Positions 1-64,000 of a stretch of DNA of 64,000 bases are shown here, piece after piece. Source of the DNA: an uncultured delta proteobacterium. GTDB lineage: Bacteria; Desulfobacterota; Desulfuromonadia; Geobacterales; DSM-12255. The notes beneath the pieces are model-generated. The model had not been told where the DNA came from. It searched no databases and saw only the letters and a program-made list of their open reading frames with translations. How positions within the stretch are numbered: the stretch's first letter is position 1; the number at the start of each line of letters is the position of its first letter. Both the position numbers and the translations under genes were made by a program. The stretch is from contig CAWBBV010000007.1 in NCBI GenBank assembly GCA_963787125.1, forward strand, positions 192,001 through 256,000, read 5' to 3'.

Positions 1-2
1 CG

Positions 3-611
3 GCGCTTATTGAAGGGGTCCAGGAAGAGACAGCCAAGGCATCAGCCGCTGTCCGCCAGACCGAGGAGAAGGTCCAGGAAGGGGAGCATCTCTCCCGGCG
101 TTCCGGAGATGCGCTCGGCAAAATTCTCTCCGGTGTGCGGATGGCGTCGACAAGAGTAAACGAAATTGCCAGGGCGACTGTTGAGCAGGCGCAGGGCGGT
201 CAATTCATTCATGGCGCCATGAGGCACGTGGCAGAGATGGTGGAGCAGATTGCCCGTTCATGCCAGGAATCGGGCCGAACAAATAGATCGATAATGACCG
301 CTGTCGAGCGAATGAAGGGATTTACTTCCCAGGTTAACAGCTCGGCTGCAAGCCAGCAGCAGATTGGAGATGAGATTGCAAAGTTTACGGATCAGATGGC
401 GGCTGACATAAAAAGCATCAAGGATGCGTGTGGTGAACAGTCTGAATGGAGCATGCAGATCTACAGCTCTATCGACACAGTCCGTGATTCAACTCAGAGC
501 AATCTGGATTCGGCCAGAATAATGGAAACCGGGGTGGAGAATCTGCTTTCCCAGATTAGCAAACTTAAAAAAGAGATTGTGCAGTTGCAGGTTTCAGACA
601 AAAAAGGGTGA
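3..611 (+). CDS. Methyl-accepting chemotaxis protein, C-terminal part (5' end outside window)
   Basis: Frame is open from nt 3 (ALIEGVQEETAKASAAVRQTEEKVQEG...) into the 135..611 ORF; heptad MCP-like signalling helices (EIARATVEQ). Confidence 0.8.
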   Translation, partial: ALIEGVQEETAKASAAVRQTEEKVQEGEHLSRRSGDALGKILSGVRMASTRVNEIARATVEQAQGGQFIHGAMRHVAEMVEQIARSCQESGRTNRSIMTAVERMKGFTSQVNSSAASQQQIGDEIAKFTDQMAADIKSIKDACGEQSEWSMQIYSSIDTVRDSTQSNLDSARIMETGVENLLSQISKLKKEIVQLQVSDKKG

Positions 612-614
612 CAA

Positions 615-1067
615 ATGAATAGTATGAGTGACGCTGCGCTGGCTCAGCAGTTGGAAGAGATAGCCGCGAGCATGGTTTGCAAGGATTATGTGACTGCGTT
701 TGCGAATCTGCAGAAGGTACCTTTGCAGTCAAGAACTCCGCTGGTGCTTTCAGCGCTTGCTCTTTGTATGGCGGAAGTTAAAGGCGCCGGCAAGAGTGTT
801 GTTAATCTCTGTCATGAGGCCATTAAAAAAGACCCGAAAAATCCTGAACATTATTATCGGCAAGGGCGGATACTTTTTCTTGCCGGCAGGAAAAAAGATG
901 CCATATGGGTGCTGAGAATGGGGCTAAGGTACGGCAAGCACAGAGGCATAATAGAGGCACTTGGTGCAATGGGAGTCAGAAGGTCACCGCCGCTGGGTTT
1001 TCTGCCGCGCAGTAATCCGTTGAATAAATATCTGGGAATACTGCTTACAAAAATAAATCTGAGATGA
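615..1067 (+). CDS. TPR-like hypothetical protein
   Basis: AIKKDPKNPEHYYRQGRILFLAGRKKDA resembles a TPR. Confidence 0.65.
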   Translation: MNSMSDAALAQQLEEIAASMVCKDYVTAFANLQKVPLQSRTPLVLSALALCMAEVKGAGKSVVNLCHEAIKKDPKNPEHYYRQGRILFLAGRKKDAIWVLRMGLRYGKHRGIIEALGAMGVRRSPPLGFLPRSNPLNKYLGILLTKINLR

Positions 1068-1126
1068 ACAAGGGGCAGTGCGGGAGTTGTCGCGTTCTCA
1101 GGCACCGTTGCCAAAATAATTTCTTC

Positions 1127-1465
1127 TCAGCGCAACTCCAACTTCTCAAAGAGTTTCAAGTATTCCGCTTCACCGCTGATGAAGCGGGTTATTCTTACTC
1201 CCATGCCGCTTTTCTTGACCAGATGAATCATCTGCGGCGGCACCTTTTTTGCCCACATTACCAGCGCCTCAAAGGTAACAGTTGTGGCCTCGTCCAGCAG
1301 CAACTCTACAACCACAGCTTTGCCGGGGTTACAGATATTGGTTGTCTTGATAAAGAGCCCGGTGGTGGAGATGTCCTCGGTAAAGGCGAGTCGGGTCGCT
1401 TCACCAATCCCGAAGCGTAACGAAAATCTTTTCCGGTGCCGCCCAAGATCTCTCTTTTCAGCCAA
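1127..1465 (-). CDS. PilZ-domain protein
   Basis: N-terminal Arg-rich segment (KRDLGRHRKR), DISTTG (D/NxSxxG), C-terminal GMGVR. Confidence 0.8.
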   Translation of the reverse strand: MAEKRDLGRHRKRFSLRFGIGEATRLAFTEDISTTGLFIKTTNICNPGKAVVVELLLDEATTVTFEALVMWAKKVPPQMIHLVKKSGMGVRITRFISGEAEYLKLFEKLELR

Positions 1466-1492
1466 TTTAAGCCTCCAGCAAAAGTGTAAATG

Positions 1493-1537
1493 GCCTGAAT
1501 ACGACAGTTTTAAGCTGCCGTATTCAGGCTTTTTTTT
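1493..1537. terminator. Hairpin between aminotransferase and PilZ genes
   Basis: gcctgaatacg...cgtattcaggc stem with T-run on the + side. Confidence 0.45.
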
Positions 1538-2840
1538 AAGAGTTTAGATATTCCCTGATCTTCTCCGCCAGAATCCCGTAGACTCTGCCGCATTCGCTCT
1601 CATCCCGCTCAAGCAGTGTAACCCTGAAACCCTGCAAGGATGTATTGAACGAAGAGAGCGGCACGATGCAGATGCCGGTTGCTGCAAGGGTATAGTAGAC
1701 AAAACGCTTGTCAGGGGAGACGTTGGCCCCGCTGACAAGTTTCTCCACAAGTTCCCTTACTTCAGGTTTATCTATCGGCAAGGACTGGCTGCTGTTAAGC
1801 AGCCCATCCTTGAAAGCTACCGACATGTAGAATGCCCCGTTCGTTCTGTTGACGGTCAGGCCGGGCACATCCTTAAGGAAGTTGTAAGTGATGCTGCTCA
1901 TCTTCTCGTATCTTCTGGTCCGTTCCTCAAGATAGACCGGATACTGCGGGTGCTTCATGATTGGCGGTATACATTTTTGCGGCAGGGTCGTTGAGCAGAC
2001 CTCGTTCATCTTCAGGGTCAAAATGGCGTTAACGTACTTCTGAAAAGCAGCGTCTTTGTCAAAGTTATAAGTCTCTATCCAACCGCATCTGGAGCCGGGC
2101 CAAGGGAACTCCTTGGAGATCCCCTTGAGAGCGATTGCCGGAACATCACCGATAATGTCAGAAATCGGTACTGTGCTCTGACCGTTGTAAACGATGTTGT
2201 TATAAACCTCATCAGCAATAATGAAGAGGTCGAACTCCTTTGCCAGAGCAACAATTTTCTCCAGGGTCTCTTTTGGATAGACCATGCCGGTAGGGTTGTC
2301 CGGATTTATCAGCATAATCGCGGCCACGCCCGGATTATCGATTATCTGACAACGCATCTCTTCAAGGTCAGGAAACCAGTTGTCCTCTGCTTTCAGCCGG
2401 TAGCAGACCGGCTTTGCACCTGAGTTTGCAGATTCGGCCAGTGTGTGTGTCGTGTATGTGGGGGAGGGGACAAGTACTCTGGTTGCGGAATCGAGGCAGC
2501 CGTATATTTTGGCAATGGCATCGCCGAGTCCGTTAAAAAAGATAATGTCATCCGGAGTTATCTGCGTCCCGCCACGACCGTTGGTCAGCTCGCAGATGAA
2601 CTCTCTGGTTTCGAGCAGCCCGCGGGTATGACAGTAGCCCCAGGAGTCGTTTTCCATTGCTTCAGCAGCGACAATCTCCTTCATCCACACCGGGATCTGC
2701 TCCCCCTTGACAATCGGGTCACCGATATTCTCCCAGTTGATCTTTACTCCGCATTTCTGCAGTTTTTCGGCAACATTGACAATATTCCTGATTTCATAAG
2801 TCATCTCGCCAACGCCTGGGCTAACCAGATCTGTTCTCAT
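1536..2840 (-). CDS. PLP-dependent class I/II aminotransferase, AlaA/alanine transaminase-like
   Basis: YEIR...NIGDP N-terminus, INPDNPTG, ADEVY, ISKEFPWPGSRCGW PLP-lysine motif. Confidence 0.85.
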   Translation of the reverse strand: MRTDLVSPGVGEMTYEIRNIVNVAEKLQKCGVKINWENIGDPIVKGEQIPVWMKEIVAAEAMENDSWGYCHTRGLLETREFICELTNGRGGTQITPDDIIFFNGLGDAIAKIYGCLDSATRVLVPSPTYTTHTLAESANSGAKPVCYRLKAEDNWFPDLEEMRCQIIDNPGVAAIMLINPDNPTGMVYPKETLEKIVALAKEFDLFIIADEVYNNIVYNGQSTVPISDIIGDVPAIALKGISKEFPWPGSRCGWIETYNFDKDAAFQKYVNAILTLKMNEVCSTTLPQKCIPPIMKHPQYPVYLEERTRRYEKMSSITYNFLKDVPGLTVNRTNGAFYMSVAFKDGLLNSSQSLPIDKPEVRELVEKLVSGANVSPDKRFVYYTLAATGICIVPLSSFNTSLQGFRVTLLERDESECGRVYGILAEKIREYLNS

Positions 2841-2858
2841 TTTCGCCTCCGAGGTAAT

Positions 2859-2888
2859 AAAAAAGCCGTGGGTTTGTCACCCACGGCT
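2859..2888 (-). terminator. Intrinsic terminator (attenuator) in the aminotransferase 5' leader
   Basis: Minus strand AGCCGTGGGT-GACAA-ACCCACGGCT-TTTTT: perfect 10-bp stem plus U tract just upstream of the RBS. Confidence 0.8.
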
Positions 2889-2918
2889 AAACTTTCTAAA
2901 AAAGTGCTGAAACTCTAT

Positions 2919-2999
2919 TCAGCAAGCAGCGGGGAGCAAGGCGGCTGGTGATGCCGCTGTGATAATCGCTCGTGCTGCTATGTTGGCTGAATTAATCAT
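2919..2999 (-). CDS. Putative Ala-rich attenuation leader peptide MINSANIAARAIITAASPAALLPAAC
   Basis: ATG..TGA, 26 codons, 10 Ala; lies 30 nt upstream of the terminator. Confidence 0.6.
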   Translation of the reverse strand: MINSANIAARAIITAASPAALLPAAC

Positions 3000-3043
3000 G
3001 TTGTTTCGAATAGCATATCAAAAGGCTGCAAGTCAATAACTAA

Positions 3044-3628
3044 TCAGAGATTGAAAGCGATCACCAGCCGTCCGTTCTCATCCCGCCAGCGTAGCCAGCC
3101 TTGCGTCTGTGAATCAGTGGTTACCCTGATCCAGTCGCCATCAAGTTGCAAAGAGATAACCATGCTCCCTTTTGCCAGAGTTTCAAGCGTCGCGGAATTG
3201 CTATCGGCGCTACTGCGCAGCTGATAAAACTCTTTTCTCAGCCCCCCAAGCAGCACTACCTGTCTATTTACAAGCAGCTCTTGCCAGCCGTAAAACCGGT
3301 ACGTAGAGCGACCCTCTACCCACCCTTCGCGTTCGCCATCATCATAGATGATCCGGAACCACCCTGATCTTTTAGAGGTGACTATGGCGGGAATTAGCCC
3401 ATCCGGCGAAGAGATAGATTGTGACAGCGCCGGGAGCCTGGCCGCATCGAGCGCGGTTATCCGCCCAAGTGACGGCTCTTTATAGATGAGGATCACGGGG
3501 CGCTCTGCAGTTGATGTTTTGCTGAGAAGAAGAATCCCCGTTCCGCCCGGAATCCTTGCTTTTACAGGGGCTGCGGCAGCGGCTGAGGCAAAGGCGATGA
3601 GCAGTGCTAACAGGAGTACCCTGAGCAT
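3044..3628 (-). CDS. Exported SH3-like domain protein
   Basis: Signal peptide; two GW-containing SH3b-like repeats (GWFRI..EGWV; DWIRV..QGWL). Confidence 0.65.
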   Translation of the reverse strand: MLRVLLLALLIAFASAAAAAPVKARIPGGTGILLLSKTSTAERPVILIYKEPSLGRITALDAARLPALSQSISSPDGLIPAIVTSKRSGWFRIIYDDGEREGWVEGRSTYRFYGWQELLVNRQVVLLGGLRKEFYQLRSSADSNSATLETLAKGSMVISLQLDGDWIRVTTDSQTQGWLRWRDENGRLVIAFNL

Positions 3629-3630
3629 GA

Positions 3631-4098
3631 TCAGGCGGAGAACTCTTTTTTCAAGTCAAAAAGGTACTTTGCGGCCATAGCTCCATCTTCCGGGGCCCAG
3701 ACAGGCTTCTCGCTTTCTGTCAACGGTACATAAGGCCCGGCCTTTGCTTCGAAGAAAATAGTCCCTTCAGCAAGACTGACCGCTGTATGGAAAACTCCCG
3801 ACGGAATATCCGCGCCGATGTTTTCACCGTCAGCATCAAGCAGCAACTTTTCAGTTACGCCGCCGTTATCGTCAAAAATAAGTATGCCGAGCCGACCGCG
3901 AACGATCATGAACGTCTCATCTTTGAGCGGATCCAGATGCCGGTGCGGCCGGATGTATGATGCCGGTTCCATGGCATTAAGCAGGCGGTGAGCAGGGAAA
4001 TTGTCGCTTGGGTGAATGTTCCAGTTTTTCCGCAGGCGCGGATTTTCTTTAGCCGCAGCTGTAATCTCGTTCAGTAGTTGCCCGTTTATGATTTTCAT
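3631..4098 (-). CDS. WbuC-family cupin protein
   Basis: NPRLRKNWNIH, RLLNAMEPASYIRPHRH, FEAKAGPY; start chosen at MKIING. Confidence 0.85.
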   Translation of the reverse strand: MKIINGQLLNEITAAAKENPRLRKNWNIHPSDNFPAHRLLNAMEPASYIRPHRHLDPLKDETFMIVRGRLGILIFDDNGGVTEKLLLDADGENIGADIPSGVFHTAVSLAEGTIFFEAKAGPYVPLTESEKPVWAPEDGAMAAKYLFDLKKEFSA

Positions 4099-4099
4099 T

Positions 4100-4453
4100 C
4101 TATCTGTCCACCAGTGCGATCTGGTTGCCATCCGGGTCTGCCACCACTGCCATCTTCCCCCAGGGGGATGCCTCCAGCGGTTCGGTAAATATCACCCCGG
4201 CAGTTGTCAGTTCGCGGCAGAGAGCGACGATGTCCTTGGTGGTCAGAGTTATGCCGGTATGTCTGCCGACAAGCGGCATGGCTGCTTCATGCATCGCCAG
4301 CGCCACACCGAATTTTGTCCCCTCGCCCGGGAAAAATTCCAGCATCATCTGGGTCTCCTGGACGAGCGGCAGTCCAAGTTGCTCGACGTAGAATTTTTTC
4401 GCAATTGCCAGGTCACGGACAAAAATCACGACATTTTTCATGCTGATGTTCAT
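4100..4453 (-). CDS. VOC/glyoxalase family protein
   Basis: VRDLAIAKKFY..LGL and PWG..AVVADPDGN motifs. Confidence 0.85.
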   Translation of the reverse strand: MNISMKNVVIFVRDLAIAKKFYVEQLGLPLVQETQMMLEFFPGEGTKFGVALAMHEAAMPLVGRHTGITLTTKDIVALCRELTTAGVIFTEPLEASPWGKMAVVADPDGNQIALVDR

Positions 4454-4593
4454 TTTCAGATTACTCCTTTAAAATAAGTCACCCGTCTTGATAGCAGAGG
4501 AGCATTGAGCTTTCAAGGGATTTCGTTGCCATGCTTGACTTGCTCCCGCGTGCCGCTATAGTGTGAGGCAGACCAACCGTTAGGAGCATTCAA

Positions 4594-7500
4594 ATGTCAC
4601 GCCGCCGTAAAATAGCCATTATCACCGCTTCAGCCATTATCGCGCTGCTGATTTTCACCGCTTTTGTCCTGCCATACATTGTCAGAAGCCAACTTGAAAA
4701 GCAGATTGCCGTGGCCACCGACCGCAGCTGCACGGTAGCCAAAGTTTATATCAATCCTCTTAACTGGTCAGCCGAAGTTGTAGGGGTAAAGTTGGCCGAA
4801 AAGAGTTCGCCCGCTACCTTTGTCTCTTTCAGCAGCCTGAAGCTGAAGGTCAGCCCGACCTCTGTCTGGAGAATGGCGCCGGTGGTTTCATCCTTGAAGA
4901 TCAGTTCACCATACGTGCATCTTCTGCGCGATTCGCCCAACAGTTACAATTTCAGCGATATCCTGGCAAAATTGCCAAAAAAGAAGGGTGGTGAGCCGGC
5001 ACGGTTCTCGCTCAACAATATAGTGATTGAAAATGGCAAAATTGAATTTGACGACAACGCTCTCGCAGCGCCCCAACGCCACACTGTCGCACAACTTTCT
5101 CTCCAGGTCCCCTTTATCAGCAGCATCGCTTATTTTGCTGACAGATACGTGGATCCGCAGCTCTCAGCTGTTGTTAATGGCGCGCCGCTAATTTTTGCAG
5201 GCAAGGTCAAGCCATTTGAAAAAGGACTGACCGCGACGCTCAATATTGATCTCAAAGGGGTTGACATCCCTTCCTATGCGGCTTATTTCCCGAAAAAACT
5301 TCCAGTCAGGATTACCAACGGCTCGCTTGTCGCAAACATAAGAATTGATCATCATCTGATTCGTGGTGGAAAGCCTGATATCAATATTTCTGGTCTGATC
5401 GGGGTGAAAAATCTGGCTATAACTGAAAATTCCGGCGTGCCACTCTTTTCACTCGGTCTGTTTTCTGTAGAAATGCGCAAGTTGGCACTCCTGACGGGTC
5501 GTTATGAGTTTGATAAACTTTCACTGGAGAATCCACAGTTGGCAGTGACAGCAGACAGGCAGGGTGTCTGGAACCTGCTCCGGCTCAAAGGCAAAGCAGC
5601 AGGTGATGGTGCTGACAAGAAGATTCCGGCTGAGACTAAGAAGCCGGATATTTCCATAAGTAAGCTGCAGATAATTGAAGGGATTGTGAATATTAAAGAT
5701 TATCACCCCTCTGGCGGAAGCTCTGTCGAGCTTAAGAATATCGCCTTTTCCCTGGATAATTTTGCCAGCAGAGGCGAAGTGCCGGCACCATACACACTTT
5801 CGTTAGTAACAGGCAGGAAAGAGAAAGCCACTGCATCCGGAAATATTTCTCTGGAACCCCTTGCCGTTTCGGCGCGGATTAACCTGGCAGATATCGTTCT
5901 CGAAGCTACTTACCTGTCAGCACTGTTAAACGATCCAGTCCGCGGAAGAGGTGATTTTGGCGGAGACCTTGCTTTCAGCAGTGAGCAGGGGTTGACAATC
6001 GATCGGGCCCAGCTCCGGCTCAAGGACGTCCGCGTCCCATTTGGCAAGAGTGATGGTGTTTCATTGCCGTTGTTGGTGGCTGAAGGCGGGCGCCTCAATC
6101 TCAAAGAGAGGGCGTTTTTTCTGGAAAAGATAACTACGTCTGGCGGCAAAGTGGCAATTTCTCGCGATCTGACCGGAAAACTCTCGACATCTCTGCTGAT
6201 AAAACCGAAAAATGCTTTAGCTAAAGCACCGGCGGTTGTTCCAGTAACAGAAAAACCATTTTCATGGAAGATCGGCAAAGTGGCTCTGAATGGTTTGCAC
6301 GCTACATTTCAGGATTATCTGAAAGAGGAGCAGCCGAGGTTCGAGCTGGCGGATATAAAGGCGGAGCTCTCACTCATCAACGGGCCGCAACTGACGGAGA
6401 TGCCTGTTGCTGTTGCTGCAAAGTACGCAAAAGGCTCGATCACGTTCGGTGGCAGGGTTAATCCTGCGCCATTTCGTTTTAAAGGGGATATTATCTGCAA
6501 GAACTTCCCCTTTGCCGAGTTTGATCCATATCTGCCGAACGGGTTTAACATTGCCCTTGTCGACGGGAAACTGGATACAAAACTTACCCTTGATGTTGCC
6601 GTGAAAGAAGGCAAACCACAGGGCAGTTTCCATGGTGAAGCCGGGATAAGGGACTTCCACGTAATCGATGCAGATGAGGATGATCTCCTTAAATGGGAGA
6701 GTTTTCTTCTGGATAAATTCAGCGGGACGCTTGAGCCGTTTACTCTGGCCATGAGCGGTCTGAGCCTGAACAACTACTATGCGAAACTTATAGTCAATAA
6801 GAATGGCCGAATTAATTTACAGGATATTTACAAGGCTCCGGCGAAAGAGACGGACGTTGCGGTAGCCGTGGCACCGAAAGCTGCCAGTAACAGGAATATC
6901 CGCATCGACACCATTACGCTCTCTTCCGGCACACTTGATTTCAGCGATCATCATTTGAATCGAGACTTTGCCACGACAATGCTGAATATGGGGGGTAGAA
7001 TCAGCGGTCTCAGCTCTGACGCTGCTTCAGCTGCAGATATTGATTTGCGTGGCAACCTGGAAAATCACTCGCCGCTGAAAATATCCGGCAAAGTGAACCC
7101 TTTGGCCAGCGAGCTTTTCCTCGATATGCAGATCAATTTCAGCGATATCGAGCTCTCGCCGCTAACCCCCTATTCAGGTACATATCTTGGCTATGTAATT
7201 GACAAGGGCAAGCTCTCGCTCGGCATGAAGTACAAGATCGAAAAAAAGAGCCTGACAGCGGAGAACAAGGTTTTTATCGACCAGTTTACCTTTGGGGACA
7301 AGGTTGAGAGCAGCAAGGCAACTGCTCTGCCGGTTAGGCTTGCCGTTGCACTGTTAAAAGACAAGAACGGCGAGATTCATCTTGATCTGCCGGTTTCCGG
7401 AAGGACAGACTCTCCTAAATTCAGTATTTGGGGGGTTGTCGGCCAGGTGCTGAAGAACCTGCTGGTAAAGGCAGCCACATCGCCTTTCGCGCTTTTACAG

Positions 7501-8097
7501 GCAAGTTTCGGTGGTGGCACCGATTTTAGCAGTATAACTTTTTCATCCGGCTCAAGCAGGTTGTCAGCTGCCGAAGAGGAGAAGCTGCGTGCCCTGGCAA
7601 AGGCACTTGGCGAGCGCCCCGGCATCAGACTTGAAATTACCGGTTTTTCTGATAGGGAGCGCGATCCAGAGGGGTATAGAGGTGAACTGCTGCTCAAGAA
7701 GATGAAGAATGAAAAATTACTTTTTCTGGCAAAAGAGAAACGCGATCATAGCAGCGTACAGCATGAAGCAGTAGAAATCCTTCCAGCTGAGTATTCTAGA
7801 TGGCTTAAAACAGTTTATGAAAAAGAAAAATTCCCCAAGCCGAGGACAGCTATCGGGGCAGTCAAGGCCCTGCCTGATGATGAGATGAAAAAGCTGATCC
7901 TTGCCAACACGGCTGTGACAGAGCAGCAGCTGCGGGGCCTGGCAAGAGAGCGTACTCTTGCCACAATGAATTTCCTGCTGAAAGAGGGCAGTTTGCCGCA
8001 AGAGCGGCTTTTTGAGAAGAGCGGCGATCCCTTTGCCAGCGCCGACAAAGGGGGCATAGTCGGTGGGAGGGTTGAGTTTGGCGTAGTAGCCAGATAA
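4594..8097 (+). CDS. DUF748/AsmA-like protein with C-terminal OmpA-like region
   Basis: N-terminal TM, repeated beta-rich units, LPVRLAVALLKDKNGEIHLDLPVSG motif typical of DUF748. Confidence 0.8.
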   Translation: MSRRRKIAIITASAIIALLIFTAFVLPYIVRSQLEKQIAVATDRSCTVAKVYINPLNWSAEVVGVKLAEKSSPATFVSFSSLKLKVSPTSVWRMAPVVSSLKISSPYVHLLRDSPNSYNFSDILAKLPKKKGGEPARFSLNNIVIENGKIEFDDNALAAPQRHTVAQLSLQVPFISSIAYFADRYVDPQLSAVVNGAPLIFAGKVKPFEKGLTATLNIDLKGVDIPSYAAYFPKKLPVRITNGSLVANIRIDHHLIRGGKPDINISGLIGVKNLAITENSGVPLFSLGLFSVEMRKLALLTGRYEFDKLSLENPQLAVTADRQGVWNLLRLKGKAAGDGADKKIPAETKKPDISISKLQIIEGIVNIKDYHPSGGSSVELKNIAFSLDNFASRGEVPAPYTLSLVTGRKEKATASGNISLEPLAVSARINLADIVLEATYLSALLNDPVRGRGDFGGDLAFSSEQGLTIDRAQLRLKDVRVPFGKSDGVSLPLLVAEGGRLNLKERAFFLEKITTSGGKVAISRDLTGKLSTSLLIKPKNALAKAPAVVPVTEKPFSWKIGKVALNGLHATFQDYLKEEQPRFELADIKAELSLINGPQLTEMPVAVAAKYAKGSITFGGRVNPAPFRFKGDIICKNFPFAEFDPYLPNGFNIALVDGKLDTKLTLDVAVKEGKPQGSFHGEAGIRDFHVIDADEDDLLKWESFLLDKFSGTLEPFTLAMSGLSLNNYYAKLIVNKNGRINLQDIYKAPAKETDVAVAVAPKAASNRNIRIDTITLSSGTLDFSDHHLNRDFATTMLNMGGRISGLSSDAASAADIDLRGNLENHSPLKISGKVNPLASELFLDMQINFSDIELSPLTPYSGTYLGYVIDKGKLSLGMKYKIEKKSLTAENKVFIDQFTFGDKVESSKATALPVRLAVALLKDKNGEIHLDLPVSGRTDSPKFSIWGVVGQVLKNLLVKAATSPFALLQASFGGGTDFSSITFSSGSSRLSAAEEEKLRALAKALGERPGIRLEITGFSDRERDPEGYRGELLLKKMKNEKLLFLAKEKRDHSSVQHEAVEILPAEYSRWLKTVYEKEKFPKPRTAIGAVKALPDDEMKKLILANTAVTEQQLRGLARERTLATMNFLLKEGSLPQERLFEKSGDPFASADKGGIVGGRVEFGVVAR

Positions 8098-8110
8098 CGG
8101 CCTGTTGCTT

Positions 8111-8140
8111 TGTAGAGACGCAAAATCTTGCGTCCCTACA
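8111..8140. repeat. REP-like palindrome
   Basis: tgtagagacgcaa-aatc-ttgcgtccctaca imperfect palindrome starting with GTAG. Confidence 0.6.
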
Positions 8141-8238
8141 ATTTTTCTCTTGCCGACTGGAAATCCTCCTTGAGTCAGTTATAATAAAGGCTAACACTTC
8201 TCCACCCCCGTTCAGATGAAGATTTACAGAGGTGCTGC

Positions 8239-9807
8239 GTGATGCTGAATAAAGAGTTAATCTCCGAACTTCGCAATAGCGACAGTCTGTTTGCACAGAT
8301 AATAAACTCTGCGGCTGAGGGGATTATCTGTCTGGACCCACTGGGGAACTGCACCTTTGTGAACAAGGCCTGCCTGTCAATCCTCGATTATGACCTGGCT
8401 TCTGACTTTCTCGGCAAGAATCTCCATGACTTTGTCTACTGCGCTGCCAGTGCCAGGGAACACACTGACAAACTGCCAGAGTGCAGAGTCATGGCGACTA
8501 TTGCAAAAAATGAAGAGTACTTTAATGCGGATGAACAGTTGATCCGTGCTGACGGCAGCTTTATCAGGACGGTGTACAGAGGTCGTCCGCTGCTTGCAGC
8601 GGATGGCAGTATTGTTGGCGCTGTGATCACTTTCTGCGACATCTCTCAGCTTAAGTGCCTTGAAGAGCAGTTGCGTCAGTCACAGAAGCTGGAGGCAATA
8701 GGAACGCTTGCGGGAGGAGTGGCGCACGACTTCAATAATATTCTGACGGCGATCATCGGTTTTGGAAGTTTGATAGAGATGAAGATGGCTGAGGATGATC
8801 CGATGATGAGGAGTCTGCAGCAGATACTCGCCGCTGCAGACAGAGCTTCCGATCTTACCCGCTCCCTGCTGGCATTCACCAGAAAACAGCTGACAGATAT
8901 GCGGATAAGTAATCTAAACAGGATAGTTCAGAACCTGGAAAAAATGCTGAAAAGAGTTCTCCGTGAAGATATTGAGCTTTGCGTCAACCTTTGTCAGGAC
9001 GAGACCGTTGTAATGGCTGATGCGGAACAGATCGAGCAGGTTATGCTAAACCTTGCAACCAACGCCAGAGACGCATTGCCAAAAGGCGGTGAGATAATAG
9101 TCGCTACTTCCAGGTGCATGCTTGATGACGATTTTGTGAAAAAAAACGGGCTTTCAACATCCGGCGCCTACATGATGCTCTCATTTGCCGATAACGGTAC
9201 GGGCATGGACGAGGCGGAAGCTGCCAGAGTTTTTGAGCCGTTTTATACCACCAAGTCTGAAGGCGAGAGTACGGGGTTGGGTCTTTCGGTCTGTTACGGC
9301 ATTATCAGAAACCATAACGGCTATATAGAGTGTCATTCAGAAAAAAGTGTCGGAACGGTCTTTAGAATTTACCTTCCGGAGGTAGCTCCTGATCAGCACC
9401 TTACTGAACGGAGTGCTGTCACGCTCACACATCTGCAAGGGACTGAGACTGTGCTTCTGGCCGAAGATGATCAGGCGGTAAGGGCATTGAGCAGAAAGAT
9501 GCTTGAACAGTTTGGTTACCGGGTTATCGAAGCGACAGATGGTGTTGAAGCTGTTGATCTTTACAAGCAGAACAGCCAGCTTATCAACCTAAGTATTCTT
9601 GATGTTATTATGCCGAAAAAAAGCGGAGTCGCAGCATATCATGAAATATTAAAAGTGAATCCTCAGGCAGCATTCATCTTTATCAGTGGGTATTCAGAGG
9701 ACTTTTTGAAGAAACAGGATCTTCCTGTCGGGGCGATAATTATAAAAAAGCCTGTTGCACCGGTTAGATTCCTGGAAGCGATCAGGAACGAATTGAACAA
9801 AATTTAA
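8239..9807 (+). CDS. PAS-containing hybrid histidine kinase (HisKA-HATPase-REC)
   Basis: [13 protein letters not shown]-box, NARDA N-box, DNGTG, GLGLS, C-terminal receiver (AEDD, DVIMP). Confidence 0.9.
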   Translation: MMLNKELISELRNSDSLFAQIINSAAEGIICLDPLGNCTFVNKACLSILDYDLASDFLGKNLHDFVYCAASAREHTDKLPECRVMATIAKNEEYFNADEQLIRADGSFIRTVYRGRPLLAADGSIVGAVITFCDISQLKCLEEQLRQSQKLEAIGTLAGGVAHDFNNILTAIIGFGSLIEMKMAEDDPMMRSLQQILAAADRASDLTRSLLAFTRKQLTDMRISNLNRIVQNLEKMLKRVLREDIELCVNLCQDETVVMADAEQIEQVMLNLATNARDALPKGGEIIVATSRCMLDDDFVKKNGLSTSGAYMMLSFADNGTGMDEAEAARVFEPFYTTKSEGESTGLGLSVCYGIIRNHNGYIECHSEKSVGTVFRIYLPEVAPDQHLTERSAVTLTHLQGTETVLLAEDDQAVRALSRKMLEQFGYRVIEATDGVEAVDLYKQNSQLINLSILDVIMPKKSGVAAYHEILKVNPQAAFIFISGYSEDFLKKQDLPVGAIIIKKPVAPVRFLEAIRNELNKI

Positions 9808-9829
9808 GAACAAACAAGAGGAGAGAGAA

Positions 9830-10408
9830 ATGAGTAAGTCAGTAAAAGGGACAAAGACAGAGCAGAATCTGCTGAAATCGTTTGCCGGAGAGAGTCAGGC
9901 CCGCAATCGCTACACCTTTTTTGCCGGGGTTGCCAAAAAGGAGGGGTATGTCCAGATTGCCGACATTTTCGAAGAGACTGCAAATCAAGAGAAAGAGCAC
10001 GCCAAGCGATTTTTCAAGTTTCTTGAAGGTGGCGATCTGGAGATAACTGCGTGCTTCCCTGCCGGTATTATCGGCACTACCGCCCAGAATCTTCTCGCTT
10101 CAGCCAATGGCGAGCATGAAGAACATAGCGAGCTTTATCCGTCATTTGCTGCAATTGCAAAAGAGGAGGGCTTTCCGGGTATCGCAGCCGCATGGAACGC
10201 AATTTCAGTAGCCGAGAAGCAGCATGAGAAGCGCTATCGTGACCTGTATGAAAACATCGGGGCAGAGCGTGTTTTCAAGCGTGACCAGCCGGAAGTCTGG
10301 CGCTGCCGTAACTGTGGCTATCTGCACGCAGGCAGTGAGGCTCCTGATCTCTGTGCCGCCTGTCTCCATCCCAAGGCTCACTTCGAGCTTCTTGGCGAAA
10401 ACTGGTAA
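9830..10408 (+). CDS. rbr: Rubrerythrin
   Basis: FAGESQARNRY, EKEHAKR, EKQHEKR, C-terminal CRNC/CAAC rubredoxin-like site. Confidence 0.95.
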   Translation: MSKSVKGTKTEQNLLKSFAGESQARNRYTFFAGVAKKEGYVQIADIFEETANQEKEHAKRFFKFLEGGDLEITACFPAGIIGTTAQNLLASANGEHEEHSELYPSFAAIAKEEGFPGIAAAWNAISVAEKQHEKRYRDLYENIGAERVFKRDQPEVWRCRNCGYLHAGSEAPDLCAACLHPKAHFELLGENW

Positions 10409-10426
10409 GAACTACAGAGAGGTCAA

Positions 10427-12946
10427 TTGAACTGGGACAGTTTGAAAGTGAAGATTATCCTGTTGGTATCTCTGCCGCTCCTGGCGACAGCAGGGGCTAT
10501 TTTTGTTCTGTCTCTTTTCAGGACCCTTCACAATCATTTCACTATTTTCTCAGCGCTGGTTTTATTCGGTTCAATTTTTACCGCCGGCTCTGCCTGGTGT
10601 CTCACGAAGCTGATCGATGAGCGGCAGAAAGAGCAGGCGCAGCAGCTCGGATTCCTGCAAATACTTATCGATACCATTCCTAACCCCATTTATTACAAGG
10701 ATTCCGCAGGGCTCTATCTCGGTTGTAACCGGGCATTTGAAAATGCTACCGGCGCTGCCAGAAAAGATGTGATTGGTAAGCAGGCACACGATTTCTTTGT
10801 TCAGGAGCTTGCAGATATCTACTGCCGTGGAGATGAAGAGCTGTTAGCTCGAGGTGGCGAACAGCTCTTCGGCAGCGTTGCCCCGTATGCTGATGGAACT
10901 CTCCGTAATGTAATCTTTCATAAAGCAACTTTTGCCGCGGTGGATGGAGCACTTGGTGGCCTTGTCGGTATCTATATGGATGTTACCGAACAGAAGCGTG
11001 CTCAGGATGCTCTTGCCATGGAGAAAAACTTCACTGTCAGCCTTCTTCAGGGTTCTGCCACAGCTACCTTCGTTATTGACTGTGACCATAATCTGCTTTT
11101 TTGGAATCGGGCCTGTGAGGCGTTGACGGGGATTGCAGCTGAAGATCTTGTCGGGACAGACAGGCACTGGAGTGCATTTTATCATGAGAAAACACCGTGC
11201 CTTGCCGATCTACTGATGGATCGGGTAATCCCCTTCGAGACAAAGGAGTTCAGTCGCTCAGATATAATAAGTGAAGGGGTTCAAGGGGAGAAGTGGGTGA
11301 CAGTTGCCGGCAGGAAACGGTATCTTTTTTTCAATGCCGCGCCGGTTCTGAATGACAAGGGGGAAGTGGTTGCTGCTGTTGAGACTCTGGAGGATATCAC
11401 GGAACGGAAACTCCTGGAAGAGGAGTTGGTGAAGCTGACCTACGCAGTTACCCAGAGTCCGATCGGAATCATAATTACTGACAATAACGGTGTTATCGAG
11501 TATGTGAACCCGCGCTTTACCGAGATAAGTGGTTATCAACTGGCAGATGTTCAGGGTGAGCAATCATCCATGTTCAAATGGGTGGACGCGTCTGCAAAGA
11601 CCTATCGCGAGCTGATAAAAACTATTCGTGACGGCGGGGAATGGCGGGGGAGGTTTCATAACAGGAAGAAAAACGGCGAACTTTACTGGGAAGACGCTCT
11701 TATCGCGCCGATAAAAAATTCAGCAGGGGAAATAACCCACTTTATTGCGATGAAGGAAGATATCACTGAACGGGTGAGACTTGAAGAGCAGCTCCAGTAC
11801 TCCCAGAAAATGGATTCAATCGGTCGCATGGCTGGAGGTCTGGCTCACGATTTCAATAACATCCTGACGGCTATAGCCGGCTATGTCGGGATAATGGAGT
11901 TCTATACTGCCGAAGATTCGCCGTTGACATCATCTCTAACGCAGATAAGAAACTCGGTGGACAGGGCTGCAACACTGGTCCAGGGTCTGCTCGACTTCAG
12001 CCGCAGGCAGCGGACAAATCCTCTGGCGGTAAACCTTAACGACATTGTCATCAGAGTCGGCAAGCTTCTCTCCAGTCTTATTGGTGAAGATATAACTCTG
12101 CATAACTTCCTGAGTGAAGCCCCCCTTGAGATCCTGGCAGACACCGTCCAGATCGAGCAGCTAATCATGCATCTGGTGAATAATGCCCGTGATGCCATGC
12201 CAAATGGCGGGGAACTTTGGATAGGAACCAGGCGCGCGACCCTGGATAACGATTTTGTCAGGCGTTATGGCTACGGCAGTGTGGGTGATTATGCCCTTTT
12301 GACCTTGACTGACAATGGTGTCGGCATGGACGCCGCAACTCTGGAAAATATTTATGAACCTTTTTTCAGTACCAAGGGCGTCGGCAAAGGGAGTGGCCTG
12401 GGGCTTTCAGTTGTCTACGGATGCGTCAAACAGCACAAGGGGTTTCTTACCTGCTATAGTGAGCCCGGCAAGGGGACGCAGTTTAATATCTATCTGCCAC
12501 TGCTTCAGGATGATAGCGAGTACGAAGCAGACGAGCCGAAGCCAGCTGCGAAGTTATCGACAAGTGGGCAGCTTAGGGGAGATGAAACTCTTTTGCTTGT
12601 AGAGGACGATGAAGAGGTTCTGGGAATTATAAAGAGCCTGCTGGAAGAGTTCGGCTATACTGTTATGGTGGCAAAAAACGGCAACAAGGCAGTTGAGCTT
12701 TTCAAGGAGAACGCCCGGACGATAAGCCTGGTAATCCTTGACGCAATTATGCCGCAAAAGAGCGGCTGGGAGACTTTTCTGGAGATAAAAGCAGAAGCCC
12801 CTTGGGTAAAGGCCCTTTTTATCAGTGGCTATACCAGAGAGGCGCTGATTGATAAAGGGATGCTGGAAGATAGCTCCACTTTTCTGCCTAAACCGCTTGC
12901 GCCACTCGATCTTCTCAGGACAGTCAAAGAGGTTATAACGCGATGA
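10427..12946 (+). CDS. Membrane multi-PAS hybrid histidine kinase
   Basis: Two N-terminal TMs, three PAS/PAC regions, [16 protein letters not shown], receiver domain. Confidence 0.9.
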
Positions 12947-14013
12947 AAAATGAGAACGGAAAGATTGTTTTGGTAGATGACGACCAGTATGTCCTTGACA
13001 GCACCTCTACACTGCTCCGTATCTCCGGATTTGACGTGACCGCGGTAGATTCAGGAGAAAAGGCTCTGGCGGCGCTTATGGCAGAGAAGTTTGACCTGGT
13101 TCTTACTGATGTCAATATGCCGGCGATGACCGGAATAGAGCTGCTCCGACAGATTCATGCAAGAGATGAAGAGTTGCCGGTCATCCTCATGACAGCTTAT
13201 GCAGAACTTAATATAGCTGTCTCAGCTGTGAAAGAGGGGGCTTTTGATTTTATAATCAAGCCCTATTCACCCGCCCATCTTATCCATGCCGTTGAAAAGG
13301 GGATTCGCTTCGGCAACCTGAAACAACTTGAAAATAACTACAAAAGTGAACTTGAGATGACCGTTGCCAAGAGAACAGCAGAACTGGCGGCGGCCCTCAC
13401 GCAGCTACGCGGTTTGAGCGAAGAGACAATCGTCAGGCTTACCAATGCTGCTGAACTTCGTGACGAAGATACGGGCAAGCATATTTCCCGAATAGGGATT
13501 TATGCCGGGCGACTGGCTGAGGCTGTGGGTGCTGCTCCGGAATTTGTGACCATGATTCGCATTGCCAGCGCCATGCATGATGTTGGTAAAATCGGTATTC
13601 CTGATTCAGTATTGCTTAAAGAAGGCCCGCTGACAGCAGATGAGTTTATGTTGATGAAAACACATACTGAAGTGGGAGAGAAGATCCTTGCAGGGTCAAG
13701 CTTCCCGATGCTGCAGATGGCCGCATCAATAGCCATAACACACCATGAACGCTGGGATGGCACCGGTTATCCACGAGGGATTAAAGGCGCAGAAACACCG
13801 CTTGAAGGGCGGATCGTCATGCTGGTTGATCAGTATGATGCGTTGCGGAGCAAAAGGGTCTATAAGCCGGCATTCAGTCATGAAAAAACCTGCTCAATAA
13901 TTCTGGACGGGGATGGCCGCACAATGCCGGCTCACTTTGACCCGGAGATATACGAAGCGTTCAGGCGTGTAACAGCAGATTTTGAAGAGATCTATGCAGC
14001 CAACAGTGATTGA
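12943..14013 (+). CDS. Response regulator with HD-GYP cyclic-dinucleotide phosphodiesterase domain
   Basis: REC (VDDD, DVNMP), [19 protein letters not shown]. Confidence 0.9.
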
Positions 14014-14083
14014 ACTCACTTGGCCTGTTTATCAGGGCTATGGAGATGATAGCGGCTAAATATGTTTTGACAGGAGGGCGAAA

Positions 14084-14758
14084 GTGATGATGAGAATTTT
14101 GTCGGTTTTTGTGGTTTTTCTGGCGCTGACGAATTTTGCGGCGGCGGGCTCGGTCGATGATACGTTTAACCAGGTGAACAAGCATCTCTATGGCATCGGG
14201 GAAGATGTGCGCGAAGCGAGCCCTGCGCAGCAGGATGAACCCGTGCCTCCTCCTGAGCCGAAAACCAGGGTAAAGAAACGCTCTGCACCACCTGCTGAAG
14301 AGCAGGCACCGGAACAAGACTCTGGTTTTTCAGCCGGAAACGGTGTGGATGACGACCATTTTATTCAGAGTGATGACTATTTTGTGCAAAAGCACGATCT
14401 TAGCGGTCACGCCTGGATATGGGTGGAGCTTGCCAAGGTTGTTACCCCTCCCGGCGCTGATACCAAAGGGGAAGGGGAGTTTATGAAGGTGCGGGACGGC
14501 GAGAATTACTGGACAAAGTACTACTGGCGAACTCGCATCGCTGACCGGTCCGAACTGAAACTGGGTATGCATGTAATCGCGTTTAATGATAACCATCGCG
14601 GTGATATTTACCAGGCTCCGGAAAAAAAGGATCGTGCCAGAGGTGGTGGCTGGTTTTACGCTAAAATCACGGACATGTCTGATCTTTATAAAGGGTATGT
14701 AACTGTTTCAGGAAATTACAAGGTCGGCCTGGGGAATTTGCGGGTAATCAGGCGCTGA
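14084..14758 (+). CDS. Exported hypothetical protein
   Basis: Signal peptide, Pro/Glu-rich linker, globular C-terminus; good RBS. Confidence 0.7.
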   Translation: MMMRILSVFVVFLALTNFAAAGSVDDTFNQVNKHLYGIGEDVREASPAQQDEPVPPPEPKTRVKKRSAPPAEEQAPEQDSGFSAGNGVDDDHFIQSDDYFVQKHDLSGHAWIWVELAKVVTPPGADTKGEGEFMKVRDGENYWTKYYWRTRIADRSELKLGMHVIAFNDNHRGDIYQAPEKKDRARGGGWFYAKITDMSDLYKGYVTVSGNYKVGLGNLRVIRR

Positions 14759-14787
14759 TAGTAGTTGGCTGAGCAGCTGCTGGTTGA

Positions 14788-14822
14788 CCCCCCCGGGAAC
14801 TTGTTTTTCCCGGGGGATTTTT
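14788..14822 (+). terminator. Intrinsic terminator
   Basis: cccccgggaa...ttcccggggg then attttt. Confidence 0.65.
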
Positions 14823-14947
14823 ATGTACACTGGCATGTATCCTGGTTGTCAGGGTCGGGACTGTTTGCCAGGCGACAATACCAGTAAGTTTTTTCAGCTT
14901 GGATTTAATCGGAGCATAGGGTAGTTTAACGCAATCAGAAATATGGA

Positions 14948-15343
14948 GTGTTCATGAACCGTTTTATAAATGTAAACCTTGTGATTGCAGTACAGCTGAC
15001 TACCCCGGCTGAAAACCCTCTGGTTACCGATAGCAGCCGGATGATGGATGTCTGGTTTGGCGGTGCTACCGTCAGGAAGCAGCTTTTCAAGAAGGTGACC
15101 AAAGGTGAGCAGGAATTTATGACAGAGACTCTGAAGACCAGAGACTTCATCCAGTCCGGTAATCTCCTGATTGACCCGGCAGCAGTTCTTTTTGCAGAGA
15201 TGGAGAATCAATTCTTAGGGGGCTTCGTTACCATAGGTTATCAGGAAAACGGAAAACCGGTCGAACTTAAACTCGGCGGTAAGGCTTTCAATGAGCTCTG
15301 CGCCAGACTTTCCACTCTTCCAGGTGGCGGCGCTCTAGGATGA
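14948..15343 (+). CDS. Hypothetical protein
   Basis: ORF with RBS (ggag) and normal composition. Confidence 0.6.
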   Translation: MFMNRFINVNLVIAVQLTTPAENPLVTDSSRMMDVWFGGATVRKQLFKKVTKGEQEFMTETLKTRDFIQSGNLLIDPAAVLFAEMENQFLGGFVTIGYQENGKPVELKLGGKAFNELCARLSTLPGGGALG

Positions 15344-15391
15344 TTGAATTAATTTTGTTTGCTGCGATTTGTCAGTGACAGGGAGAAACAG

Positions 15392-16048
15392 GTGAAACCA
15401 GCAATGCTGACAAACGGGGAAACCCTCGCAATCGGTAAAATACTCTGCATTGGCAGAAACTACGTCGATCATATAAAAGAGCTGGGGAATGAAGTGTCCG
15501 GGACCCCGGTCATTTTCATGAAGCCGGCAAGTTCTGTAATAGACGATGGTGAAGAGGTCATAATCCCTTCATATTCTGCCAACTGCCATCATGAAGCCGA
15601 ACTTGCGCTGCTGGTCGGTAAAAAATGCAAAAACATTCCGGAAGCTGATGCGCTCTCATGTCTTAGCGGCTATGGAGTCGCCATTGACCTGACGCTAAGG
15701 GATGTTCAGGATGAGCTCAAGAAAAAAGGGCTGCCGTGGGATATTGCCAAAGGTTTTGACACGGCCTGTCCATTATCGGTTTTCGTGCCCGCTGCAAGGA
15801 TTCAGGACCCACAGAGCCTGACTATCACCATGACAGTCAACGGAGAGCTGCGGCAGAACGGCAGTACCGGGCTCATGATTCATACCGCGGCCAAAATCAT
15901 TAGCCACCTGTCGACAATTTTCACTCTTGAACCAGGGGATATAATACTGACAGGAACACCGGCTGGCGTAGGCCGAGTAGTGGCGGGTGACAGGTTATCT
16001 GCTGAAATAGGCGGGGTCGGCAAGGTAACGGTTTCTGTCGCTAATTAG
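15392..16048 (+). CDS. Fumarylacetoacetate hydrolase family protein
   Basis: CIGRNYVDH, HHEAEL, DLTLRD, KGFDT, GDIILTGTPAGVG; GTG start after gggag. Confidence 0.9.
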   Translation: MKPAMLTNGETLAIGKILCIGRNYVDHIKELGNEVSGTPVIFMKPASSVIDDGEEVIIPSYSANCHHEAELALLVGKKCKNIPEADALSCLSGYGVAIDLTLRDVQDELKKKGLPWDIAKGFDTACPLSVFVPAARIQDPQSLTITMTVNGELRQNGSTGLMIHTAAKIISHLSTIFTLEPGDIILTGTPAGVGRVVAGDRLSAEIGGVGKVTVSVAN

Positions 16049-16057
16049 TCAACGTCC

Positions 16058-16777
16058 TTAGTAGTTTCCGCCGGTCAGCACTGCTGTCACACTCCCGACT
16101 GTTACCTTGGTTTGCGCTTTGACCGGGATCCTCCTGGCGTCATCAGTCAACCAGATATACGCCCCCCGCTTCCCTTCGAAAACACCTTCCGCTTTGACCA
16201 TAGGCTCCAAAACTATCGTGTCAAACTCCCCTGCAGGCACTTTTATCCGCTCTCTTCTCAGTACGCGGATTTCGATTCGGTGTAGCTGCTTACTGTCCAG
16301 AATATTAATATAGAGCGACTTTCCAGGCTCCAGAGTCTGGTAGCGGACATAATAGAAGCTTGAATAAATATCAAAGGTTTCTGTTTCAAGCGGGATGAAG
16401 AGATGCTCGCCGTTTTTCTTGTCAAAAAAATGGGCGGTCTTCTCCGTAGGGTTGAAGCTAATCTCCCGATTCCTGACACGAGACCCCTCCTTGAAAAGCA
16501 TCTTGAAGTTTCTGGTCGTTCCGGGGAACTCTCCCTGTTTTTCTAGAATGCTCTCAGTTCGGTCATCAACTGGAAAGAATGTGGAAAGCCAGTCGTTGGA
16601 TCTGGCGGTTGAGAGAATCTTCCGGACCTCACCTTCGTCAACTATTTCCTGCGTCGCAACGCCGACAGGAATACCTGTCCAACTGAGGCTGTAGATGAGT
16701 TTTTCAGGTATCTTAGGCTCGGCGAAGGAGGGGGTAGCTGCGAGAAGAATTATGAGGAGCGGGAAGATTAGTTTCAT
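16058..16777 (-). CDS. DUF3108-like exported protein
   Basis: Signal peptide; E.I.VPAGEFDT and IWLTDDARRIPVK motifs. Confidence 0.8.
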   Translation of the reverse strand: MKLIFPLLIILLAATPSFAEPKIPEKLIYSLSWTGIPVGVATQEIVDEGEVRKILSTARSNDWLSTFFPVDDRTESILEKQGEFPGTTRNFKMLFKEGSRVRNREISFNPTEKTAHFFDKKNGEHLFIPLETETFDIYSSFYYVRYQTLEPGKSLYINILDSKQLHRIEIRVLRRERIKVPAGEFDTIVLEPMVKAEGVFEGKRGAYIWLTDDARRIPVKAQTKVTVGSVTAVLTGGNY

Positions 16778-16815
16778 ATAGTCAGACAATAGTAGTCAGG
16801 AGTCAGTCTTCAGCT

Positions 16816-16979
16816 AGGAGACTGTCGGAATTAGAATAAATCTGCTGCAAATCCGTCTGAACGGTCCATATTTATCCGCTTTCTTGGTCAATAGGACGAC
16901 TATTGACCTGCAAAATCGACTAAATCTGTCCTCGTCCAGCCGAATTTTCGCTTTTATTTCCTAAGTCCGACAGACTCCT
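16816..16979. mobile_element. MITE-like element with ~19-bp terminal inverted repeats
   Basis: Left aggagactgtcggaattag vs reverse complement of right aggagtctgtcggacttag (17/19); no ORF. Confidence 0.65.
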
Positions 16980-17010
16980 GAAAAGCTTTATTCTGACTCC
17001 TGAATGCCGG

Positions 17011-19296
17011 CTACTGTTTTGCCTCCTGCTTTTTCTCCTGAGTCGAATATTCACAACCTTCTTTCGGACATTTCAAGAACTCACCTGTCCGTTTGTAAAC
17101 CTTTTTCACCAGGAGTGGAAAGCCGCATTGCGGGCAGGGCTGTTCGATCGGCAGATCCCAGAGAGCAAACTTGCACTGCGGATAGCGGTTGCAGGAGTAG
17201 AACATTTTGCCGTAGCGGGATTTCTTTTCGATCAGCTCGCCTTCCTTGCATTCAGGGCAGACTACGCCTGTCCCTTTTGGCTTGTTAAGCGGTTGAATGT
17301 TCTTGCAGGCAGGATAGCCGGAACATGCGAGGTATTTGCCGTAGCGACCATCTTTTATCAACATCGGTTGGTCGCACTTTTCACATTTCTCTTCCGACAG
17401 TACCGGTTCGGCAACTTCGCTGCCATCCTGCACAAGCGGCCGGGTGTAGCGACAGCCTTCCCGATAACCACTACAGGCAATGAATTTGCCCCGCTTACCG
17501 AGTTTGACGGCAAGTTGTTGCCCACACTCGGGACAGTTTTCGGCCAGTGCCTCGGTTGTCAGCTCTTCTTTGCTGACTTCCCCTTCCTTTTGCTTCAAGA
17601 GTGCCGCAAAAGGGGTCCAGAACTCCTCTACCAACGGTTTCCACTGCTTCTCCCCCCGGGAGATCTGATCAAGCTCTTCTTCGAGTCCGGCAGTGAAGTT
17701 GTAATCAACGTATCTGGTAAAGTGAGTTGTCAAAAGATCACTCACAATCATACCGATATCTTCCGGGAAGAAACGTTTCTTGTCGAGACGGCAGTATTTG
17801 CGTTCAACCAGGGTGTTCATGGTGCTGGCATAGGTTGACGGTCTGCCGATGCCGTACTCTTCGAGAGTTTTGACCAGTGTTGCCTCAGTATAGCGTGGCG
17901 GTGGCTGAGTGAAATGCTGTTCCGGCAGAAGTTCCTGCAGCGGCAACTGATCCCCCTCTGTCAGCGGCGGCAAGGTGCCTTCACGTTCTTCTGTTTCATC
18001 ATCAATCCCCTCAGTGTAGAGCTTCATAAAGCCGGCAAAGCGAACAACGGTGCCAGCGGCACGGAAGGTGTATCCTTTGCCCGCAGAGATATCAACCGAA
18101 GTCTGATCCAGCAGCGCCTCTGCCATTTGACAGGCAACGGTTCTCTTCCAGATAAGATCATAAAGCTTGAACAGGTCAGGGGAGAGATATTTTTTCAATT
18201 CAAGCGGAGTCTTGGAAATGTAGGTCGGCCTGACCGCTTCGTGAGCCTCCTGGGCATTTTTGGATTTATTTTTGTAAAATCGCGGCTTTGCCAAAGCATA
18301 ATCTTTGCCGTAAAGAGAGGTTATCACCTCTTTCGCCTCATCCAGCGCTTGATTGGAGAGGGCAACACTGTCAGTACGCATATAGGTGATAAGACCGACA
18401 GTCCCTTCGCCGACATCAATCCCCTCGTAAAGTTTCTGGGCAGTTGACATGGTTTTCTTAGCAGAATAGCCGAGCTTTCTGGAAGCCTCCTGCTGGAGCG
18501 TCGAGGTAGTGAATGGCGGGGAGGGCTGCCGCTTGCGCTCGCTCTTTGTTACTTTATCGACCCTGTAAGCTGCTGGTGCAAGGGTTGCAACAAGCCCGTC
18601 AGCAGCCGCTTTGTCCGGAATGTCAAACTTGGCCAGCTTCTTTCCCGCCGCTTCGATGAGATTTGCCTTGAACGGCTGTTCGCCTTTACCGGAAAGTTTC
18701 GCTCCGATGGTCCAATACTCCTGTTCGATGAACGCCAGAATCTCCTTTTCCCGTTCACAGACAAGCCGCAAAGCCACCGACTGCACCCGCCCGGCAGAAA
18801 GCCCGTAACGGATTTTTTTCCAGAGAAAGGGAGATAGATTAAAACCTACCAGATAGTCCAGAACTGACCTGGCTTGTTGGGCATCAACCAGATCGATGGC
18901 AATGTCGCGCGGGTTTTCTACCGCTTCTATGATCGCCCCTTTGGTGATTTCGTGGAATACTACCCGCTTGATCGGAATGGTGCTCTTTTTGCCGGTCAGT
19001 CCCAGCGCTGCCAGAAGATGCCAGGAAATCGCCTCACCCTCCCGGTCGGGGTCAGTTGCAAGGAGAAGAGTGTCGGCGTCTTTCAGCGCTTTTTTGATGG
19101 CGTCGAGATGTTTTTTGCTTTCCGGCAGGACAGCATATTTCGGTTCAAATCCGTTTTCGATATCGACCGAACCCTGCTTGCTCGGCAGTGCCCGAACATG
19201 CCCGAAAGAAGCGAGGACCTGATAACCCGGCCCCAGGAATTTCTCAATGGTTTTCGCCTTTGCCGGCGACTCGACGATGACAAGTTTGTTTGACAT
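17011..19296 (-). CDS. topA: DNA topoisomerase I
   Basis: LVIVESPAKAKTI, ATDPDREGEAI, LITYMRTDS, C-terminal zinc ribbons. Confidence 0.97.
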   Translation of the reverse strand: MSNKLVIVESPAKAKTIEKFLGPGYQVLASFGHVRALPSKQGSVDIENGFEPKYAVLPESKKHLDAIKKALKDADTLLLATDPDREGEAISWHLLAALGLTGKKSTIPIKRVVFHEITKGAIIEAVENPRDIAIDLVDAQQARSVLDYLVGFNLSPFLWKKIRYGLSAGRVQSVALRLVCEREKEILAFIEQEYWTIGAKLSGKGEQPFKANLIEAAGKKLAKFDIPDKAAADGLVATLAPAAYRVDKVTKSERKRQPSPPFTTSTLQQEASRKLGYSAKKTMSTAQKLYEGIDVGEGTVGLITYMRTDSVALSNQALDEAKEVITSLYGKDYALAKPRFYKNKSKNAQEAHEAVRPTYISKTPLELKKYLSPDLFKLYDLIWKRTVACQMAEALLDQTSVDISAGKGYTFRAAGTVVRFAGFMKLYTEGIDDETEEREGTLPPLTEGDQLPLQELLPEQHFTQPPPRYTEATLVKTLEEYGIGRPSTYASTMNTLVERKYCRLDKKRFFPEDIGMIVSDLLTTHFTRYVDYNFTAGLEEELDQISRGEKQWKPLVEEFWTPFAALLKQKEGEVSKEELTTEALAENCPECGQQLAVKLGKRGKFIACSGYREGCRYTRPLVQDGSEVAEPVLSEEKCEKCDQPMLIKDGRYGKYLACSGYPACKNIQPLNKPKGTGVVCPECKEGELIEKKSRYGKMFYSCNRYPQCKFALWDLPIEQPCPQCGFPLLVKKVYKRTGEFLKCPKEGCEYSTQEKKQEAKQ

Positions 19297-19333
19297 ATGT
19301 ACCTGTTATTATAGTTTTATTTTAATAATGCGT

Positions 19334-20419
19334 TCATGATAGTGAAAACAACTTCCCCGGAATCTGCATAACAGCGCCTTGCAGCTCAAGGCGAAGGAGC
19401 ATAACGGAAACAGCTGCGACTGTCAATCCGCTCCGGACGGTCAGCTCATCGATATGCAGAGGTTTATCGGCTAGTAATCGACACATCTGCTCTTCATCAG
19501 CACTGAAACTGAACCCCTGATTTTGAGCCCACAGGGGAAGATTAACGCTCTCCGGCGGGAGTTCTCCCATAATATCGGCGACGGTTTCAACAAGTTTCGC
19601 CCCCTGTTTTATGAGGCTATTCGTGCCACGGCTTGCCCGGAAGTTAATGTTCCCGGGGACAGCAAAGACCTCCCGTCCCTGTTCCAGGGCGAATCGGGCA
19701 GTTATGAGCGAACCGCTCTTTTCTGCGGCTTCAACAACAAGCACTCCTCTCGACATGCCGCTGATAATTCTGTTGCGCCGGGGAAAGTTGCTGGCATCCG
19801 GCTGGGTGCCGGGGGGGAATTCGCTGACAATGGCAGCTTTTTCCTCCATCTGCCGGTAAAGCTGCCGGTTCTCGGCAGGATAAACGAGATCAATGCCGCA
19901 GCCAAGCACCCCGACAGTGGCGCCGGACACCTGCAGCGCGCCTTTATGTGCGGCAGCATCAACCCCCATTGCCAGGCCTGAAACAATTGTTACCCCTTGT
20001 TCGGCCAGCTCACGAGCAAATTTTGCGGTAACAGACAGGCCGTAATCCGATGCCCGGCGGGAGCCGACAATAGCAATCGCTGTTTTTGCAGCCGGGAGCT
20101 TGCCTTTCAGGTAAAGGTATGGAGGCGGATCGGAAATCTCTTTTAGCAGCACGGGGTAGTCGTCATCAAGCAGCGTCACCAGTTTTGCACCGCTTTTGTT
20201 AAGAGCAGCGGCGGCGAGCTCTGCTTCCCGGCTGTAATCATGATTGATTAGCGAGAGTGCGGCCGAGGAATTTACCCCTTTAATACGGGATATCTCGTCA
20301 AGCGATGCCGCCAAAGCTTTGGCCGGTGAACCGAAATGTTCAATCAGACGTCGATAGGTTACATTCCCCACCAGCGGCACTGAGCGCAGCGCAAACCAGT
20401 AAAAAGGATCATCAGTCAT
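19334..20419 (-). CDS. dprA: DNA-processing protein DprA
   Basis: AIVGSR, VSGLAMGVD, FPRRNRIISG, SGSLITA; adjacent to topA. Confidence 0.95.
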   Translation of the reverse strand: MTDDPFYWFALRSVPLVGNVTYRRLIEHFGSPAKALAASLDEISRIKGVNSSAALSLINHDYSREAELAAAALNKSGAKLVTLLDDDYPVLLKEISDPPPYLYLKGKLPAAKTAIAIVGSRRASDYGLSVTAKFARELAEQGVTIVSGLAMGVDAAAHKGALQVSGATVGVLGCGIDLVYPAENRQLYRQMEEKAAIVSEFPPGTQPDASNFPRRNRIISGMSRGVLVVEAAEKSGSLITARFALEQGREVFAVPGNINFRASRGTNSLIKQGAKLVETVADIMGELPPESVNLPLWAQNQGFSFSADEEQMCRLLADKPLHIDELTVRSGLTVAAVSVMLLRLELQGAVMQIPGKLFSLS

Positions 20420-20440
20420 TTATCGTTATAGCCAAAAATA

Positions 20441-21514
20441 TCAGCGCCCCTTCTTCATCTCCAGCCTGTCGCCCTTATAGATGGTATCAATACTTTTTAT
20501 TACAAGGGCAGTTGACGTATTTTCGGCTGTAGCAACTATAAGCAGTGCCCCGATAACATCAACAGGCAGGTCGTAATCTGATTTGGAAAAGTAATCTATC
20601 TCTACCTTCACCTTACGCACAACATAGAGAATGTTGCCGGGCTGCACACCCTGGCGGCTCCCAAGGTCGATATAGGCAATATCACCGGCAGCTACAGCCT
20701 GAATGCCGGTTCTGGTTTCCACTATATATCCCGAAAGATCAACTTCAGGAGCTTTAAGCACGATTTCCTTTTTCCCGCTCTTATATGGCAAAAGGACAGC
20801 TCCTGGCTCAATCTCCAGGAAAGTCTCGGTGATAAGTCCCTTGGAGCTTTTGTCAGCCATTTCGGTCAGCTGGATAACCCCTAAAGGGATTGCTTTGTAG
20901 CCCAGGATCTGATTTGTTACCGGATGGCTTATCTGTGAATGCCGCTTGTAGACATTGAAGCGATCACCGGCCTTAACCCCCTGCCTGCGGCCCATGTCAG
21001 TGTAGATAACATCATCAACGGCAAAGATCTGCCGGTTGTGCTGACCGGCTATAACAATGCCGACAGGTTTGAAGTCATCACCGGCTATAAAACCTTCACC
21101 GCCATTGAGCGTGAAGTAGCGTTCTTCTGTTGTCTGTTCCGGCGCTGCAGCAAATTGTGGAGATGCACCCACCGGAGCAGCCTTTGGTGCCCCGGAGCTT
21201 GCTGCCGCTTCTGCTTGAGGCTGAGCAGCCGTCTCTTTTCTCACGGTCTCAATCTCGATTCTGTCAGGGTAAACTTTCAGTTTCTGACCTGGAAAGATAA
21301 AATGGGGATTCAAAATCTTGTTGGGATTACGAGCCCAGAGGTCAGGCCAGTAGTGCGGATCTTTCATGAAGCGTTCTGAAAGCCCCCAAAGAGTATCCCC
21401 TTTTTTGACGATATAAACTGTCGGCTCACCATTCTGGCCGGCATATCCGGCTCCGCAGACAAAAAGTGTTGAAACTAGAGCAGCCGCAGCTGCCAGGCAT
21501 CTGAAGAATCTCAT
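20441..21514 (-). CDS. LysM peptidoglycan-binding domain protein
   Basis: YIVKKGDTLWGLS...NPHFIFPGQKL; start chosen at MRFFR after gagg. Confidence 0.85.
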   Translation of the reverse strand: MRFFRCLAAAAALVSTLFVCGAGYAGQNGEPTVYIVKKGDTLWGLSERFMKDPHYWPDLWARNPNKILNPHFIFPGQKLKVYPDRIEIETVRKETAAQPQAEAAASSGAPKAAPVGASPQFAAAPEQTTEERYFTLNGGEGFIAGDDFKPVGIVIAGQHNRQIFAVDDVIYTDMGRRQGVKAGDRFNVYKRHSQISHPVTNQILGYKAIPLGVIQLTEMADKSSKGLITETFLEIEPGAVLLPYKSGKKEIVLKAPEVDLSGYIVETRTGIQAVAAGDIAYIDLGSRQGVQPGNILYVVRKVKVEIDYFSKSDYDLPVDVIGALLIVATAENTSTALVIKSIDTIYKGDRLEMKKGR

Positions 21515-21533
21515 ATACAACCTCGCTAACTCT

Positions 21534-22253
21534 CTATTTCCCGTCAAGCTGTTGTTTAGCTCTAACTGCGGCATCACTTCCAGGATATTGCTCCATAACC
21601 TGCCGCAAGACGGCAGCCCCTTTTGCTCCGGAATCGAGACGATACCACGCCATGCCGATACGCAGCAGTGCCTCAGAACTTCTCTTTTGGGGAGGATTCA
21701 TCTCAAGAACCCTGGTGAAAGAGTCTATTGCCTCTTTATAGCGACCCTCACTGAAATGGCACTCGCCCAACCAGTAGCGGGCATTTGCCGCATATTCACT
21801 CTCCGGATATGCGGCAATAAAAGAGTTGAATGCCTCGGCAGCTTCCCTGTAGTTGTTAGCGCTAAAAAGGCCAAAAGCCTTCATGTAGGCGGCCTGGACA
21901 GACTCTTCACGCCCGGCGGCAATGCTCTCCTGATTTACAAGCTCGATAGTAGCTGACTGCCGGGTTGACGCTTCAAGCTGGGCGAGCCTGTTTGAGAGAA
22001 TCTTCACCCGCCCCTGCAGTGCGTCATATTGCAACTGCAGTTCCTTTTCAGCTATGACCCGCTTGAGCGACTGCTCCTTAAGTTCATGAATCTGAACGTT
22101 AGCGGCAGTAAGTTCAGCCTTGGCGCTATTGTGAGCCTGCATAACCTGCTCCAGCCGCCCCTCCAGACTGCTCTGCCGCTGGACAATCAGATCATTGCCG
22201 GCACATCCGGTTAAACCGGTAAAGAGAAACAGAAAGGGAGCGATTCGCCGCAC
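21534..22253 (-). CDS. cpoB: Tol-Pal associated YbgF/CpoB-like TPR lipoprotein
   Basis: Lipobox LTGC, coiled coil, YPESEYAANARYWLGE TPRs. Confidence 0.75.
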   Translation of the reverse strand: MRRIAPFLFLFTGLTGCAGNDLIVQRQSSLEGRLEQVMQAHNSAKAELTAANVQIHELKEQSLKRVIAEKELQLQYDALQGRVKILSNRLAQLEASTRQSATIELVNQESIAAGREESVQAAYMKAFGLFSANNYREAAEAFNSFIAAYPESEYAANARYWLGECHFSEGRYKEAIDSFTRVLEMNPPQKRSSEALLRIGMAWYRLDSGAKGAAVLRQVMEQYPGSDAAVRAKQQLDGK

Positions 22254-22333
22254 AGGGGTCTCCTTGAAGTAACTGCTGGACTTTTGCAAAATCATCTAAA
22301 TCAAGGACAATTAAAGCCTTTCACCCGCTTTTG

Positions 22334-23065
22334 TCAAGGAGAAAGCCGCAGGAAAGCAAGCGATTTGAGCGTTCTGCCGGTATTTGCAAAAATGAAGGCA
22401 TCAAGGAAACGGTTCACTGCAATGATTTCATCAGCATCGAAATGAACATGCCCGAATCTGCCGGTTTTCATCGCTTCAAGCAGGAGCGAGATACTTGTCC
22501 CCCCGAGTCTTTCCCCCCCTCGGCAGCAGCGTTGACAGTGTATCCCGTGACTACCACCATTTTGCCAGAAGCCGCCTGTAACTGCCAGCGTCACGCCACA
22601 GTCTGCGCAGCTTTCCAGTGGCGGTCGGTACCCCAGGATGTTGAGCAGATTGATTTCGAAGAAATGCCGGTCGGAAGGGACAACAGGGTGGAGGTCAAGC
22701 TGTTCAAGGTAGCTGCTTAAAAGTCTGAAGACTCTTTTGTTGGCAAGATTTTCCGGTGTTATAGCTGAAACCAGTTCAGCGGCATAGCCGGCATGAGCAA
22801 TCCGCGCAAAGTCCTGGCGAATGCCGGGATAGATCGTCACAGCCTCGGCATCCCTGATAGTGACAAGGCCTTCGGCAGGGATGAAGTTGACAGCAAGACG
22901 GGCAAAGAGTTCAAAAACGCCGCCGAAGCGTTTAACGCTGCTCCTGGCGCCGCGGGCGATACCGCTGATCCTGCCATGCTCTTTCGTATAAAGATGAATA
23001 ATCTTGTCGGTCTCGCGATAATCCATCATGCCGACAACGAGCGCTTCATCGGTAAGGCTTTTCAT
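22334..23065 (-). CDS. recO: DNA repair protein RecO
   Basis: YRETDKIIHLYTKEHGRI..IARGARSS.KRFG; CxxC...CxxC zinc site. Confidence 0.92.
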   Translation of the reverse strand: MKSLTDEALVVGMMDYRETDKIIHLYTKEHGRISGIARGARSSVKRFGGVFELFARLAVNFIPAEGLVTIRDAEAVTIYPGIRQDFARIAHAGYAAELVSAITPENLANKRVFRLLSSYLEQLDLHPVVPSDRHFFEINLLNILGYRPPLESCADCGVTLAVTGGFWQNGGSHGIHCQRCCRGGERLGGTSISLLLEAMKTGRFGHVHFDADEIIAVNRFLDAFIFANTGRTLKSLAFLRLSP

Positions 23066-23592
23066 GCTGTAATTGCCGTGTTCAGCGGAGCTTTTCTTCT
23101 GAGCTGGATAAAGTCGGCAGGTGGATCAAAAGAGATGCGCTCCCTTGCAATCTCCTCGAAATCTTCCGCATCGATACAAGGGAAAAAAGAGTCTCCCTCA
23201 AGTTCAAGATCGACAACTGTCAGGTAAATTTTTTCCGCAAAAGGCAGCGCCCGCGTATAAACCTCGCCGCCGCCACAGATAAAGACCTCGCCATCCGCCT
23301 CTGCCAGCCGCAGTGCAGCTGCAACAGAAGCGGTTACCAGCGTTCCTGCCGGAGCATAATCGGGCTGTCTGCTTACCACGATGGTCTTTCGGCCCGGCAG
23401 CGGCCTGCCGATACTCTCGAACGTTTTTCGCCCCATAATAACGGTATGCCCAAAAGTAAGCTCCCGAAACCTGCTCATATCCGCCGGGATACTCCAGGGG
23501 ATAGCACCATCTCTGCCGATGACCCGATTTCTGCTCATTGCCGCAATAATTGAAACAGTCACAATCCCGTTCCCGCCCTTGTTTTCAGCCAT
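23062..23592 (-). CDS. folA: Dihydrofolate reductase
   Basis: IAAMSRNRVIG, IPW, VIMGRKTFESIGRPLPGR, GGGEVY, GDSFFP; the ORF-track 5' extension runs through a repeat. Confidence 0.93.
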   Translation of the reverse strand: MAENKGGNGIVTVSIIAAMSRNRVIGRDGAIPWSIPADMSRFRELTFGHTVIMGRKTFESIGRPLPGRKTIVVSRQPDYAPAGTLVTASVAAALRLAEADGEVFICGGGEVYTRALPFAEKIYLTVVDLELEGDSFFPCIDAEDFEEIARERISFDPPADFIQLRRKAPLNTAITA

Positions 23593-23826
23593 TCCTGTCC
23601 AGCCCTTAAAAACCTTTACAATTCCCAGTTCCCGCCTTTCTTTACCTCTACCTGTACCTGATTTTCCTTCCCAGCCAGCGCAAAGGTTTGGTGATCCGCC
23701 AGGAGAGAGAGGAATCAACTACATTACTGATGACTCAATAGTCTTTCGTACCCGAATCAATAAAACTTTATCAAATAAATCCGACATGCTATACAGTAAT
23801 ATAAAAGTAACCTTGGAGTAATAAAT

Positions 23827-24114
23827 ATGCCACAGGTCACGCCTTTCGATAAAACCATTATCAATTTCATGTCCAGCCATGGAGTATCTCAAATTGCCGT
23901 CTTCGGTTCGTATGCACGCGGTGAAGCTCGTCCCGACAGCGATCTAGACCTATTAGTCCGTTTTTCGGAACAAAAAAGCCTCCTCGGAGTGATCCGCCTG
24001 GAGCGCGAGTTATCGGAACTGCTTGGAGTCAAAATTGACCTGTTAACCGAACAGGCTATCAGCCCATACCTTATTGACCGGATCAGGAAGGAACTCAAGG
24101 TAATTGCCTTATGA
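23827..24114 (+). CDS. MNT nucleotidyltransferase antitoxin (copy 1)
   Basis: FGSYARGEARPDSDLDLLV GS..DxD motif. Confidence 0.9.
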   Translation: MPQVTPFDKTIINFMSSHGVSQIAVFGSYARGEARPDSDLDLLVRFSEQKSLLGVIRLERELSELLGVKIDLLTEQAISPYLIDRIRKELKVIAL

Positions 24115-24440
24115 TCCGCGACGACAGGGTCTATCTGTCACACATCATTGATGCTCTTCAACAGATTAGCGAATATACTAAAAACCTCGATTACGATGGT
24201 TTTAACGCAGCCCGCATTATTCAGGATGCTGTTATACGGCAATTCGAGATCATTGGCGAAGCTACAAAAAATCTTTCCGAAGAGTTTCGAATGAAACAGC
24301 CGGATATTCCGTGGAAAGACCTGGCAGGGTTCCGTGACAAGCTGATTCATCAATATTTCGGCGTCGACATCTCCATTGTATGGCGCTCAGTAGTCGATGA
24401 TATGCCTGTTTTACTGAAAGAATTCGGGGAGATTAAATAA
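24111..24440 (+). CDS. HEPN/DUF86 RNase toxin (copy 1)
   Basis: DAVIRQFEIIGEATK, IPW, RDKLIHQY (RX4HXY); ATGA overlap. Confidence 0.9.
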   Translation: MIRDDRVYLSHIIDALQQISEYTKNLDYDGFNAARIIQDAVIRQFEIIGEATKNLSEEFRMKQPDIPWKDLAGFRDKLIHQYFGVDISIVWRSVVDDMPVLLKEFGEIK

Positions 24441-24689
24441 ACCCTGAGACTGCGTTCAGACACCCTCTCGACATGGCCCGATTCACCCTTCACCCTTCAC
24501 GTCTCACCAGATTCCCCCGCCAGCGCAAAGGTTTGGTGATCCGCCCGGAGAGGGAGGAATGTAGGGGCTTCATGTAAGGACAGATCTTATTAATAATAAA
24601 TTGTCCCCGAAACTCCCTAACAGAAAAACCCACTCTGGATTCTCCTGCAGCTGAGACTATCCGCCCATGGTTCCTGCATTTCCTCAGGA

Positions 24690-25004
24690 TCATGCAGCCT
24701 TGAGCAGTGGCACTTCGTCCAACTCTTTCAAATGATCCCTTTCCACTTTCCAAAGATCAACCGCCAACTGTGCATTCATCCAGAACTGGGCACTATTGCC
24801 AAAAAGCCGTGACAAGCGAAGCGCCATAAGCGGTGTTAATGCACGCCTCCCGTTCAGAAGTTCATTTACACTCTGTCGTGACACCTTGAGAGCAGCAGCC
24901 AGAGAGGAGACTGTGAGAGAATAGTCCGGCATAAACTCTTCGCGAAGAAGAGACCCTGGGTGGGTTGGTGCAATCATACGACTCTTTAAATTAGTTATGG
25001 ACAT
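24690..25004 (-). CDS. higA: HigA-family antitoxin (HTH)
   Basis: PTHPGSLLREEFM, MALRLSRLFGNSAQFWMNAQ. Confidence 0.88.
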   Translation of the reverse strand: MSITNLKSRMIAPTHPGSLLREEFMPDYSLTVSSLAAALKVSRQSVNELLNGRRALTPLMALRLSRLFGNSAQFWMNAQLAVDLWKVERDHLKELDEVPLLKAA

Positions 25005-25017
25005 GGTAACCCTCTTT

Positions 25018-25299
25018 TTAGTGGTAGTCGGTAATTTCAACGTCATAGGCATCGCCGTCTTTAAAGATGAAACATATACGCCACTGCGCATTGATTGAAA
25101 TGGAGTATTGACCAGACCTGTCATCTATTAAAGCATGGAGACGATTACTTGGAGGGACTTTTAAATCTTCAATTGTGACGGCATAAGTCAGAAATTCAAG
25201 CCGCCGTATTGCTCGCTGGACAAGGTTTGGTGGCAGGTTACGCGAGCGTCCGGTCAGATAAAGAAACTCGGTTTGCTTGTCTGCAAAGGTCCTGATCAT
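25018..25299 (-). CDS. higB: HigB/RelE-family toxin
   Basis: MIRTFADKQTE, DLKVPPSNRLHAL, YSISINAQWRICF, EITDYH. Confidence 0.9.
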   Translation of the reverse strand: MIRTFADKQTEFLYLTGRSRNLPPNLVQRAIRRLEFLTYAVTIEDLKVPPSNRLHALIDDRSGQYSISINAQWRICFIFKDGDAYDVEITDYH

Positions 25300-25305
25300 G
25301 GAGGA

Positions 25306-25334
25306 AGTGTAATATGTAACGTGACAAGTGTCAA
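25306..25334 (-). promoter_or_regulatory. Sigma70-type promoter of higBA
   Basis: TTGACA-N17-TACACT, 6 nt before the higB ATG. Confidence 0.7.
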
Positions 25335-25637
25335 TAGCTTGCCATCCTTCCCCGTACCTACCGTAAATTCCATATTCTTCGCGCCTTTCTTCTACCTTTC
25401 CTAGTCCCCCGCACCTCAAATCTCAAACTTGATCCCCGATCCCAATTCCCAGATCACGACTTGACTCAAAACAGTTCCCAGTTCCCGCCTTTGCTTCACA
25501 ACAGTTCCCTGATCCCAGATCCCGCCTTTCAGCCTTTGCGTATCTACAGTCTAAGGCCTTTTCACCTGTTTGCTTCCGCAGTCAATCTGCTGTAAAGTAT
25601 TGGCATTATCAAAATATTATCCCTTCAAGGTATAGAG

Positions 25638-25910
25638 GTGGACATGAAATCTGCAAACGCTACAACACTTGATCTCTCCAGCCTCCCGGAACAGGCACGA
25701 CAGGAAGTCACCGACTTCTACAATTTCCTGAAAACAAAATATCGCCAACGTACCGCACCGCTAAAAACATCTATTAAGAATAAATCATCAGCAACAACCT
25801 TGCTGACCGATTCAAAATTTATTGGTATGTGGAGCGACCGTCCGGAAATGAACGACCCTACAAAATGGGTAAGTGAATTAAGACAAAACTCTTGGAGTCG
25901 CCATGAGTAG
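25638..25910 (+). CDS. Putative antitoxin (DUF2281-like) of PIN toxin
   Basis: SLPEQARQEVTDFYNFLKTKY, FIGMWSDR...WVSELR; overlaps PIN gene. Confidence 0.7.
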   Translation: MDMKSANATTLDLSSLPEQARQEVTDFYNFLKTKYRQRTAPLKTSIKNKSSATTLLTDSKFIGMWSDRPEMNDPTKWVSELRQNSWSRHE

Positions 25911-26289
25911 CAACCAACTCCTGGGCACCGACATACTTGTTAATATTGCCCGAGGCAATCTTGCTGCCATAGCACACTTAAACAACCTCTTATCAGATGG
26001 TAGAGTTCATGTCAGCGCTGTGACTGAAATGGAACTTGTCGTCGGTTGTCGTAACAAATCAGAACTACGTGAACTCTCCCGGCTTCTCAAGCAGATGACT
26101 ATAATCCCGATCACCCCTGAAATCACAACAACTGCGATAAAACTGTTACATACATATCGCTTGAGCCACGGACTCCTTATTGCTGATGCGATTATTGCTG
26201 CCACTGCCATAGTCAGCAAACGCATCCTCTTAAGCGGAAATGCAAAACATTTCTCAATGATCGAGGCATTACAATTCAAGGCAAATTAA
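25903..26289 (+). CDS. VapC/PIN-domain toxin (first Asp appears replaced)
   Basis: LLGTDILV, SAVTEMEL, ADAIIAATA, NAKHF. Confidence 0.85.
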   Translation: MSSNQLLGTDILVNIARGNLAAIAHLNNLLSDGRVHVSAVTEMELVVGCRNKSELRELSRLLKQMTIIPITPEITTTAIKLLHTYRLSHGLLIADAIIAATAIVSKRILLSGNAKHFSMIEALQFKAN

Positions 26290-26408
26290 CTTACCTTCTC
26301 CGATTCCCGCCTCTACTTTCTCGCCTCTGCCTTTGCGTCTCTACAGTTCCCAATTCCCGCTTTTGCTTCACAACAGTTCCCTGACCCCGCCTTTCTTTAT
26401 CTTTACCT

Positions 26409-26603
26409 CTATCTGTACCTGATTTTTCTTCCCAGCCAGCGCAAAGGTTTGGTGATCCGCCAGGGTAGGGAGGAATGAAGGGCTTTAAGTCGAGCAGTTT
26501 TCGTCTTGAGCTCAACCAGCAGTTTATCCCGGCTCTCTGCCTCGGCCAGGTTTGCAGAGCTTATCTTAAGCAGGTACTGAAAGGTCTCTTCAGTTGAGGC
26601 CAT
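26409..26603 (-). pseudogene. Orphan C-terminal coiled-coil/SxxWRITKPLR fragment of a glycan-biosynthesis protein
   Basis: 64-aa ORF whose last ~19 aa nearly match the end of the 28605..29810 GT while its upstream part differs. Confidence 0.55.
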
Positions 26604-26626
26604 GAGGTTTGGTGAGCTGACCTGCC

Positions 26627-27136
26627 TTAAGGTTTGACCAGTTGCGCCAGATCCTTTAGCAGCAGAAAAAGGTGGTATGGATCTGTAGGACTGGGCTCAA
26701 AGCCCCATCTCAGATACCAATTCCGGGCTGCATCATCCTTCGCATGGATGAGCATTGCTCGAATCCCGGCAATATCAGCCGCCTGCAAGGTTCGGAGCAT
26801 GGCATCCTTCAACAGGGCACGACCCAGACCGCCCCCATGATGATTCCGATCAACCGCAAGACGAGCCAGAATCATTACCGGTACCGGATGCCTGGCCAAC
26901 CCCTTGACGACACGTCCTGCTGCCGTCGCCGGTTCGACGCTGCCCACAACCAGAGTGTAAAAACCCACTACATTGCCGCTCTGGCCGCAAACGTAGGTTT
27001 GCGAGCTGTTGGCTTTCTGACTGGTCAGGGCAAAACGCAGTAAAAACTGGTTCAGAGCCGGCTGACCGCAATCAAACGAATTGACATTGTCGGCTACTTC
27101 AAGTTTGCGGACAGTATCATAAGAGAATAGGCTCAC
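26627..27136 (-). CDS. GNAT acetyltransferase toxin (AtaT/TacT-like)
   Basis: FDCGQPALNQFL, PVPVMILARLAVD..HGGGLGRALL, HAKDDAARNWY. Confidence 0.9.
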   Translation of the reverse strand: MSLFSYDTVRKLEVADNVNSFDCGQPALNQFLLRFALTSQKANSSQTYVCGQSGNVVGFYTLVVGSVEPATAAGRVVKGLARHPVPVMILARLAVDRNHHGGGLGRALLKDAMLRTLQAADIAGIRAMLIHAKDDAARNWYLRWGFEPSPTDPYHLFLLLKDLAQLVKP

Positions 27137-27411
27137 CCCAGAACCCCAGGTTCAGTGAGCAAGCGTTTCAGGCGGGGATATGATTGTACCGGGCGGTCGA
27201 GAGCCTGCTGGAATGCCTGCCACTCGGCATCATTCAGCTCAAAGCGGCGGCGTTCGGCAAGAGTTTGGTTAGCAGCACTTATCCCGGCATCCAAAAGAAA
27301 TTCGCTGACGCTCTTGTGGCAAGATCGTGCCGCCTCCTGCAGCAACTGCTTGACAGACAGGTTGGCACGGACATCAATCCGCTCTGTTTTTGAAATGGTC
27401 AAAGTAGGCAT
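27133..27411 (-). CDS. DUF1778 RHH antitoxin
   Basis: KTERIDVR..KQLLQEAA..SVSEFLL, F.QALDRP; overlaps GNAT gene. Confidence 0.88.
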   Translation of the reverse strand: MPTLTISKTERIDVRANLSVKQLLQEAARSCHKSVSEFLLDAGISAANQTLAERRRFELNDAEWQAFQQALDRPVQSYPRLKRLLTEPGVLG

Positions 27412-27786
27412 TGGGTGCTCCTTTAATATCATATGTGTCAACTATATCGTACGGACAATGTACTGACAATAAAATTATTTTGACGGGAGCCTCTCCCCAT
27501 AAACTCCCCAGCTACTCAACCATTCAGCTCTTTCCTTTGCGTCTCTACAGTTCCCAGTTCCCGCCTCTGCCTTAAAACAGTTCCCTGACCCCGCCTTTCT
27601 TTACCTTTACCTCTACCTGATTTTCCTTCCCAGCCAGCGCAAAGGTTTGGTGATCCGCCAGGAGAGGGAGGAATCAACGACATTACTGATGACATAATAG
27701 TCTTTCGTACCCGAATCAATAAAACTTTATCAAATAAATCCGACATGCTATACAGTAATATAAAAGTAACCTTGGAGTAATTAAAT

Positions 27787-28074
27787 ATGCCACAGGTCAC
27801 GCCTTTCGATAAAACCATTATCAATTTCATGTCCAGCCATGGAGTATCTCAAATTGCCGTCTTCGGTTCGTATGCACGCGGTGAAGCTCGTCCCGACAGC
27901 GATCTAGACCTATTAGTCCGTTTTTCGGAACAAAAAAGCCTCCTCGGAGTGATCCGCCTCGAGCGCGAGTTATCGGAACTGCTTGGAGTCAAAATTGACC
28001 TGTTAACCGAACAGGCTATCAGCCCATACCTTATTGACCGGATCAGGAAGGAACTCAAGGTAATTGCCTTATGA
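27787..28074 (+). CDS. MNT antitoxin (copy 2, protein identical to copy 1)
   Basis: Same translation as 23827..24114. Confidence 0.9.
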   Translation: MPQVTPFDKTIINFMSSHGVSQIAVFGSYARGEARPDSDLDLLVRFSEQKSLLGVIRLERELSELLGVKIDLLTEQAISPYLIDRIRKELKVIAL

Positions 28075-28400
28075 TCCGCGACGACAGGGTCTATCTGTCA
28101 CACATCATTGATGCTCTTCGACAGATTAGCGAATATACTAAAAACCTCGATTACGATGGTTTTAACGCAGCCCGCATTATTCAGGATGCTGTTATACGGC
28201 AATTCGAGATCATTGGCGAAGCTACAAAAAATCTTTCCGAAGAGTTTCGAATGAAACAGCCGGATATTCCGTGGAAAGACTTGGCAGGGTTCCGTGACAA
28301 GCTGATTCATCAATATTTCGGCGTCGACATCTCCATTGTATGGCGCTCAGTAGTCGATGATGTGCCTGTTTTACTGAAAGAATTCGGGGAGATTAAATAA
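28071..28400 (+). CDS. HEPN/DUF86 toxin (copy 2)
   Basis: Differs from copy 1 by two residues (Q>R, M>V). Confidence 0.9.
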   Translation: MIRDDRVYLSHIIDALRQISEYTKNLDYDGFNAARIIQDAVIRQFEIIGEATKNLSEEFRMKQPDIPWKDLAGFRDKLIHQYFGVDISIVWRSVVDDVPVLLKEFGEIK

Positions 28401-28604
28401 ACCCTGAGACTGCGTTCAGACACCCTCTCGACAAGACCCGATTCACCCTTCTTCTACCTTTCCTAGTCCCCCGCACCTCAAATCTCAAACTTGATCCCCG
28501 ATCCCAATTCCCAGATCACGACTTGCCTTAAAACAGTTCCCAGTTCCCGCCTTTGCTTCACAACAGCTCCCTGACCCCGCCTTTCTTTACCTTTACCTCT
28601 ACCT

Positions 28605-29810
28605 CTACCTGATTTTCCTTCCCAGCCAGCGCAAAGGTTTGGTGATCCGCCAGGAGAGGGAGGATTCAAGGGCATCTACTCGTAGTTGTAAATATTGAAT
28701 CATTTCGTCTTTTTCCGATTTGGATAAAGAATTGACTGATTGAGCAGCTAACATGTCAGTACTTTTTGTTGTTACAATCAATCTTGATCTATCACGACAT
28801 ACTTTTGAGCCTTGCCAAAAAGTAAAAATTTGCCACTTTATATAATCATATCTACTGCGCAATTTGATTATTGCCAAAAGCTTACCGAATTGATAATGAG
28901 CCTCTGTTGCCTTTAATGAACCTTCAATTTCGCGATGCAAAAACAACAACTCCATGTATCTGTTTTGATATGAGTCTATTATTGAGCGTGCATCTGCGAT
29001 CCAAGCATTATTAAAATCAGGGGCATAATCAGGTTTCGAGTTAAAAAATTCTCTATAAGTGCCTAAAACGACTTCAGACGCACCGAAGCCCCCGTGCAAT
29101 TTTTTTAGATATCTCCATGTAAGTCTGAACGTGGGGAGGTAATGATAATAAGAAAGTCTTTCATCGTACCAGAGTCGCCAGCCAAAACATCTAAGCGCAA
29201 AACAAATTTCGGAATCTTCCCCTGAACTCAGGTTCGTGCCATGTCTACCAGAAAGGGTAAAGGTAAAACCATTATTGATGATTTCTTCCCACGCTGACTT
29301 TCTGATGCTCAGCCCAGCTCCCCACAGGTACCCTCTCGAGTCTGCTACATATCCGGTAGTTTCCGATTGAGGGCCAACAGCGTAGCACCCTTTGAATTGT
29401 TCAAACCATGGCGGGGCAACCGTCTCAAAGCTTGGCAATCCTAAACCACCACATGCTCCCACGTCAGGGTGTGCAGACATAATTTTATAAACGATATCAA
29501 TCCATTCAGGACAAATCCAGTTGTCATCGTCAATAAAGCAAATGTATTCGTATTGAGATTCAGCAATACCTCTAAGTCTGGCATTTTTAAGGCCTAACTC
29601 GTGTTCGGTTATGATCTTGGTGACTTGTTTGAGATGATAAGAGAAGAGATTATCTGCGATTTGAGAAGTTTCGTCAGTAGAGGCATTATCTACTAGTATT
29701 ACTTCAAACTGAATGTAATTAGGAATTATAAGATTATTGACATGATATATTGTTTGAGGCAATTTTTCTGCGCTATTATGACAGCAAATGATTAGGCTGA
29801 CGCCGTTCAT
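28605..29810 (-). CDS. Family 2 glycosyltransferase with C-terminal coiled coil and SSLSWRITKPLR tail
   Basis: SLIICCHN, VDNASTD, FIDDD, GEDSE. Confidence 0.9.
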   Translation of the reverse strand: MNGVSLIICCHNSAEKLPQTIYHVNNLIIPNYIQFEVILVDNASTDETSQIADNLFSYHLKQVTKIITEHELGLKNARLRGIAESQYEYICFIDDDNWICPEWIDIVYKIMSAHPDVGACGGLGLPSFETVAPPWFEQFKGCYAVGPQSETTGYVADSRGYLWGAGLSIRKSAWEEIINNGFTFTLSGRHGTNLSSGEDSEICFALRCFGWRLWYDERLSYYHYLPTFRLTWRYLKKLHGGFGASEVVLGTYREFFNSKPDYAPDFNNAWIADARSIIDSYQNRYMELLFLHREIEGSLKATEAHYQFGKLLAIIKLRSRYDYIKWQIFTFWQGSKVCRDRSRLIVTTKSTDMLAAQSVNSLSKSEKDEMIQYLQLRVDALESSLSWRITKPLRWLGRKIR

Positions 29811-29852
29811 GAAGTTACCGATATCCCAATAAAATAATCGTATTAATTTGGC

Positions 29853-30608
29853 TTAAAACCCTGACAATAAACATAGTTTTTCATAAACATACCTGTATTT
29901 ATTGTCGACAGATTCACTGGAACTTGTCCTTTTTAATTTAATGTCTGGAAATGATCTGTCGGTTTTGGCATTTGTTAATGTTTCAATCCTATCAAGTCCT
30001 TCGGTACTTACAATCTGGTCATAATGAATGAATAACCATTCACCTTGACTCATATGTGATTCTAATATGTTAGTATATATTGAGTGCCAAACTTCCAATG
30101 CATATTTATAACTCATGGTTAGGGAGTGTAAATATTCCATGTCTTTGCATTCTTTAACTATGCTAAGTGCAGTGATTGATGGCTCCCTGAAAACGCAAAT
30201 AAATACCGTGTTTTCCAGAAAAGGTCGCCAGAAAGGAAGAGTGAAACTGAACCTTGGATCTTTATAGCAAAAAGGGGATTTGTCTACGGCAATAGATATC
30301 TTGTTTTCTATGCTTTTTGAAGGATAAAGCTGTGTTCCTATGGGCATAATTTCTAGCCATCTTTGCCCATCTGAAAACTTTCTTCCAGAAATTAACCTTT
30401 TGATTCTGTCATTTAATTTGAAACGCACATTTGATAAAATTTGCTCATTTATTCCGTTAATAAAGGGATCCTCGAAAAACCCCTTGGGATTACTCTGGCG
30501 AGGAGGCAGCAAATTGTCCCCCATAAAATAGCCAGACTTAGCCAAGGTGCCAGCCACCATGCTCGTGCCGCTTCTACCGGACCCAAGGATTATACAATTG
30601 CGCATCAT
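29853..30608 (-). CDS. Sulfotransferase-family protein
   Basis: ILGSGRSGTS 5'-PSB loop, NPKGFFED, KDPR, FREP. Confidence 0.75.
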   Translation of the reverse strand: MMRNCIILGSGRSGTSMVAGTLAKSGYFMGDNLLPPRQSNPKGFFEDPFINGINEQILSNVRFKLNDRIKRLISGRKFSDGQRWLEIMPIGTQLYPSKSIENKISIAVDKSPFCYKDPRFSFTLPFWRPFLENTVFICVFREPSITALSIVKECKDMEYLHSLTMSYKYALEVWHSIYTNILESHMSQGEWLFIHYDQIVSTEGLDRIETLTNAKTDRSFPDIKLKRTSSSESVDNKYRYVYEKLCLLSGF

Positions 30609-30612
30609 TGTC

Positions 30613-31857
30613 TCACAGTAATATTTTGCAATTCTCAGGAAGTTCTTGCTGATATTTTTCGGCTAAATCTCTTATCGCCTCTGGATTATACAATATGTTG
30701 GTCCAGTTCTGTGGGGATGTGCTATTTACACCATGTTTATCAGCAAAATACTTTTCAGTTCCATGATGTACGACAAATTTGTACAAAAAATGGTTAACAT
30801 AACTAGGATTAGCATTATGATTAATATCATTAATCAATTTCCGCGTTAGTGACCTGTCTTGCTCTGTTTGGTCAGGATAGCAAAATATATACTGTGCCAT
30901 TACGTTTATATTATTATCAGTAAGTTCTTTAACGAAGGCTACTATCAACTCATTGCTAACATTAGGTTTGTTCATACTATTACGTTCTCTGATCGAACCT
31001 GATTCAATGCCTATCCTGACCTCTTTAACGCCAGACTTGGCCATCAAGTTTACGTACATCCCGTAATCGCTTTTTATCTGTAATCCGAAAATATGGCCGT
31101 AAGGCTTATTACTTATACCAGAAAGCGCTTCGAACAACATTTTAGTCCGGTTACTATTTACATTCAAGTTTGAATCGTTAAACATAACCATTTTAACGTC
31201 TTTTATCGACTCAATTTGATCAACAACAGATTCAATGTCGTGATAATAGTACGTGTGATTCTGTGTGCAGAAATTACAATTATTAGGACAGCCTCTTGTA
31301 GTTATTACAGGCAGTATGCCGTTATAATCTGATAAATCCATTTGACTATAATCAGGGACGTATTTTTTTGAAGCAATTAATGGCTCTGTAATGATTCCCT
31401 TATTAGTTATTGCAGCCAAGATACCTTCTTCTCCATAACCGCTAACAACTGTATCAAATATGTTCAACTCTAATAATTCTTTCTCATTGTATGAAGCGCA
31501 AGGGCCACCAGCAATACACCTCACATGTTTACATAATCTTAAAGCCATTTCTTTTGAATATCTAAACGTTGGATAAGAAAGATGAAAACCGACAAGATCC
31601 GGATTCATATCCAATATTCTAGTGCAATAATTATCCATCTCTCCATAGGCAAAATGATAAACATCGTTGTGTGAATCAATTTCAAAGTCTCTATTATATG
31701 CAATAGAATCTGGATATTTTTTATTCAATTCCACATTGAAATCAATTATATGAATCTCATGCCCTGCGTTTTTTAATTCTGTTGACAGATATGCAAGGCC
31801 AACAGGAGGGCCAGATCTTGTATTTATAAACGGAGCTCTAATCAACACAATTTTCAC
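30613..31857 (-). CDS. Cobalamin-binding radical SAM protein
   Basis: PPVGLAYL..L...GH N-terminal B12-binding domain, TRGCPNNCNFC, GIESGS. Confidence 0.85.
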   Translation of the reverse strand: MKIVLIRAPFINTRSGPPVGLAYLSTELKNAGHEIHIIDFNVELNKKYPDSIAYNRDFEIDSHNDVYHFAYGEMDNYCTRILDMNPDLVGFHLSYPTFRYSKEMALRLCKHVRCIAGGPCASYNEKELLELNIFDTVVSGYGEEGILAAITNKGIITEPLIASKKYVPDYSQMDLSDYNGILPVITTRGCPNNCNFCTQNHTYYYHDIESVVDQIESIKDVKMVMFNDSNLNVNSNRTKMLFEALSGISNKPYGHIFGLQIKSDYGMYVNLMAKSGVKEVRIGIESGSIRERNSMNKPNVSNELIVAFVKELTDNNINVMAQYIFCYPDQTEQDRSLTRKLINDINHNANPSYVNHFLYKFVVHHGTEKYFADKHGVNSTSPQNWTNILYNPEAIRDLAEKYQQELPENCKILL

Positions 31858-31947
31858 AAAACCAACTCCTCCAACTGAGAATGATTCACTTGAGCGCTAA
31901 AGCAGTACCGAATGAATATTTAGGTTCAAGGTATTTAAGGAAATCAG

Positions 31948-33591
31948 TTATGATTTATCCATGATCAGCTGTTCTTTCGGTGAAAAAATATCTTGCCAAT
32001 AGGCTCGGTGGCGAGCATATGTGTCCCTCAAAGTCACTTCTGGCGGCAATGCTGACTCGAAGCGCTTATCCCAATCATGGCCATAATTTTCGATGAAATA
32101 ATGAGCCGCAAATTTCTTCGCATTCTCGTTGTATTCAGCGCGACTCACTACATTTTTAGTCTGCCCGTAGGTGGTGCCTCCGAGATGGTCATAGTGCACC
32201 GTATCGCAATAGGCGACCATCCATTTGCCGGTACGGTACAATTTATAGCAGAGTTCATGAATGGAACCCCAAGAGTAGCGAAAATTCGGATTCAGAAACC
32301 CTACACTTTTTAGGGCTTCACCGCGCATCATAAAAGATAGGTATTCACACACAGGTACTTTGCGAAAAGTTTGCCCTTTTTGTGGTTTTGAACCCGGATA
32401 ATCTCTGCCCTTTTCAATGCTGGTTGGGCTAAGTATTCCTAATTCCGGATGATTATCCATCAGTTGTATCATTATATCCATGGCGTCAGGCTGGTCGTCA
32501 TAAAGCAGATCGTTCATCATTACCCAATAATAGCGATAGTCGGCTGTCAAAGCTGCTTGACGAATCCCTACATTATGCCCATAGCATTTGCCCCGGAAAT
32601 CCTTGTCTTCGTATTCAATTGTAGTAAAAGGGCTTCGCTCTTCAGGTTCGGAACCTATATCCACGACAAAGATATCGTAACTTAGGTTGTGGGTATTGTT
32701 AAAGCTCCCAATTTGTTGACAAAGAGAGTCTGTCAAATCTCGCCTATTACGGTTAACCAGAACAATCGCAAGGTCTTTCTTTGGAGTTGAAGCGAATTCA
32801 ATTGGACGAAGCAACCCGCTCGGTTCCCATATTTTTTTCTTAATATCATCCATTGCGGCTTCCTCTGCATCCGTATCATTTTGGTTGGCTACTCTTTTAT
32901 AACCCATCCTCACAAGTTCGCTACCGAATGCCTCGTCACATAATGAGAGTTCATGGTAACTCATCTCGTGATAACACCGCTCAGTGGTTCCCTTGTTGAA
33001 GTTCCATGCAGTCTCTTTCAATGCTTCATGTTTTTCGTAAAGCGTACGAAGCTCTTCATCTGTAATCTTAAAGTTGAAAAAACGAGCCATCTTTTCCAGT
33101 ACTTGGATTTTATCATCCATAAAATCTTCGTAACGAATGAATAGTGCCTTCCCGAAAGCTTTCCAGGCGAAATAAGTCTCTATGCTACTGCGAGCGAAAG
33201 AGATTCCATCAGATATTGTTTGGAGCGTCGCAAAGGCTCCTGAAGGATCTAATCCGTTACGAGTTCTTTTTGCATGATCCAATACCGATAAAATAGTATC
33301 ACGAGGGTCGCGAAATGAAAAAGTAGCTCTTGCTTCACCTGCGTCAATCAGCGATTTGATAGCCTTAGTGGGGTGAGAGTGGATTTTTACAACGAAAGGT
33401 CCGTAATTATCACGAACCCTGCGAAGAGTGTCTGCTATGTTGTCATCTATTGTGTCGAGGTAACCTTTGTAGGAGTATTTATTTACTTCTTCAAGTCCGT
33501 TCCTAGGGCTAACACATCGTATCAAGTCTCGTTGATATTGAATAGTCAATGTAGTGCCTGATTTAGGCATTCCCGCATTAATTATTATCAT
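31948..33591 (-). CDS. Sulfotransferase / GT2-like fusion protein
   Basis: AGMPKSGTT and RDPRD..LS, RYEDF in the N-half; VVDIGS, MMNDL, HLGG in the C-half. Confidence 0.7.
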   Translation of the reverse strand: MIIINAGMPKSGTTLTIQYQRDLIRCVSPRNGLEEVNKYSYKGYLDTIDDNIADTLRRVRDNYGPFVVKIHSHPTKAIKSLIDAGEARATFSFRDPRDTILSVLDHAKRTRNGLDPSGAFATLQTISDGISFARSSIETYFAWKAFGKALFIRYEDFMDDKIQVLEKMARFFNFKITDEELRTLYEKHEALKETAWNFNKGTTERCYHEMSYHELSLCDEAFGSELVRMGYKRVANQNDTDAEEAAMDDIKKKIWEPSGLLRPIEFASTPKKDLAIVLVNRNRRDLTDSLCQQIGSFNNTHNLSYDIFVVDIGSEPEERSPFTTIEYEDKDFRGKCYGHNVGIRQAALTADYRYYWVMMNDLLYDDQPDAMDIMIQLMDNHPELGILSPTSIEKGRDYPGSKPQKGQTFRKVPVCEYLSFMMRGEALKSVGFLNPNFRYSWGSIHELCYKLYRTGKWMVAYCDTVHYDHLGGTTYGQTKNVVSRAEYNENAKKFAAHYFIENYGHDWDKRFESALPPEVTLRDTYARHRAYWQDIFSPKEQLIMDKS

Positions 33592-33630
33592 TGCTAGATC
33601 CCTCTTAGACCGTAAATAAAATAAATAAGG

Positions 33631-34014
33631 TCACGGCACATCCTCTTCGCGATGAACCACTTTATTGCCAACACCCATGTCCTTTAGTTGCCGGGCAATT
33701 TCTTCTACGAGAATGTAACTTCGGTGCCGTCCAGAATTGCACCCAAAAGCAAAAACCTGAGTTTGGTCAAGAGGCGCCAACATTTTGATGAGAGGTACAA
33801 CATACTTTAGGAATTCGATCACCGGGGGCTGCTCAAGAACAAATGCGCGCATTTCTGAATCGGGCCTTGAAAAGAAGCTCCACTTGGGATCACGAGCAGG
33901 ATTCTTAATAAAACCAACATCAAAATAGTAATTCGCATTTGGTATACCGTATTTGAATCCGAAAGACATCAGTTTTACATTCTGCTTTCTCGTCATTAGA
34001 CATCCTTTGTCCAT
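33631..34014 (-). CDS. Stand-alone RapZ/YvcJ C-terminal-like domain
   Basis: SFGFKYGIP, FDV.FIKNP, FGCNSGRHRS resemble the RapZ C-domain motifs. Confidence 0.75.
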   Translation of the reverse strand: MDKGCLMTRKQNVKLMSFGFKYGIPNANYYFDVGFIKNPARDPKWSFFSRPDSEMRAFVLEQPPVIEFLKYVVPLIKMLAPLDQTQVFAFGCNSGRHRSYILVEEIARQLKDMGVGNKVVHREEDVP

Positions 34015-34038
34015 TGGATTAAAGAATCACTTGGTAAT

Positions 34039-34740
34039 CTATTTTAATTTTACTGCTCTGATTAGGATGTTGTATGGATAAACATCATCTTTAGTATTAA
34101 GATCACTCTCAGAAAAATCTTCTGCAACCATTCCCATCAAGCTACCGGTACTAACCATGCAATTTCCACCATAGCTTATCTGTTCTAGGTAAAATCCAGC
34201 ATCTTCAAGAATGAGACGACATCCATCAAGTGTAAATCTGCGATAGTCGCTTGGGCACCCATGCACATTATTGATGAATGGAGCTGTAAACAAAAGAATC
34301 CCATTGTCTTTTAACATGAAAAATAAAGATTTTGCAGCGCTCTCGGGGTATTTTAAATGCTCAAACACTTGGGTACATACAATACAATCGAATTTTTTGT
34401 TTGGTAGTTCATTCATATTATGTATGTCAGCAATATATGTAATCCCCGGCTCATTCGATACAGATATTGTTTCATAAGATTCAAATCCATTGAAAAATTT
34501 CTTGTATCTTGCAGAGGCACCAAACTCAAGAATATCTCCATGTATATTATTACCATTCGATTTTACAAACTGTTCAACATAGTATCTGCCAACAGGAGTA
34601 CCTCTTTCTACGCCAAAATTGCGACTGAGTGGCAGTATATTTAATTTGTGTAGATGTCTATGTAATGCACAATAAATCTTAAGAAAGATAATGTTTATCA
34701 TTGGAGTAAACTCACTATTTACAGTTTTATTGTATACCAA
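34039..34740 (-). CDS. Class I SAM-dependent methyltransferase
   Basis: ILEFG, FDCIVCTQVFEH, LKDNG, HGCPSDYRRFT. Confidence 0.8.
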   Translation of the reverse strand: MVYNKTVNSEFTPMINIIFLKIYCALHRHLHKLNILPLSRNFGVERGTPVGRYYVEQFVKSNGNNIHGDILEFGASARYKKFFNGFESYETISVSNEPGITYIADIHNMNELPNKKFDCIVCTQVFEHLKYPESAAKSLFFMLKDNGILLFTAPFINNVHGCPSDYRRFTLDGCRLILEDAGFYLEQISYGGNCMVSTGSLMGMVAEDFSESDLNTKDDVYPYNILIRAVKLK

Positions 34741-34751
34741 TTTATATAGTA

Positions 34752-36089
34752 TCAGGGAGTCAGATAGATATTCTTAACAGTGACCTTCGGCTCCAAGTTT
34801 ACAATCGAACGCTTTAAAGCATTACTTTCCCCAACGACAACAAAATGAATATGATCTGGCAGTTCGTCAAAATCCTCTTCTTTGTTGGCCGCCCTAAATG
34901 TTAGAAAATAGTCTCCAGGTGCAAGCCACATCCTCAAGTAAACTCTCCCCTCAACCACACTCCCTCTTTTTTGTGGATTTATAGCAACTTTTTGAATATC
35001 ACTATTAGTTGAAAATAGAAACAAACCCATTGCATTAGTTATTGGATATCCAACATGGAGTTTATCTATGTCGACATAAGTGAGTATTTTAGTGAAAAAG
35101 GTGTAATGTTTACCTGATTCTAGGATGGTAGTTCTGTTCCCGTCATTATCAGTTATCCCACAATCAATGATCTCTGCTTTTTTCTGACCATCCCAGGTTG
35201 TTAATTTAGCTTCAACCTGCTTTTTCAGCTTTTCATTGTTATGGATTACTCCAACTTGATTCTTGCTTGTTTCTGAAAGACATTCGGATGTGTCTGATAA
35301 TTCGTCGTCAAAAGAATTCATTGTTCTATCTTTTACCATCACATGATCTAGCATTAGTCTTTGATAAACTCTTGTGACGTTTTTAGGTATCCCATGTTCT
35401 ATAACTTTACCGCCACTCAATAGATAAGCATAATCGCACAGAATATTTACTGAATCCAACCCATGTGAAACAAACAGTATAGTTTTGTTGCTTTCATGAA
35501 ATGATTCAAGCTTTGCGTAACACTTTCGTTGGAATCTTATATCTCCAACAGCAAGAGCTTCGTCAACAATGAGAATATCCGCATCAACGTTTATTGCAAC
35601 GGCAAATGCAAGTCTTATGAACATGCCACTAGAATAAATCTTTACTGGTTGATAAATAAAGTCTCCGATATCAGCGAAAGAAAGTATATCGTCTAGTTTT
35701 TCGTCGATTTCTACTCTGGAATGCCCCATAAGTGTGCCATTAAAATAAACATTCTCAAGCCCGGTCAACTCGGGGTTAAACCCTGCACCAAGTTCTAATA
35801 GTGCCGAGACTTTACCGTTTACTATAACACTCCCGCTTGTAGGAGTCAGGATGCCGGTTATTGCTTTCAGTAGTGTAGATTTACCAGAACCGTTCATTCC
35901 AATGATACCAACGGTCTCTCCTCTCCTTATCTCAAAGCTAACATCATCAAGTGCATGGAAATCTCGATGATATTTTATCCCGAAAGGATTCAACGACTCC
36001 TTGAAACGGTCCAGAATTGAATCATAAAGTTTATAAGTTTTTGTGAGATTATTTATTTTAACTGCCACTTCCCCAGTCATTAACTGCAA
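34752..36089 (-). CDS. wzt: Wzt-type polysaccharide ABC exporter ATPase with C-terminal carbohydrate-binding domain
   Basis: GMNGSGKST, LELGAGFNPELTG, YSSGM..RLAFA, DEALAVGD. Confidence 0.9.
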   Translation of the reverse strand: MQLMTGEVAVKINNLTKTYKLYDSILDRFKESLNPFGIKYHRDFHALDDVSFEIRRGETVGIIGMNGSGKSTLLKAITGILTPTSGSVIVNGKVSALLELGAGFNPELTGLENVYFNGTLMGHSRVEIDEKLDDILSFADIGDFIYQPVKIYSSGMFIRLAFAVAINVDADILIVDEALAVGDIRFQRKCYAKLESFHESNKTILFVSHGLDSVNILCDYAYLLSGGKVIEHGIPKNVTRVYQRLMLDHVMVKDRTMNSFDDELSDTSECLSETSKNQVGVIHNNEKLKKQVEAKLTTWDGQKKAEIIDCGITDNDGNRTTILESGKHYTFFTKILTYVDIDKLHVGYPITNAMGLFLFSTNSDIQKVAINPQKRGSVVEGRVYLRMWLAPGDYFLTFRAANKEEDFDELPDHIHFVVVGESNALKRSIVNLEPKVTVKNIYLTP

Positions 36090-36160
36090 CCCCCAGCATC
36101 AATTATATTGAAACTTACATTTCAAAGATGTTGACATCATAACGTTGTGAAAGCCTAAGT

Positions 36161-37204
36161 TCAACATTTTAACTTAATCAACCCGCCATATTCCTCTAAC
36201 TTCTTTGGTCTATTCATGTATCCTGCCCAGCCGTTGGCCAAACATGTTTTGCACATAGAAGAATTTAGTTGCTTGAATTTACTGATATCATCAGGGGTCA
36301 TAGATAGAAACTCAACGCTTTGTTTGTAAAAGTCGTAACAAGAACAGCAAAAAACAAGTGTAGCATCCGCATCAATAACAAGGAACTCAGACTGTTTGCA
36401 TGTTTGAGCATTTGCGTTCAGTTGGAGCGCTTGCAAAATAAATTCGGTAAAAACTGAATTATCTACAAAGCTTTTGATGGGCTCTTCTAAGCAGTTATTG
36501 CACCAATCGCGAATTGCTTCAATAGATCCAAGGTGCCCGTAATATGGTATTATCCCAATTCCGAGTTCATTGCAGAGGGTCTTAGCTGATTCGTATTGAA
36601 ACTCGTTGTGGCGATAACGGTGCCATCGAATCGCCACATTCAATGGCCTAATCTGGTTATGGGCTAACATTGCTAAACTCTTTAGATTTCTAATAACCAG
36701 GTTAAAATCACCTTTCCTATGGCTCAGGTTGTAAATGCCCTGCGTAATGCCGGAGATTGACACCTGAACGAAATCAAGACCCGATCTTGCAATTTCAGAC
36801 ATATCACAATCAACCGATAGTGAAGTAGAAATACCTATTTCCTCTAACCCAGACTCCCTTGCAATCTTCACAATCGCTGAAAACTGAGGATGCAATAAGG
36901 GTTCTCCCCAATTGCCCATTATCAGGGTTTTGATGTGAAATTCTTCGCGAATTTTTACAAAGCATTTACGCGCAGTTTCCAAATCTAATACAGTTGTTGG
37001 ATGCTGAGTAACTGTATTTCTTCCAACAGGACAAGGAATGCATTTTACCGGACATCCACTCACAGTTTCTAGGTAAGCAAACGTATATTGGTTAACTATT
37101 TCAATTGCATTATTATCGTTTTTTTCCCGTAAAGCACTCTTTGAAGATTTCCCGAATAATTTTTGCACTACATTAAATATTTTGCGAGTCTCATTTCGAA
37201 TCAT
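36161..37204 (-). CDS. Radical SAM protein with Cys-rich C-terminus
   Basis: CPVKCIPC (CxxxCxxC), GEPLLHP, C-terminal C..CCSC..CKTC. Confidence 0.8.
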   Translation of the reverse strand: MIRNETRKIFNVVQKLFGKSSKSALREKNDNNAIEIVNQYTFAYLETVSGCPVKCIPCPVGRNTVTQHPTTVLDLETARKCFVKIREEFHIKTLIMGNWGEPLLHPQFSAIVKIARESGLEEIGISTSLSVDCDMSEIARSGLDFVQVSISGITQGIYNLSHRKGDFNLVIRNLKSLAMLAHNQIRPLNVAIRWHRYRHNEFQYESAKTLCNELGIGIIPYYGHLGSIEAIRDWCNNCLEEPIKSFVDNSVFTEFILQALQLNANAQTCKQSEFLVIDADATLVFCCSCYDFYKQSVEFLSMTPDDISKFKQLNSSMCKTCLANGWAGYMNRPKKLEEYGGLIKLKC

Positions 37205-37321
37205 TTAAGCTCCATACTTAATATTGAATGCGTAATAAATAAGAAGAGGCGATTACATTCTTAGATGTAAACGCCTCCTTTGCAATTAGCATATGCTTGA
37301 ATTTACACTTTAAATTTATAC

Positions 37322-38068
37322 TTAGTAAGCTGTAAAGCTAGTCCTTTTCCATGAATTTGTTGCTGAACATACATACAAGAAGCCATTCGGAGCATCAAGA
37401 ATCAGGTCACCAACCGTACACGTTGCGTTATTTGCTGGGGCTGCAGGGTGATTTGAAAGACGTAGGCGACCATCACTCGCAATTCTCATGCGTTCAAGTT
37501 TTACATTCTGGTTAGCACCGGTCCAAAAATTGATATTCATTGGAGCATTACCTTGAGAATATGTTCCGGGATCAAGAGTAAAAATTAAGCTAGCACTAGC
37601 AGTATAACCGCCGCTATTTGCTATATCAATATTGCCGTCATATGCTAGTGCGTGGAATGCACCTATATTTGCGCCAGAGCCTGGAACGCCGGGAGCTGCT
37701 TCAGTTCCAGACGCTTTTTTAATATTAATAATTGCAGCAGCTCCACCAGCAGCATACTGACTGATTGTAAGACCACGGTCAAATGGTGCCGTTGGTTCTG
37801 AAATATGTAACGAAGTAAGTGGATTGGTGGTTCCAAATCCGAATTTTTTTGTTGCGGGCTTAAACATGAGGTTTGACGCAGACATTTGACCGTCCGCAGC
37901 AATTGTTAAACCTGGTGTCGTGACAACGCCTGTATCGCTGACCTTAAATACATCCGCTGTTCCACCTGCATTCTTCACAATCAACTTATCCGCACCCATC
38001 GCCGGAACCGCGAGAGCAACAACCGCTGCTGCTGCCAGCATTACTTTACAAATCTTCTTCATAACCAT
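37322..38068 (-). CDS. Secreted fibre-like hypothetical protein
   Basis: Signal peptide; FGFGTTNP, ERMRIASDG, CTVGD..FLYVCSATNSWKR. Confidence 0.65.
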   Translation of the reverse strand: MVMKKICKVMLAAAAVVALAVPAMGADKLIVKNAGGTADVFKVSDTGVVTTPGLTIAADGQMSASNLMFKPATKKFGFGTTNPLTSLHISEPTAPFDRGLTISQYAAGGAAAIINIKKASGTEAAPGVPGSGANIGAFHALAYDGNIDIANSGGYTASASLIFTLDPGTYSQGNAPMNINFWTGANQNVKLERMRIASDGRLRLSNHPAAPANNATCTVGDLILDAPNGFLYVCSATNSWKRTSFTAY

Positions 38069-38142
38069 CCTCCTAGTTTTTGTTAAGAGTTATCGGGCTC
38101 TATTTAGTTTTAACGCCGTTATTTAACAACCATAGCCTTTAT

Positions 38143-38313
38143 TTCACGTAATGCTTGAGACTTTATCAGGAAATTATGCCCAATGCAAATAGCTATTTTT
38201 CAAAGGAAACGTTTAATAGGTCATGGGCTGACGAGAGTATCTTGCATTGTTAATGCCGAAGTGGAGGGGAGGGGGCAGAATCGTTTATGGATGAAACAAA
38301 GTCTTTCTCTTTA
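38143..38313 (-). promoter_or_regulatory. ~170-bp promoter-bearing block, copy 1 (TTGCAT-N17-TAAAGT at 38188-38160)
   Basis: Near-identical to ~40850-41010; promoter boxes conserved in both. Confidence 0.65.
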
Positions 38314-39063
38314 GCCACGGATGTCACGGATGTTCACGGATAAAACCTTTAGAATCTTCTTGGTTAAAACCTTATTGGTTAGCCTTACATCCGTGTTAAT
38401 CCGTGTAATCCGTGGCAAAGAATTTTTTCTGAAGACCTTTAGCCACGGATGTCACGGATGTTCACGGATAAAACCTTTAGAATCTTCTTGGTTAAAACCT
38501 TATTGGTTAGCCTTACATCCGTGTTAATCCGTGTAATCCGTGGCAAAGAATTTTTTCTGAAGACCTTTAGCCACGGATGTCACGGATGTTCACGGATAAA
38601 ACCTTTAGAATCTTCTTGGTTAAAACCTTATTGGTTGGCCTTACATCGGTGCTAATCCGTGTAATCCGTGGCAAATGCCTTTTTTCTGAAGACCTTTAGC
38701 CACGGATGTCACGGATGTTCACGGATAAAATCTTTAGAATCTTCTTGGTTAAAACCTTATTGGTTGGCCTTACATCGGTGCTAATCCGTGTAATCCGTGG
38801 CAAATGCCTTTTTTATCTGAAAACCTTTAGCCACGGATGTCACGGATGTTCACGGATAAAATCTTTAGAATCTTTTTGGTTAAAACCTTTATTGGTTAGC
38901 CTTACATCCGTGCTAATCCGTGTAATCCGTGGCAGAAAGCCTTAATTCTCTAAATCTTTAGCCACTGATGTCACGGATGTTCACGGATAAAGTCTTTAGA
39001 ATCTTCTTGGTTAAAACCTTCTGGGTTGGCCTTTCATCAGTGTAAATCCGTGTAATCCGTGGC
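38314..39063. repeat. Hairpin-repeat array 1: six ~128-131-bp units
   Basis: Units start at 38314, 38442, 38570, 38699, 38830, 38961; each GCCACGGATGTCACGGATGTTCACGGAT...ATCCGTGTAATCCGTGGC. Confidence 0.95.
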
Positions 39064-39079
39064 AGAGAATTTTTTCTGC

Positions 39080-39457
39080 TTATAATACGAATCGTTTAAA
39101 TTCAGCACGTTCACTGCCGAAATTTACCAAGAGGCCAACCTGGATTCCAGTGGCTTTCAAGTAGTTTATCAACTGTGCCTGATGTACCGGCTTCAGGGAA
39201 TCCACTGCCTTCAACTCAACGATAACCTGATTCTCAACCAGAATATCTGGATAATAAAGCCCAACATCTTCACCCTTGTAGATGACATGCAGCTCCTTCT
39301 GCTCTTCCAACAGCGAGCCTCTCAGTTGAAGCTCCCTTACCAGTGCCTTCTGATAGACTGCTTCAAGAAAGCCCGGTCCGAGAATAGAATGAACCTCATA
39401 AATTGCTCCGATTATCCTGGAGGTAAGCTCTTCAGCGATCAAATTCGTGCAATTCAT
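39080..39457 (-). CDS. GxxExxY protein (PD-(D/E)XK nuclease-like)
   Basis: GPGFLEAVYQKAL (GxxExxY), YPDILVENQVIVELK, AQLINYLKATG..GLLVNFG. Confidence 0.92.
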   Translation of the reverse strand: MNCTNLIAEELTSRIIGAIYEVHSILGPGFLEAVYQKALVRELQLRGSLLEEQKELHVIYKGEDVGLYYPDILVENQVIVELKAVDSLKPVHQAQLINYLKATGIQVGLLVNFGSERAEFKRFVL

Positions 39458-39484
39458 TGAATAAACCTCTTCTTAAAACCCTTA

Positions 39485-40037
39485 GCCACGGATGTCACGG
39501 ATTAACACGGATAAAGTCTTTAGAATCTTCTTGGTTAAAACCTTATTGGTTAGCCTTTCATCAGTGTAAATCCGTGTAATCCGTGGCAAAAAAGCCTTTG
39601 ACTAAAAATCCTTAGCCACGGATGTCACGGATTAACACGGATAAAACCTTTTGAAATCTTTTTTTGGTTAAACACTTTATATTCTGTTTTTCATCGGTGT
39701 AAATCCGTGTAATCCGTGGATAAAGGCCTTTGACTTAAAACCCTTGGCCACGGATGTCACGGATGAACACGGAAAGAACCTTTTGACATCTTTTTTTGGT
39801 TAAACACTTTAGATTCTGTTTTTCATCGGTGTAAATCCGTGTAATCCGTGGATAAAGGCCTTTGACTTAAAACCCTTGGCCACGGATGTCACGGATGAAC
39901 ACGGAAAGAACCTTTTGACATCTTTTTTTGGTTAAACACTTTAGATTCTGTTTTTCATCGGTGTAAATCCGTGTAATCCGTGGTTAAAAGCATTTGACTT
40001 AAAACACTTATCCACGTATGTCACGGATGCCCACGGT
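39485..40037. repeat. Hairpin-repeat array 2: four units plus a degenerate left arm
   Basis: Units at 39485, 39615, 39747, 39879; half unit at ~40011 abutting the HEPN stop codon. Confidence 0.93.
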
Positions 40038-40039
40038 GA

Positions 40040-40510
40040 TCACAAGATTGTTTCATCAGTTGTGAACTTTCCGGCATAAGTGTTGATTCGCTTCACACTA
40101 TCGAAAAGAAGTGGCGTCGTCCGCAGACTCTCGATATAAATGTTCGTGATATCTTCCTCTGACTCGGCGTATTCATGGGCAATTCTGTTTCGAAGCATGC
40201 GAATCTGAGCAAACTGTTGTGCTGATGAGATGAGCCCTTTTTTCTCGGCACGATTTATGGCATCACGGATGGTTTCAGGAGCTTCATCAAGATCCAGAAT
40301 ATCAATCAGCTTGATAGCCTGTTTAATAATAAGGTCGGACAACCTGGCATACTTGGAGGTCAATGATTCGAAGCGGTCTTGCTCCTCCCGATCATATTCA
40401 CCTTTGATTCCGATCGAGAGGCACTTTTCATATGAGTATTCCAGCGTTTCATCTGCTTTACGCAATCGGTCCAGCAGCTCTTTTAAATATGCGCTCTCTT
40501 CTTTTCCCAT
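40040..40510 (-). CDS. HEPN-domain (nucleotidyltransferase substrate-binding type) toxin
   Basis: RDAINRAEKKGLI, RNRIAHEY (RX4HXY). Confidence 0.8.
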   Translation of the reverse strand: MGKEESAYLKELLDRLRKADETLEYSYEKCLSIGIKGEYDREEQDRFESLTSKYARLSDLIIKQAIKLIDILDLDEAPETIRDAINRAEKKGLISSAQQFAQIRMLRNRIAHEYAESEEDITNIYIESLRTTPLLFDSVKRINTYAGKFTTDETIL

Positions 40511-40794
40511 AATTTAACCGTCCCCTTTGCCAGCACCATCCGGACAAAAGTATTTTTAAGTTCACTTCCGGTCAGAACAAAGTCAAGCTTCTGCTCGTCA
40601 ATATGTTGAAACAACTCCTCCTCTATAAGGAAAAGCATGTTTTTATCCACGACATCCGATTTAATAAGGATATCGATATCGCCCCCCCTTTTGGAGTCAT
40701 CGAGCCTTGATCCGAACAGGTGAATTTCGGCGTTTTCATCGAACATGAGGATTGCGTTTATTATAGCATGCCGCTCTTCTTCAGAAATCCTCAT
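40483..40794 (-). CDS. MNT nucleotidyltransferase antitoxin
   Basis: LFGSRLDDSKRGGDIDIL. Confidence 0.88.
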   Translation of the reverse strand: MRISEEERHAIINAILMFDENAEIHLFGSRLDDSKRGGDIDILIKSDVVDKNMLFLIEEELFQHIDEQKLDFVLTGSELKNTFVRMVLAKGTVKLWEKKRAHI

Positions 40795-40849
40795 TTAATT
40801 GCCCCTTGCTGTAAATACTTTTTGGGTTTAAAACCTTCTCGCATTGCCT

Positions 40850-41010
40850 TTCACGTAATGCTTAAAACTTTATCAGGAAAATTCACCCGATGCAAATAGC
40901 GATTTTATCAAAGGAAACGTTTAATAGGTCATGGGCTGACGAGAGTATCTGGCATTGTTAATGCCGAAGTGTGGGGGGATCGTTTATGGAAAAACAAGTC
41001 TTTCTTTTTA
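40850..41010 (-). promoter_or_regulatory. Promoter-bearing block, copy 2 (TTGCAT-N17-TAAAGT at 40895-40867)
   Basis: Direct repeat of 38143-38313. Confidence 0.65.
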
Positions 41011-41770
41011 GCCACGGATGTCACGGATGAACACGGATAAAACCTTTTGAAATCTTTTTTTGGTTAAACACTTTAGATTTTGTTTTTCATCGGTGTAAAT
41101 CCGTGTAATCCGTGGCTAAAGGCCTTTGCCTTAAAACCCTTGGCCACGGATGTCACGGATGTTCACGGATAAAATCCCTATAATCTTCTTGGGGTAAACC
41201 TTCTTTGGTTAGCCTTTCATCAGTGTTAATCCGTGTAATCCGTGGCAAAGGCTTTTTTTCTGAAAACTCTTGGCCACGGATGTCACGGATGAACACGGAT
41301 AGAACCTTTTGAAATCTTTTTTTGGTTAAACACTTTAGATTTTGTTTTTCATCGGTGTAAATCCGTGTAATCCGTGGCTAAAGGCCTTTGACTTAAAACC
41401 CTTGGCCACGGATGTCACGGATGTTCACGGATAAAATCCCTATAATCTTCTTGGGGTAAACCTTCTTTGGTTAGCCTTTCATCAGTGTAAATCCGTGTAA
41501 TCCGTGGCAAATGCTTTTTTTCTGAAAACTCTTGGCCACGGATGTCACGGATGAACACGGATAGAACCTTTTGACATCTTTTTTTGGTTAAACACTTTAG
41601 ATTTTGTTTTTCATCGGTGTAAATCCGTGTAATCCGTGGCTAAAGGCCTTTGACTTAAAACCCTTGGCCACGGATGTCACGGATGTTCACGGATAAAATC
41701 TTTACAATCTTCTTGGGGTAAACCTTTTTCGTTTAGCCTTTCATCCGTGTTAATCCGTGTAATCCGTGGC
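41011..41770. repeat. Hairpin-repeat array 3: six units alternating two loop types
   Basis: Units at 41011, 41143, 41273, 41405, 41535, 41667. Confidence 0.95.
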
Positions 41771-41795
41771 AGAAAGCTTTTCACGTTGCTGTTCC

Positions 41796-43100
41796 TCAAT
41801 CCTTCTTCTGCTTCTCCATTGCATCATCCATAACCTTATAGGCACAGAACTCGCCACACATGGTGCAGGCGCCATGGTCGGCAACCCCAGATTCTGCACG
41901 GAGCTGACGGGCTTTATCCGGGTCGAGCGCCAGGGCGAACTGCCCCTCCCAGTCCAGTTTTTTGCGGCATTTGGCCATGGCGATGTCCTTGTCGATGGCG
42001 CCTTTCACCCCTTTGACGATATCGCCGGCGTGGGCGGCAATGCGGGTGGCGATGACGCCGTCGCGGACATCCTGGACTGACGGGAGTTTCAGGTGTTCGG
42101 CCGGAGTGACATAACAGAGGAAGTCAGCGCCTTCTGCGGCGGCGACTGTGCCGCCGATGGCGCAGGTGATATGGTCGTAGCCGGGGGCAATATCGGTTAC
42201 CAGCGGCCCGAGAACATAAAATGGTGCACCGTGGCAGAGGCGTTTCTGAAGGAGAATGTTGGCTTTTATCTGGTTGAGCGGCATATGACCCGGCCCTTCG
42301 ATCATGACCTGGACACCGGCATCCCAGGCCCGTTGGGTGAGTTCTCCCAGAAGGATAAGCTCCTGGATCTGGGCCCGGTCGGTAGCGTCGGCAAGGCAGC
42401 CGGGACGGAAACCGTCGCCGAGGGAGAGGGTCAGGTCGTACTCCCTGGATATCTGCAGCAGTTTGTCGAAATGCTCGAAGAGCGGGTTTTCAGCGTTATT
42501 GTAGGCCATCCATTCGATGGTGAAGGCGCCGCCACGGGAGACAACATCCATGATCCGCCCTTCGTTCTTCATCCGCTCGACGGTGCTTCTGGTAACTCCG
42601 CAATGCACGGTGATGAAGTCGACACCGTCTTCGGCGTGTTTGATGATGCCGGCGAACATCTCTTCAACCGTCATATCTACAATCGCTTTCTTGCGCACTC
42701 TTACCGCATCGAGGGCCGCCTGGTACAGTGGTACCGAGCCGATGCAGGCGCTTGTTTCGGCAATGATGGCACGGCGGATTTCGTCGACAGGGCCGCCGGT
42801 AGAAAGATCCATGATGGCGTCAGCGCCGTATTTAACAGCAGTCCGCGCTTTTTCAAGCTCTTTGGAGATGTCGAGATCGTCCGAAGATGAGCCGATGTTG
42901 GCATTCACCTTGGTGCGCAGCCCCTTGCCGACCGGGAGCGGCATGCCGTTCAGATGTTTGATGTTGTGGCAGATAATGATATTGCCGGCGGCAATTCCGT
43001 CACGGATAAATTCAGGTGACACCCCTTCAGAGGCGGCGGCAGCGGTCATTTTCTCGGTTATTATTCCTTTGCGGGCGTAGTCAAGCTGGGTTGTTGCCAT
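41796..43100 (-). CDS. thiC: Phosphomethylpyrimidine synthase
   Basis: [41 protein letters not shown]. Confidence 0.97.
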
Positions 43101-43111
43101 TTAATTGCTCC

Positions 43112-44545
43112 TTAAAGTTTCATTTCGTCTGCAGCTGCATAGTGATTCACCGGTCCATGGCCGTTGCCTAGCGGCTCTGCCAGCCGGATTGCTGCGGTTA
43201 TGAACTGTTTGGCTTTCCGGATTGCTTCAGGCAGAGGATATCCCTGAGCTAAAAAAGAGGCGATTGCTGCCGAAAGGGTACAGCCGGTGCCGTGGGTGTT
43301 GGTGGAGATGATTCTTGGTGAGGCAAAGCGGCTGAAAGTGTTGCCGTCAAATAACAGGTCGACAGACTCTTCGCCGGCAGCATGCCCCCCCTTTATCAGG
43401 ATATTGCGTGCTCCCGCCTTATGCAGCGCTCTGGCCGCTGCCTGCATATCCGCAGTAGTGTTGATGCTGATGCCGGTCAGCGCTTCTGCTTCCGGGATGT
43501 TCGGGGTCAGAAGGTACGTCAACGGCAGCAGCCGCTCTTTCAGGGAGGTGACAGCTTCCCTGCCGATCAGGTCTGCGCCCCCCTTGGCAATCATGACCGG
43601 ATCAACGACCAGCAGCTTCTTGTTATAAAAGGAGAGCCTGTCAACAATGACATTGATAATAGCGGCAGAAAAAAGCATGCCGGTCTTTACCACGTCAATC
43701 GGGATGTCTGAGAGGACCGCCTCCAGCTGCGCGGCGACAAACTCCGGCGGAGTCGGCTGAATACCGCTGACGCCGAGACTGTTCTGTGCAGTCAGCGCTG
43801 TGATGACCGATGCGCCGTAGCTCCCCAAAAGGGTTATGGTCTTTAAGTCTGCCTGGATCCCGGCGCCGCCGCCGGAATCACTCCCTGCTATTGTGAGGAC
43901 CGAACCCTTAGGATAGCGCCGGTTGCGGTTGAAGAGCAGCTGCAGTTCTGCCGCGGCAATTGCCGGTTCAAGGTGGGACATGACCGCCGAGATCACCGCG
44001 ATTGCGTCCGCGCCGGCAGCAATGACTGCTGCGGCGTTATCCCGCTCTAGCCCGCCGATGGCGACAATCGGCAGCGTCACTACGGCTCTGGTCCCGGCAA
44101 GCAGCTCAACCCCGGCGAGATGTTTTATCGCTTTACTCGCTGTCGGGAAGATGGCGCCAAAGCCGATATAGTCAGCTCCTGCTGCCTCGGCTTGTGCAGC
44201 CTCTTCCGGGGTGTGAGTCGAAATGCCGATAAGCTTGTCATTGCCGAGAAGCTGCCGCGCCGCCGCAGGGTCGCCGTCCTCCTGGCCGAGATGGACACCG
44301 TCGGCGTTCAGCTCAAGTGCCAGCAGCGGCTCGTCATTGACGATGAAAAGAACTCCGGCTGTGCGGCATAATGTTGCCAGCTCTCGCCCCAGCCGCAGCT
44401 TAGCGGCGCTGTCCAGTTCCTTGGCGCGGAACTGGAGCGCACACGCAGATGGCAACGCCTCGCTGACACGCGCCAGCAAGTTTTCCTTGTCATCGGTGAT
44501 AAGGTAAAGCCCTTTAAGCTGCGCTGTTTTGCTGACTTGCCTCAA
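43112..44545 (-). CDS. thiDE: Fused thiamine-phosphate synthase / HMP(-P) kinase (ThiE-ThiD)
   Basis: LYLITD, ADGVHLGQED, VAIGG; then IAGSDSGGGAGIQADLK, THGTGCTLS; TTG start after gggag. Confidence 0.92.
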   Translation of the reverse strand: MRQVSKTAQLKGLYLITDDKENLLARVSEALPSACALQFRAKELDSAAKLRLGRELATLCRTAGVLFIVNDEPLLALELNADGVHLGQEDGDPAAARQLLGNDKLIGISTHTPEEAAQAEAAGADYIGFGAIFPTASKAIKHLAGVELLAGTRAVVTLPIVAIGGLERDNAAAVIAAGADAIAVISAVMSHLEPAIAAAELQLLFNRNRRYPKGSVLTIAGSDSGGGAGIQADLKTITLLGSYGASVITALTAQNSLGVSGIQPTPPEFVAAQLEAVLSDIPIDVVKTGMLFSAAIINVIVDRLSFYNKKLLVVDPVMIAKGGADLIGREAVTSLKERLLPLTYLLTPNIPEAEALTGISINTTADMQAAARALHKAGARNILIKGGHAAGEESVDLLFDGNTFSRFASPRIISTNTHGTGCTLSAAIASFLAQGYPLPEAIRKAKQFITAAIRLAEPLGNGHGPVNHYAAADEMKL

Positions 44546-44560
44546 GTTAAAACTCCCGAT

Positions 44561-44592
44561 AAAAAAAGCCGTGACTTCAAGGGTCACGGCTT
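44561..44592 (-). terminator. Riboswitch expression-platform terminator
   Basis: Minus strand aagccgtgac-ccttgaa-gtcacggctt-ttttt. Confidence 0.85.
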
Positions 44593-44624
44593 CCAGAGAG
44601 ATGAGTATCAATAGGTCATTTCTG

Positions 44625-44846
44625 GCCGCTTCCCTACGCCGGCGTTACCCGGATCAGGTGATAGGGGTTCAAGGGGTTAGTTCCAATTCCAAATCAAAGC
44701 GGCATCTTCGTTGGCTCGTCTTCGGCTCCTCAACGTACGATTAGTACGCCTCGTCGCCTCAATCCTCGCCGCCTTGATGTCATCTTTGATTTACAACCGG
44801 AATAAGACATCCCTCATCTCAGCCCTGACAGGCTCCCCCAGCTGGC
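44625..44846 (-). promoter_or_regulatory. TPP riboswitch with a large internal insertion
   Basis: Minus strand GGGGAGCC..GGGCTGAGA ... ACCCC..ACCTGATCCGGGTAACGCCGGCGTAGGGAAG upstream of thiDE-thiC. Confidence 0.9.
44681..44802. mobile_element. MITE-like palindromic insertion inside the TPP aptamer
   Basis: Imperfect TIR ttcc..tt..aaatcaaag / ctttgattt..aa..ggaa; central cgtac-gatta-gtacg palindrome. Confidence 0.55.
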
Positions 44847-45007
44847 ATATTGTGCGACAAAGTAGAGTAAAACGGCCAGAAAGTCAATTGCTTTGAGATT
44901 TAAGGGCGATATTGATTCATGCTTTACAGGCTCAGTTGTGAATGGTAAAAACTTGAGCGTATTTAACTCCATAGCTGTTGAACGTATTTAAGACTAAAGG
45001 GACTTCA

Positions 45008-46141
45008 ATGTCAGACAGCAGGCCGACAGTCGCTGAGATAGATCTTGCCGCGCTGCGCTATAATTACGGCAGCATAAGGGAATCGTTAAAGCCTGACTGT
45101 GGTCTTTTGGCGATTGTCAAAGCCGATGCTTATGGTCACGGCTTTATGGATGTGGCGCTTGAGCTGGAAAAACTGGGGGTGACCGCCTTTGGGGTGGCTT
45201 TTCTTGCCGAAGGGATCCAGCTGCGTAAGAGCGGTATCGACCGGCCGATTCTGATCCTTGGCGGGATCTATCCGGGGCAGGAGAAGAAGTCAGTCGGCTT
45301 CAACCTATCCATTGCGGTATTCGATCTGCAACAGGCCCTGGCGCTTGATGCGGCGGCCGGGAGGCTTTATCGCAAGGCGAAGCTTCACGTCAAGATCGAT
45401 ACCGGCATGGGGCGGCTCGGAGTCCCGTGCCAGCAGGCAGAGACGTTCTTTGCCGCCCTGAAAGAGCTGAAAAATATCGAGGTCGAAGGGGTAATGTCCC
45501 ACTTCGCTGCGGCTGATGAACTTGACGAATCAGGGCGGGAGTATACGAACCGGCAGGCCGAGCACTTTGCCATGGCGGTTGCCAGCGCCCGCGAGAATGG
45601 CTTTACGCCCCGTTATGTCCACATTGCCAACAGTGCCGCGACTTTTGCGCTTGATCCGGGAGGGTGCAACCTTGTTCGCCCCGGCATAACTCTCTATGGC
45701 GCGCTCCCTTCGGCTGATTTTGCCGGCAAGCTGGATTTAAAGCCGGTTATGGCGCTAAAAAGCAGAATCGCCATGCTCAAGTGGGTTGAGCCCGGCACCA
45801 GTATCAGTTACGCCCGCCGCTACACCACGGGAGCAAAAACTCTGGTCGCCAGTGTGCCGGTCGGTTATGCCGACGGTTACCGGCGCTCACTCACCAACAG
45901 GGGCGAAGTGCTTGTCCGGGGGGTGAGAGCTCCGGTCATTGGCACGGTCTGCATGGACTGGATCATGCTGGATGTAAGCCTGGTGCCTGATGTGGCGACC
46001 GGTGACGAAGTAGTCCTTATGGGGAGCGATGGTGAAGGGCGCTCCATCTGTGCAGAGGAGCTGGCCGAGTGGTCCGGGACGATCCCCTACGAGTTTTTCT
46101 GCGGGATCAGTAAACGGGTGCCGAGAATATATAAGTCATGA
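45008..46141 (+). CDS. alr: Alanine racemase
   Basis: [39 protein letters not shown]. Confidence 0.96.
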
Positions 46142-46212
46142 CAGTACAGTTGGTTACTACTGCTTTGAGATTTTACATTTTGTGAGCAAACTTGAAAATC
46201 CAAAACCGCTTA

Positions 46213-46309
46213 ACGCGGATAACTCCGGATAGAATCTGATAAAAATCTGATCATACCCAAAAAAGGCTTAAATCCGCCTTTATCCGAAGTTATCAGATTC
46301 GATCCGTGT
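46213..46309. repeat. Solitary degenerate hairpin with 10-nt-spaced CGGAT/ATCCG units
   Basis: Four cggat/ctgat units on the left, four atccg/atcag units on the right. Confidence 0.5.
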
Positions 46310-46387
46310 GAAATAGTTTTTGATTCTTCTTTGTTTGGTTCCGGCTTTGCCGGCTTTTAAGTAAGCTTAAAGGGGAGGTGATCAACG

Positions 46388-47425
46388 GTGACGGCAAAAA
46401 TTAAACTTACTCACCTCGTCAAGGCGGCCGGTTGAGCCGCCAAACTTGGTCCAGCGGGTCTGGACAAAATAATTGAAAATATTGGCATTTCATCTGACCC
46501 GGCGCTGTTGGTTGGGCCTGCCAGCTCGGATGATGCGGGGGTCTACCGGCTTTCAGCTGAACTGGCGCTGGTAGAAACCACGGATGTCATAACCCCTTTG
46601 GTGGACGATCCGTTCACCTTTGGCCGGATAGCTGCGACCAACGCCATCTCGGACGTCTACGCCATGGGGGGGCGGCCGGTGACCGCCATGAATCTGGTTT
46701 TCTTCCCGGCGTGCAGTCTCGGGCAGGAGGTTCTGGCAGAGATATTGCGTGGCGGCCAGTACGCCATGCAGGAGGCCGGTGTCTGCCTTGTCGGCGGCCA
46801 TACTGTCGAAGACGATGAGTTGAAATACGGGTTGGCAGTGACCGGACTGATTCATCCGGAGCGGATTGTCCGCAACAATACCCCTAAAAGCGGCGACAGA
46901 CTGATTCTTACCAAACCGCTCGGCAGCGGCATCATTGCTACGGCCATCAAGGGGGAGTCAGCGGCGGCAACGCAGATAGCCGAAGCCATCAGCTGGATGA
47001 CGCTGCAAAATGGCCGGGCAGCGGCGCTGATGCTTCTGTGCGGGGCTTCGGCGGCAACTGACGTCACCGGCTTCGGTCTGATCGGCCATGCCTGTGAAAT
47101 GGCGAGCGGCGGCGCAGTGACCCTTGCCTTGCGGCTTGACAGCATCCCGCTGATGACAGGGGTTGCCGGACTGGTCGCCGAGGGGATGACCCCTGCCGGT
47201 GCTTACCGGAATCGTGATCATTTCGGCAAAGATGTCGGCGGGATAGTGTCTGTTGATGAACGGCTTCTGCCTCTTTTTGATCCGCAGACATCGGGCGGGC
47301 TACTGATTTCACTACCGCCGGAAGGGGCTGACAGATTTTTGGAGCTGGCAGAGCGGGAACAGCTTTATGCTGTCGAGATAGGTTCAGTCGTGCCAAGAGG
47401 AGATGGCTCAGTTGCGATCATCTGA
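46388..47425 (+). CDS. selD: Selenophosphate synthetase, selenoprotein (Sec16 = TGA 46433-46435)
   Basis: GGAGGT RBS, GTG start, [18 protein letters not shown] in frame with [26 protein letters not shown]. Confidence 0.93.
46449..46465 (+). promoter_or_regulatory. Candidate bacterial SECIS hairpin
   Basis: gtccag-cgggt-ctggac beginning 13 nt after the UGA. Confidence 0.6.
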
Positions 47426-48683
47426 AAGATATGCCATTGCCATCGATCTCGGCACGACAACGCTTGCTGCGGCGTTGGTAACGCTGCCGGACGGGAGGCT
47501 GCTCGCCAGAGGGGGGGCGCTCAATCCGCAAAGAGTCCATGGCCTTGATGTTATTGCCCGACTTGAATATGCCGGACGCTCCGCAGAGAACCTGCGCGCG
47601 ATGCAGACCCTTATCAATGCCGAGCTTTCACGGCTTGCCGAACAGCTGCTGACTGAGGCAGGGGTAGCCGCTGACTCGGTTGACAGCGTCTCCATAGCCG
47701 GTAACCCGACCATGAGTCATCTCCTTCTCGGTCTGCCGGTTGACACCTTGGCCCATCCACCCTACAGGCCCCGGATGACGGGGGCTCACAGGCTCCGGAC
47801 CAGGGAGCTGGGGTGGACGATTGATGCCGGGCTGTACGTTTTTCCTTCACCCGGCGGCTTTGTCGGCGGCGATACGCTTGCCTTCCTCTTCGGTTTAGGC
47901 TTTCCGGATGCCGCTGCCCAAATCCCGGATCCCGCTCTTTTTTTAGATTTAGGCACCAACGGCGAAATAGCGCTTGTTGCCGGCGGCCAGCTGTATGCGA
48001 CCTCCGCCGCCGCCGGGCCCGCCTTTGAGGGGGGCAATCTTTCCTGCGGCATGGCGGCTCTGCCCGGGGCGATCTTTTCGGTCAAGGCGCTTGATGGTCG
48101 CCTTGTTACTGAGACTGTTGCCGCTGCCCCGCCAAAAGGGCTCTGCGGTTCCGGCGTTCTTGATACGGTTGCGCTGCTTTTAAACGAGGGTCTGCTGGAT
48201 GCTTCCGGGCAGCTGCTTGATCCCGGCGGGATTTCATCGCCGCTCGGCGGCCGGCTGCAGCATATCGGCGAAGAACGCCACTTCATAATTTATCGTGATG
48301 CAAACGCTCTGGTCTCCCTTTCACAAGGGGATATCAGGCAGATTCAGCTTGCCAAAGGGGCGGTCAGAGGCGCCATGGAGGTTCTCTTTGCCCGGGCGAA
48401 TATAAACGGCGCAGGCCTTCGTCAGATCATTCTTACCGGCTCTTTTGGCGCAGCCATCAGGTTCGAAAGTCTTAAATCACTTGGTGTTCTGACCGAAACC
48501 ATGGTAAAAAACTCGAGTTTTGTCCGCGAAGGGGCGCTTGCCGGCGCGCTGCTTTCTTTGACTGCTGTAGACGCCGGACCGCAGATAGAGCGCCTCTCGG
48601 CGGCGCTGAAGATAATACCGCTTTCAGGGACACCGCTGTTTGAACAGCATTTTATGACACATATTAACTTTCCATCACAATAA
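47403..48683 (+). CDS. ASKHA/RACo-like (DUF4445) protein
   Basis: [47 protein letters not shown]. Confidence 0.8.
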
Positions 48684-48696
48684 AAGGAGTTGTTCC

Positions 48697-50262
48697 ATGG
48701 CTAAAATTACCAGGGCGCTGATCAGCGTCTCCGACAAAACCGGAGTAATCGAATTTTCAAAAGAGCTGGCCCGTTACGGTGTGGAGATCCTTTCCACCGG
48801 CGGCACCGCGAAACTTTTGCGTGACGCTGGCTTGACAGTGAAGGATGTTTCCGATTTTACCGGTTTTCCTGAGATGCTGGACGGCAGGGTAAAGACTCTC
48901 CATCCCAAGGTGCATGGCGGCCTGCTCGGCATGAGAGGGAATCCGGAACATGTGGAAACCATGAAAAAACATGGCATTGAGCCGATCGACATGGTTGTCG
49001 TCAACCTTTACCCGTTCGAGGCCACAGTTGCCAAGCCGGACTGCAGTCTTGAAGATGCCATAGAAAACATCGATATCGGCGGGCCGACCATGCTCCGTTC
49101 CGCAGCCAAGAACAATGCCGATGTGACGGTTCTGGTTGATTGCGCCGATTACCGGACGGTGCTGACGGAGATGGCAGAAAATAGCGGGGTTGTCAGCAAG
49201 AGTACCAATTTCCGCCTGGCAGTAAAGGTGTATCAGCATACTGCCGCCTATGACGGTGCCATCTCCAACTGGCTCGGCTGCAGGCTGGGCGAAGGGGTTG
49301 ATCTGTTTCCTGCGACCATTACCACCCAGTATCAAAAAATCCAGGAGATGCGCTATGGTGAGAATCCCCATCAGTCGGCCGCTTTTTATGTCGAAAAAAA
49401 TGTGCCCGAAGCATCAATCGCAACTGCCCGTCAACTCCAGGGGAAGGAACTCTCCTACAACAACATTGCTGATACTGATGCCGCCCTTGAATGCATCAAG
49501 CAGTTCATGGAAGGACCGGCCTGCGTTATCGTCAAACATGCCAACCCCTGCGGTGTGGCTATCGGCAGCACCGTGCTGGAAGCCTATGAAAAGGCGTACT
49601 CCACCGATACCGAGTCGGCTTTTGGCGGGATAATCGCGGTTAACTGCGAGCTGGACGCGGCAACGGCCCAGGCAATCGTTGACCGGCAGTTTGTTGAAGT
49701 TATCATTGCGCCGAAGGTTCACCAGGACGCTGTTGCCATCGTTGCTGCCAAGAAAAACGTCAGGCTGCTCGAATGCGGTATGTGGCCGGCAAAGAGTGCT
49801 GCCCGGCTGGATTACAAGCGGGTTAACGGCGGCATGCTGGTGCAGGATGCTGACCTGCTGCTCTCTAATGAAATAAAGGTTGTCACCAAAAGAGCGCCGA
49901 CAGATGCGGAGATGCAGGATCTGCTGTTCGCCTGGCGCGTTGCCAAGTTTGTCAAATCCAATGCGATCGTCTACGGGAAAGATCTGATGACCGTCGGTGT
50001 CGGCGCCGGCCAGATGAGCCGCGTCAACTCTGCCCGCATCGCCGCAATCAAGGCAGAGCATGCCGGGCTTGAAGTCAAGGGTGCCGTTATGGCTTCTGAT
50101 GCTTTCTTCCCTTTTCGGGACGGCATCGACAATGCTGCTGCTGTCGGCATTACGGCGGTAATTCAGCCTGGCGGCAGCATGCGTGATGCCGAGACCATTG
50201 CCGCTGCTGATGAACATGGCATGGCGATGGTGTTTACAACAATGCGCCATTTCAGGCATTAA
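48697..50262 (+). CDS. purH: AICAR transformylase / IMP cyclohydrolase
   Basis: [38 protein letters not shown]. Confidence 0.98.
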
Positions 50263-50299
50263 TTCATGTAAGAGCATTAGATAAGAAACGGGAGTTTTT

Positions 50300-51580
50300 A
50301 TGAAGATACTGGTAATAGGCAGTGGCGGGCGTGAGCATGCACTTGTCTGGAAAATAGCGCAGTCGCCGCTGGTAGAGAAGATATACTGTGCACCGGGAAA
50401 TCCAGGCATCGGTTGTATCGCCGAGAACGTCCCCCTTAAGGTTGATGATCTGCCGGGGCTGCTGGCCTTTGCCAGGAAAGAGGGGATAGGTCTTACCGTT
50501 GTCGGCCCGGAGCTGCCGCTGTCTCTCGGGATTGTCGACCTGTTTGAGGAGTATGGTTTTAAAATCTTTGGCGCCCGGCGCAACGCCGCTCTGATTGAGG
50601 CGAGCAAAGCTTTCTCCAAAGACATCATGAAGAAGTACAATGTTCCGACCGCTTTCTACGAAGTTTTTACGGAGATAGCGCCGGCAATAGCCTATATTGA
50701 GCAACATGGCGCGCCGATTGTTGTCAAGGCTGATGGTCTTGCTGCAGGTAAGGGGGTCGTTGTTGCCACTTCACAAGAGGAGGCGATTGCTGCCGTGAAA
50801 GAGATGCTTTCGGGCAACGCTTTTGGTGATGCCGGTTCGCGGGTCGTTATCGAGGAGTTCCTGCGGGGAGAGGAAGCATCTTTCCTTGCCTTTACCGATG
50901 GCAAAAACATCATTCCGCTGGCTAGCGCCCAGGACCACAAGGCGATTTATGACGGCGACAAAGGGCCGAACACCGGCGGTATGGGGGCCTATTCACCGGC
51001 GCCGGTTGTGACCCGGGCGGTTCATGAAAAGGCGATGAACGAGGTAATGCGTCGCACAGTTGACGGCATGGCTGCTGAAGGCCGTCCCTATCGTGGTGTG
51101 CTTTATGCCGGTCTGATGATCGATGGCGATTCCGTCAAAACGCTGGAGTTCAATGCCCGCTTCGGTGATCCGGAATGCCAGCCGCTCTTGATGCGGATGA
51201 AATCAGATATTGTGCCGATCCTTTTGGCAGTTGCGGACGGCGATATTTCCGGGATAACGATCGAGTGGCACGACATGGCAGCTGTCTGCGTTGTCATGGC
51301 TGCTGCCGGCTATCCAGGTGATTATCCGAAAGGTGACGTGATCTCAGGGCTTGGTGCAGCTGCAGAAATAGCTGATCTCTTCGTTTATCACGCCGGGACA
51401 GGGGAAAAGGACGGCAGCTTTGTCACAAACGGCGGCAGGGTTCTGGGTGTGACCGGCCGTGGCGTAACAGTTGCTGAAGCGATAAAAAAGGCTTATGAAG
51501 GGGTGGCGGCGATAAGCTGGAATGGCGCCCAGTATCGGACCGATATAGGCAACAAGGCGCTGGGAAAGACAAGCTGTTGA
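50300..51580 (+). CDS. purD: Phosphoribosylamine-glycine ligase
   Basis: GSGGREHAL, KADGLAAGKGV, GPNTGGMGAYSP, EFNARFGDPE. Confidence 0.98.
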   Translation: MKILVIGSGGREHALVWKIAQSPLVEKIYCAPGNPGIGCIAENVPLKVDDLPGLLAFARKEGIGLTVVGPELPLSLGIVDLFEEYGFKIFGARRNAALIEASKAFSKDIMKKYNVPTAFYEVFTEIAPAIAYIEQHGAPIVVKADGLAAGKGVVVATSQEEAIAAVKEMLSGNAFGDAGSRVVIEEFLRGEEASFLAFTDGKNIIPLASAQDHKAIYDGDKGPNTGGMGAYSPAPVVTRAVHEKAMNEVMRRTVDGMAAEGRPYRGVLYAGLMIDGDSVKTLEFNARFGDPECQPLLMRMKSDIVPILLAVADGDISGITIEWHDMAAVCVVMAAAGYPGDYPKGDVISGLGAAAEIADLFVYHAGTGEKDGSFVTNGGRVLGVTGRGVTVAEAIKKAYEGVAAISWNGAQYRTDIGNKALGKTSC

Positions 51581-51597
51581 ACGGGTGAGGCATATTA

Positions 51598-52341
51598 ATG
51601 CTTAACGGTAAAAAAATAGTTGTAGTGCTGCCCGCTTACAATGCTTCCAAAACACTGGAAAAGACCTACGGCGAGATCCCTTTCGAGTTTGTGGATGATG
51701 TGGTGCTGGTCGATGATGCCAGTCGTGACGATACGGCTGAAGTTGCCAGGAAGCTTGGCATCCACACAATCGTTCACGAAAAGAACAAAGGTTATGGCGG
51801 CAATCAGAAAACCTGCTACCAGACGGCTCTTGGTCTCGGAGCGGATATTGTTGTCATGCTCCACCCTGACTATCAATATACACCGCGGTTGATAACGGCG
51901 ATTGCGGCAATGATCGCTTATGGTGAGTTTGATGCGGTCCTCGCCTCCAGAATTCTTGGGGTCGGGGCGCTTAAAGGTGGGATGCCGCTCTACAAGTACA
52001 TTGCCAACCGCTTTTTGACGCTGTTTGAAAACATCCTTCTTGGTCATAAACTCTCCGAGTATCACAGCGGCTACCGCGCTTTTTCCGGAGAGGTTCTAAG
52101 GCGCTTGCCGCTTGCCGATAATTCCGATGATTTTGTCTTTGATAATCAGATGCTGGCGCAGGTTGTCTGGGCTGATTTCCGGATTGGCGAGGTAAGTTGC
52201 CCGACAAAATATTTTGCCGAAGCTTCTTCAATAAACTTCAGCCGGAGTGTGAAGTACGGTTTTGGTGTGCTGGGAACCGCACTGAAGTTCCGGTTGGCAA
52301 AGTTGGGGATTTTTTCCTCATCAATATTCAGATTTAAGTAA
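51598..52341 (+). CDS. GT2 polyprenol-phosphate glycosyltransferase-like protein
   Basis: VVLPAYN, VDDASRD, NKGYGG, HPDYQY, SGYRAF. Confidence 0.85.
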
Positions 52342-52352
52342 GAGGTGTTTTT

Positions 52353-52862
52353 ATGGTAGCTGAAGTGTTGATCCTCATGGGGAGTGATTCGGACCTCCCA
52401 GTCATGCAAGAAGCGGCGGCTGTGCTGAAGGAGTTCGGTATCGGTTTTGAGATGCATATCTCGTCGGCGCACAGATCTCCCCGGAAAACGGCTGAGTTGG
52501 CTTCAGGGGCAGCGGCGCGGGGCATCAAGGTTGTCATTGCCGGAGCAGGCATGGCTGCCCATCTTGCGGGGGTGGTGGCAGCAGAGACCGTGCTGCCGGT
52601 CATAGCTGTCCCTTTACCGGGCGGGGCACTAAATGGAGTTGATGCCCTTTATGCCATGGTGCAGATGCCGGGCGGGATCCCGGTCGCAACAATGGCCATC
52701 GGCAAGGCCGGGGCGAAAAATGCCGGACTTTTTGCGGTGCAGATTCTCTCAATAGCAACTCCGGATCTTGGGAACAAACTGCTGGAGCACCGGGTGAGGA
52801 TGGCAGCGGAAGTGGCAGAAAAAGACGCTGCTCTGCAAGCCAGTCTGCAGGCTGCGGGCTGA
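52353..52862 (+). CDS. purE: N5-CAIR mutase
   Basis: MGSDSD, SAHRSP, AGMAAHL, VQMPGGIPVAT. Confidence 0.97.
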   Translation: MVAEVLILMGSDSDLPVMQEAAAVLKEFGIGFEMHISSAHRSPRKTAELASGAAARGIKVVIAGAGMAAHLAGVVAAETVLPVIAVPLPGGALNGVDALYAMVQMPGGIPVATMAIGKAGAKNAGLFAVQILSIATPDLGNKLLEHRVRMAAEVAEKDAALQASLQAAG

Positions 52863-52870
52863 CTTTTTGC

Positions 52871-52899
52871 TTGACTTGACTTTGGTAATGAATTAGATT
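52871..52899 (+). promoter_or_regulatory. Candidate sigma70 promoter of ppcA
   Basis: TTGACT-N17-TAGATT. Confidence 0.5.
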
Positions 52900-52936
52900 T
52901 TCACAACGTTAATCAAAAAGGATTAGGAGAAAACTG

Positions 52937-53194
52937 ATGAAAAAAATTATTGCAGCATTTTTTCTTGTAGCGTTTGCAGGGACAGCATTTGCCGCAGATG
53001 TGATCGAAATGAAAAGAAACGTAAAATTCAACCACAAAGCTCACCAGGCAACTGTCGGTGACTGCAAGAAGTGTCACGAGAAAGGCCCGGGCAAGATTGA
53101 AGGTTTTGGCAAGGACTTTGCCCATAAGGTCTGCAAAGGTTGCCATGCTGACCTGAAGAAAGGGCCTACTGCTTGCAAAGAGTGCCACAAGTAA
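52937..53194 (+). CDS. ppcA: PpcA-family triheme cytochrome c7
   Basis: Signal peptide, V.FNHKAHQ, CKKCH, CKGCH, CKECH; position between purE and resB. Confidence 0.9.
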   Translation: MKKIIAAFFLVAFAGTAFAADVIEMKRNVKFNHKAHQATVGDCKKCHEKGPGKIEGFGKDFAHKVCKGCHADLKKGPTACKECHK

Positions 53195-53216
53195 TCAGTT
53201 CCTAAAGCTATTTAAT

Positions 53217-53253
53217 AAAAAAGGGGTGACGGATTGACCGTCACCCCTTTTTT
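53217..53253 (+). terminator. Bidirectional terminator after ppcA
   Basis: aaaaaaggggtgacgg-attga-ccgtcacccctttttt. Confidence 0.85.
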
Positions 53254-53359
53254 ATATACAGATAATAGAACGATAAATAGAAAAACTACTTTTTTTGAAA
53301 TCTCTTTTTATATATAATAAAAAACTTGAATAAAAACCAACCCCGATCAGGAGTCTGTC

Positions 53360-54709
53360 TTGTCAACGAACAAACCAAGCTTTATCGAGTCAGTCTGGGA
53401 TTTTTTCTGCTCCCTTAAACTCTCTATCTCCCTGCTCATAGCTCTTGCGCTAACATCAATCATCGGCACTATCGTGCCCCAGGGGAATATCCCCCCTGAG
53501 TATCTCCAGAAAATAAGTGAGGCCAAGTTCAAACTCTACCAGAGTCTCAGTTTCTTCGATATGTACCACTCCTGGTGGTTCATGCTCCTTCTTTACCTGC
53601 TGACGGTAAACCTTGTCTGCTGTTCCATAAAACGTCTCCCACGTGTCTGGAAAATTGTTTCCGAGCCTGTGCTTGTCATGGATGAGCGCTTCGAAAAATC
53701 TCTCTCCCTGACCCACGAAGTCAAGGTGTCAGGTGATGCTGTTGCCAAGATGCAGGCTTTCCTTCAAGGAATCATGGGTAAGCCGGTCGTCACAGAAAAG
53801 GATGGGGTAACTTATCTCTTTGCGCAGAAAACCCCATGGTGCCGTCTCGGGGTTTATGTTGTTCACCTGAGCATAATAATCATTTTTATCGGCGCCCTGA
53901 TCGGCTCTTTTTTCGGCTATAAAGCTTTTGTCAATATTGTCGAAGGGACAAGTGTTGATACTGTCTTTACGCAGAAAGAAAAGGAGATCAAGCTTGGCTT
54001 TGGGGTAAAATGTGAAAGTTTCGCCGTCACCTATTACAATACCGGTGCGCCGAAAGAATTCAAGAGCATCCTGACTATTCTTGAGAACGGGCAACCGGTA
54101 AAGGGGTATGATAAGATTCCCGTAATCGTGAACGATCCGCTTTCCTACAAGGGGATTACTTTCTACCAGTCAAGTTATGGTCAGGCAGGCGATGGTGCGG
54201 CTTACCACTTTAATGTGGCTCGCAGGGGGGGCGGTGAGACCGTCCATCTTGACCTCAAAAAAGGCGAAGAAGTTACTCTTGGCGGTGGCATAAAACTTCA
54301 AGTGCTTGAATCTACACAGGATGTCAGGCAATACATGCCGGAATTCTCCGGCCCTGCCGCAAAAGTACAACTGACAATGCCGGGCAAGAAGTCCGAAGCA
54401 TTCATAGTTTTCAAGAATCATCCTGAAATTGAAGAACAGCGAAAAGGTGAACTTGTCCTCCAGTATGCCGGCGCTGATGAGAAGCTGTATACCGGTCTGC
54501 AAGTTGCCAAAGATCCCGGAGTAGAGATCGTCTGGTTTGGCTGCACTCTGATGACCATCGGCATCTATATGGCGTTTTTCCTTTCCCATAATCGCCTCTG
54601 GATCAGGATCTCAGGCGGTCGCGCTGTTATGGGTGGTTCTGCCAGCAAGAATCCTGCTGCCTTTGAAACAAAGTTCGAACAGTATGTTGAGAAGCTGAAA
54701 CAGATTTAA
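53360..54709 (+). CDS. resB: Cytochrome c biogenesis protein ResB
   Basis: SLKL.I.LL, IIGTIVPQ, YHSWWF, VNDPL, YQSSY, GLQVAKDPG. Confidence 0.93.
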   Translation: MSTNKPSFIESVWDFFCSLKLSISLLIALALTSIIGTIVPQGNIPPEYLQKISEAKFKLYQSLSFFDMYHSWWFMLLLYLLTVNLVCCSIKRLPRVWKIVSEPVLVMDERFEKSLSLTHEVKVSGDAVAKMQAFLQGIMGKPVVTEKDGVTYLFAQKTPWCRLGVYVVHLSIIIIFIGALIGSFFGYKAFVNIVEGTSVDTVFTQKEKEIKLGFGVKCESFAVTYYNTGAPKEFKSILTILENGQPVKGYDKIPVIVNDPLSYKGITFYQSSYGQAGDGAAYHFNVARRGGGETVHLDLKKGEEVTLGGGIKLQVLESTQDVRQYMPEFSGPAAKVQLTMPGKKSEAFIVFKNHPEIEEQRKGELVLQYAGADEKLYTGLQVAKDPGVEIVWFGCTLMTIGIYMAFFLSHNRLWIRISGGRAVMGGSASKNPAAFETKFEQYVEKLKQI

Positions 54710-54767
54710 AAAACTGTAGAGACGCAGGGTGTTATGTCCCTGCCTAAAATTTTGAGGAGATTACAAA

Positions 54768-55628
54768 ATGACGAGTTCGCTCATGTTTAACATTACAACA
54801 ATTCTTTTCCTTGTATCGACACTGCTCTTTTTTGTCTTTCTTGTGTCGAGAAACAGCAGCATTGGCCTTGGTGCCAGTCTCGCTGCCTTTGTCGGCTGGG
54901 GTGTTGAAACAGTCGCCATTATACTGCGCTGGAAAGAGTCCTATGACATGGGCCATGGCCATGCGCCGCTTTCAAACCTGTATGAATCAGTGGTCTTCTT
55001 CGCCTGGACGATCATTTTGATCTACGGAATCATCGAAATGAAGTATAAGTATCGCGTTGTCGGTGCTTTTGTCCTTCCTTTTGCGCTGCTCGGTATGGCC
55101 TGGGCACAGCTTGGACTTCATAGCGGTATTGAGCCGCTTGTGCCGGCGTTGCAGAGTAACTGGCTCCTGTATCACGTCATCACTTGCTTCCTCGGTTATG
55201 CAGCCTTTGCGGTTGCCTGCGGCATTTCGATCATGTACCTGATAAAAGCAAAAGCTGAAGGTGACACCGCCACAACTGTTGCCGCCGGGAGTGTCATCGG
55301 CATGTTCCCGTCAATCCGCATTCTTGACGACCTCAACTACAAGGCGATCATGATAGGCTTTCCGCTCTTGACTCTAGGTATTGTCACCGGTGCTGCCTGG
55401 GCAAACTACGCCTGGGGAACATACTGGAGCTGGGATCCTAAAGAGACCTGGTCGCTTATCGTCTGGTTTGTCTATGCGGCTTTTCTTCATGCCCGTATTA
55501 CACGCGGCTGGGTTGGCAAGCGTGCCGCCTGGCTTTCGATCATCGGCTTTGCCGCGACGATCTTTTGCTATCTGGGCGTAAACCTCTTTCTTTCCGGTCT
55601 CCACAGCTACGGCGGCGGCATGAAGTAG
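54768..55628 (+). CDS. resC: Cytochrome c biogenesis protein ResC/CcsA
   Basis: PLSNLYES, WANYAWGTYWSWDPKETWS (WWD motif), GLHSY. Confidence 0.95.
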   Translation: MTSSLMFNITTILFLVSTLLFFVFLVSRNSSIGLGASLAAFVGWGVETVAIILRWKESYDMGHGHAPLSNLYESVVFFAWTIILIYGIIEMKYKYRVVGAFVLPFALLGMAWAQLGLHSGIEPLVPALQSNWLLYHVITCFLGYAAFAVACGISIMYLIKAKAEGDTATTVAAGSVIGMFPSIRILDDLNYKAIMIGFPLLTLGIVTGAAWANYAWGTYWSWDPKETWSLIVWFVYAAFLHARITRGWVGKRAAWLSIIGFAATIFCYLGVNLFLSGLHSYGGGMK

Positions 55629-55632
55629 TGAC

Positions 55633-56670
55633 TTGATTCAAGAGGCCTTATTCCGGATGCAAACCACTGGCTCTTTTTTACCAAAACTGATCTTCGGGGG
55701 AGGTGTTCTCCTCCCCCTTCTTCTCATCACTATGCCTGCGACTGCTGCTGTACAGCTTATCTACCCGGAACCGTCCAGTTTTGTTACTCAATCCCGTCAT
55801 CTTATTCTTAAGCTCAACACTGTTGATGTCACTACCGTTGTGGTCACAGTCAATGAGGTCGTCACCGACCCATTGGCGGTTGGGGCGGCCGAGTACAAGC
55901 GCGCTTTCAGAGATTTTCTGATTCTGCAGCCGCTCTGGGACAAAGGGAAAAATCAGCTGACAGTAGATATCTTTGTTGGCGAGAAAAAAATTGAGAGCTT
56001 CAAGGCCGAGATATACTATGCACCGTTTACTGCCGGCAGTGATATTCCGAAGGAGTTCAAGCCGACTTCACTGCATCGGCCGGCGACTGAAGATTTCTGC
56101 ATCCCCTGTCACAACATGAGGCCTACGGCAAAGCAGGTAACAGATGTCCCGGATAAAGACAATGCTTGTTACACCTGTCATAAACGAATGGGTAATCAAA
56201 AATTCGTACACGGCCCCGTGAGCACATACTCCTGTGTTCCTTGCCATCCTCTCCAGTCTACCCCAAAATATGCTGTAGTTAACCGGGAGCCAAAGCTCTG
56301 TTTTGACTGCCATGCTGAAAAACAGAAGGAGTTTAAGGGGTTCAAGGTTGTTCATGGGCCTGTTGCTGCCGACATGTGTGAGATTTGCCATGACCCTCAC
56401 TACAGTGACTATTCAGATCAGCTGCGCCAGCCGATCAACAAGCTTTGTCTCTCCTGTCATGAGTCGATTGATAAAGGTATTCATGTTCTGGCGCTGGGTG
56501 ATGGCACCGGGCACCCCATCACTGAAAAAACTGACCCCTCTGATCGCGGCAAAGGTCGTGAACTTTCCTGTATCTCCTGCCACGACCCTCATGGCGGGAA
56601 GGGCCGTTATTACTTTGTCACCGGAAGTGATAGCAAAATGGATCTTTGTCAGATGTGCCACAAGAAGTAG
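55633..56670 (+). CDS. Octaheme c-type cytochrome (start uncertain)
   Basis: Eight CxxCH: CIPCH, CYTCH, CVPCH, CFDCH, CEICH, CLSCH, CISCH, CQMCH. Confidence 0.9.
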   Translation: MIQEALFRMQTTGSFLPKLIFGGGVLLPLLLITMPATAAVQLIYPEPSSFVTQSRHLILKLNTVDVTTVVVTVNEVVTDPLAVGAAEYKRAFRDFLILQPLWDKGKNQLTVDIFVGEKKIESFKAEIYYAPFTAGSDIPKEFKPTSLHRPATEDFCIPCHNMRPTAKQVTDVPDKDNACYTCHKRMGNQKFVHGPVSTYSCVPCHPLQSTPKYAVVNREPKLCFDCHAEKQKEFKGFKVVHGPVAADMCEICHDPHYSDYSDQLRQPINKLCLSCHESIDKGIHVLALGDGTGHPITEKTDPSDRGKGRELSCISCHDPHGGKGRYYFVTGSDSKMDLCQMCHKK

Positions 56671-56711
56671 ACGACAATTTTTGAGCTGGATTCTAAATGG
56701 AGGTATTGTAA

Positions 56712-57803
56712 ATGAAACTCAATTTTCTCAAAAGTCTTGTAATGTGCATCACTGTCACCGGCTTTCTTCTGAGTGGTTGCGCCACTAACCAGCCACAATC
56801 ATCAAGGCGCTACGTTTGGCCACGGCCACCTGATGAGCCGAAAATAGAATGGATAAAATCCTATTACGGCCAGAACGATTTCCCTAAAAGTGGTTTTTCC
56901 GTGTTTCTCGAAACACTTTTCGGCGGAGAGGAAGGGCATATCTTTGAAAAACCTATTGATGTTAAATCGAACGGTAAAGGGGTGGTATATGTAACTGATG
57001 TGGCCATCCCGGGGATCTTCCGCTTTGATTTGCTGAATCAAAAGGTAGATTTATGGGAACGTGGTTCAGACCCTGACACAACTCTTGCCCTGGTCCCGTA
57101 CTTTATCGCCCTGGACGACAAAGATAACGTTTATGCTGTCGGCAGTGGCAGCACTAATATTTATGTAGTGGACAGTAACGGCACCTTTCTCAGGAAAATT
57201 GATTTTAAGGGGAAGGTGAAATCTGCAGGCGGGATCCTTGTTGATAGTGAAAAAAAGCGGATTTTTCTGGTAGATAACGTTGAATCCAAAGTAGCCATAT
57301 TTGATCTTGATGGCAAATATATCTCCTCCTTTGGCAAGAAGGGTGAAGATAAAGGCGAATTCAACCGGCCCTCACCAATCGTGATGAACCGTCTGGGCGA
57401 GATAATCATTGGTGATGTAATGAATGGGAGGATTCAGATCTTTGACCGCGAGGGAAAATTCTTGCGAATGTTTGGCCAAAGAGGTGATGGCAGTGCGGAT
57501 TTTCAGGTCATGAAAGGGGTTGCTGTTGATACGGACAATAATGTCTACGTCACTGATGGCAAGGCCAACCAGATAAAGATATTCAGCAAGACAGGTGATT
57601 ACCTGATGAGTTTCGGCACCGCCTACTCGGTTACCAAAACCATGAAAGAGTCTCCGGGCGGATTTCTTCTCCCCCAGGGTATTTTTATTGATGGTAGCGA
57701 TACGATTTATGTTGCTGACCAGGCCAATATGCGTTTTCAGGTTTTTAAATATCTGAAAGGTGAAGTAAAGAAAGATGCTGGTCAGCTAAAGGGTGGTAAG
57801 TAG
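56712..57803 (+). CDS. NHL-repeat beta-propeller lipoprotein
   Basis: Lipobox LSGC; repeated FG..G...GEF.RP / RIQIFD units. Confidence 0.88.
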   Translation: MKLNFLKSLVMCITVTGFLLSGCATNQPQSSRRYVWPRPPDEPKIEWIKSYYGQNDFPKSGFSVFLETLFGGEEGHIFEKPIDVKSNGKGVVYVTDVAIPGIFRFDLLNQKVDLWERGSDPDTTLALVPYFIALDDKDNVYAVGSGSTNIYVVDSNGTFLRKIDFKGKVKSAGGILVDSEKKRIFLVDNVESKVAIFDLDGKYISSFGKKGEDKGEFNRPSPIVMNRLGEIIIGDVMNGRIQIFDREGKFLRMFGQRGDGSADFQVMKGVAVDTDNNVYVTDGKANQIKIFSKTGDYLMSFGTAYSVTKTMKESPGGFLLPQGIFIDGSDTIYVADQANMRFQVFKYLKGEVKKDAGQLKGGK

Positions 57804-57980
57804 GAGTGCAGGTATTGTGTGGGCGATGCCGTTATTTGACAGCTGTGATGCCGTGTATTAGCGAACATTGAAACTTCGTTCTACTGGTTATTAGGCTGTG
57901 GCTCAGCTGAACTCTGACAAGGCGTCCGGCTTGGGCTTGAATAGGGCCTCTGCTGAGTTTATGAATGTTGCCGGCAAAAT

Positions 57981-57996
57981 TGGCACAGTAGCTGCT
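57981..57996 (+). promoter_or_regulatory. Sigma54 -24/-12 promoter upstream of the omcE-like gene
   Basis: TGGCACAGTAGCTGCT (GG-N10-GC). Confidence 0.65.
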
Positions 57997-58063
57997 AGAA
58001 TATCTATAATTAATATTACTAACTATCCTGCCTGGCAGGAAAATCACAAAAAGGAGAATGTAT

Positions 58064-58846
58064 ATGAAAAAAGTATTAGCACTTGTAGCAGCAGCTGGCA
58101 TTATGTCAGTCGCCACACTGGCATCAGCTACAACAATCGTTGGCAGCCCACATGATATGACACTCAGGGGTGCAACAGGCAGTACACAGATCTGCGTTTA
58201 CTGTCACGCACCGCACAACGCGATTCAGTCACTGCCACTCTGGAACCGTATCAACCCAGCAGGCTCCGCATTTACCCTTTATTCAGGCCTTAACATGTCG
58301 AACGTTTCTTTCAAGTCCGGTTTCACTGCAGATAGTACCTCCCTGTTTTGCATGAGTTGTCACGACGGTCAGACCAGTATCAGCGCCATTCACAACGCCG
58401 GCAGAGTCGACGGTGGAACTGTTCAGGGTAACGCTACCCACATCAACACCGGCGCATTTTCTAACGGCCCGATAGCAAACAGCACCAATATTGCCGGTAA
58501 TCTTACTCGCGATCTTTCTAAAACTCACCCGATCAACTTCCCGGTAGTTTCCAACGCAACAGGCGACCTGAACACACCAAGTCTGACAAGCGGCACCATG
58601 GGTCCTATGAATGCTACTACTGCTGGTACAGCTATGATGCTTGGCATATCAGGTACAGAGCCCACAGCAATTACTGCTACTTTCCCGCTCTTCAAAACAA
58701 CAGACCCTCTTAACCCACTTCGTGCCACTGTGAATCGTTCGCTTGAGTGCGGCAGCTGTCACGCTGTTCACGACTACAAGTTTGTTCCGTTCCTGCGTAC
58801 AACTCTTGGTGGTTCTGCACTCTGCCTCGGTTGCCACAACAAGTAA
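58064..58846 (+). CDS. omcE: Secreted tetraheme cytochrome, OmcE-like
   Basis: Signal peptide, SPHD, CVYCH, CMSCH, CGSCH, CLGCH, PLWN and THP motifs; position after the NHL gene in the ppcA locus. Confidence 0.75.
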   Translation: MKKVLALVAAAGIMSVATLASATTIVGSPHDMTLRGATGSTQICVYCHAPHNAIQSLPLWNRINPAGSAFTLYSGLNMSNVSFKSGFTADSTSLFCMSCHDGQTSISAIHNAGRVDGGTVQGNATHINTGAFSNGPIANSTNIAGNLTRDLSKTHPINFPVVSNATGDLNTPSLTSGTMGPMNATTAGTAMMLGISGTEPTAITATFPLFKTTDPLNPLRATVNRSLECGSCHAVHDYKFVPFLRTTLGGSALCLGCHNK

Positions 58847-58877
58847 GACTAGTTTTTACAGGCAGTAACGTATAAGG

Positions 58878-58901
58878 ACGGGAGAGGGCGACCTCTCCCG
58901 T
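58878..58901 (+). terminator. Hairpin after the omcE-like gene
   Basis: acgggagagg-gcga-cctctcccgt. Confidence 0.6.
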
Positions 58902-59074
58902 TCCTGCGTCTAAAACCCCTTCATAATATGCCATCATGCTGGCCATATAACTACTCCCAGCTGCTAATTAGCGCAAAATTTGAACAGCTGCTCCTAATGA
59001 TCATAAATAAATCTGTTTAAGCCGAAATATCAGCAGGTTACGCCAATAGCTGCGACTGCTTTGCCGGCGCTGCA

Positions 59075-59090
59075 AGGCACGCTAATTGCA
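59075..59090 (+). promoter_or_regulatory. Sigma54 -24/-12 promoter upstream of the beta-barrel gene
   Basis: AGGCACGCTAATTGCA (GG-N10-GC, TTGCA). Confidence 0.7.
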
Positions 59091-59132
59091 CTAATGAGAG
59101 AAGCGGTTTATATCTGCTCCGGATGTGACTTT

Positions 59133-61292
59133 GTGAAAAAGGGATTTACCGACATATCAGTTTACCTCTGCCTGCTGCTTGCTGCGCTGCTTTATGGTGA
59201 GGCAGAGGCAAGAACCTATCTGTCCGGGATGGCGGAGCTTAATTACGTAAAGTACGATGCCAAGCAGTCCGGTGCTGATCCGCTTACCGGTCAAGATGTG
59301 GAAAAGAAATTCTCCGGCAATTCTCTCGCCCAGACATACTCAGTTACCTGGTCAGCCTCCAACTATCTTTATGCAACTCAGCCAAAATATTACGATGTCT
59401 CCCTGGGGTACGACTGGCTTACATACAATACAAAAACATCAGACGGGACCGAAAATAGTACCTTTAAGGACACCTTTGGCAAGTTCCGCTACAACGGCAA
59501 ATTTGGTCTGAATCCTGCTGATCTCCCCATCAACTTTAGCGCCTATGCTTATGATGCACATACGCTCTCTTTTTCCAGGAATCTGGGTGGGCAAGCTATT
59601 ATGGATAGTTTCCTTACGACTGAGATTGCCGGAAAGTTTGTTAGCGAAGGTTATGGCTTCACGTTCAATTTTGAACCGGAAAGAGCAAGAAAAGATTCTT
59701 TCCGTGGCCTGCCCCGCTTATACCTGGTTTACAACGACACTTCCAATAGATCAATCGTCAGCACTTATAATGTTGATAACAGGACAAAGGAGCTTGCAGT
59801 TGCCGGCCTTAACCAGGGAAATAACTGGATTAATTACAAAAGTACAAGTTATGAGGATAATCTTAACAGCCAAAATAATTACGTTAATCAAGAATTTCAA
59901 ATAGGGCATATTGATCAGATGGGGCGCCGGCTCTGGTCTCCGTTAGTAAACTGGATTGAAGTTTCCGCAGATGGAAAATTCAGCAACAAGAGAACCCCTG
60001 CCGGAGATACCGACAGCTATGATGTTAATTTCATGGCAATCGCTGACAGGCGTGCATGGACAGTCAGAACATTCATGAACTATAACCGGATAACTTCCAT
60101 GACAGCGCTCGAAAATAGTCAGACTGAAAACACCAAAGTTCCTATTTATATCAAAGGTATCTACGGTAGAGATACCAACTGGTTTTTGACCCTTTCCGCC
60201 GAGAACGGCAAGCAGACTCTTTATAATGCCGCCAGAAATGAAACCACGTATTCTAACCGGGTAGCGCTTGGAGCAACAACCTTTACACAGTCAAAGTTCA
60301 CACTTTCACCTTCAGCAGCTGTTGCTATCACCAAAGGTTTCGGTGGATTCGATTCTTTGACCTTGGACGGAGCCCTGGAGACAAACAGCACTGCAAGGTT
60401 CAGTAACAAACTCGGACTGGCCGCAAGGCTAAGTCTGCACTATCTGGATGACGGCACGAACTCCTTGACCAGTAAGAGTTGGGTAAATATTCTTAAACTT
60501 AAAGCTAACTATAATCCTGATACAAAGCTGGCTTACAGCTTTACAGAAGAGTTGACCTCCGGCAATGAAACTCCGGCCGTGGCGATCCTGAATTACCCGG
60601 GAAATGAGAACTATTTTAAATCATCCACGTCAGCATCTGCAACCTGGACACCTAACGCCGAATTTACTACATCCATGGATGCTACCTACGATATACGTTT
60701 AAACGAGAACCGTTCTGGTACGAATTATACCCATTTGGCGTGGAGAGCTTCATACGTTCGGGAAAAAATCAAATATCTGCTGGATGCAAGTTTGGATCAG
60801 AAGTCTGATGGTTATGTTGGCTTTAATCAAGTCATCAAAGGCTTTGCAGAAGCAGAGTACAGACCTGACAGGTATAATGACGGGAGTATCCGCTTAAATT
60901 ACACTAGAACAGAAACAGATGTTGGTCTCATCTCGCAAATAGATGTGCTCGAAAAATACAGCTACAATTTCTTCACCAGAAAAGGGGTGATAAGGAATCT
61001 TGCCACAATCTCGCAGGAGTTTTCCTATCTAGGTACGGAGAGTGAAAGCCGGAAGCAATATAGCTATTATTCGACGATTTCCGGACGCTACTCTCCGACA
61101 TCAAGGCTTTCGCTATCGGGTTATGTCAAATACGTGAACGGAAATGGTGGCAAGTCGACAGTTTATTATAACGTCGGCGTGAATAATGACTTCAAACTGC
61201 TCACCTCTTCACTAGATTATACATATGCTAAAAGGGAAGCTGATAACAGGATTGAAAAGCGGCTTAACGCCACAGTCAGAAGAACTTTCTAA
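59133..61292 (+). CDS. Large outer-membrane beta-barrel-like protein
   Basis: Signal peptide, Tyr/Ser/Thr/Asn-rich alternating strands, C-terminal Phe; GTG start chosen downstream of the sigma54 site. Confidence 0.7.
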   Translation: MKKGFTDISVYLCLLLAALLYGEAEARTYLSGMAELNYVKYDAKQSGADPLTGQDVEKKFSGNSLAQTYSVTWSASNYLYATQPKYYDVSLGYDWLTYNTKTSDGTENSTFKDTFGKFRYNGKFGLNPADLPINFSAYAYDAHTLSFSRNLGGQAIMDSFLTTEIAGKFVSEGYGFTFNFEPERARKDSFRGLPRLYLVYNDTSNRSIVSTYNVDNRTKELAVAGLNQGNNWINYKSTSYEDNLNSQNNYVNQEFQIGHIDQMGRRLWSPLVNWIEVSADGKFSNKRTPAGDTDSYDVNFMAIADRRAWTVRTFMNYNRITSMTALENSQTENTKVPIYIKGIYGRDTNWFLTLSAENGKQTLYNAARNETTYSNRVALGATTFTQSKFTLSPSAAVAITKGFGGFDSLTLDGALETNSTARFSNKLGLAARLSLHYLDDGTNSLTSKSWVNILKLKANYNPDTKLAYSFTEELTSGNETPAVAILNYPGNENYFKSSTSASATWTPNAEFTTSMDATYDIRLNENRSGTNYTHLAWRASYVREKIKYLLDASLDQKSDGYVGFNQVIKGFAEAEYRPDRYNDGSIRLNYTRTETDVGLISQIDVLEKYSYNFFTRKGVIRNLATISQEFSYLGTESESRKQYSYYSTISGRYSPTSRLSLSGYVKYVNGNGGKSTVYYNVGVNNDFKLLTSSLDYTYAKREADNRIEKRLNATVRRTF

Positions 61293-61330
61293 GCTTTACA
61301 ACTACAGTCATTCTCAAGTATTATCCTCAA

Positions 61331-62143
61331 ATGAACTACCTCCGGATATTTGTACTTTTCTTAAAAGACCTCTTCCTGCGTCGCAACATGATTATCGAAC
61401 TGGCGAAGCAGGACTTCCGCAGTAAGTACCTCGGCTCTTATCTTGGCATTCTTTGGGCGTTCATTCATCCGACAATCTATGTGTCAATTCTGTGGGTAGT
61501 GTTTCAGGTCGGTTTCAAGTCTCAACCGGCCGGAGATGTGCCATTTGTGCTCTGGATGCTTTGCGGCATAATTCCCTGGTTTTTCTTCAGTGAATCTCTC
61601 AACAGTGCCACAAGCTCAATTCTCGACAACTCATTTTTGTTAAAGAAAGTCAATTTTAGCGTTGGGATGCTGCCGATCGTCAAGATACTTTCTGCGCTTG
61701 TCCTGCATGCCTTTTTCATTCTGGTTATTTTTAGCATGTTTCTTATCTACCGAACTCCGGTTACGCTGCACTGTCTCCAGGTTTTCTATTATCTTTTCTG
61801 CACCATAATCCTTTTGTTAGGTCTTTCCTGGTTGACATCGTCAGTTATAATATTCTTTCGTGACATGGGCCAGATAGTCAATATGGTTCTCCAATTCCTC
61901 TTCTGGATGACCCCCATCTTCTGGTCTGCCAAGATACTCCCCCCTAAATATCTCAACATGGTCAAGCTTAATCCCGTCTATTATATCGTTGAAGGTTATC
62001 GGGAAAGCTTTATCTATCATGTCTGGTTCTGGAACGGTCATTATGAGCTTACTGCTTACTTCTGGCTGGTGACCGGAGCCATATTCGTCAGTGGTGCAGT
62101 TGTTTTCAGAAGGCTCAGACCACACTTCGCAGATGTGCTCTAG
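61331..62143 (+). CDS. wzm: Wzm-type polysaccharide ABC exporter permease
   Basis: DFRSKYLGSYLGILWAFIHP, FWMTPIFW, LNPVYYIVEGYR, HFADVL. Confidence 0.9.
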   Translation: MNYLRIFVLFLKDLFLRRNMIIELAKQDFRSKYLGSYLGILWAFIHPTIYVSILWVVFQVGFKSQPAGDVPFVLWMLCGIIPWFFFSESLNSATSSILDNSFLLKKVNFSVGMLPIVKILSALVLHAFFILVIFSMFLIYRTPVTLHCLQVFYYLFCTIILLLGLSWLTSSVIIFFRDMGQIVNMVLQFLFWMTPIFWSAKILPPKYLNMVKLNPVYYIVEGYRESFIYHVWFWNGHYELTAYFWLVTGAIFVSGAVVFRRLRPHFADVL

Positions 62144-62287
62144 GTTGATTTAGCGGGCTTGAGGGAGAATGTCGTTGACTTGGCTGACATTATTACGGTA
62201 ATACTCTACGGTTACCTTTGGCTAAAAATGAGTTAACAGCAGCAGTGTAATTATAAATTGTGACAACCCAGTACAGAATAATTTCAA

Positions 62288-62363
62288 GCCATCTTAGCTC
62301 AGTTGGTAGAGCAATTGATTCGTAATCAATAGGTCGACGGTTCGACTCCGTTAGATGGCTCCA
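62288..62363 (+). tRNA. tRNA-Thr(CGT)
   Basis: GCCATCT acceptor, D arm, ATTGA-TTCGTAA-TCAAT anticodon arm, GGTTCGACTCC, CCA end. Confidence 0.95.
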
Positions 62364-62369
62364 GTATTA

Positions 62370-62404
62370 AAGCGGGTCCAGCAATAAAGCTGGCCCGCTT
62401 TTTA
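62370..62404 (+). terminator. Terminator after tRNA
   Basis: aagcgggtccagc...gctggcccgctt followed by T-run. Confidence 0.75.
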
Positions 62405-62544
62405 TTATGTTTATGTAGATTCTGACGCAGGTGTATTGGTGCTAAGCCGTTGGAACAAAATCACGGTTACAACTATCAAGGCAAGAACGGCATAAGGAGC
62501 CGTAACGAAACAACAGAAATGTAACAGATATTTCGTAACGGCTC

Positions 62545-63891
62545 CTAAAAGTTAAAATGCCCAGGCGTGCGCGGGCAGGGGACAACGTCTCTGATGTTTT
62601 CCATTCCGGTTACAAGCATAAGGAGCCGCTCGAAGCCGAGGCCAAAACCGGCATGAGGGGTTGTGCCCCAGCGTCTGGTGTCAAGATACCATGACAGTGC
62701 TCCTTCGTTTATGCCGGCGGCGACCATCATTGCAAGCAGAACGTCGAGGCGTTCTTCACGCTGGCTGCCGCCAACAAGTTCTCCGATACCAGGCAAGAGC
62801 AGATCGACTGCGGCGACCGTTTTTTCGTCCGGATTGGTGCGCATATAAAATGGCTTGATATTTTTAGGATAGTCGGTGACGAAGAGCGGGCCACCAACAA
62901 GTTTCTCGGCAAGATAACGCTCATGCTCGGTCTGCAGGTCGCAGCCCCATGACGGTTGGTAGTTGAACGACTGGTTCGAGTTGAGCAACTGTTCAATTGC
63001 CTCAGTGTAGGTCATGCGGGAGAATCCGCTAGTAAGAAGTTGTCCGAGGCGGGTGACAAGCCCTTTTGAGACGTGTTGATCAAAAAAAGCCAGGTCGTCG
63101 GTACATTCATCCAGAGCAGCATTAATCAGGTGCCGAATAAAGGTTTCAATGAGTTCGATATTGTCGTCAAGATTTGCAAATGCCACTTCGGGTTCGACCA
63201 TCCAGAATTCTGCGGCGTGGCGACTGGTGTTGCTGTTTTCGGCCCTGAATGTCGGACCGAAGGTATAAACGCGCGACAGTGCCTGCGCGAAAGCTTCAGC
63301 TTCAAGTTGCCCGCTGACGGTCAGTCCGGTCGGTTGGCTGAAAAATTCGCGGTCGCTGGTTGCTCTGGCGCTGACGCGAAAAAGCTCTCCGGCCCCTTCG
63401 CAGTCATTGGCGGTGATAATAGGAGTGTGTAGATACTGAAACCCCTGTTTTTGAAAGAACTGATGGATTGAATGTGCCATGGCTGAGCGCACCCGGAATA
63501 CTGCACCGAAAGTGTTGGTTCTGGCCCGTAAATGGCCAATAGTCCGAAGATATTCAAAGGAGTGACGCTTATTCTGCACCGGATACTGCTCATCGGATAC
63601 GCCCACTAGTTCAAGCGCTGTCACCTTTAACTCTCCGGTCTGCCCTGTGGCCGGTGACTGCTGCCAGATGCCACGGGCTGAAATGGCACAACCGGTAGTG
63701 AGTCGGTCGGCTGTCTCCTTGAGTATTGAGCCCGCTTCTACTACCAACTGCAGGCCGGAGATGTCGGAGCCGTCGTTGACTGTCACGAATGTCACTGATT
63801 GCTGGCTCCGGACGCTTCTCACCCAGCCACGAACCAACTGTTCGCTGCTGAATTCTTTACCCTTTATTTCGTTAATAAGTGGTGGCAGCAT
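62545..63891 (-). CDS. asnS: Asparagine-tRNA ligase
   Basis: HLRARTN.FGAVFRVRS, LTVSGQLEAE, FRAENSNTSRH.AEFWM.EPE, GGSQREER, PHAGFGLGFER. Confidence 0.95.
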   Translation of the reverse strand: MLPPLINEIKGKEFSSEQLVRGWVRSVRSQQSVTFVTVNDGSDISGLQLVVEAGSILKETADRLTTGCAISARGIWQQSPATGQTGELKVTALELVGVSDEQYPVQNKRHSFEYLRTIGHLRARTNTFGAVFRVRSAMAHSIHQFFQKQGFQYLHTPIITANDCEGAGELFRVSARATSDREFFSQPTGLTVSGQLEAEAFAQALSRVYTFGPTFRAENSNTSRHAAEFWMVEPEVAFANLDDNIELIETFIRHLINAALDECTDDLAFFDQHVSKGLVTRLGQLLTSGFSRMTYTEAIEQLLNSNQSFNYQPSWGCDLQTEHERYLAEKLVGGPLFVTDYPKNIKPFYMRTNPDEKTVAAVDLLLPGIGELVGGSQREERLDVLLAMMVAAGINEGALSWYLDTRRWGTTPHAGFGLGFERLLMLVTGMENIRDVVPCPRTPGHFNF

Positions 63892-64000
63892 ATGCAGGTG
63901 TCTCCCGTAGTAGAAAATTATGAACTAGATACAATTTGCTTATTTGGCACATAAGCAAGCAAGGCGTAGTTGATGCTTTTTGTACGGAAACGGAAAACTG

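What the first reader, a model, noticed from the sequence alone, without database searches (positions are those of the whole stretch)
38314..41770. GxxExxY nuclease-like gene embedded in 16.5 tandem hairpin repeats: candidate undescribed protein-repeat system
Seen: three arrays (6, 4.5 and 6 units, ~128-132-bp period, same orientation). Each unit has a left arm GCCACGGAT-GT-CACGGAT-(GTT/GAA/TAA)-CACGGAT and a right arm ATC(C/G/A)GTG-NNA-ATCCGTG-TA-ATCCGTGGC. This gives a ~28-bp stem of three CACGGAT boxes at roughly helical-turn spacing with fixed mismatches that distinguish the two strands, around a ~48-nt AT-rich loop. Arms are far better conserved than loops and linkers. The intact GxxExxY gene sits in an inter-unit linker (16 nt from array 1, ~27 nt from array 2). 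Established: GxxExxY is a widespread ~130-aa family of unknown function with PD-(D/E)XK-like residues (PD..ELK here). Inference: by analogy with RAYT/REP and IntI/attC, the protein binds or nicks these hairpins (DNA or RNA) and drives their spread, cargo capture and local plasticity next to surface-glycan genes.
Basis: partly seen in the sequence, partly recalled or inferred. Interest (0 to 1): 0.88.

Follow-up and report, generated by a model that had tools for sequence, protein, structure and literature searches.

The report
Nuclease gene with its own hairpin repeats
A small nuclease gene of unknown function sits among 16 tandem copies of a hairpin repeat, and across many bacterial phyla genes of this family are bracketed by such repeats and can move with them, so this looks like an undescribed kind of mobile gene-plus-repeat element.

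Summary
There are three same-strand arrays (6.0, 4.3 and 5.8 units of 128-132 bp), 16 full hairpins plus one half arm, each arm built of three CACGGAT boxes. An intact GxxExxY (PF13366, PD-(D/E)XK) gene lies between arrays 1 and 2.

The gene-repeat link is general. All 6 GxxExxY genes of this genome have boxed inverted repeats beside them. So do 71 of 94 genes from relatives and five other phyla at a score no random site reached (0 of 1500). Box sequence follows the protein clade. Arm period is 8-10 nt, against 7 nt for four-helix-bundle ("23S IVS protein") genes, which have arms of their own kind.

Gene-less hairpins sit in operon spacers (trp, etf, cus), as REP/BIME elements do. In one genome of the phylum, a 473-bp unit (arms plus gene) lies at two unrelated loci. 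Each copy is flanked by AATTTT, congeners have empty sites, and deletion derivatives exist. That shows mobility.

Binding and cleavage by the protein remain inferred. Hairpins are sometimes abundant without the gene. The attC/integron analogy fails. Similar repeats were published for Geobacter metallireducens in 2009 as sites of an "unidentified global regulator"; the passages I read made no link to this protein. My verdict is a new variant of the REPtron/MITE kind, of high interest.

The parts
38140..38312 (.). Conserved 'leader-like' segment directly before array 1. On the - strand it is the 5' region of the 248-aa secreted-protein gene 37322-38068.
   Evidence: 84% identical to 40850-41010. 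These are the only two copies in the genome. No Rfam match.
38309..39078 (+). Array 1: six hairpin units (loop type A), period 128 bp.
   Evidence: TRF; boxes; fold; unit alignment.
39080..39457 (-). Intact GxxExxY / PDDEXK_3 gene (125 aa) with motif G..E..Y and catalytic D62, E72, K74. An AAGAGG ribosome-binding site lies 8 nt upstream.
   Evidence: TIGR04256 2e-44 and PF13366 1e-43. Invariant columns in alignment A2. AlphaFold2 model pLDDT 95.5. PD-(D/E)XK fold matches: Cas4 SSO0001, lambda exonuclease, Hjc.
39472..40036 (+). Array 2: four full units (A, B, B, B) and a truncated, degenerate left arm at about 40010-40036.
   Evidence: TRF; loop types.
40040..40510 (-). HepT-like (HEPN) toxin gene, a weak match. 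A neighbour of the repeats, not shown to be part of the element.
   Evidence: PF01934 3.9e-5; NF047751 2.6e-5, below its cut-off.
40483..40794 (-). Nucleotidyltransferase (MNT-like) gene overlapping the HepT-like gene. A neighbour of the repeats.
   Evidence: PF01909 5e-5; PADLOC PDC-S09 8.8e-5.
40850..41010 (.). Second copy of the leader-like segment, directly before array 3.
41011..41781 (+). Array 3: six units, with B and A' units alternating (higher-order period 262 bp at 97% identity, so a recent amplification).
   Evidence: TRF.

Best explanation
The window holds a local tandem amplification (16.5 units) of the gene-less form of a small selfish element.

The complete form is a GxxExxY PD-(D/E)XK nuclease gene bracketed by inverted arms. 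Each arm is a row of two to four short boxes (theme C-R-C-R-R-A-K, here CACGGAT) spaced 8-10 nt apart, about one helical turn.

Shown here:
- The gene and the boxed arms travel together across phyla.
- The box type follows the protein clade.
- Gene-less hairpins populate spacers inside operons, as REP/BIME elements do.
- In one genome of the phylum, the arms-plus-gene unit has inserted at two unrelated sites. Each copy is flanked by AATTTT, related species have empty sites, and internal-deletion derivatives exist.

Inferred:
- Several copies of the nuclease bind the row of boxes on one face of the DNA, as duplex or as hairpin.
- The nuclease cuts at or near the arm ends, which starts copying, insertion or recombination.
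- Gene-less hairpins are mobilised or maintained in trans.
- The three arrays grew by unequal recombination or slippage between units beside the resident gene.
- Transcription probably comes from the surrounding operon, because the genes are mostly co-oriented with their neighbours.
For: 1. Own genome: 6 of 6 GxxExxY genes have boxed repeats in their immediate flanks, each with its own box: CACGGAT, GCGGAT, GAGCAAC, CACGAAA, GCAGAG, CGGAT/CTGAT (by inspection).

2. Relatives: I scored each gene's upstream flank against the reverse complement of its downstream flank. For 30 genes (the best match of the window's own genome and of 29 relatives) the median is 21.25, and 29 of 30 lie above the 95th percentile of the controls. 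Shifted windows have median 8 (n=114), shuffles reach at most 11.5 (n=150), and random own-genome sites reach at most 14 (n=1500).

3. Larger set: of 94 unique genes, including 5 genomes of Verrucomicrobiota, Planctomycetota, Bacteroidota, Chloroflexota and Acidobacteriota, 71 score 15 or more and 83 score 12 or more. Of 20 further genes from distant genomes of the phylum, 13 score 15 or more and 17 score 12 or more.

4. Box class clusters on the protein tree: 21 changes against a mean of 45.7 and a minimum of 40 in 200 label shuffles.

5. Arm architecture is specific to the gene it brackets. All 77 GxxExxY arms with a clear period have period 8-10. Of 38 four-helix-bundle arms, 32 have period 7.

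6. The catalytic D, E and K and the G..E..Y motif are invariant in 17 diverse sequences. The fold is PD-(D/E)XK.

7. Mobility: genome G100 has two copies, 96% identical over 473 bp, at unrelated loci, and the shared stretch is exactly arms plus gene. G060 and G163 have empty sites with a single AATTTT where G100 has AATTTT-element-AATTTT. Deletion derivatives keeping both ends are at G060:C4 and G133:C37.

8. Same-genus genomes have 88-116 bp between the cusB-like and cusA-like genes, where the window's genome has 511 bp holding a GxxExxY element.

9. Orthologs of the window gene in another genus also have a solo arm, then the gene, then at least 3 tandem hairpins.

10. In 200 genomes of the phylum, triple-box arms occur in 31 of 70 genomes with the gene and in 10 of 130 without it (odds ratio 9.5). 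Related genomes are not independent, and arms beside the genes themselves add to the count.

11. Arm mismatches show no G-U bias (59 sense against 51 antisense) and 112 are transversions, which speaks for DNA sequence recognition rather than an RNA stem.
Against: - No binding or cleavage data exist. Everything about the protein's action is inference.
- Co-inheritance of gene and arms as one unit would by itself give the tree pattern.
- CACGGAT boxes go with at least 6 separate protein clades, so box and protein do not map one to one.
- Hairpins can be abundant where no gene was found: G164 has 35 arms, G111 has 9 and G097 has 4. In G074, with 45 CACGGAG arms, the one intact gene examined has other boxes.
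- A hydrolytic PD-(D/E)XK nuclease cannot by itself join DNA strands, so insertion needs host repair or another enzyme.
- Four-helix-bundle genes, which are not nucleases, sit in analogous arms (20 of 26 score 15 or more) and occur in genomes without GxxExxY. So an open reading frame inside such arms need not be the mobilising enzyme.
- In the window the gene lies in a linker between hairpins, not inside one. No target duplication was seen for the CACGGAT or GCGGAT families.
- 11 of 94 genes score below 12.
Confidence: 0.55

Rival explanations
1. The boxed hairpins are host or otherwise independent extragenic elements: REP-like mRNA stabilisers, or binding sites of a nucleoid or global regulator such as IHF/HU, as proposed for Geobacter metallireducens. 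Alternatively they are moved by an unidentified factor acting in trans. On this reading GxxExxY genes, like four-helix-bundle genes and toxin-antitoxin pairs, are passengers that lodge in or beside the hairpins. The protein might recognise the boxes only as a landing site, or not at all, and it does not drive hairpin spread.
For: - Hairpins are abundant in genomes without a detected gene: G164 35 arms, G111 9, G097 4.
- The same operon spacers (cusB|cusA, trpG|trpD, trpC|trpB, trpB|trpF) hold different boxed hairpin families in congeneric species. This indicates a general niche with turnover.
- Four-helix-bundle genes have analogous arms.
- Toxin-antitoxin cassettes are punctuated by arms in G008:C24 and in an Anammoxibacter contig.
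- The published hypothesis of regulator binding (PMC2700814, passages).
Against: - Arm architecture and box type are specific to the enclosed protein family and clade. A common factor acting in trans does not predict this.
- The moving unit in G100 is exactly arms plus gene, and gene-less copies there are deletion derivatives of it.
- 52 of 71 genes sit in the same inward geometry between arms, 8 are outward and 11 are ties.
- The catalytic residues are conserved.
Confidence: 0.27
2. The arms work as RNA. Once transcribed within the host operon, they pair into a long stem around the small open reading frame, as in the intervening sequences of 23S rRNA. RNase III then cuts out or stabilises the selfish mRNA. 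The tandem hairpins in the window would be RNA processing or stabilising modules.
For: - The genes are co-oriented with their neighbours: where both neighbours share a strand (24 cases), the gene is on that strand in 20.
- The arms abut the ribosome-binding site and the stop codon.
- The folds are very stable (z -6 to -8).
- The four-helix-bundle family, named after rRNA intervening sequences, has the same layout. The intervening-sequence biology is recalled, not tested here.
Against: - There is no excess of G-U-compatible mismatches on the sense strand (59 against 51, p 0.5), and half of the arm mismatches are transversions.
- The boxes are conserved in sequence rather than covarying, and the spacers between boxes do not pair.
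- Both strands fold equally well.
- No Rfam family matches.
- This reading does not explain insertion with AATTTT repeats.
Confidence: 0.1
3. An integron-like cassette array: the hairpins are attC-type recombination sites used by a tyrosine recombinase to capture small cassettes (GxxExxY, MNT/HepT).
For: The hairpins are imperfect palindromes of about 105 nt, all in one orientation. Small toxin-antitoxin genes lie between arms here and in G008:C24 and L027. The genome encodes two IntI-type integrases.
Against: - 0 of 16 units have the paired R''/R' core motifs (the consensus is recalled).
- Most units are separated by 24-27-nt linkers with no cassette.
- The IntI genes are on contigs C4 and C23, and no boxed arm lies near them.
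- Solitary hairpins sit inside trp and etf operons.
Confidence: 0.03

Closest known systems
REP/BIME sequences with their RAYT (REP-associated tyrosine transposase), also called REPtrons
   Same: A small single gene is flanked by inverted copies of its own palindromic repeat. Many gene-less copies lie in extragenic spacers inside operons. Tandem clusters with alternating arms occur, as in BIMEs. Several repeat families per genome each go with their own paralog.
   Different: The gene is a PD-(D/E)XK nuclease, not an HUH/Y1 enzyme. The genome's 7 Y1_Tnp genes are not beside these repeats. The arms are rows of 2-4 boxes at 8-10-nt spacing, not a 20-40-nt GC-rich stem with a GTAG head (REP features are recalled). 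A 6-bp direct repeat flanks insertions in G100.
Paired multicopy sites of Geobacter metallireducens, classes 1-3 (Aklujkar et al. 2009, PMC2700814; passages read)
   Same: Three to five tandem 7-9-nt repeats, paired on opposite strands at variable distance, intergenic, for example next to trpB2 and between proB and proA. Class 2, TCTCCGTS[Y], is the complement of the CACGGAGA boxes seen here in relatives. Class 1, GTTGCTYN, matches the GAGCAAC boxes of the gene at C1:455352 in this genome.
   Different: In that paper they are read as binding sites of unidentified global regulators (IHF/HU). No associated gene family and no mobility are named in the passages seen. The supplementary tables are PDFs and were not read.
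MITEs and minimal insertion sequences (for example IS200/IS605)
   Same: A unit of about 470 bp with terminal inverted arms, a single small gene, internal-deletion derivatives that keep both ends, empty sites in relatives, and a short direct repeat at the insertion.
   Different: No DDE, HUH or serine/tyrosine recombinase is present. The only gene is a 115-130-aa hydrolytic nuclease fold, so the joining step is unexplained. The termini are iterated boxes.
Four-helix-bundle / '23S rRNA intervening sequence protein' genes (TIGR02436)
   Same: A small gene enclosed by inverted arrays of short tandem repeats, in the same genomes and the same kinds of sites.
   Different: The repeats are back-to-back heptamers (period 7 in 32 of 38 arms) rather than spaced boxes. 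The protein is not a nuclease. These genes occur in genomes lacking GxxExxY.
Integron attC sites with IntI
   Same: Structured imperfect palindromes of similar length lying next to small accessory genes.
   Different: No core sites, no adjacent integrase, no cassettes between most units.
PD-(D/E)XK enzymes tied to mobility: TnsA of Tn7, Rpn/YhgA 'putative transposases', the homing endonuclease I-Ssp6803I (all recalled, none tested)
   Same: The same catalytic fold, used to cut DNA at element ends or at homing sites.
   Different: There is no sequence-level relation. The nearest folds found were Cas4, lambda exonuclease and Hjc at Foldseek E 4e-4 to 1e-2. No partner transposase and no intron context are present.

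Membership tests
GxxExxY protein (TIGR04256) / PDDEXK_3 (PF13366) | Profile match above the curated cut-off over the whole length | tested here: met
   150.7 bits against a cut-off of 35, positions 1-116 of 116. PF13366 gives 148.7 bits against a cut-off of 22.
GxxExxY protein (TIGR04256) / PDDEXK_3 (PF13366) | G-x-x-E-x-x-Y motif and the PD-(D/E)XK catalytic D...E-x-K | tested here: met
   G20, E23, Y26, D62, E72 and K74 are invariant in 17 diverse members, including the window protein.
GxxExxY protein (TIGR04256) / PDDEXK_3 (PF13366) | Restriction-endonuclease-like alpha/beta fold | tested here: met
   AlphaFold2 pLDDT 95.5. The best solved-structure matches are Cas4 SSO0001, LHK-Exo, lambda exonuclease and Hjc. 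No solved structure is found by sequence.
REPtron (REP/BIME + RAYT) | The associated gene is an HUH/Y1 transposase (PF01797) | tested here: not met
   The adjacent gene is PF13366. The 7 Y1_Tnp matches of the genome lie elsewhere, and none is at a CACGGAT cluster.
REPtron (REP/BIME + RAYT) | The gene is flanked by inverted copies of its own repeat | tested here: met
REPtron (REP/BIME + RAYT) | Many gene-less copies in extragenic spacers, including tandem clusters | tested here: met
   About 10 further CACGGAT loci and about 10 GCGGAT hairpins in the genome. They lie in trp, etf and cus operon spacers.
REPtron (REP/BIME + RAYT) | The repeat is a short GC-rich imperfect palindrome with a conserved 5' GTAG (recalled definition) | tested here: not met
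   The arms are three CACGGAT boxes with unpaired spacers and have no GTAG head.
Integron cassette array (IntI/attC) | attC core sites R'' (RYYYAAC) and R' (GTTRRRY) at the ends of each site (recalled consensus) | tested here: not met
   0 of 16 units have such a pair on either strand.
Integron cassette array (IntI/attC) | Integron integrase next to the array | tested here: not met
   The two IntI matches are on contigs C4 and C23, while the window is on C7.
Integron cassette array (IntI/attC) | One gene cassette between successive sites | tested here: not met
   13 of 15 inter-unit linkers are 24-27 nt.
Transposable element / MITE | The same unit at unrelated loci, empty sites in relatives, a direct repeat at the insertion, and deletion derivatives | tested here: met
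   Met for the related element in G100, G060, G163 and G133. For the window's own CACGGAT family, only presence/absence at trp spacers was seen, with no clear target duplication.
Transposable element / MITE | Encodes a known transposase or recombinase chemistry able to join strands | tested here: not met
   The only gene is a PD-(D/E)XK hydrolase fold.
CRISPR array | Identical short repeats separated by unique spacers | tested here: not met
   The loops (69.7% mean identity) and the linkers are themselves repeated, and the arms alternate in orientation.
G. metallireducens paired multicopy sites (classes 1-3) | 3-5 tandem 7-9-nt repeats, paired on opposite strands, multicopy, intergenic | tested here: met
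   Window units and dispersed copies, compared with the published description.

The most novel reading that the evidence does not exclude
GxxExxY proteins are the sequence-specific nucleases of a previously unrecognised superfamily of minimal mobile elements. Each element is about 470 bp: a nuclease gene between arms of iterated boxes, inserting at AATTTT-like sites. This superfamily would have seeded REP/BIME-like boxed palindromes in operon spacers across at least six phyla. Box specificity would diversify with the protein. The four-helix-bundle ('23S IVS protein') elements would be a sister class in which the enclosed protein likewise reads its own heptamer arms. This would give both large orphan families a function and identify the 'unidentified global regulator sites' of Geobacter.
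Probability: 0.35. Interest if true: 0.9.

Novelty: new variant of a known kind. Interest (0 to 1): 0.8.

Why it matters
PF13366/TIGR04256 is a large orphan family. It was found in 71 of 201 sampled genomes of this phylum and in every one of 5 genomes from other phyla that I examined. A 2012 survey of the superfamily lists it as 'Unknown', and only three papers in the library mention it, two of which were listed and read in passing.

Tying it to a defined DNA partner gives a directly testable function. A row of boxes with a simple, variable code sits beside nearly every gene copy, so the question becomes which protein residues read which box.

The link also reinterprets multicopy 'regulator sites' noted in Geobacter genomes since 2009. 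It offers a second protein-repeat system, independent of RAYT/REP, for studying how extragenic palindromes arise, spread and become part of operon architecture. And it points to a very small nuclease whose box specificity changes from paralog to paralog.

Tried and rejected
- Rfam at permissive threshold over 36000-44000 gave only chance microRNA-hairpin matches far below the gathering scores.
- A Protein Data Bank sequence search gave no relative. The one hit, at E 0.3, is chance.
- PADLOC and PHROGs have no family for the GxxExxY protein.
- The search for related loci on metagenome contigs with alignment A2 failed because no stretch was conserved enough.
- Complex prediction, for a homodimer test, was not available, so the oligomeric state is untested.
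- Sequencing runs: no RNA holder is listed, and DNA holders carry at most 0.10 of the sampled words. I did not lay reads, so there is no evidence on expression or on array-length variation.
- Leader-like segment: I considered a riboswitch or CRISPR-leader reading. There is no Rfam match and only two copies exist in the genome, so it stays unexplained.
- Target duplication for the CACGGAT and GCGGAT families: none is convincing. A TAAAGGC direct repeat flanks one trp-spacer hairpin only. GCGGAT hairpins share fixed ends AATAGAAC...GTTCTATT and outer flanks AAACCTT / GCCTTTG, which are not direct repeats.
- A simple residue-to-box rule (GFLE against GLLE proteins) has several exceptions, seen by reading the gene-by-gene table (no count was made), so I dropped it.
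- The heptamer CACGGAT is not enriched genome-wide (478 observed against about 521 expected). Only its clustered, phased arrangement is non-random.
Searches for GxxExxY, PDDEXK_3/PF13366, TIGR04256/TIGR02436 and the Geobacter multicopy sequences found no paper linking the protein to the repeats.

Full report
**1. Observation**

- Tandem Repeats Finder reports arrays at 38309-39078 (128 bp x 6.0), 39472-40036 (132 bp x 4.3) and 41011-41781 (130 bp x 5.8). The last also reads as 262 bp x 2.9 at 97% matches, which means two unit subtypes alternate.
- The double box CACGGATGTCACGGAT, with up to 2 mismatches, matches 34 times in the window. 33 of these lie in 38316-41768, against 0.02 expected. That gives 17 left arms and 16 right arms in one orientation.
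- Each unit folds into three 7-9-bp helices separated by unpaired 2-nt and 3-nt spacers around a 46-49-nt loop. The z-score is -6.2 to -8.2 on either strand, as RNA or DNA.
- Arms are 92.5% and 93.6% identical on average among the 16 units. Loops are 69.7% identical.
- The gene 39080-39457(-) is a full-length GxxExxY/PDDEXK_3 protein. It lies 16 nt from array 1 and 27 nt from array 2.

- A segment of about 175 bp precedes both array 1 and array 3 (84% identity). These are its only copies in the genome and it has no Rfam match.
- An MNT/HepT-like gene pair lies between arrays 2 and 3.

**2. The protein**

An alignment of 17 diverse members keeps G20, E23, Y26, D62, E72, K74, Q86 and N103 invariant. 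The AlphaFold2 model is confident (pLDDT 95.5). Its nearest solved folds are Cas4 SSO0001, LHK and lambda exonucleases and the resolvase Hjc, at Foldseek E 4e-4 to 1e-2. No solved structure matches by sequence. The protein is therefore most likely an active minimal PD-(D/E)XK nuclease. Its substrate is unknown.

**3. The gene-repeat link is general**

The window's genome (4.2 Mb, 30 contigs) has six GxxExxY genes. All six have boxed inverted repeats in their immediate flanks, each with a different box (by inspection):

- CACGGAT (the window gene)
- GCGGAT (C24)
- GAGCAAC (C1)
- CACGAAA (C8)
- GCAGAG (C7:264675)
- CGGAT/CTGAT (C6)

To score this, I aligned 220 nt upstream of each gene against the reverse complement of 220 nt downstream.

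| Set | n | Result |
|---|---|---|
| Best gene of the window's own genome and of each of 29 relatives | 30 | median 21.25; 29 above the controls' 95th percentile; 21 score 17 or more |
| Shifted windows in the same loci | 114 | median 8, maximum 17 |
| Shuffled flanks | 150 | maximum 11.5 |
| Random sites in the window's genome | 1500 | maximum 14 |
| Genes in five genomes of other phyla (Verrucomicrobiota, Planctomycetota, Bacteroidota, Chloroflexota, Acidobacteriota) | 11 | all 11 score 12.5-33.5 |
| All unique genes pooled | 94 | 71 score 15 or more; 83 score 12 or more |
| Further genes from distant genomes of the phylum | 20 | 13 score 15 or more; 17 score 12 or more |

In 52 of the 71 high-scoring cases the gene lies inside the pair of arms, with the purine-rich box strand upstream. 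8 are outward and 11 are ties.

**4. Box against protein**

Box class clusters on the protein tree: 21 changes against a mean of 45.7 and a minimum of 40 in 200 label shuffles (68 labelled rows, 11 classes). The classes come from regular expressions of my own, and 8 arms stayed unclassified.

This pattern is what recognition of the box by the protein predicts. Inheritance of gene and arms as one unit predicts it too. CACGGAT also goes with at least six separate clades, so the mapping is not one to one.

A sharper point comes from a second gene family. Four-helix-bundle genes (TIGR02436, the '23S rRNA intervening sequence protein' family) are also enclosed by inverted repeat arrays: 20 of 26 testable genes score 15 or more. 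But their arms are back-to-back heptamers, with period 7 in 32 of 38 arms. All 77 GxxExxY arms with a clear period have period 8-10. The arm architecture therefore goes with the enclosed protein family. A single common factor acting in trans would not predict that.

**5. Gene-less copies behave like REP/BIME elements**

A generic detector (three or more copies of a 6-mer at 8-11-nt spacing) finds 176 raw hits, merging to 82 arms, in the genome. A locally shuffled genome gives 4 raw hits. Most belong to the CACGGAT and GCGGAT families.

- Solitary CACGGAT hairpins lie between trpG and trpD, between trpC and trpB, and between trpB and trpF.
- GCGGAT hairpins lie on both sides of etfB.
- One GCGGAT element, with its gene, lies between cusB-like and cusA-like genes.

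At these same spacers, congeneric species carry other boxed hairpin families or nothing at all. The spacers are thus niches with turnover.

Orthologs of the window gene in another genus have a solo arm, then the gene, then at least three tandem hairpins with a 127-bp period. There the element sits next to a polysaccharide ABC-transporter gene (the gene's identity is read by eye from its translated end and was not scanned). So a gene with a hairpin array is not peculiar to this window, though 16.5 units is the largest array I saw.

**6. Mobility**

In genome G100 (same phylum, another family), two copies 96% identical over 473 bp lie at unrelated loci. The shared stretch is exactly arms plus gene.

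The congener G060 has both sites empty. Where G100 reads ...AAATGTT-AATTTT-[element]-AATTTT-CATACAC..., G060 reads ...AAATGTT-AATTTT-CATACAC.... The second site behaves the same way in the opposite orientation, and G163 has that site empty as well. G163 carries a 97% identical copy elsewhere.

G060:C4 and G133:C37 hold internal-deletion derivatives that keep both ends. So, in that genus, the gene-less form is shown to derive from the gene-bearing form.

For the window's own family I saw presence and absence, but no convincing target duplication.

**7. Co-occurrence across genomes**

In 200 genomes of the phylum (each at least 90% complete), arms matching CACGGAK-N1-3-CRCRRAK-N1-3-CRCRRAK occur in 31 of 70 genomes with a GxxExxY match and in 10 of 130 without one (odds ratio 9.5, Fisher p 4e-9).

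Three caveats apply:

- Related genomes are not independent.
- Arms adjoining the genes themselves add to the count.
- Fragmented assemblies may lose repeat-flanked genes.

The exceptions are real. G164 has 35 arms and no gene match, G111 has 9 and G097 has 4. In G074, with 45 arms, the one intact gene examined has other boxes.

**8. DNA or RNA?**

The genes are co-oriented with their neighbours: 20 on the same strand against 4 opposite, where both neighbours share a strand. This fits read-through expression and would also fit an RNA-stem model.

But arm mismatches show no G-U bias (59 sense against 51 antisense, p 0.5), and 112 of 222 mismatches are transversions. The boxes are conserved in sequence while the spacers do not pair. 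I therefore favour recognition of the DNA sequence.

**9. What it is not**

- It is not an integron array. No unit has the attC core pair (0 of 16; the consensus is recalled). The two IntI genes are on other contigs. The linkers are 24-27 nt.
- It is not a CRISPR array, because the loops and linkers are themselves repeated.
- It is not a RAYT system. The adjacent gene is not a Y1 enzyme, and the genome's seven Y1_Tnp genes are not at the CACGGAT clusters.

**10. Literature**

- 'GxxExxY' occurs in three papers of the library, two of which were listed and read; both mention it only in passing.
- PDDEXK_3 is listed as 'Unknown' in the 2012 survey of the superfamily (PMC3424549, passage).
- Aklujkar et al. 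2009 (PMC2700814; passages read) described paired sites on opposite strands in G. metallireducens, made of tandem repeats. Class 1 is GTTGCTYN (24 pairs), class 2 is TCTCCGTS[Y] (21 pairs) and class 3 is MTYCTGA (8 pairs). One lies next to trpB2 and one between proB and proA. The authors proposed binding by unidentified global regulators such as IHF/HU. Class 2 is the complement of the CACGGAGA boxes found here, and class 1 matches the GAGCAAC boxes.
- The G. bemidjiensis genome paper reports multicopy sequences in 12% of intergenic regions (PMC2996986, passage).
- No passage I saw links these repeats to a GxxExxY gene or shows mobility. The supplementary tables are PDFs and were not read. Searches found no such link.

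**11. Verdict**

The protein-repeat partnership and the REP/RAYT-like behaviour are well supported by comparison, and mobility of the gene-plus-arms unit is shown elsewhere in the phylum. Binding and cleavage by the protein, and its role in spreading the hairpins, remain inferred.

I give the best explanation a confidence of about 0.55. The main doubts are these:

- Hairpins persist in genomes where no gene was found.
- Elements carrying a protein that is not a nuclease have the same layout.
- A hydrolase cannot by itself explain insertion.

The arrays in the window are best read as recent unequal-recombination or slippage expansions of gene-less units beside the resident gene. Array 3 is 97% identical at its two-unit period, and units 1-2 of array 1 have identical loops.

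Noticed in passing
window 38140-38312 and 40850-41010: A segment of about 175 bp, 84% identical between its two copies, directly precedes arrays 1 and 3. These are its only two copies in the genome, and it has no Rfam match. On the - strand the first copy is the 5' region of the 248-aa secreted-protein gene and the second lies upstream of the MNT/HepT-like pair. It may be a duplicated promoter or leader.
   Followed up: partly
window 37322-38068 (-): A 248-aa protein with a signal-peptide-like N-terminus and no Pfam or NCBIfam family. Its C-terminal 50 residues weakly resemble a phage tail protein family (phrog_17312, E 1.4e-4).
   Followed up: no
window 40040-40794 (-); L278 (G008:C24:29800-35217); L027 900-3200: Toxin-antitoxin genes lie between boxed arms: MNT/HepT-like in the window; ParD/ParE, CcdA/CcdB, PIN, DUF2442 and UPF0175 in G008; FitA/PIN and HicA/HicB in an Anammoxibacter contig. 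In the last two, each cassette is followed by arms in one orientation, often of several box families in a row.
   Followed up: partly
L208-L235 (relatives); own genome C1:78720-79255 (L206 1021-1556): Four-helix-bundle ('23S rRNA intervening sequence protein', TIGR02436) genes are enclosed by inverted arrays of back-to-back heptamers (GGGACTG, GTAACGG, GTGAGGA, GGTGATT and others). 20 of 26 score 15 or more. This is a parallel class of small gene in repeat arms.
   Followed up: partly
L179 1310-1820 vs L198, L201, L196; L188 junctions vs L328, L332: The spacers cusB|cusA, trpG|trpD, trpC|trpB and trpB|trpF hold different boxed hairpin families, or none, in species of the same genus. These operon spacers are repeatedly colonised.
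   Followed up: yes
own genome C24:157395-157507: Fourteen perfect tandem copies of the octamer ACCCTGAA, about 3 kb from the cus-operon GxxExxY element.
   Followed up: no
L188 3072-3157 (own genome C11:69871-69956): Another palindromic repeat (stem AGTTATTTTCTGC...GCAGAAAATAACT) next to a CACGGAT hairpin. It has many 80-90% identical copies in same-genus genomes that lack CACGGAT hairpins.
   Followed up: no
own genome C4:161732-162667 and C23:106715-107650: Two integron-integrase (TIGR02249) matches above the curated cut-off. They are unrelated to the boxed hairpins.
   Followed up: partly
own genome, GCGGAT hairpins (C2, C5, C16, C24, C27): All copies share fixed termini AATAGAACGCGG...CCGCGTTCTATT and asymmetric outer flanks AAACCTT / GCCTTTG. 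Similar outer flanks occur around the window's CACGGAT units (AAAACCCTT ... AAAGGCCTTTG). This may be a common target or a common ancestry of the two families.
   Followed up: partly
G035:C3:169508-172251 (L155); G115:C32:27330-30526; G100:C1:96550-120171: GxxExxY genes themselves occur in tandem or clustered copies 1.1-1.6 kb apart in some genomes.
   Followed up: no
window 25446-25514: A 30-bp tandem repeat, 2.3 copies, 77% matches, unrelated to the finding.
   Followed up: no
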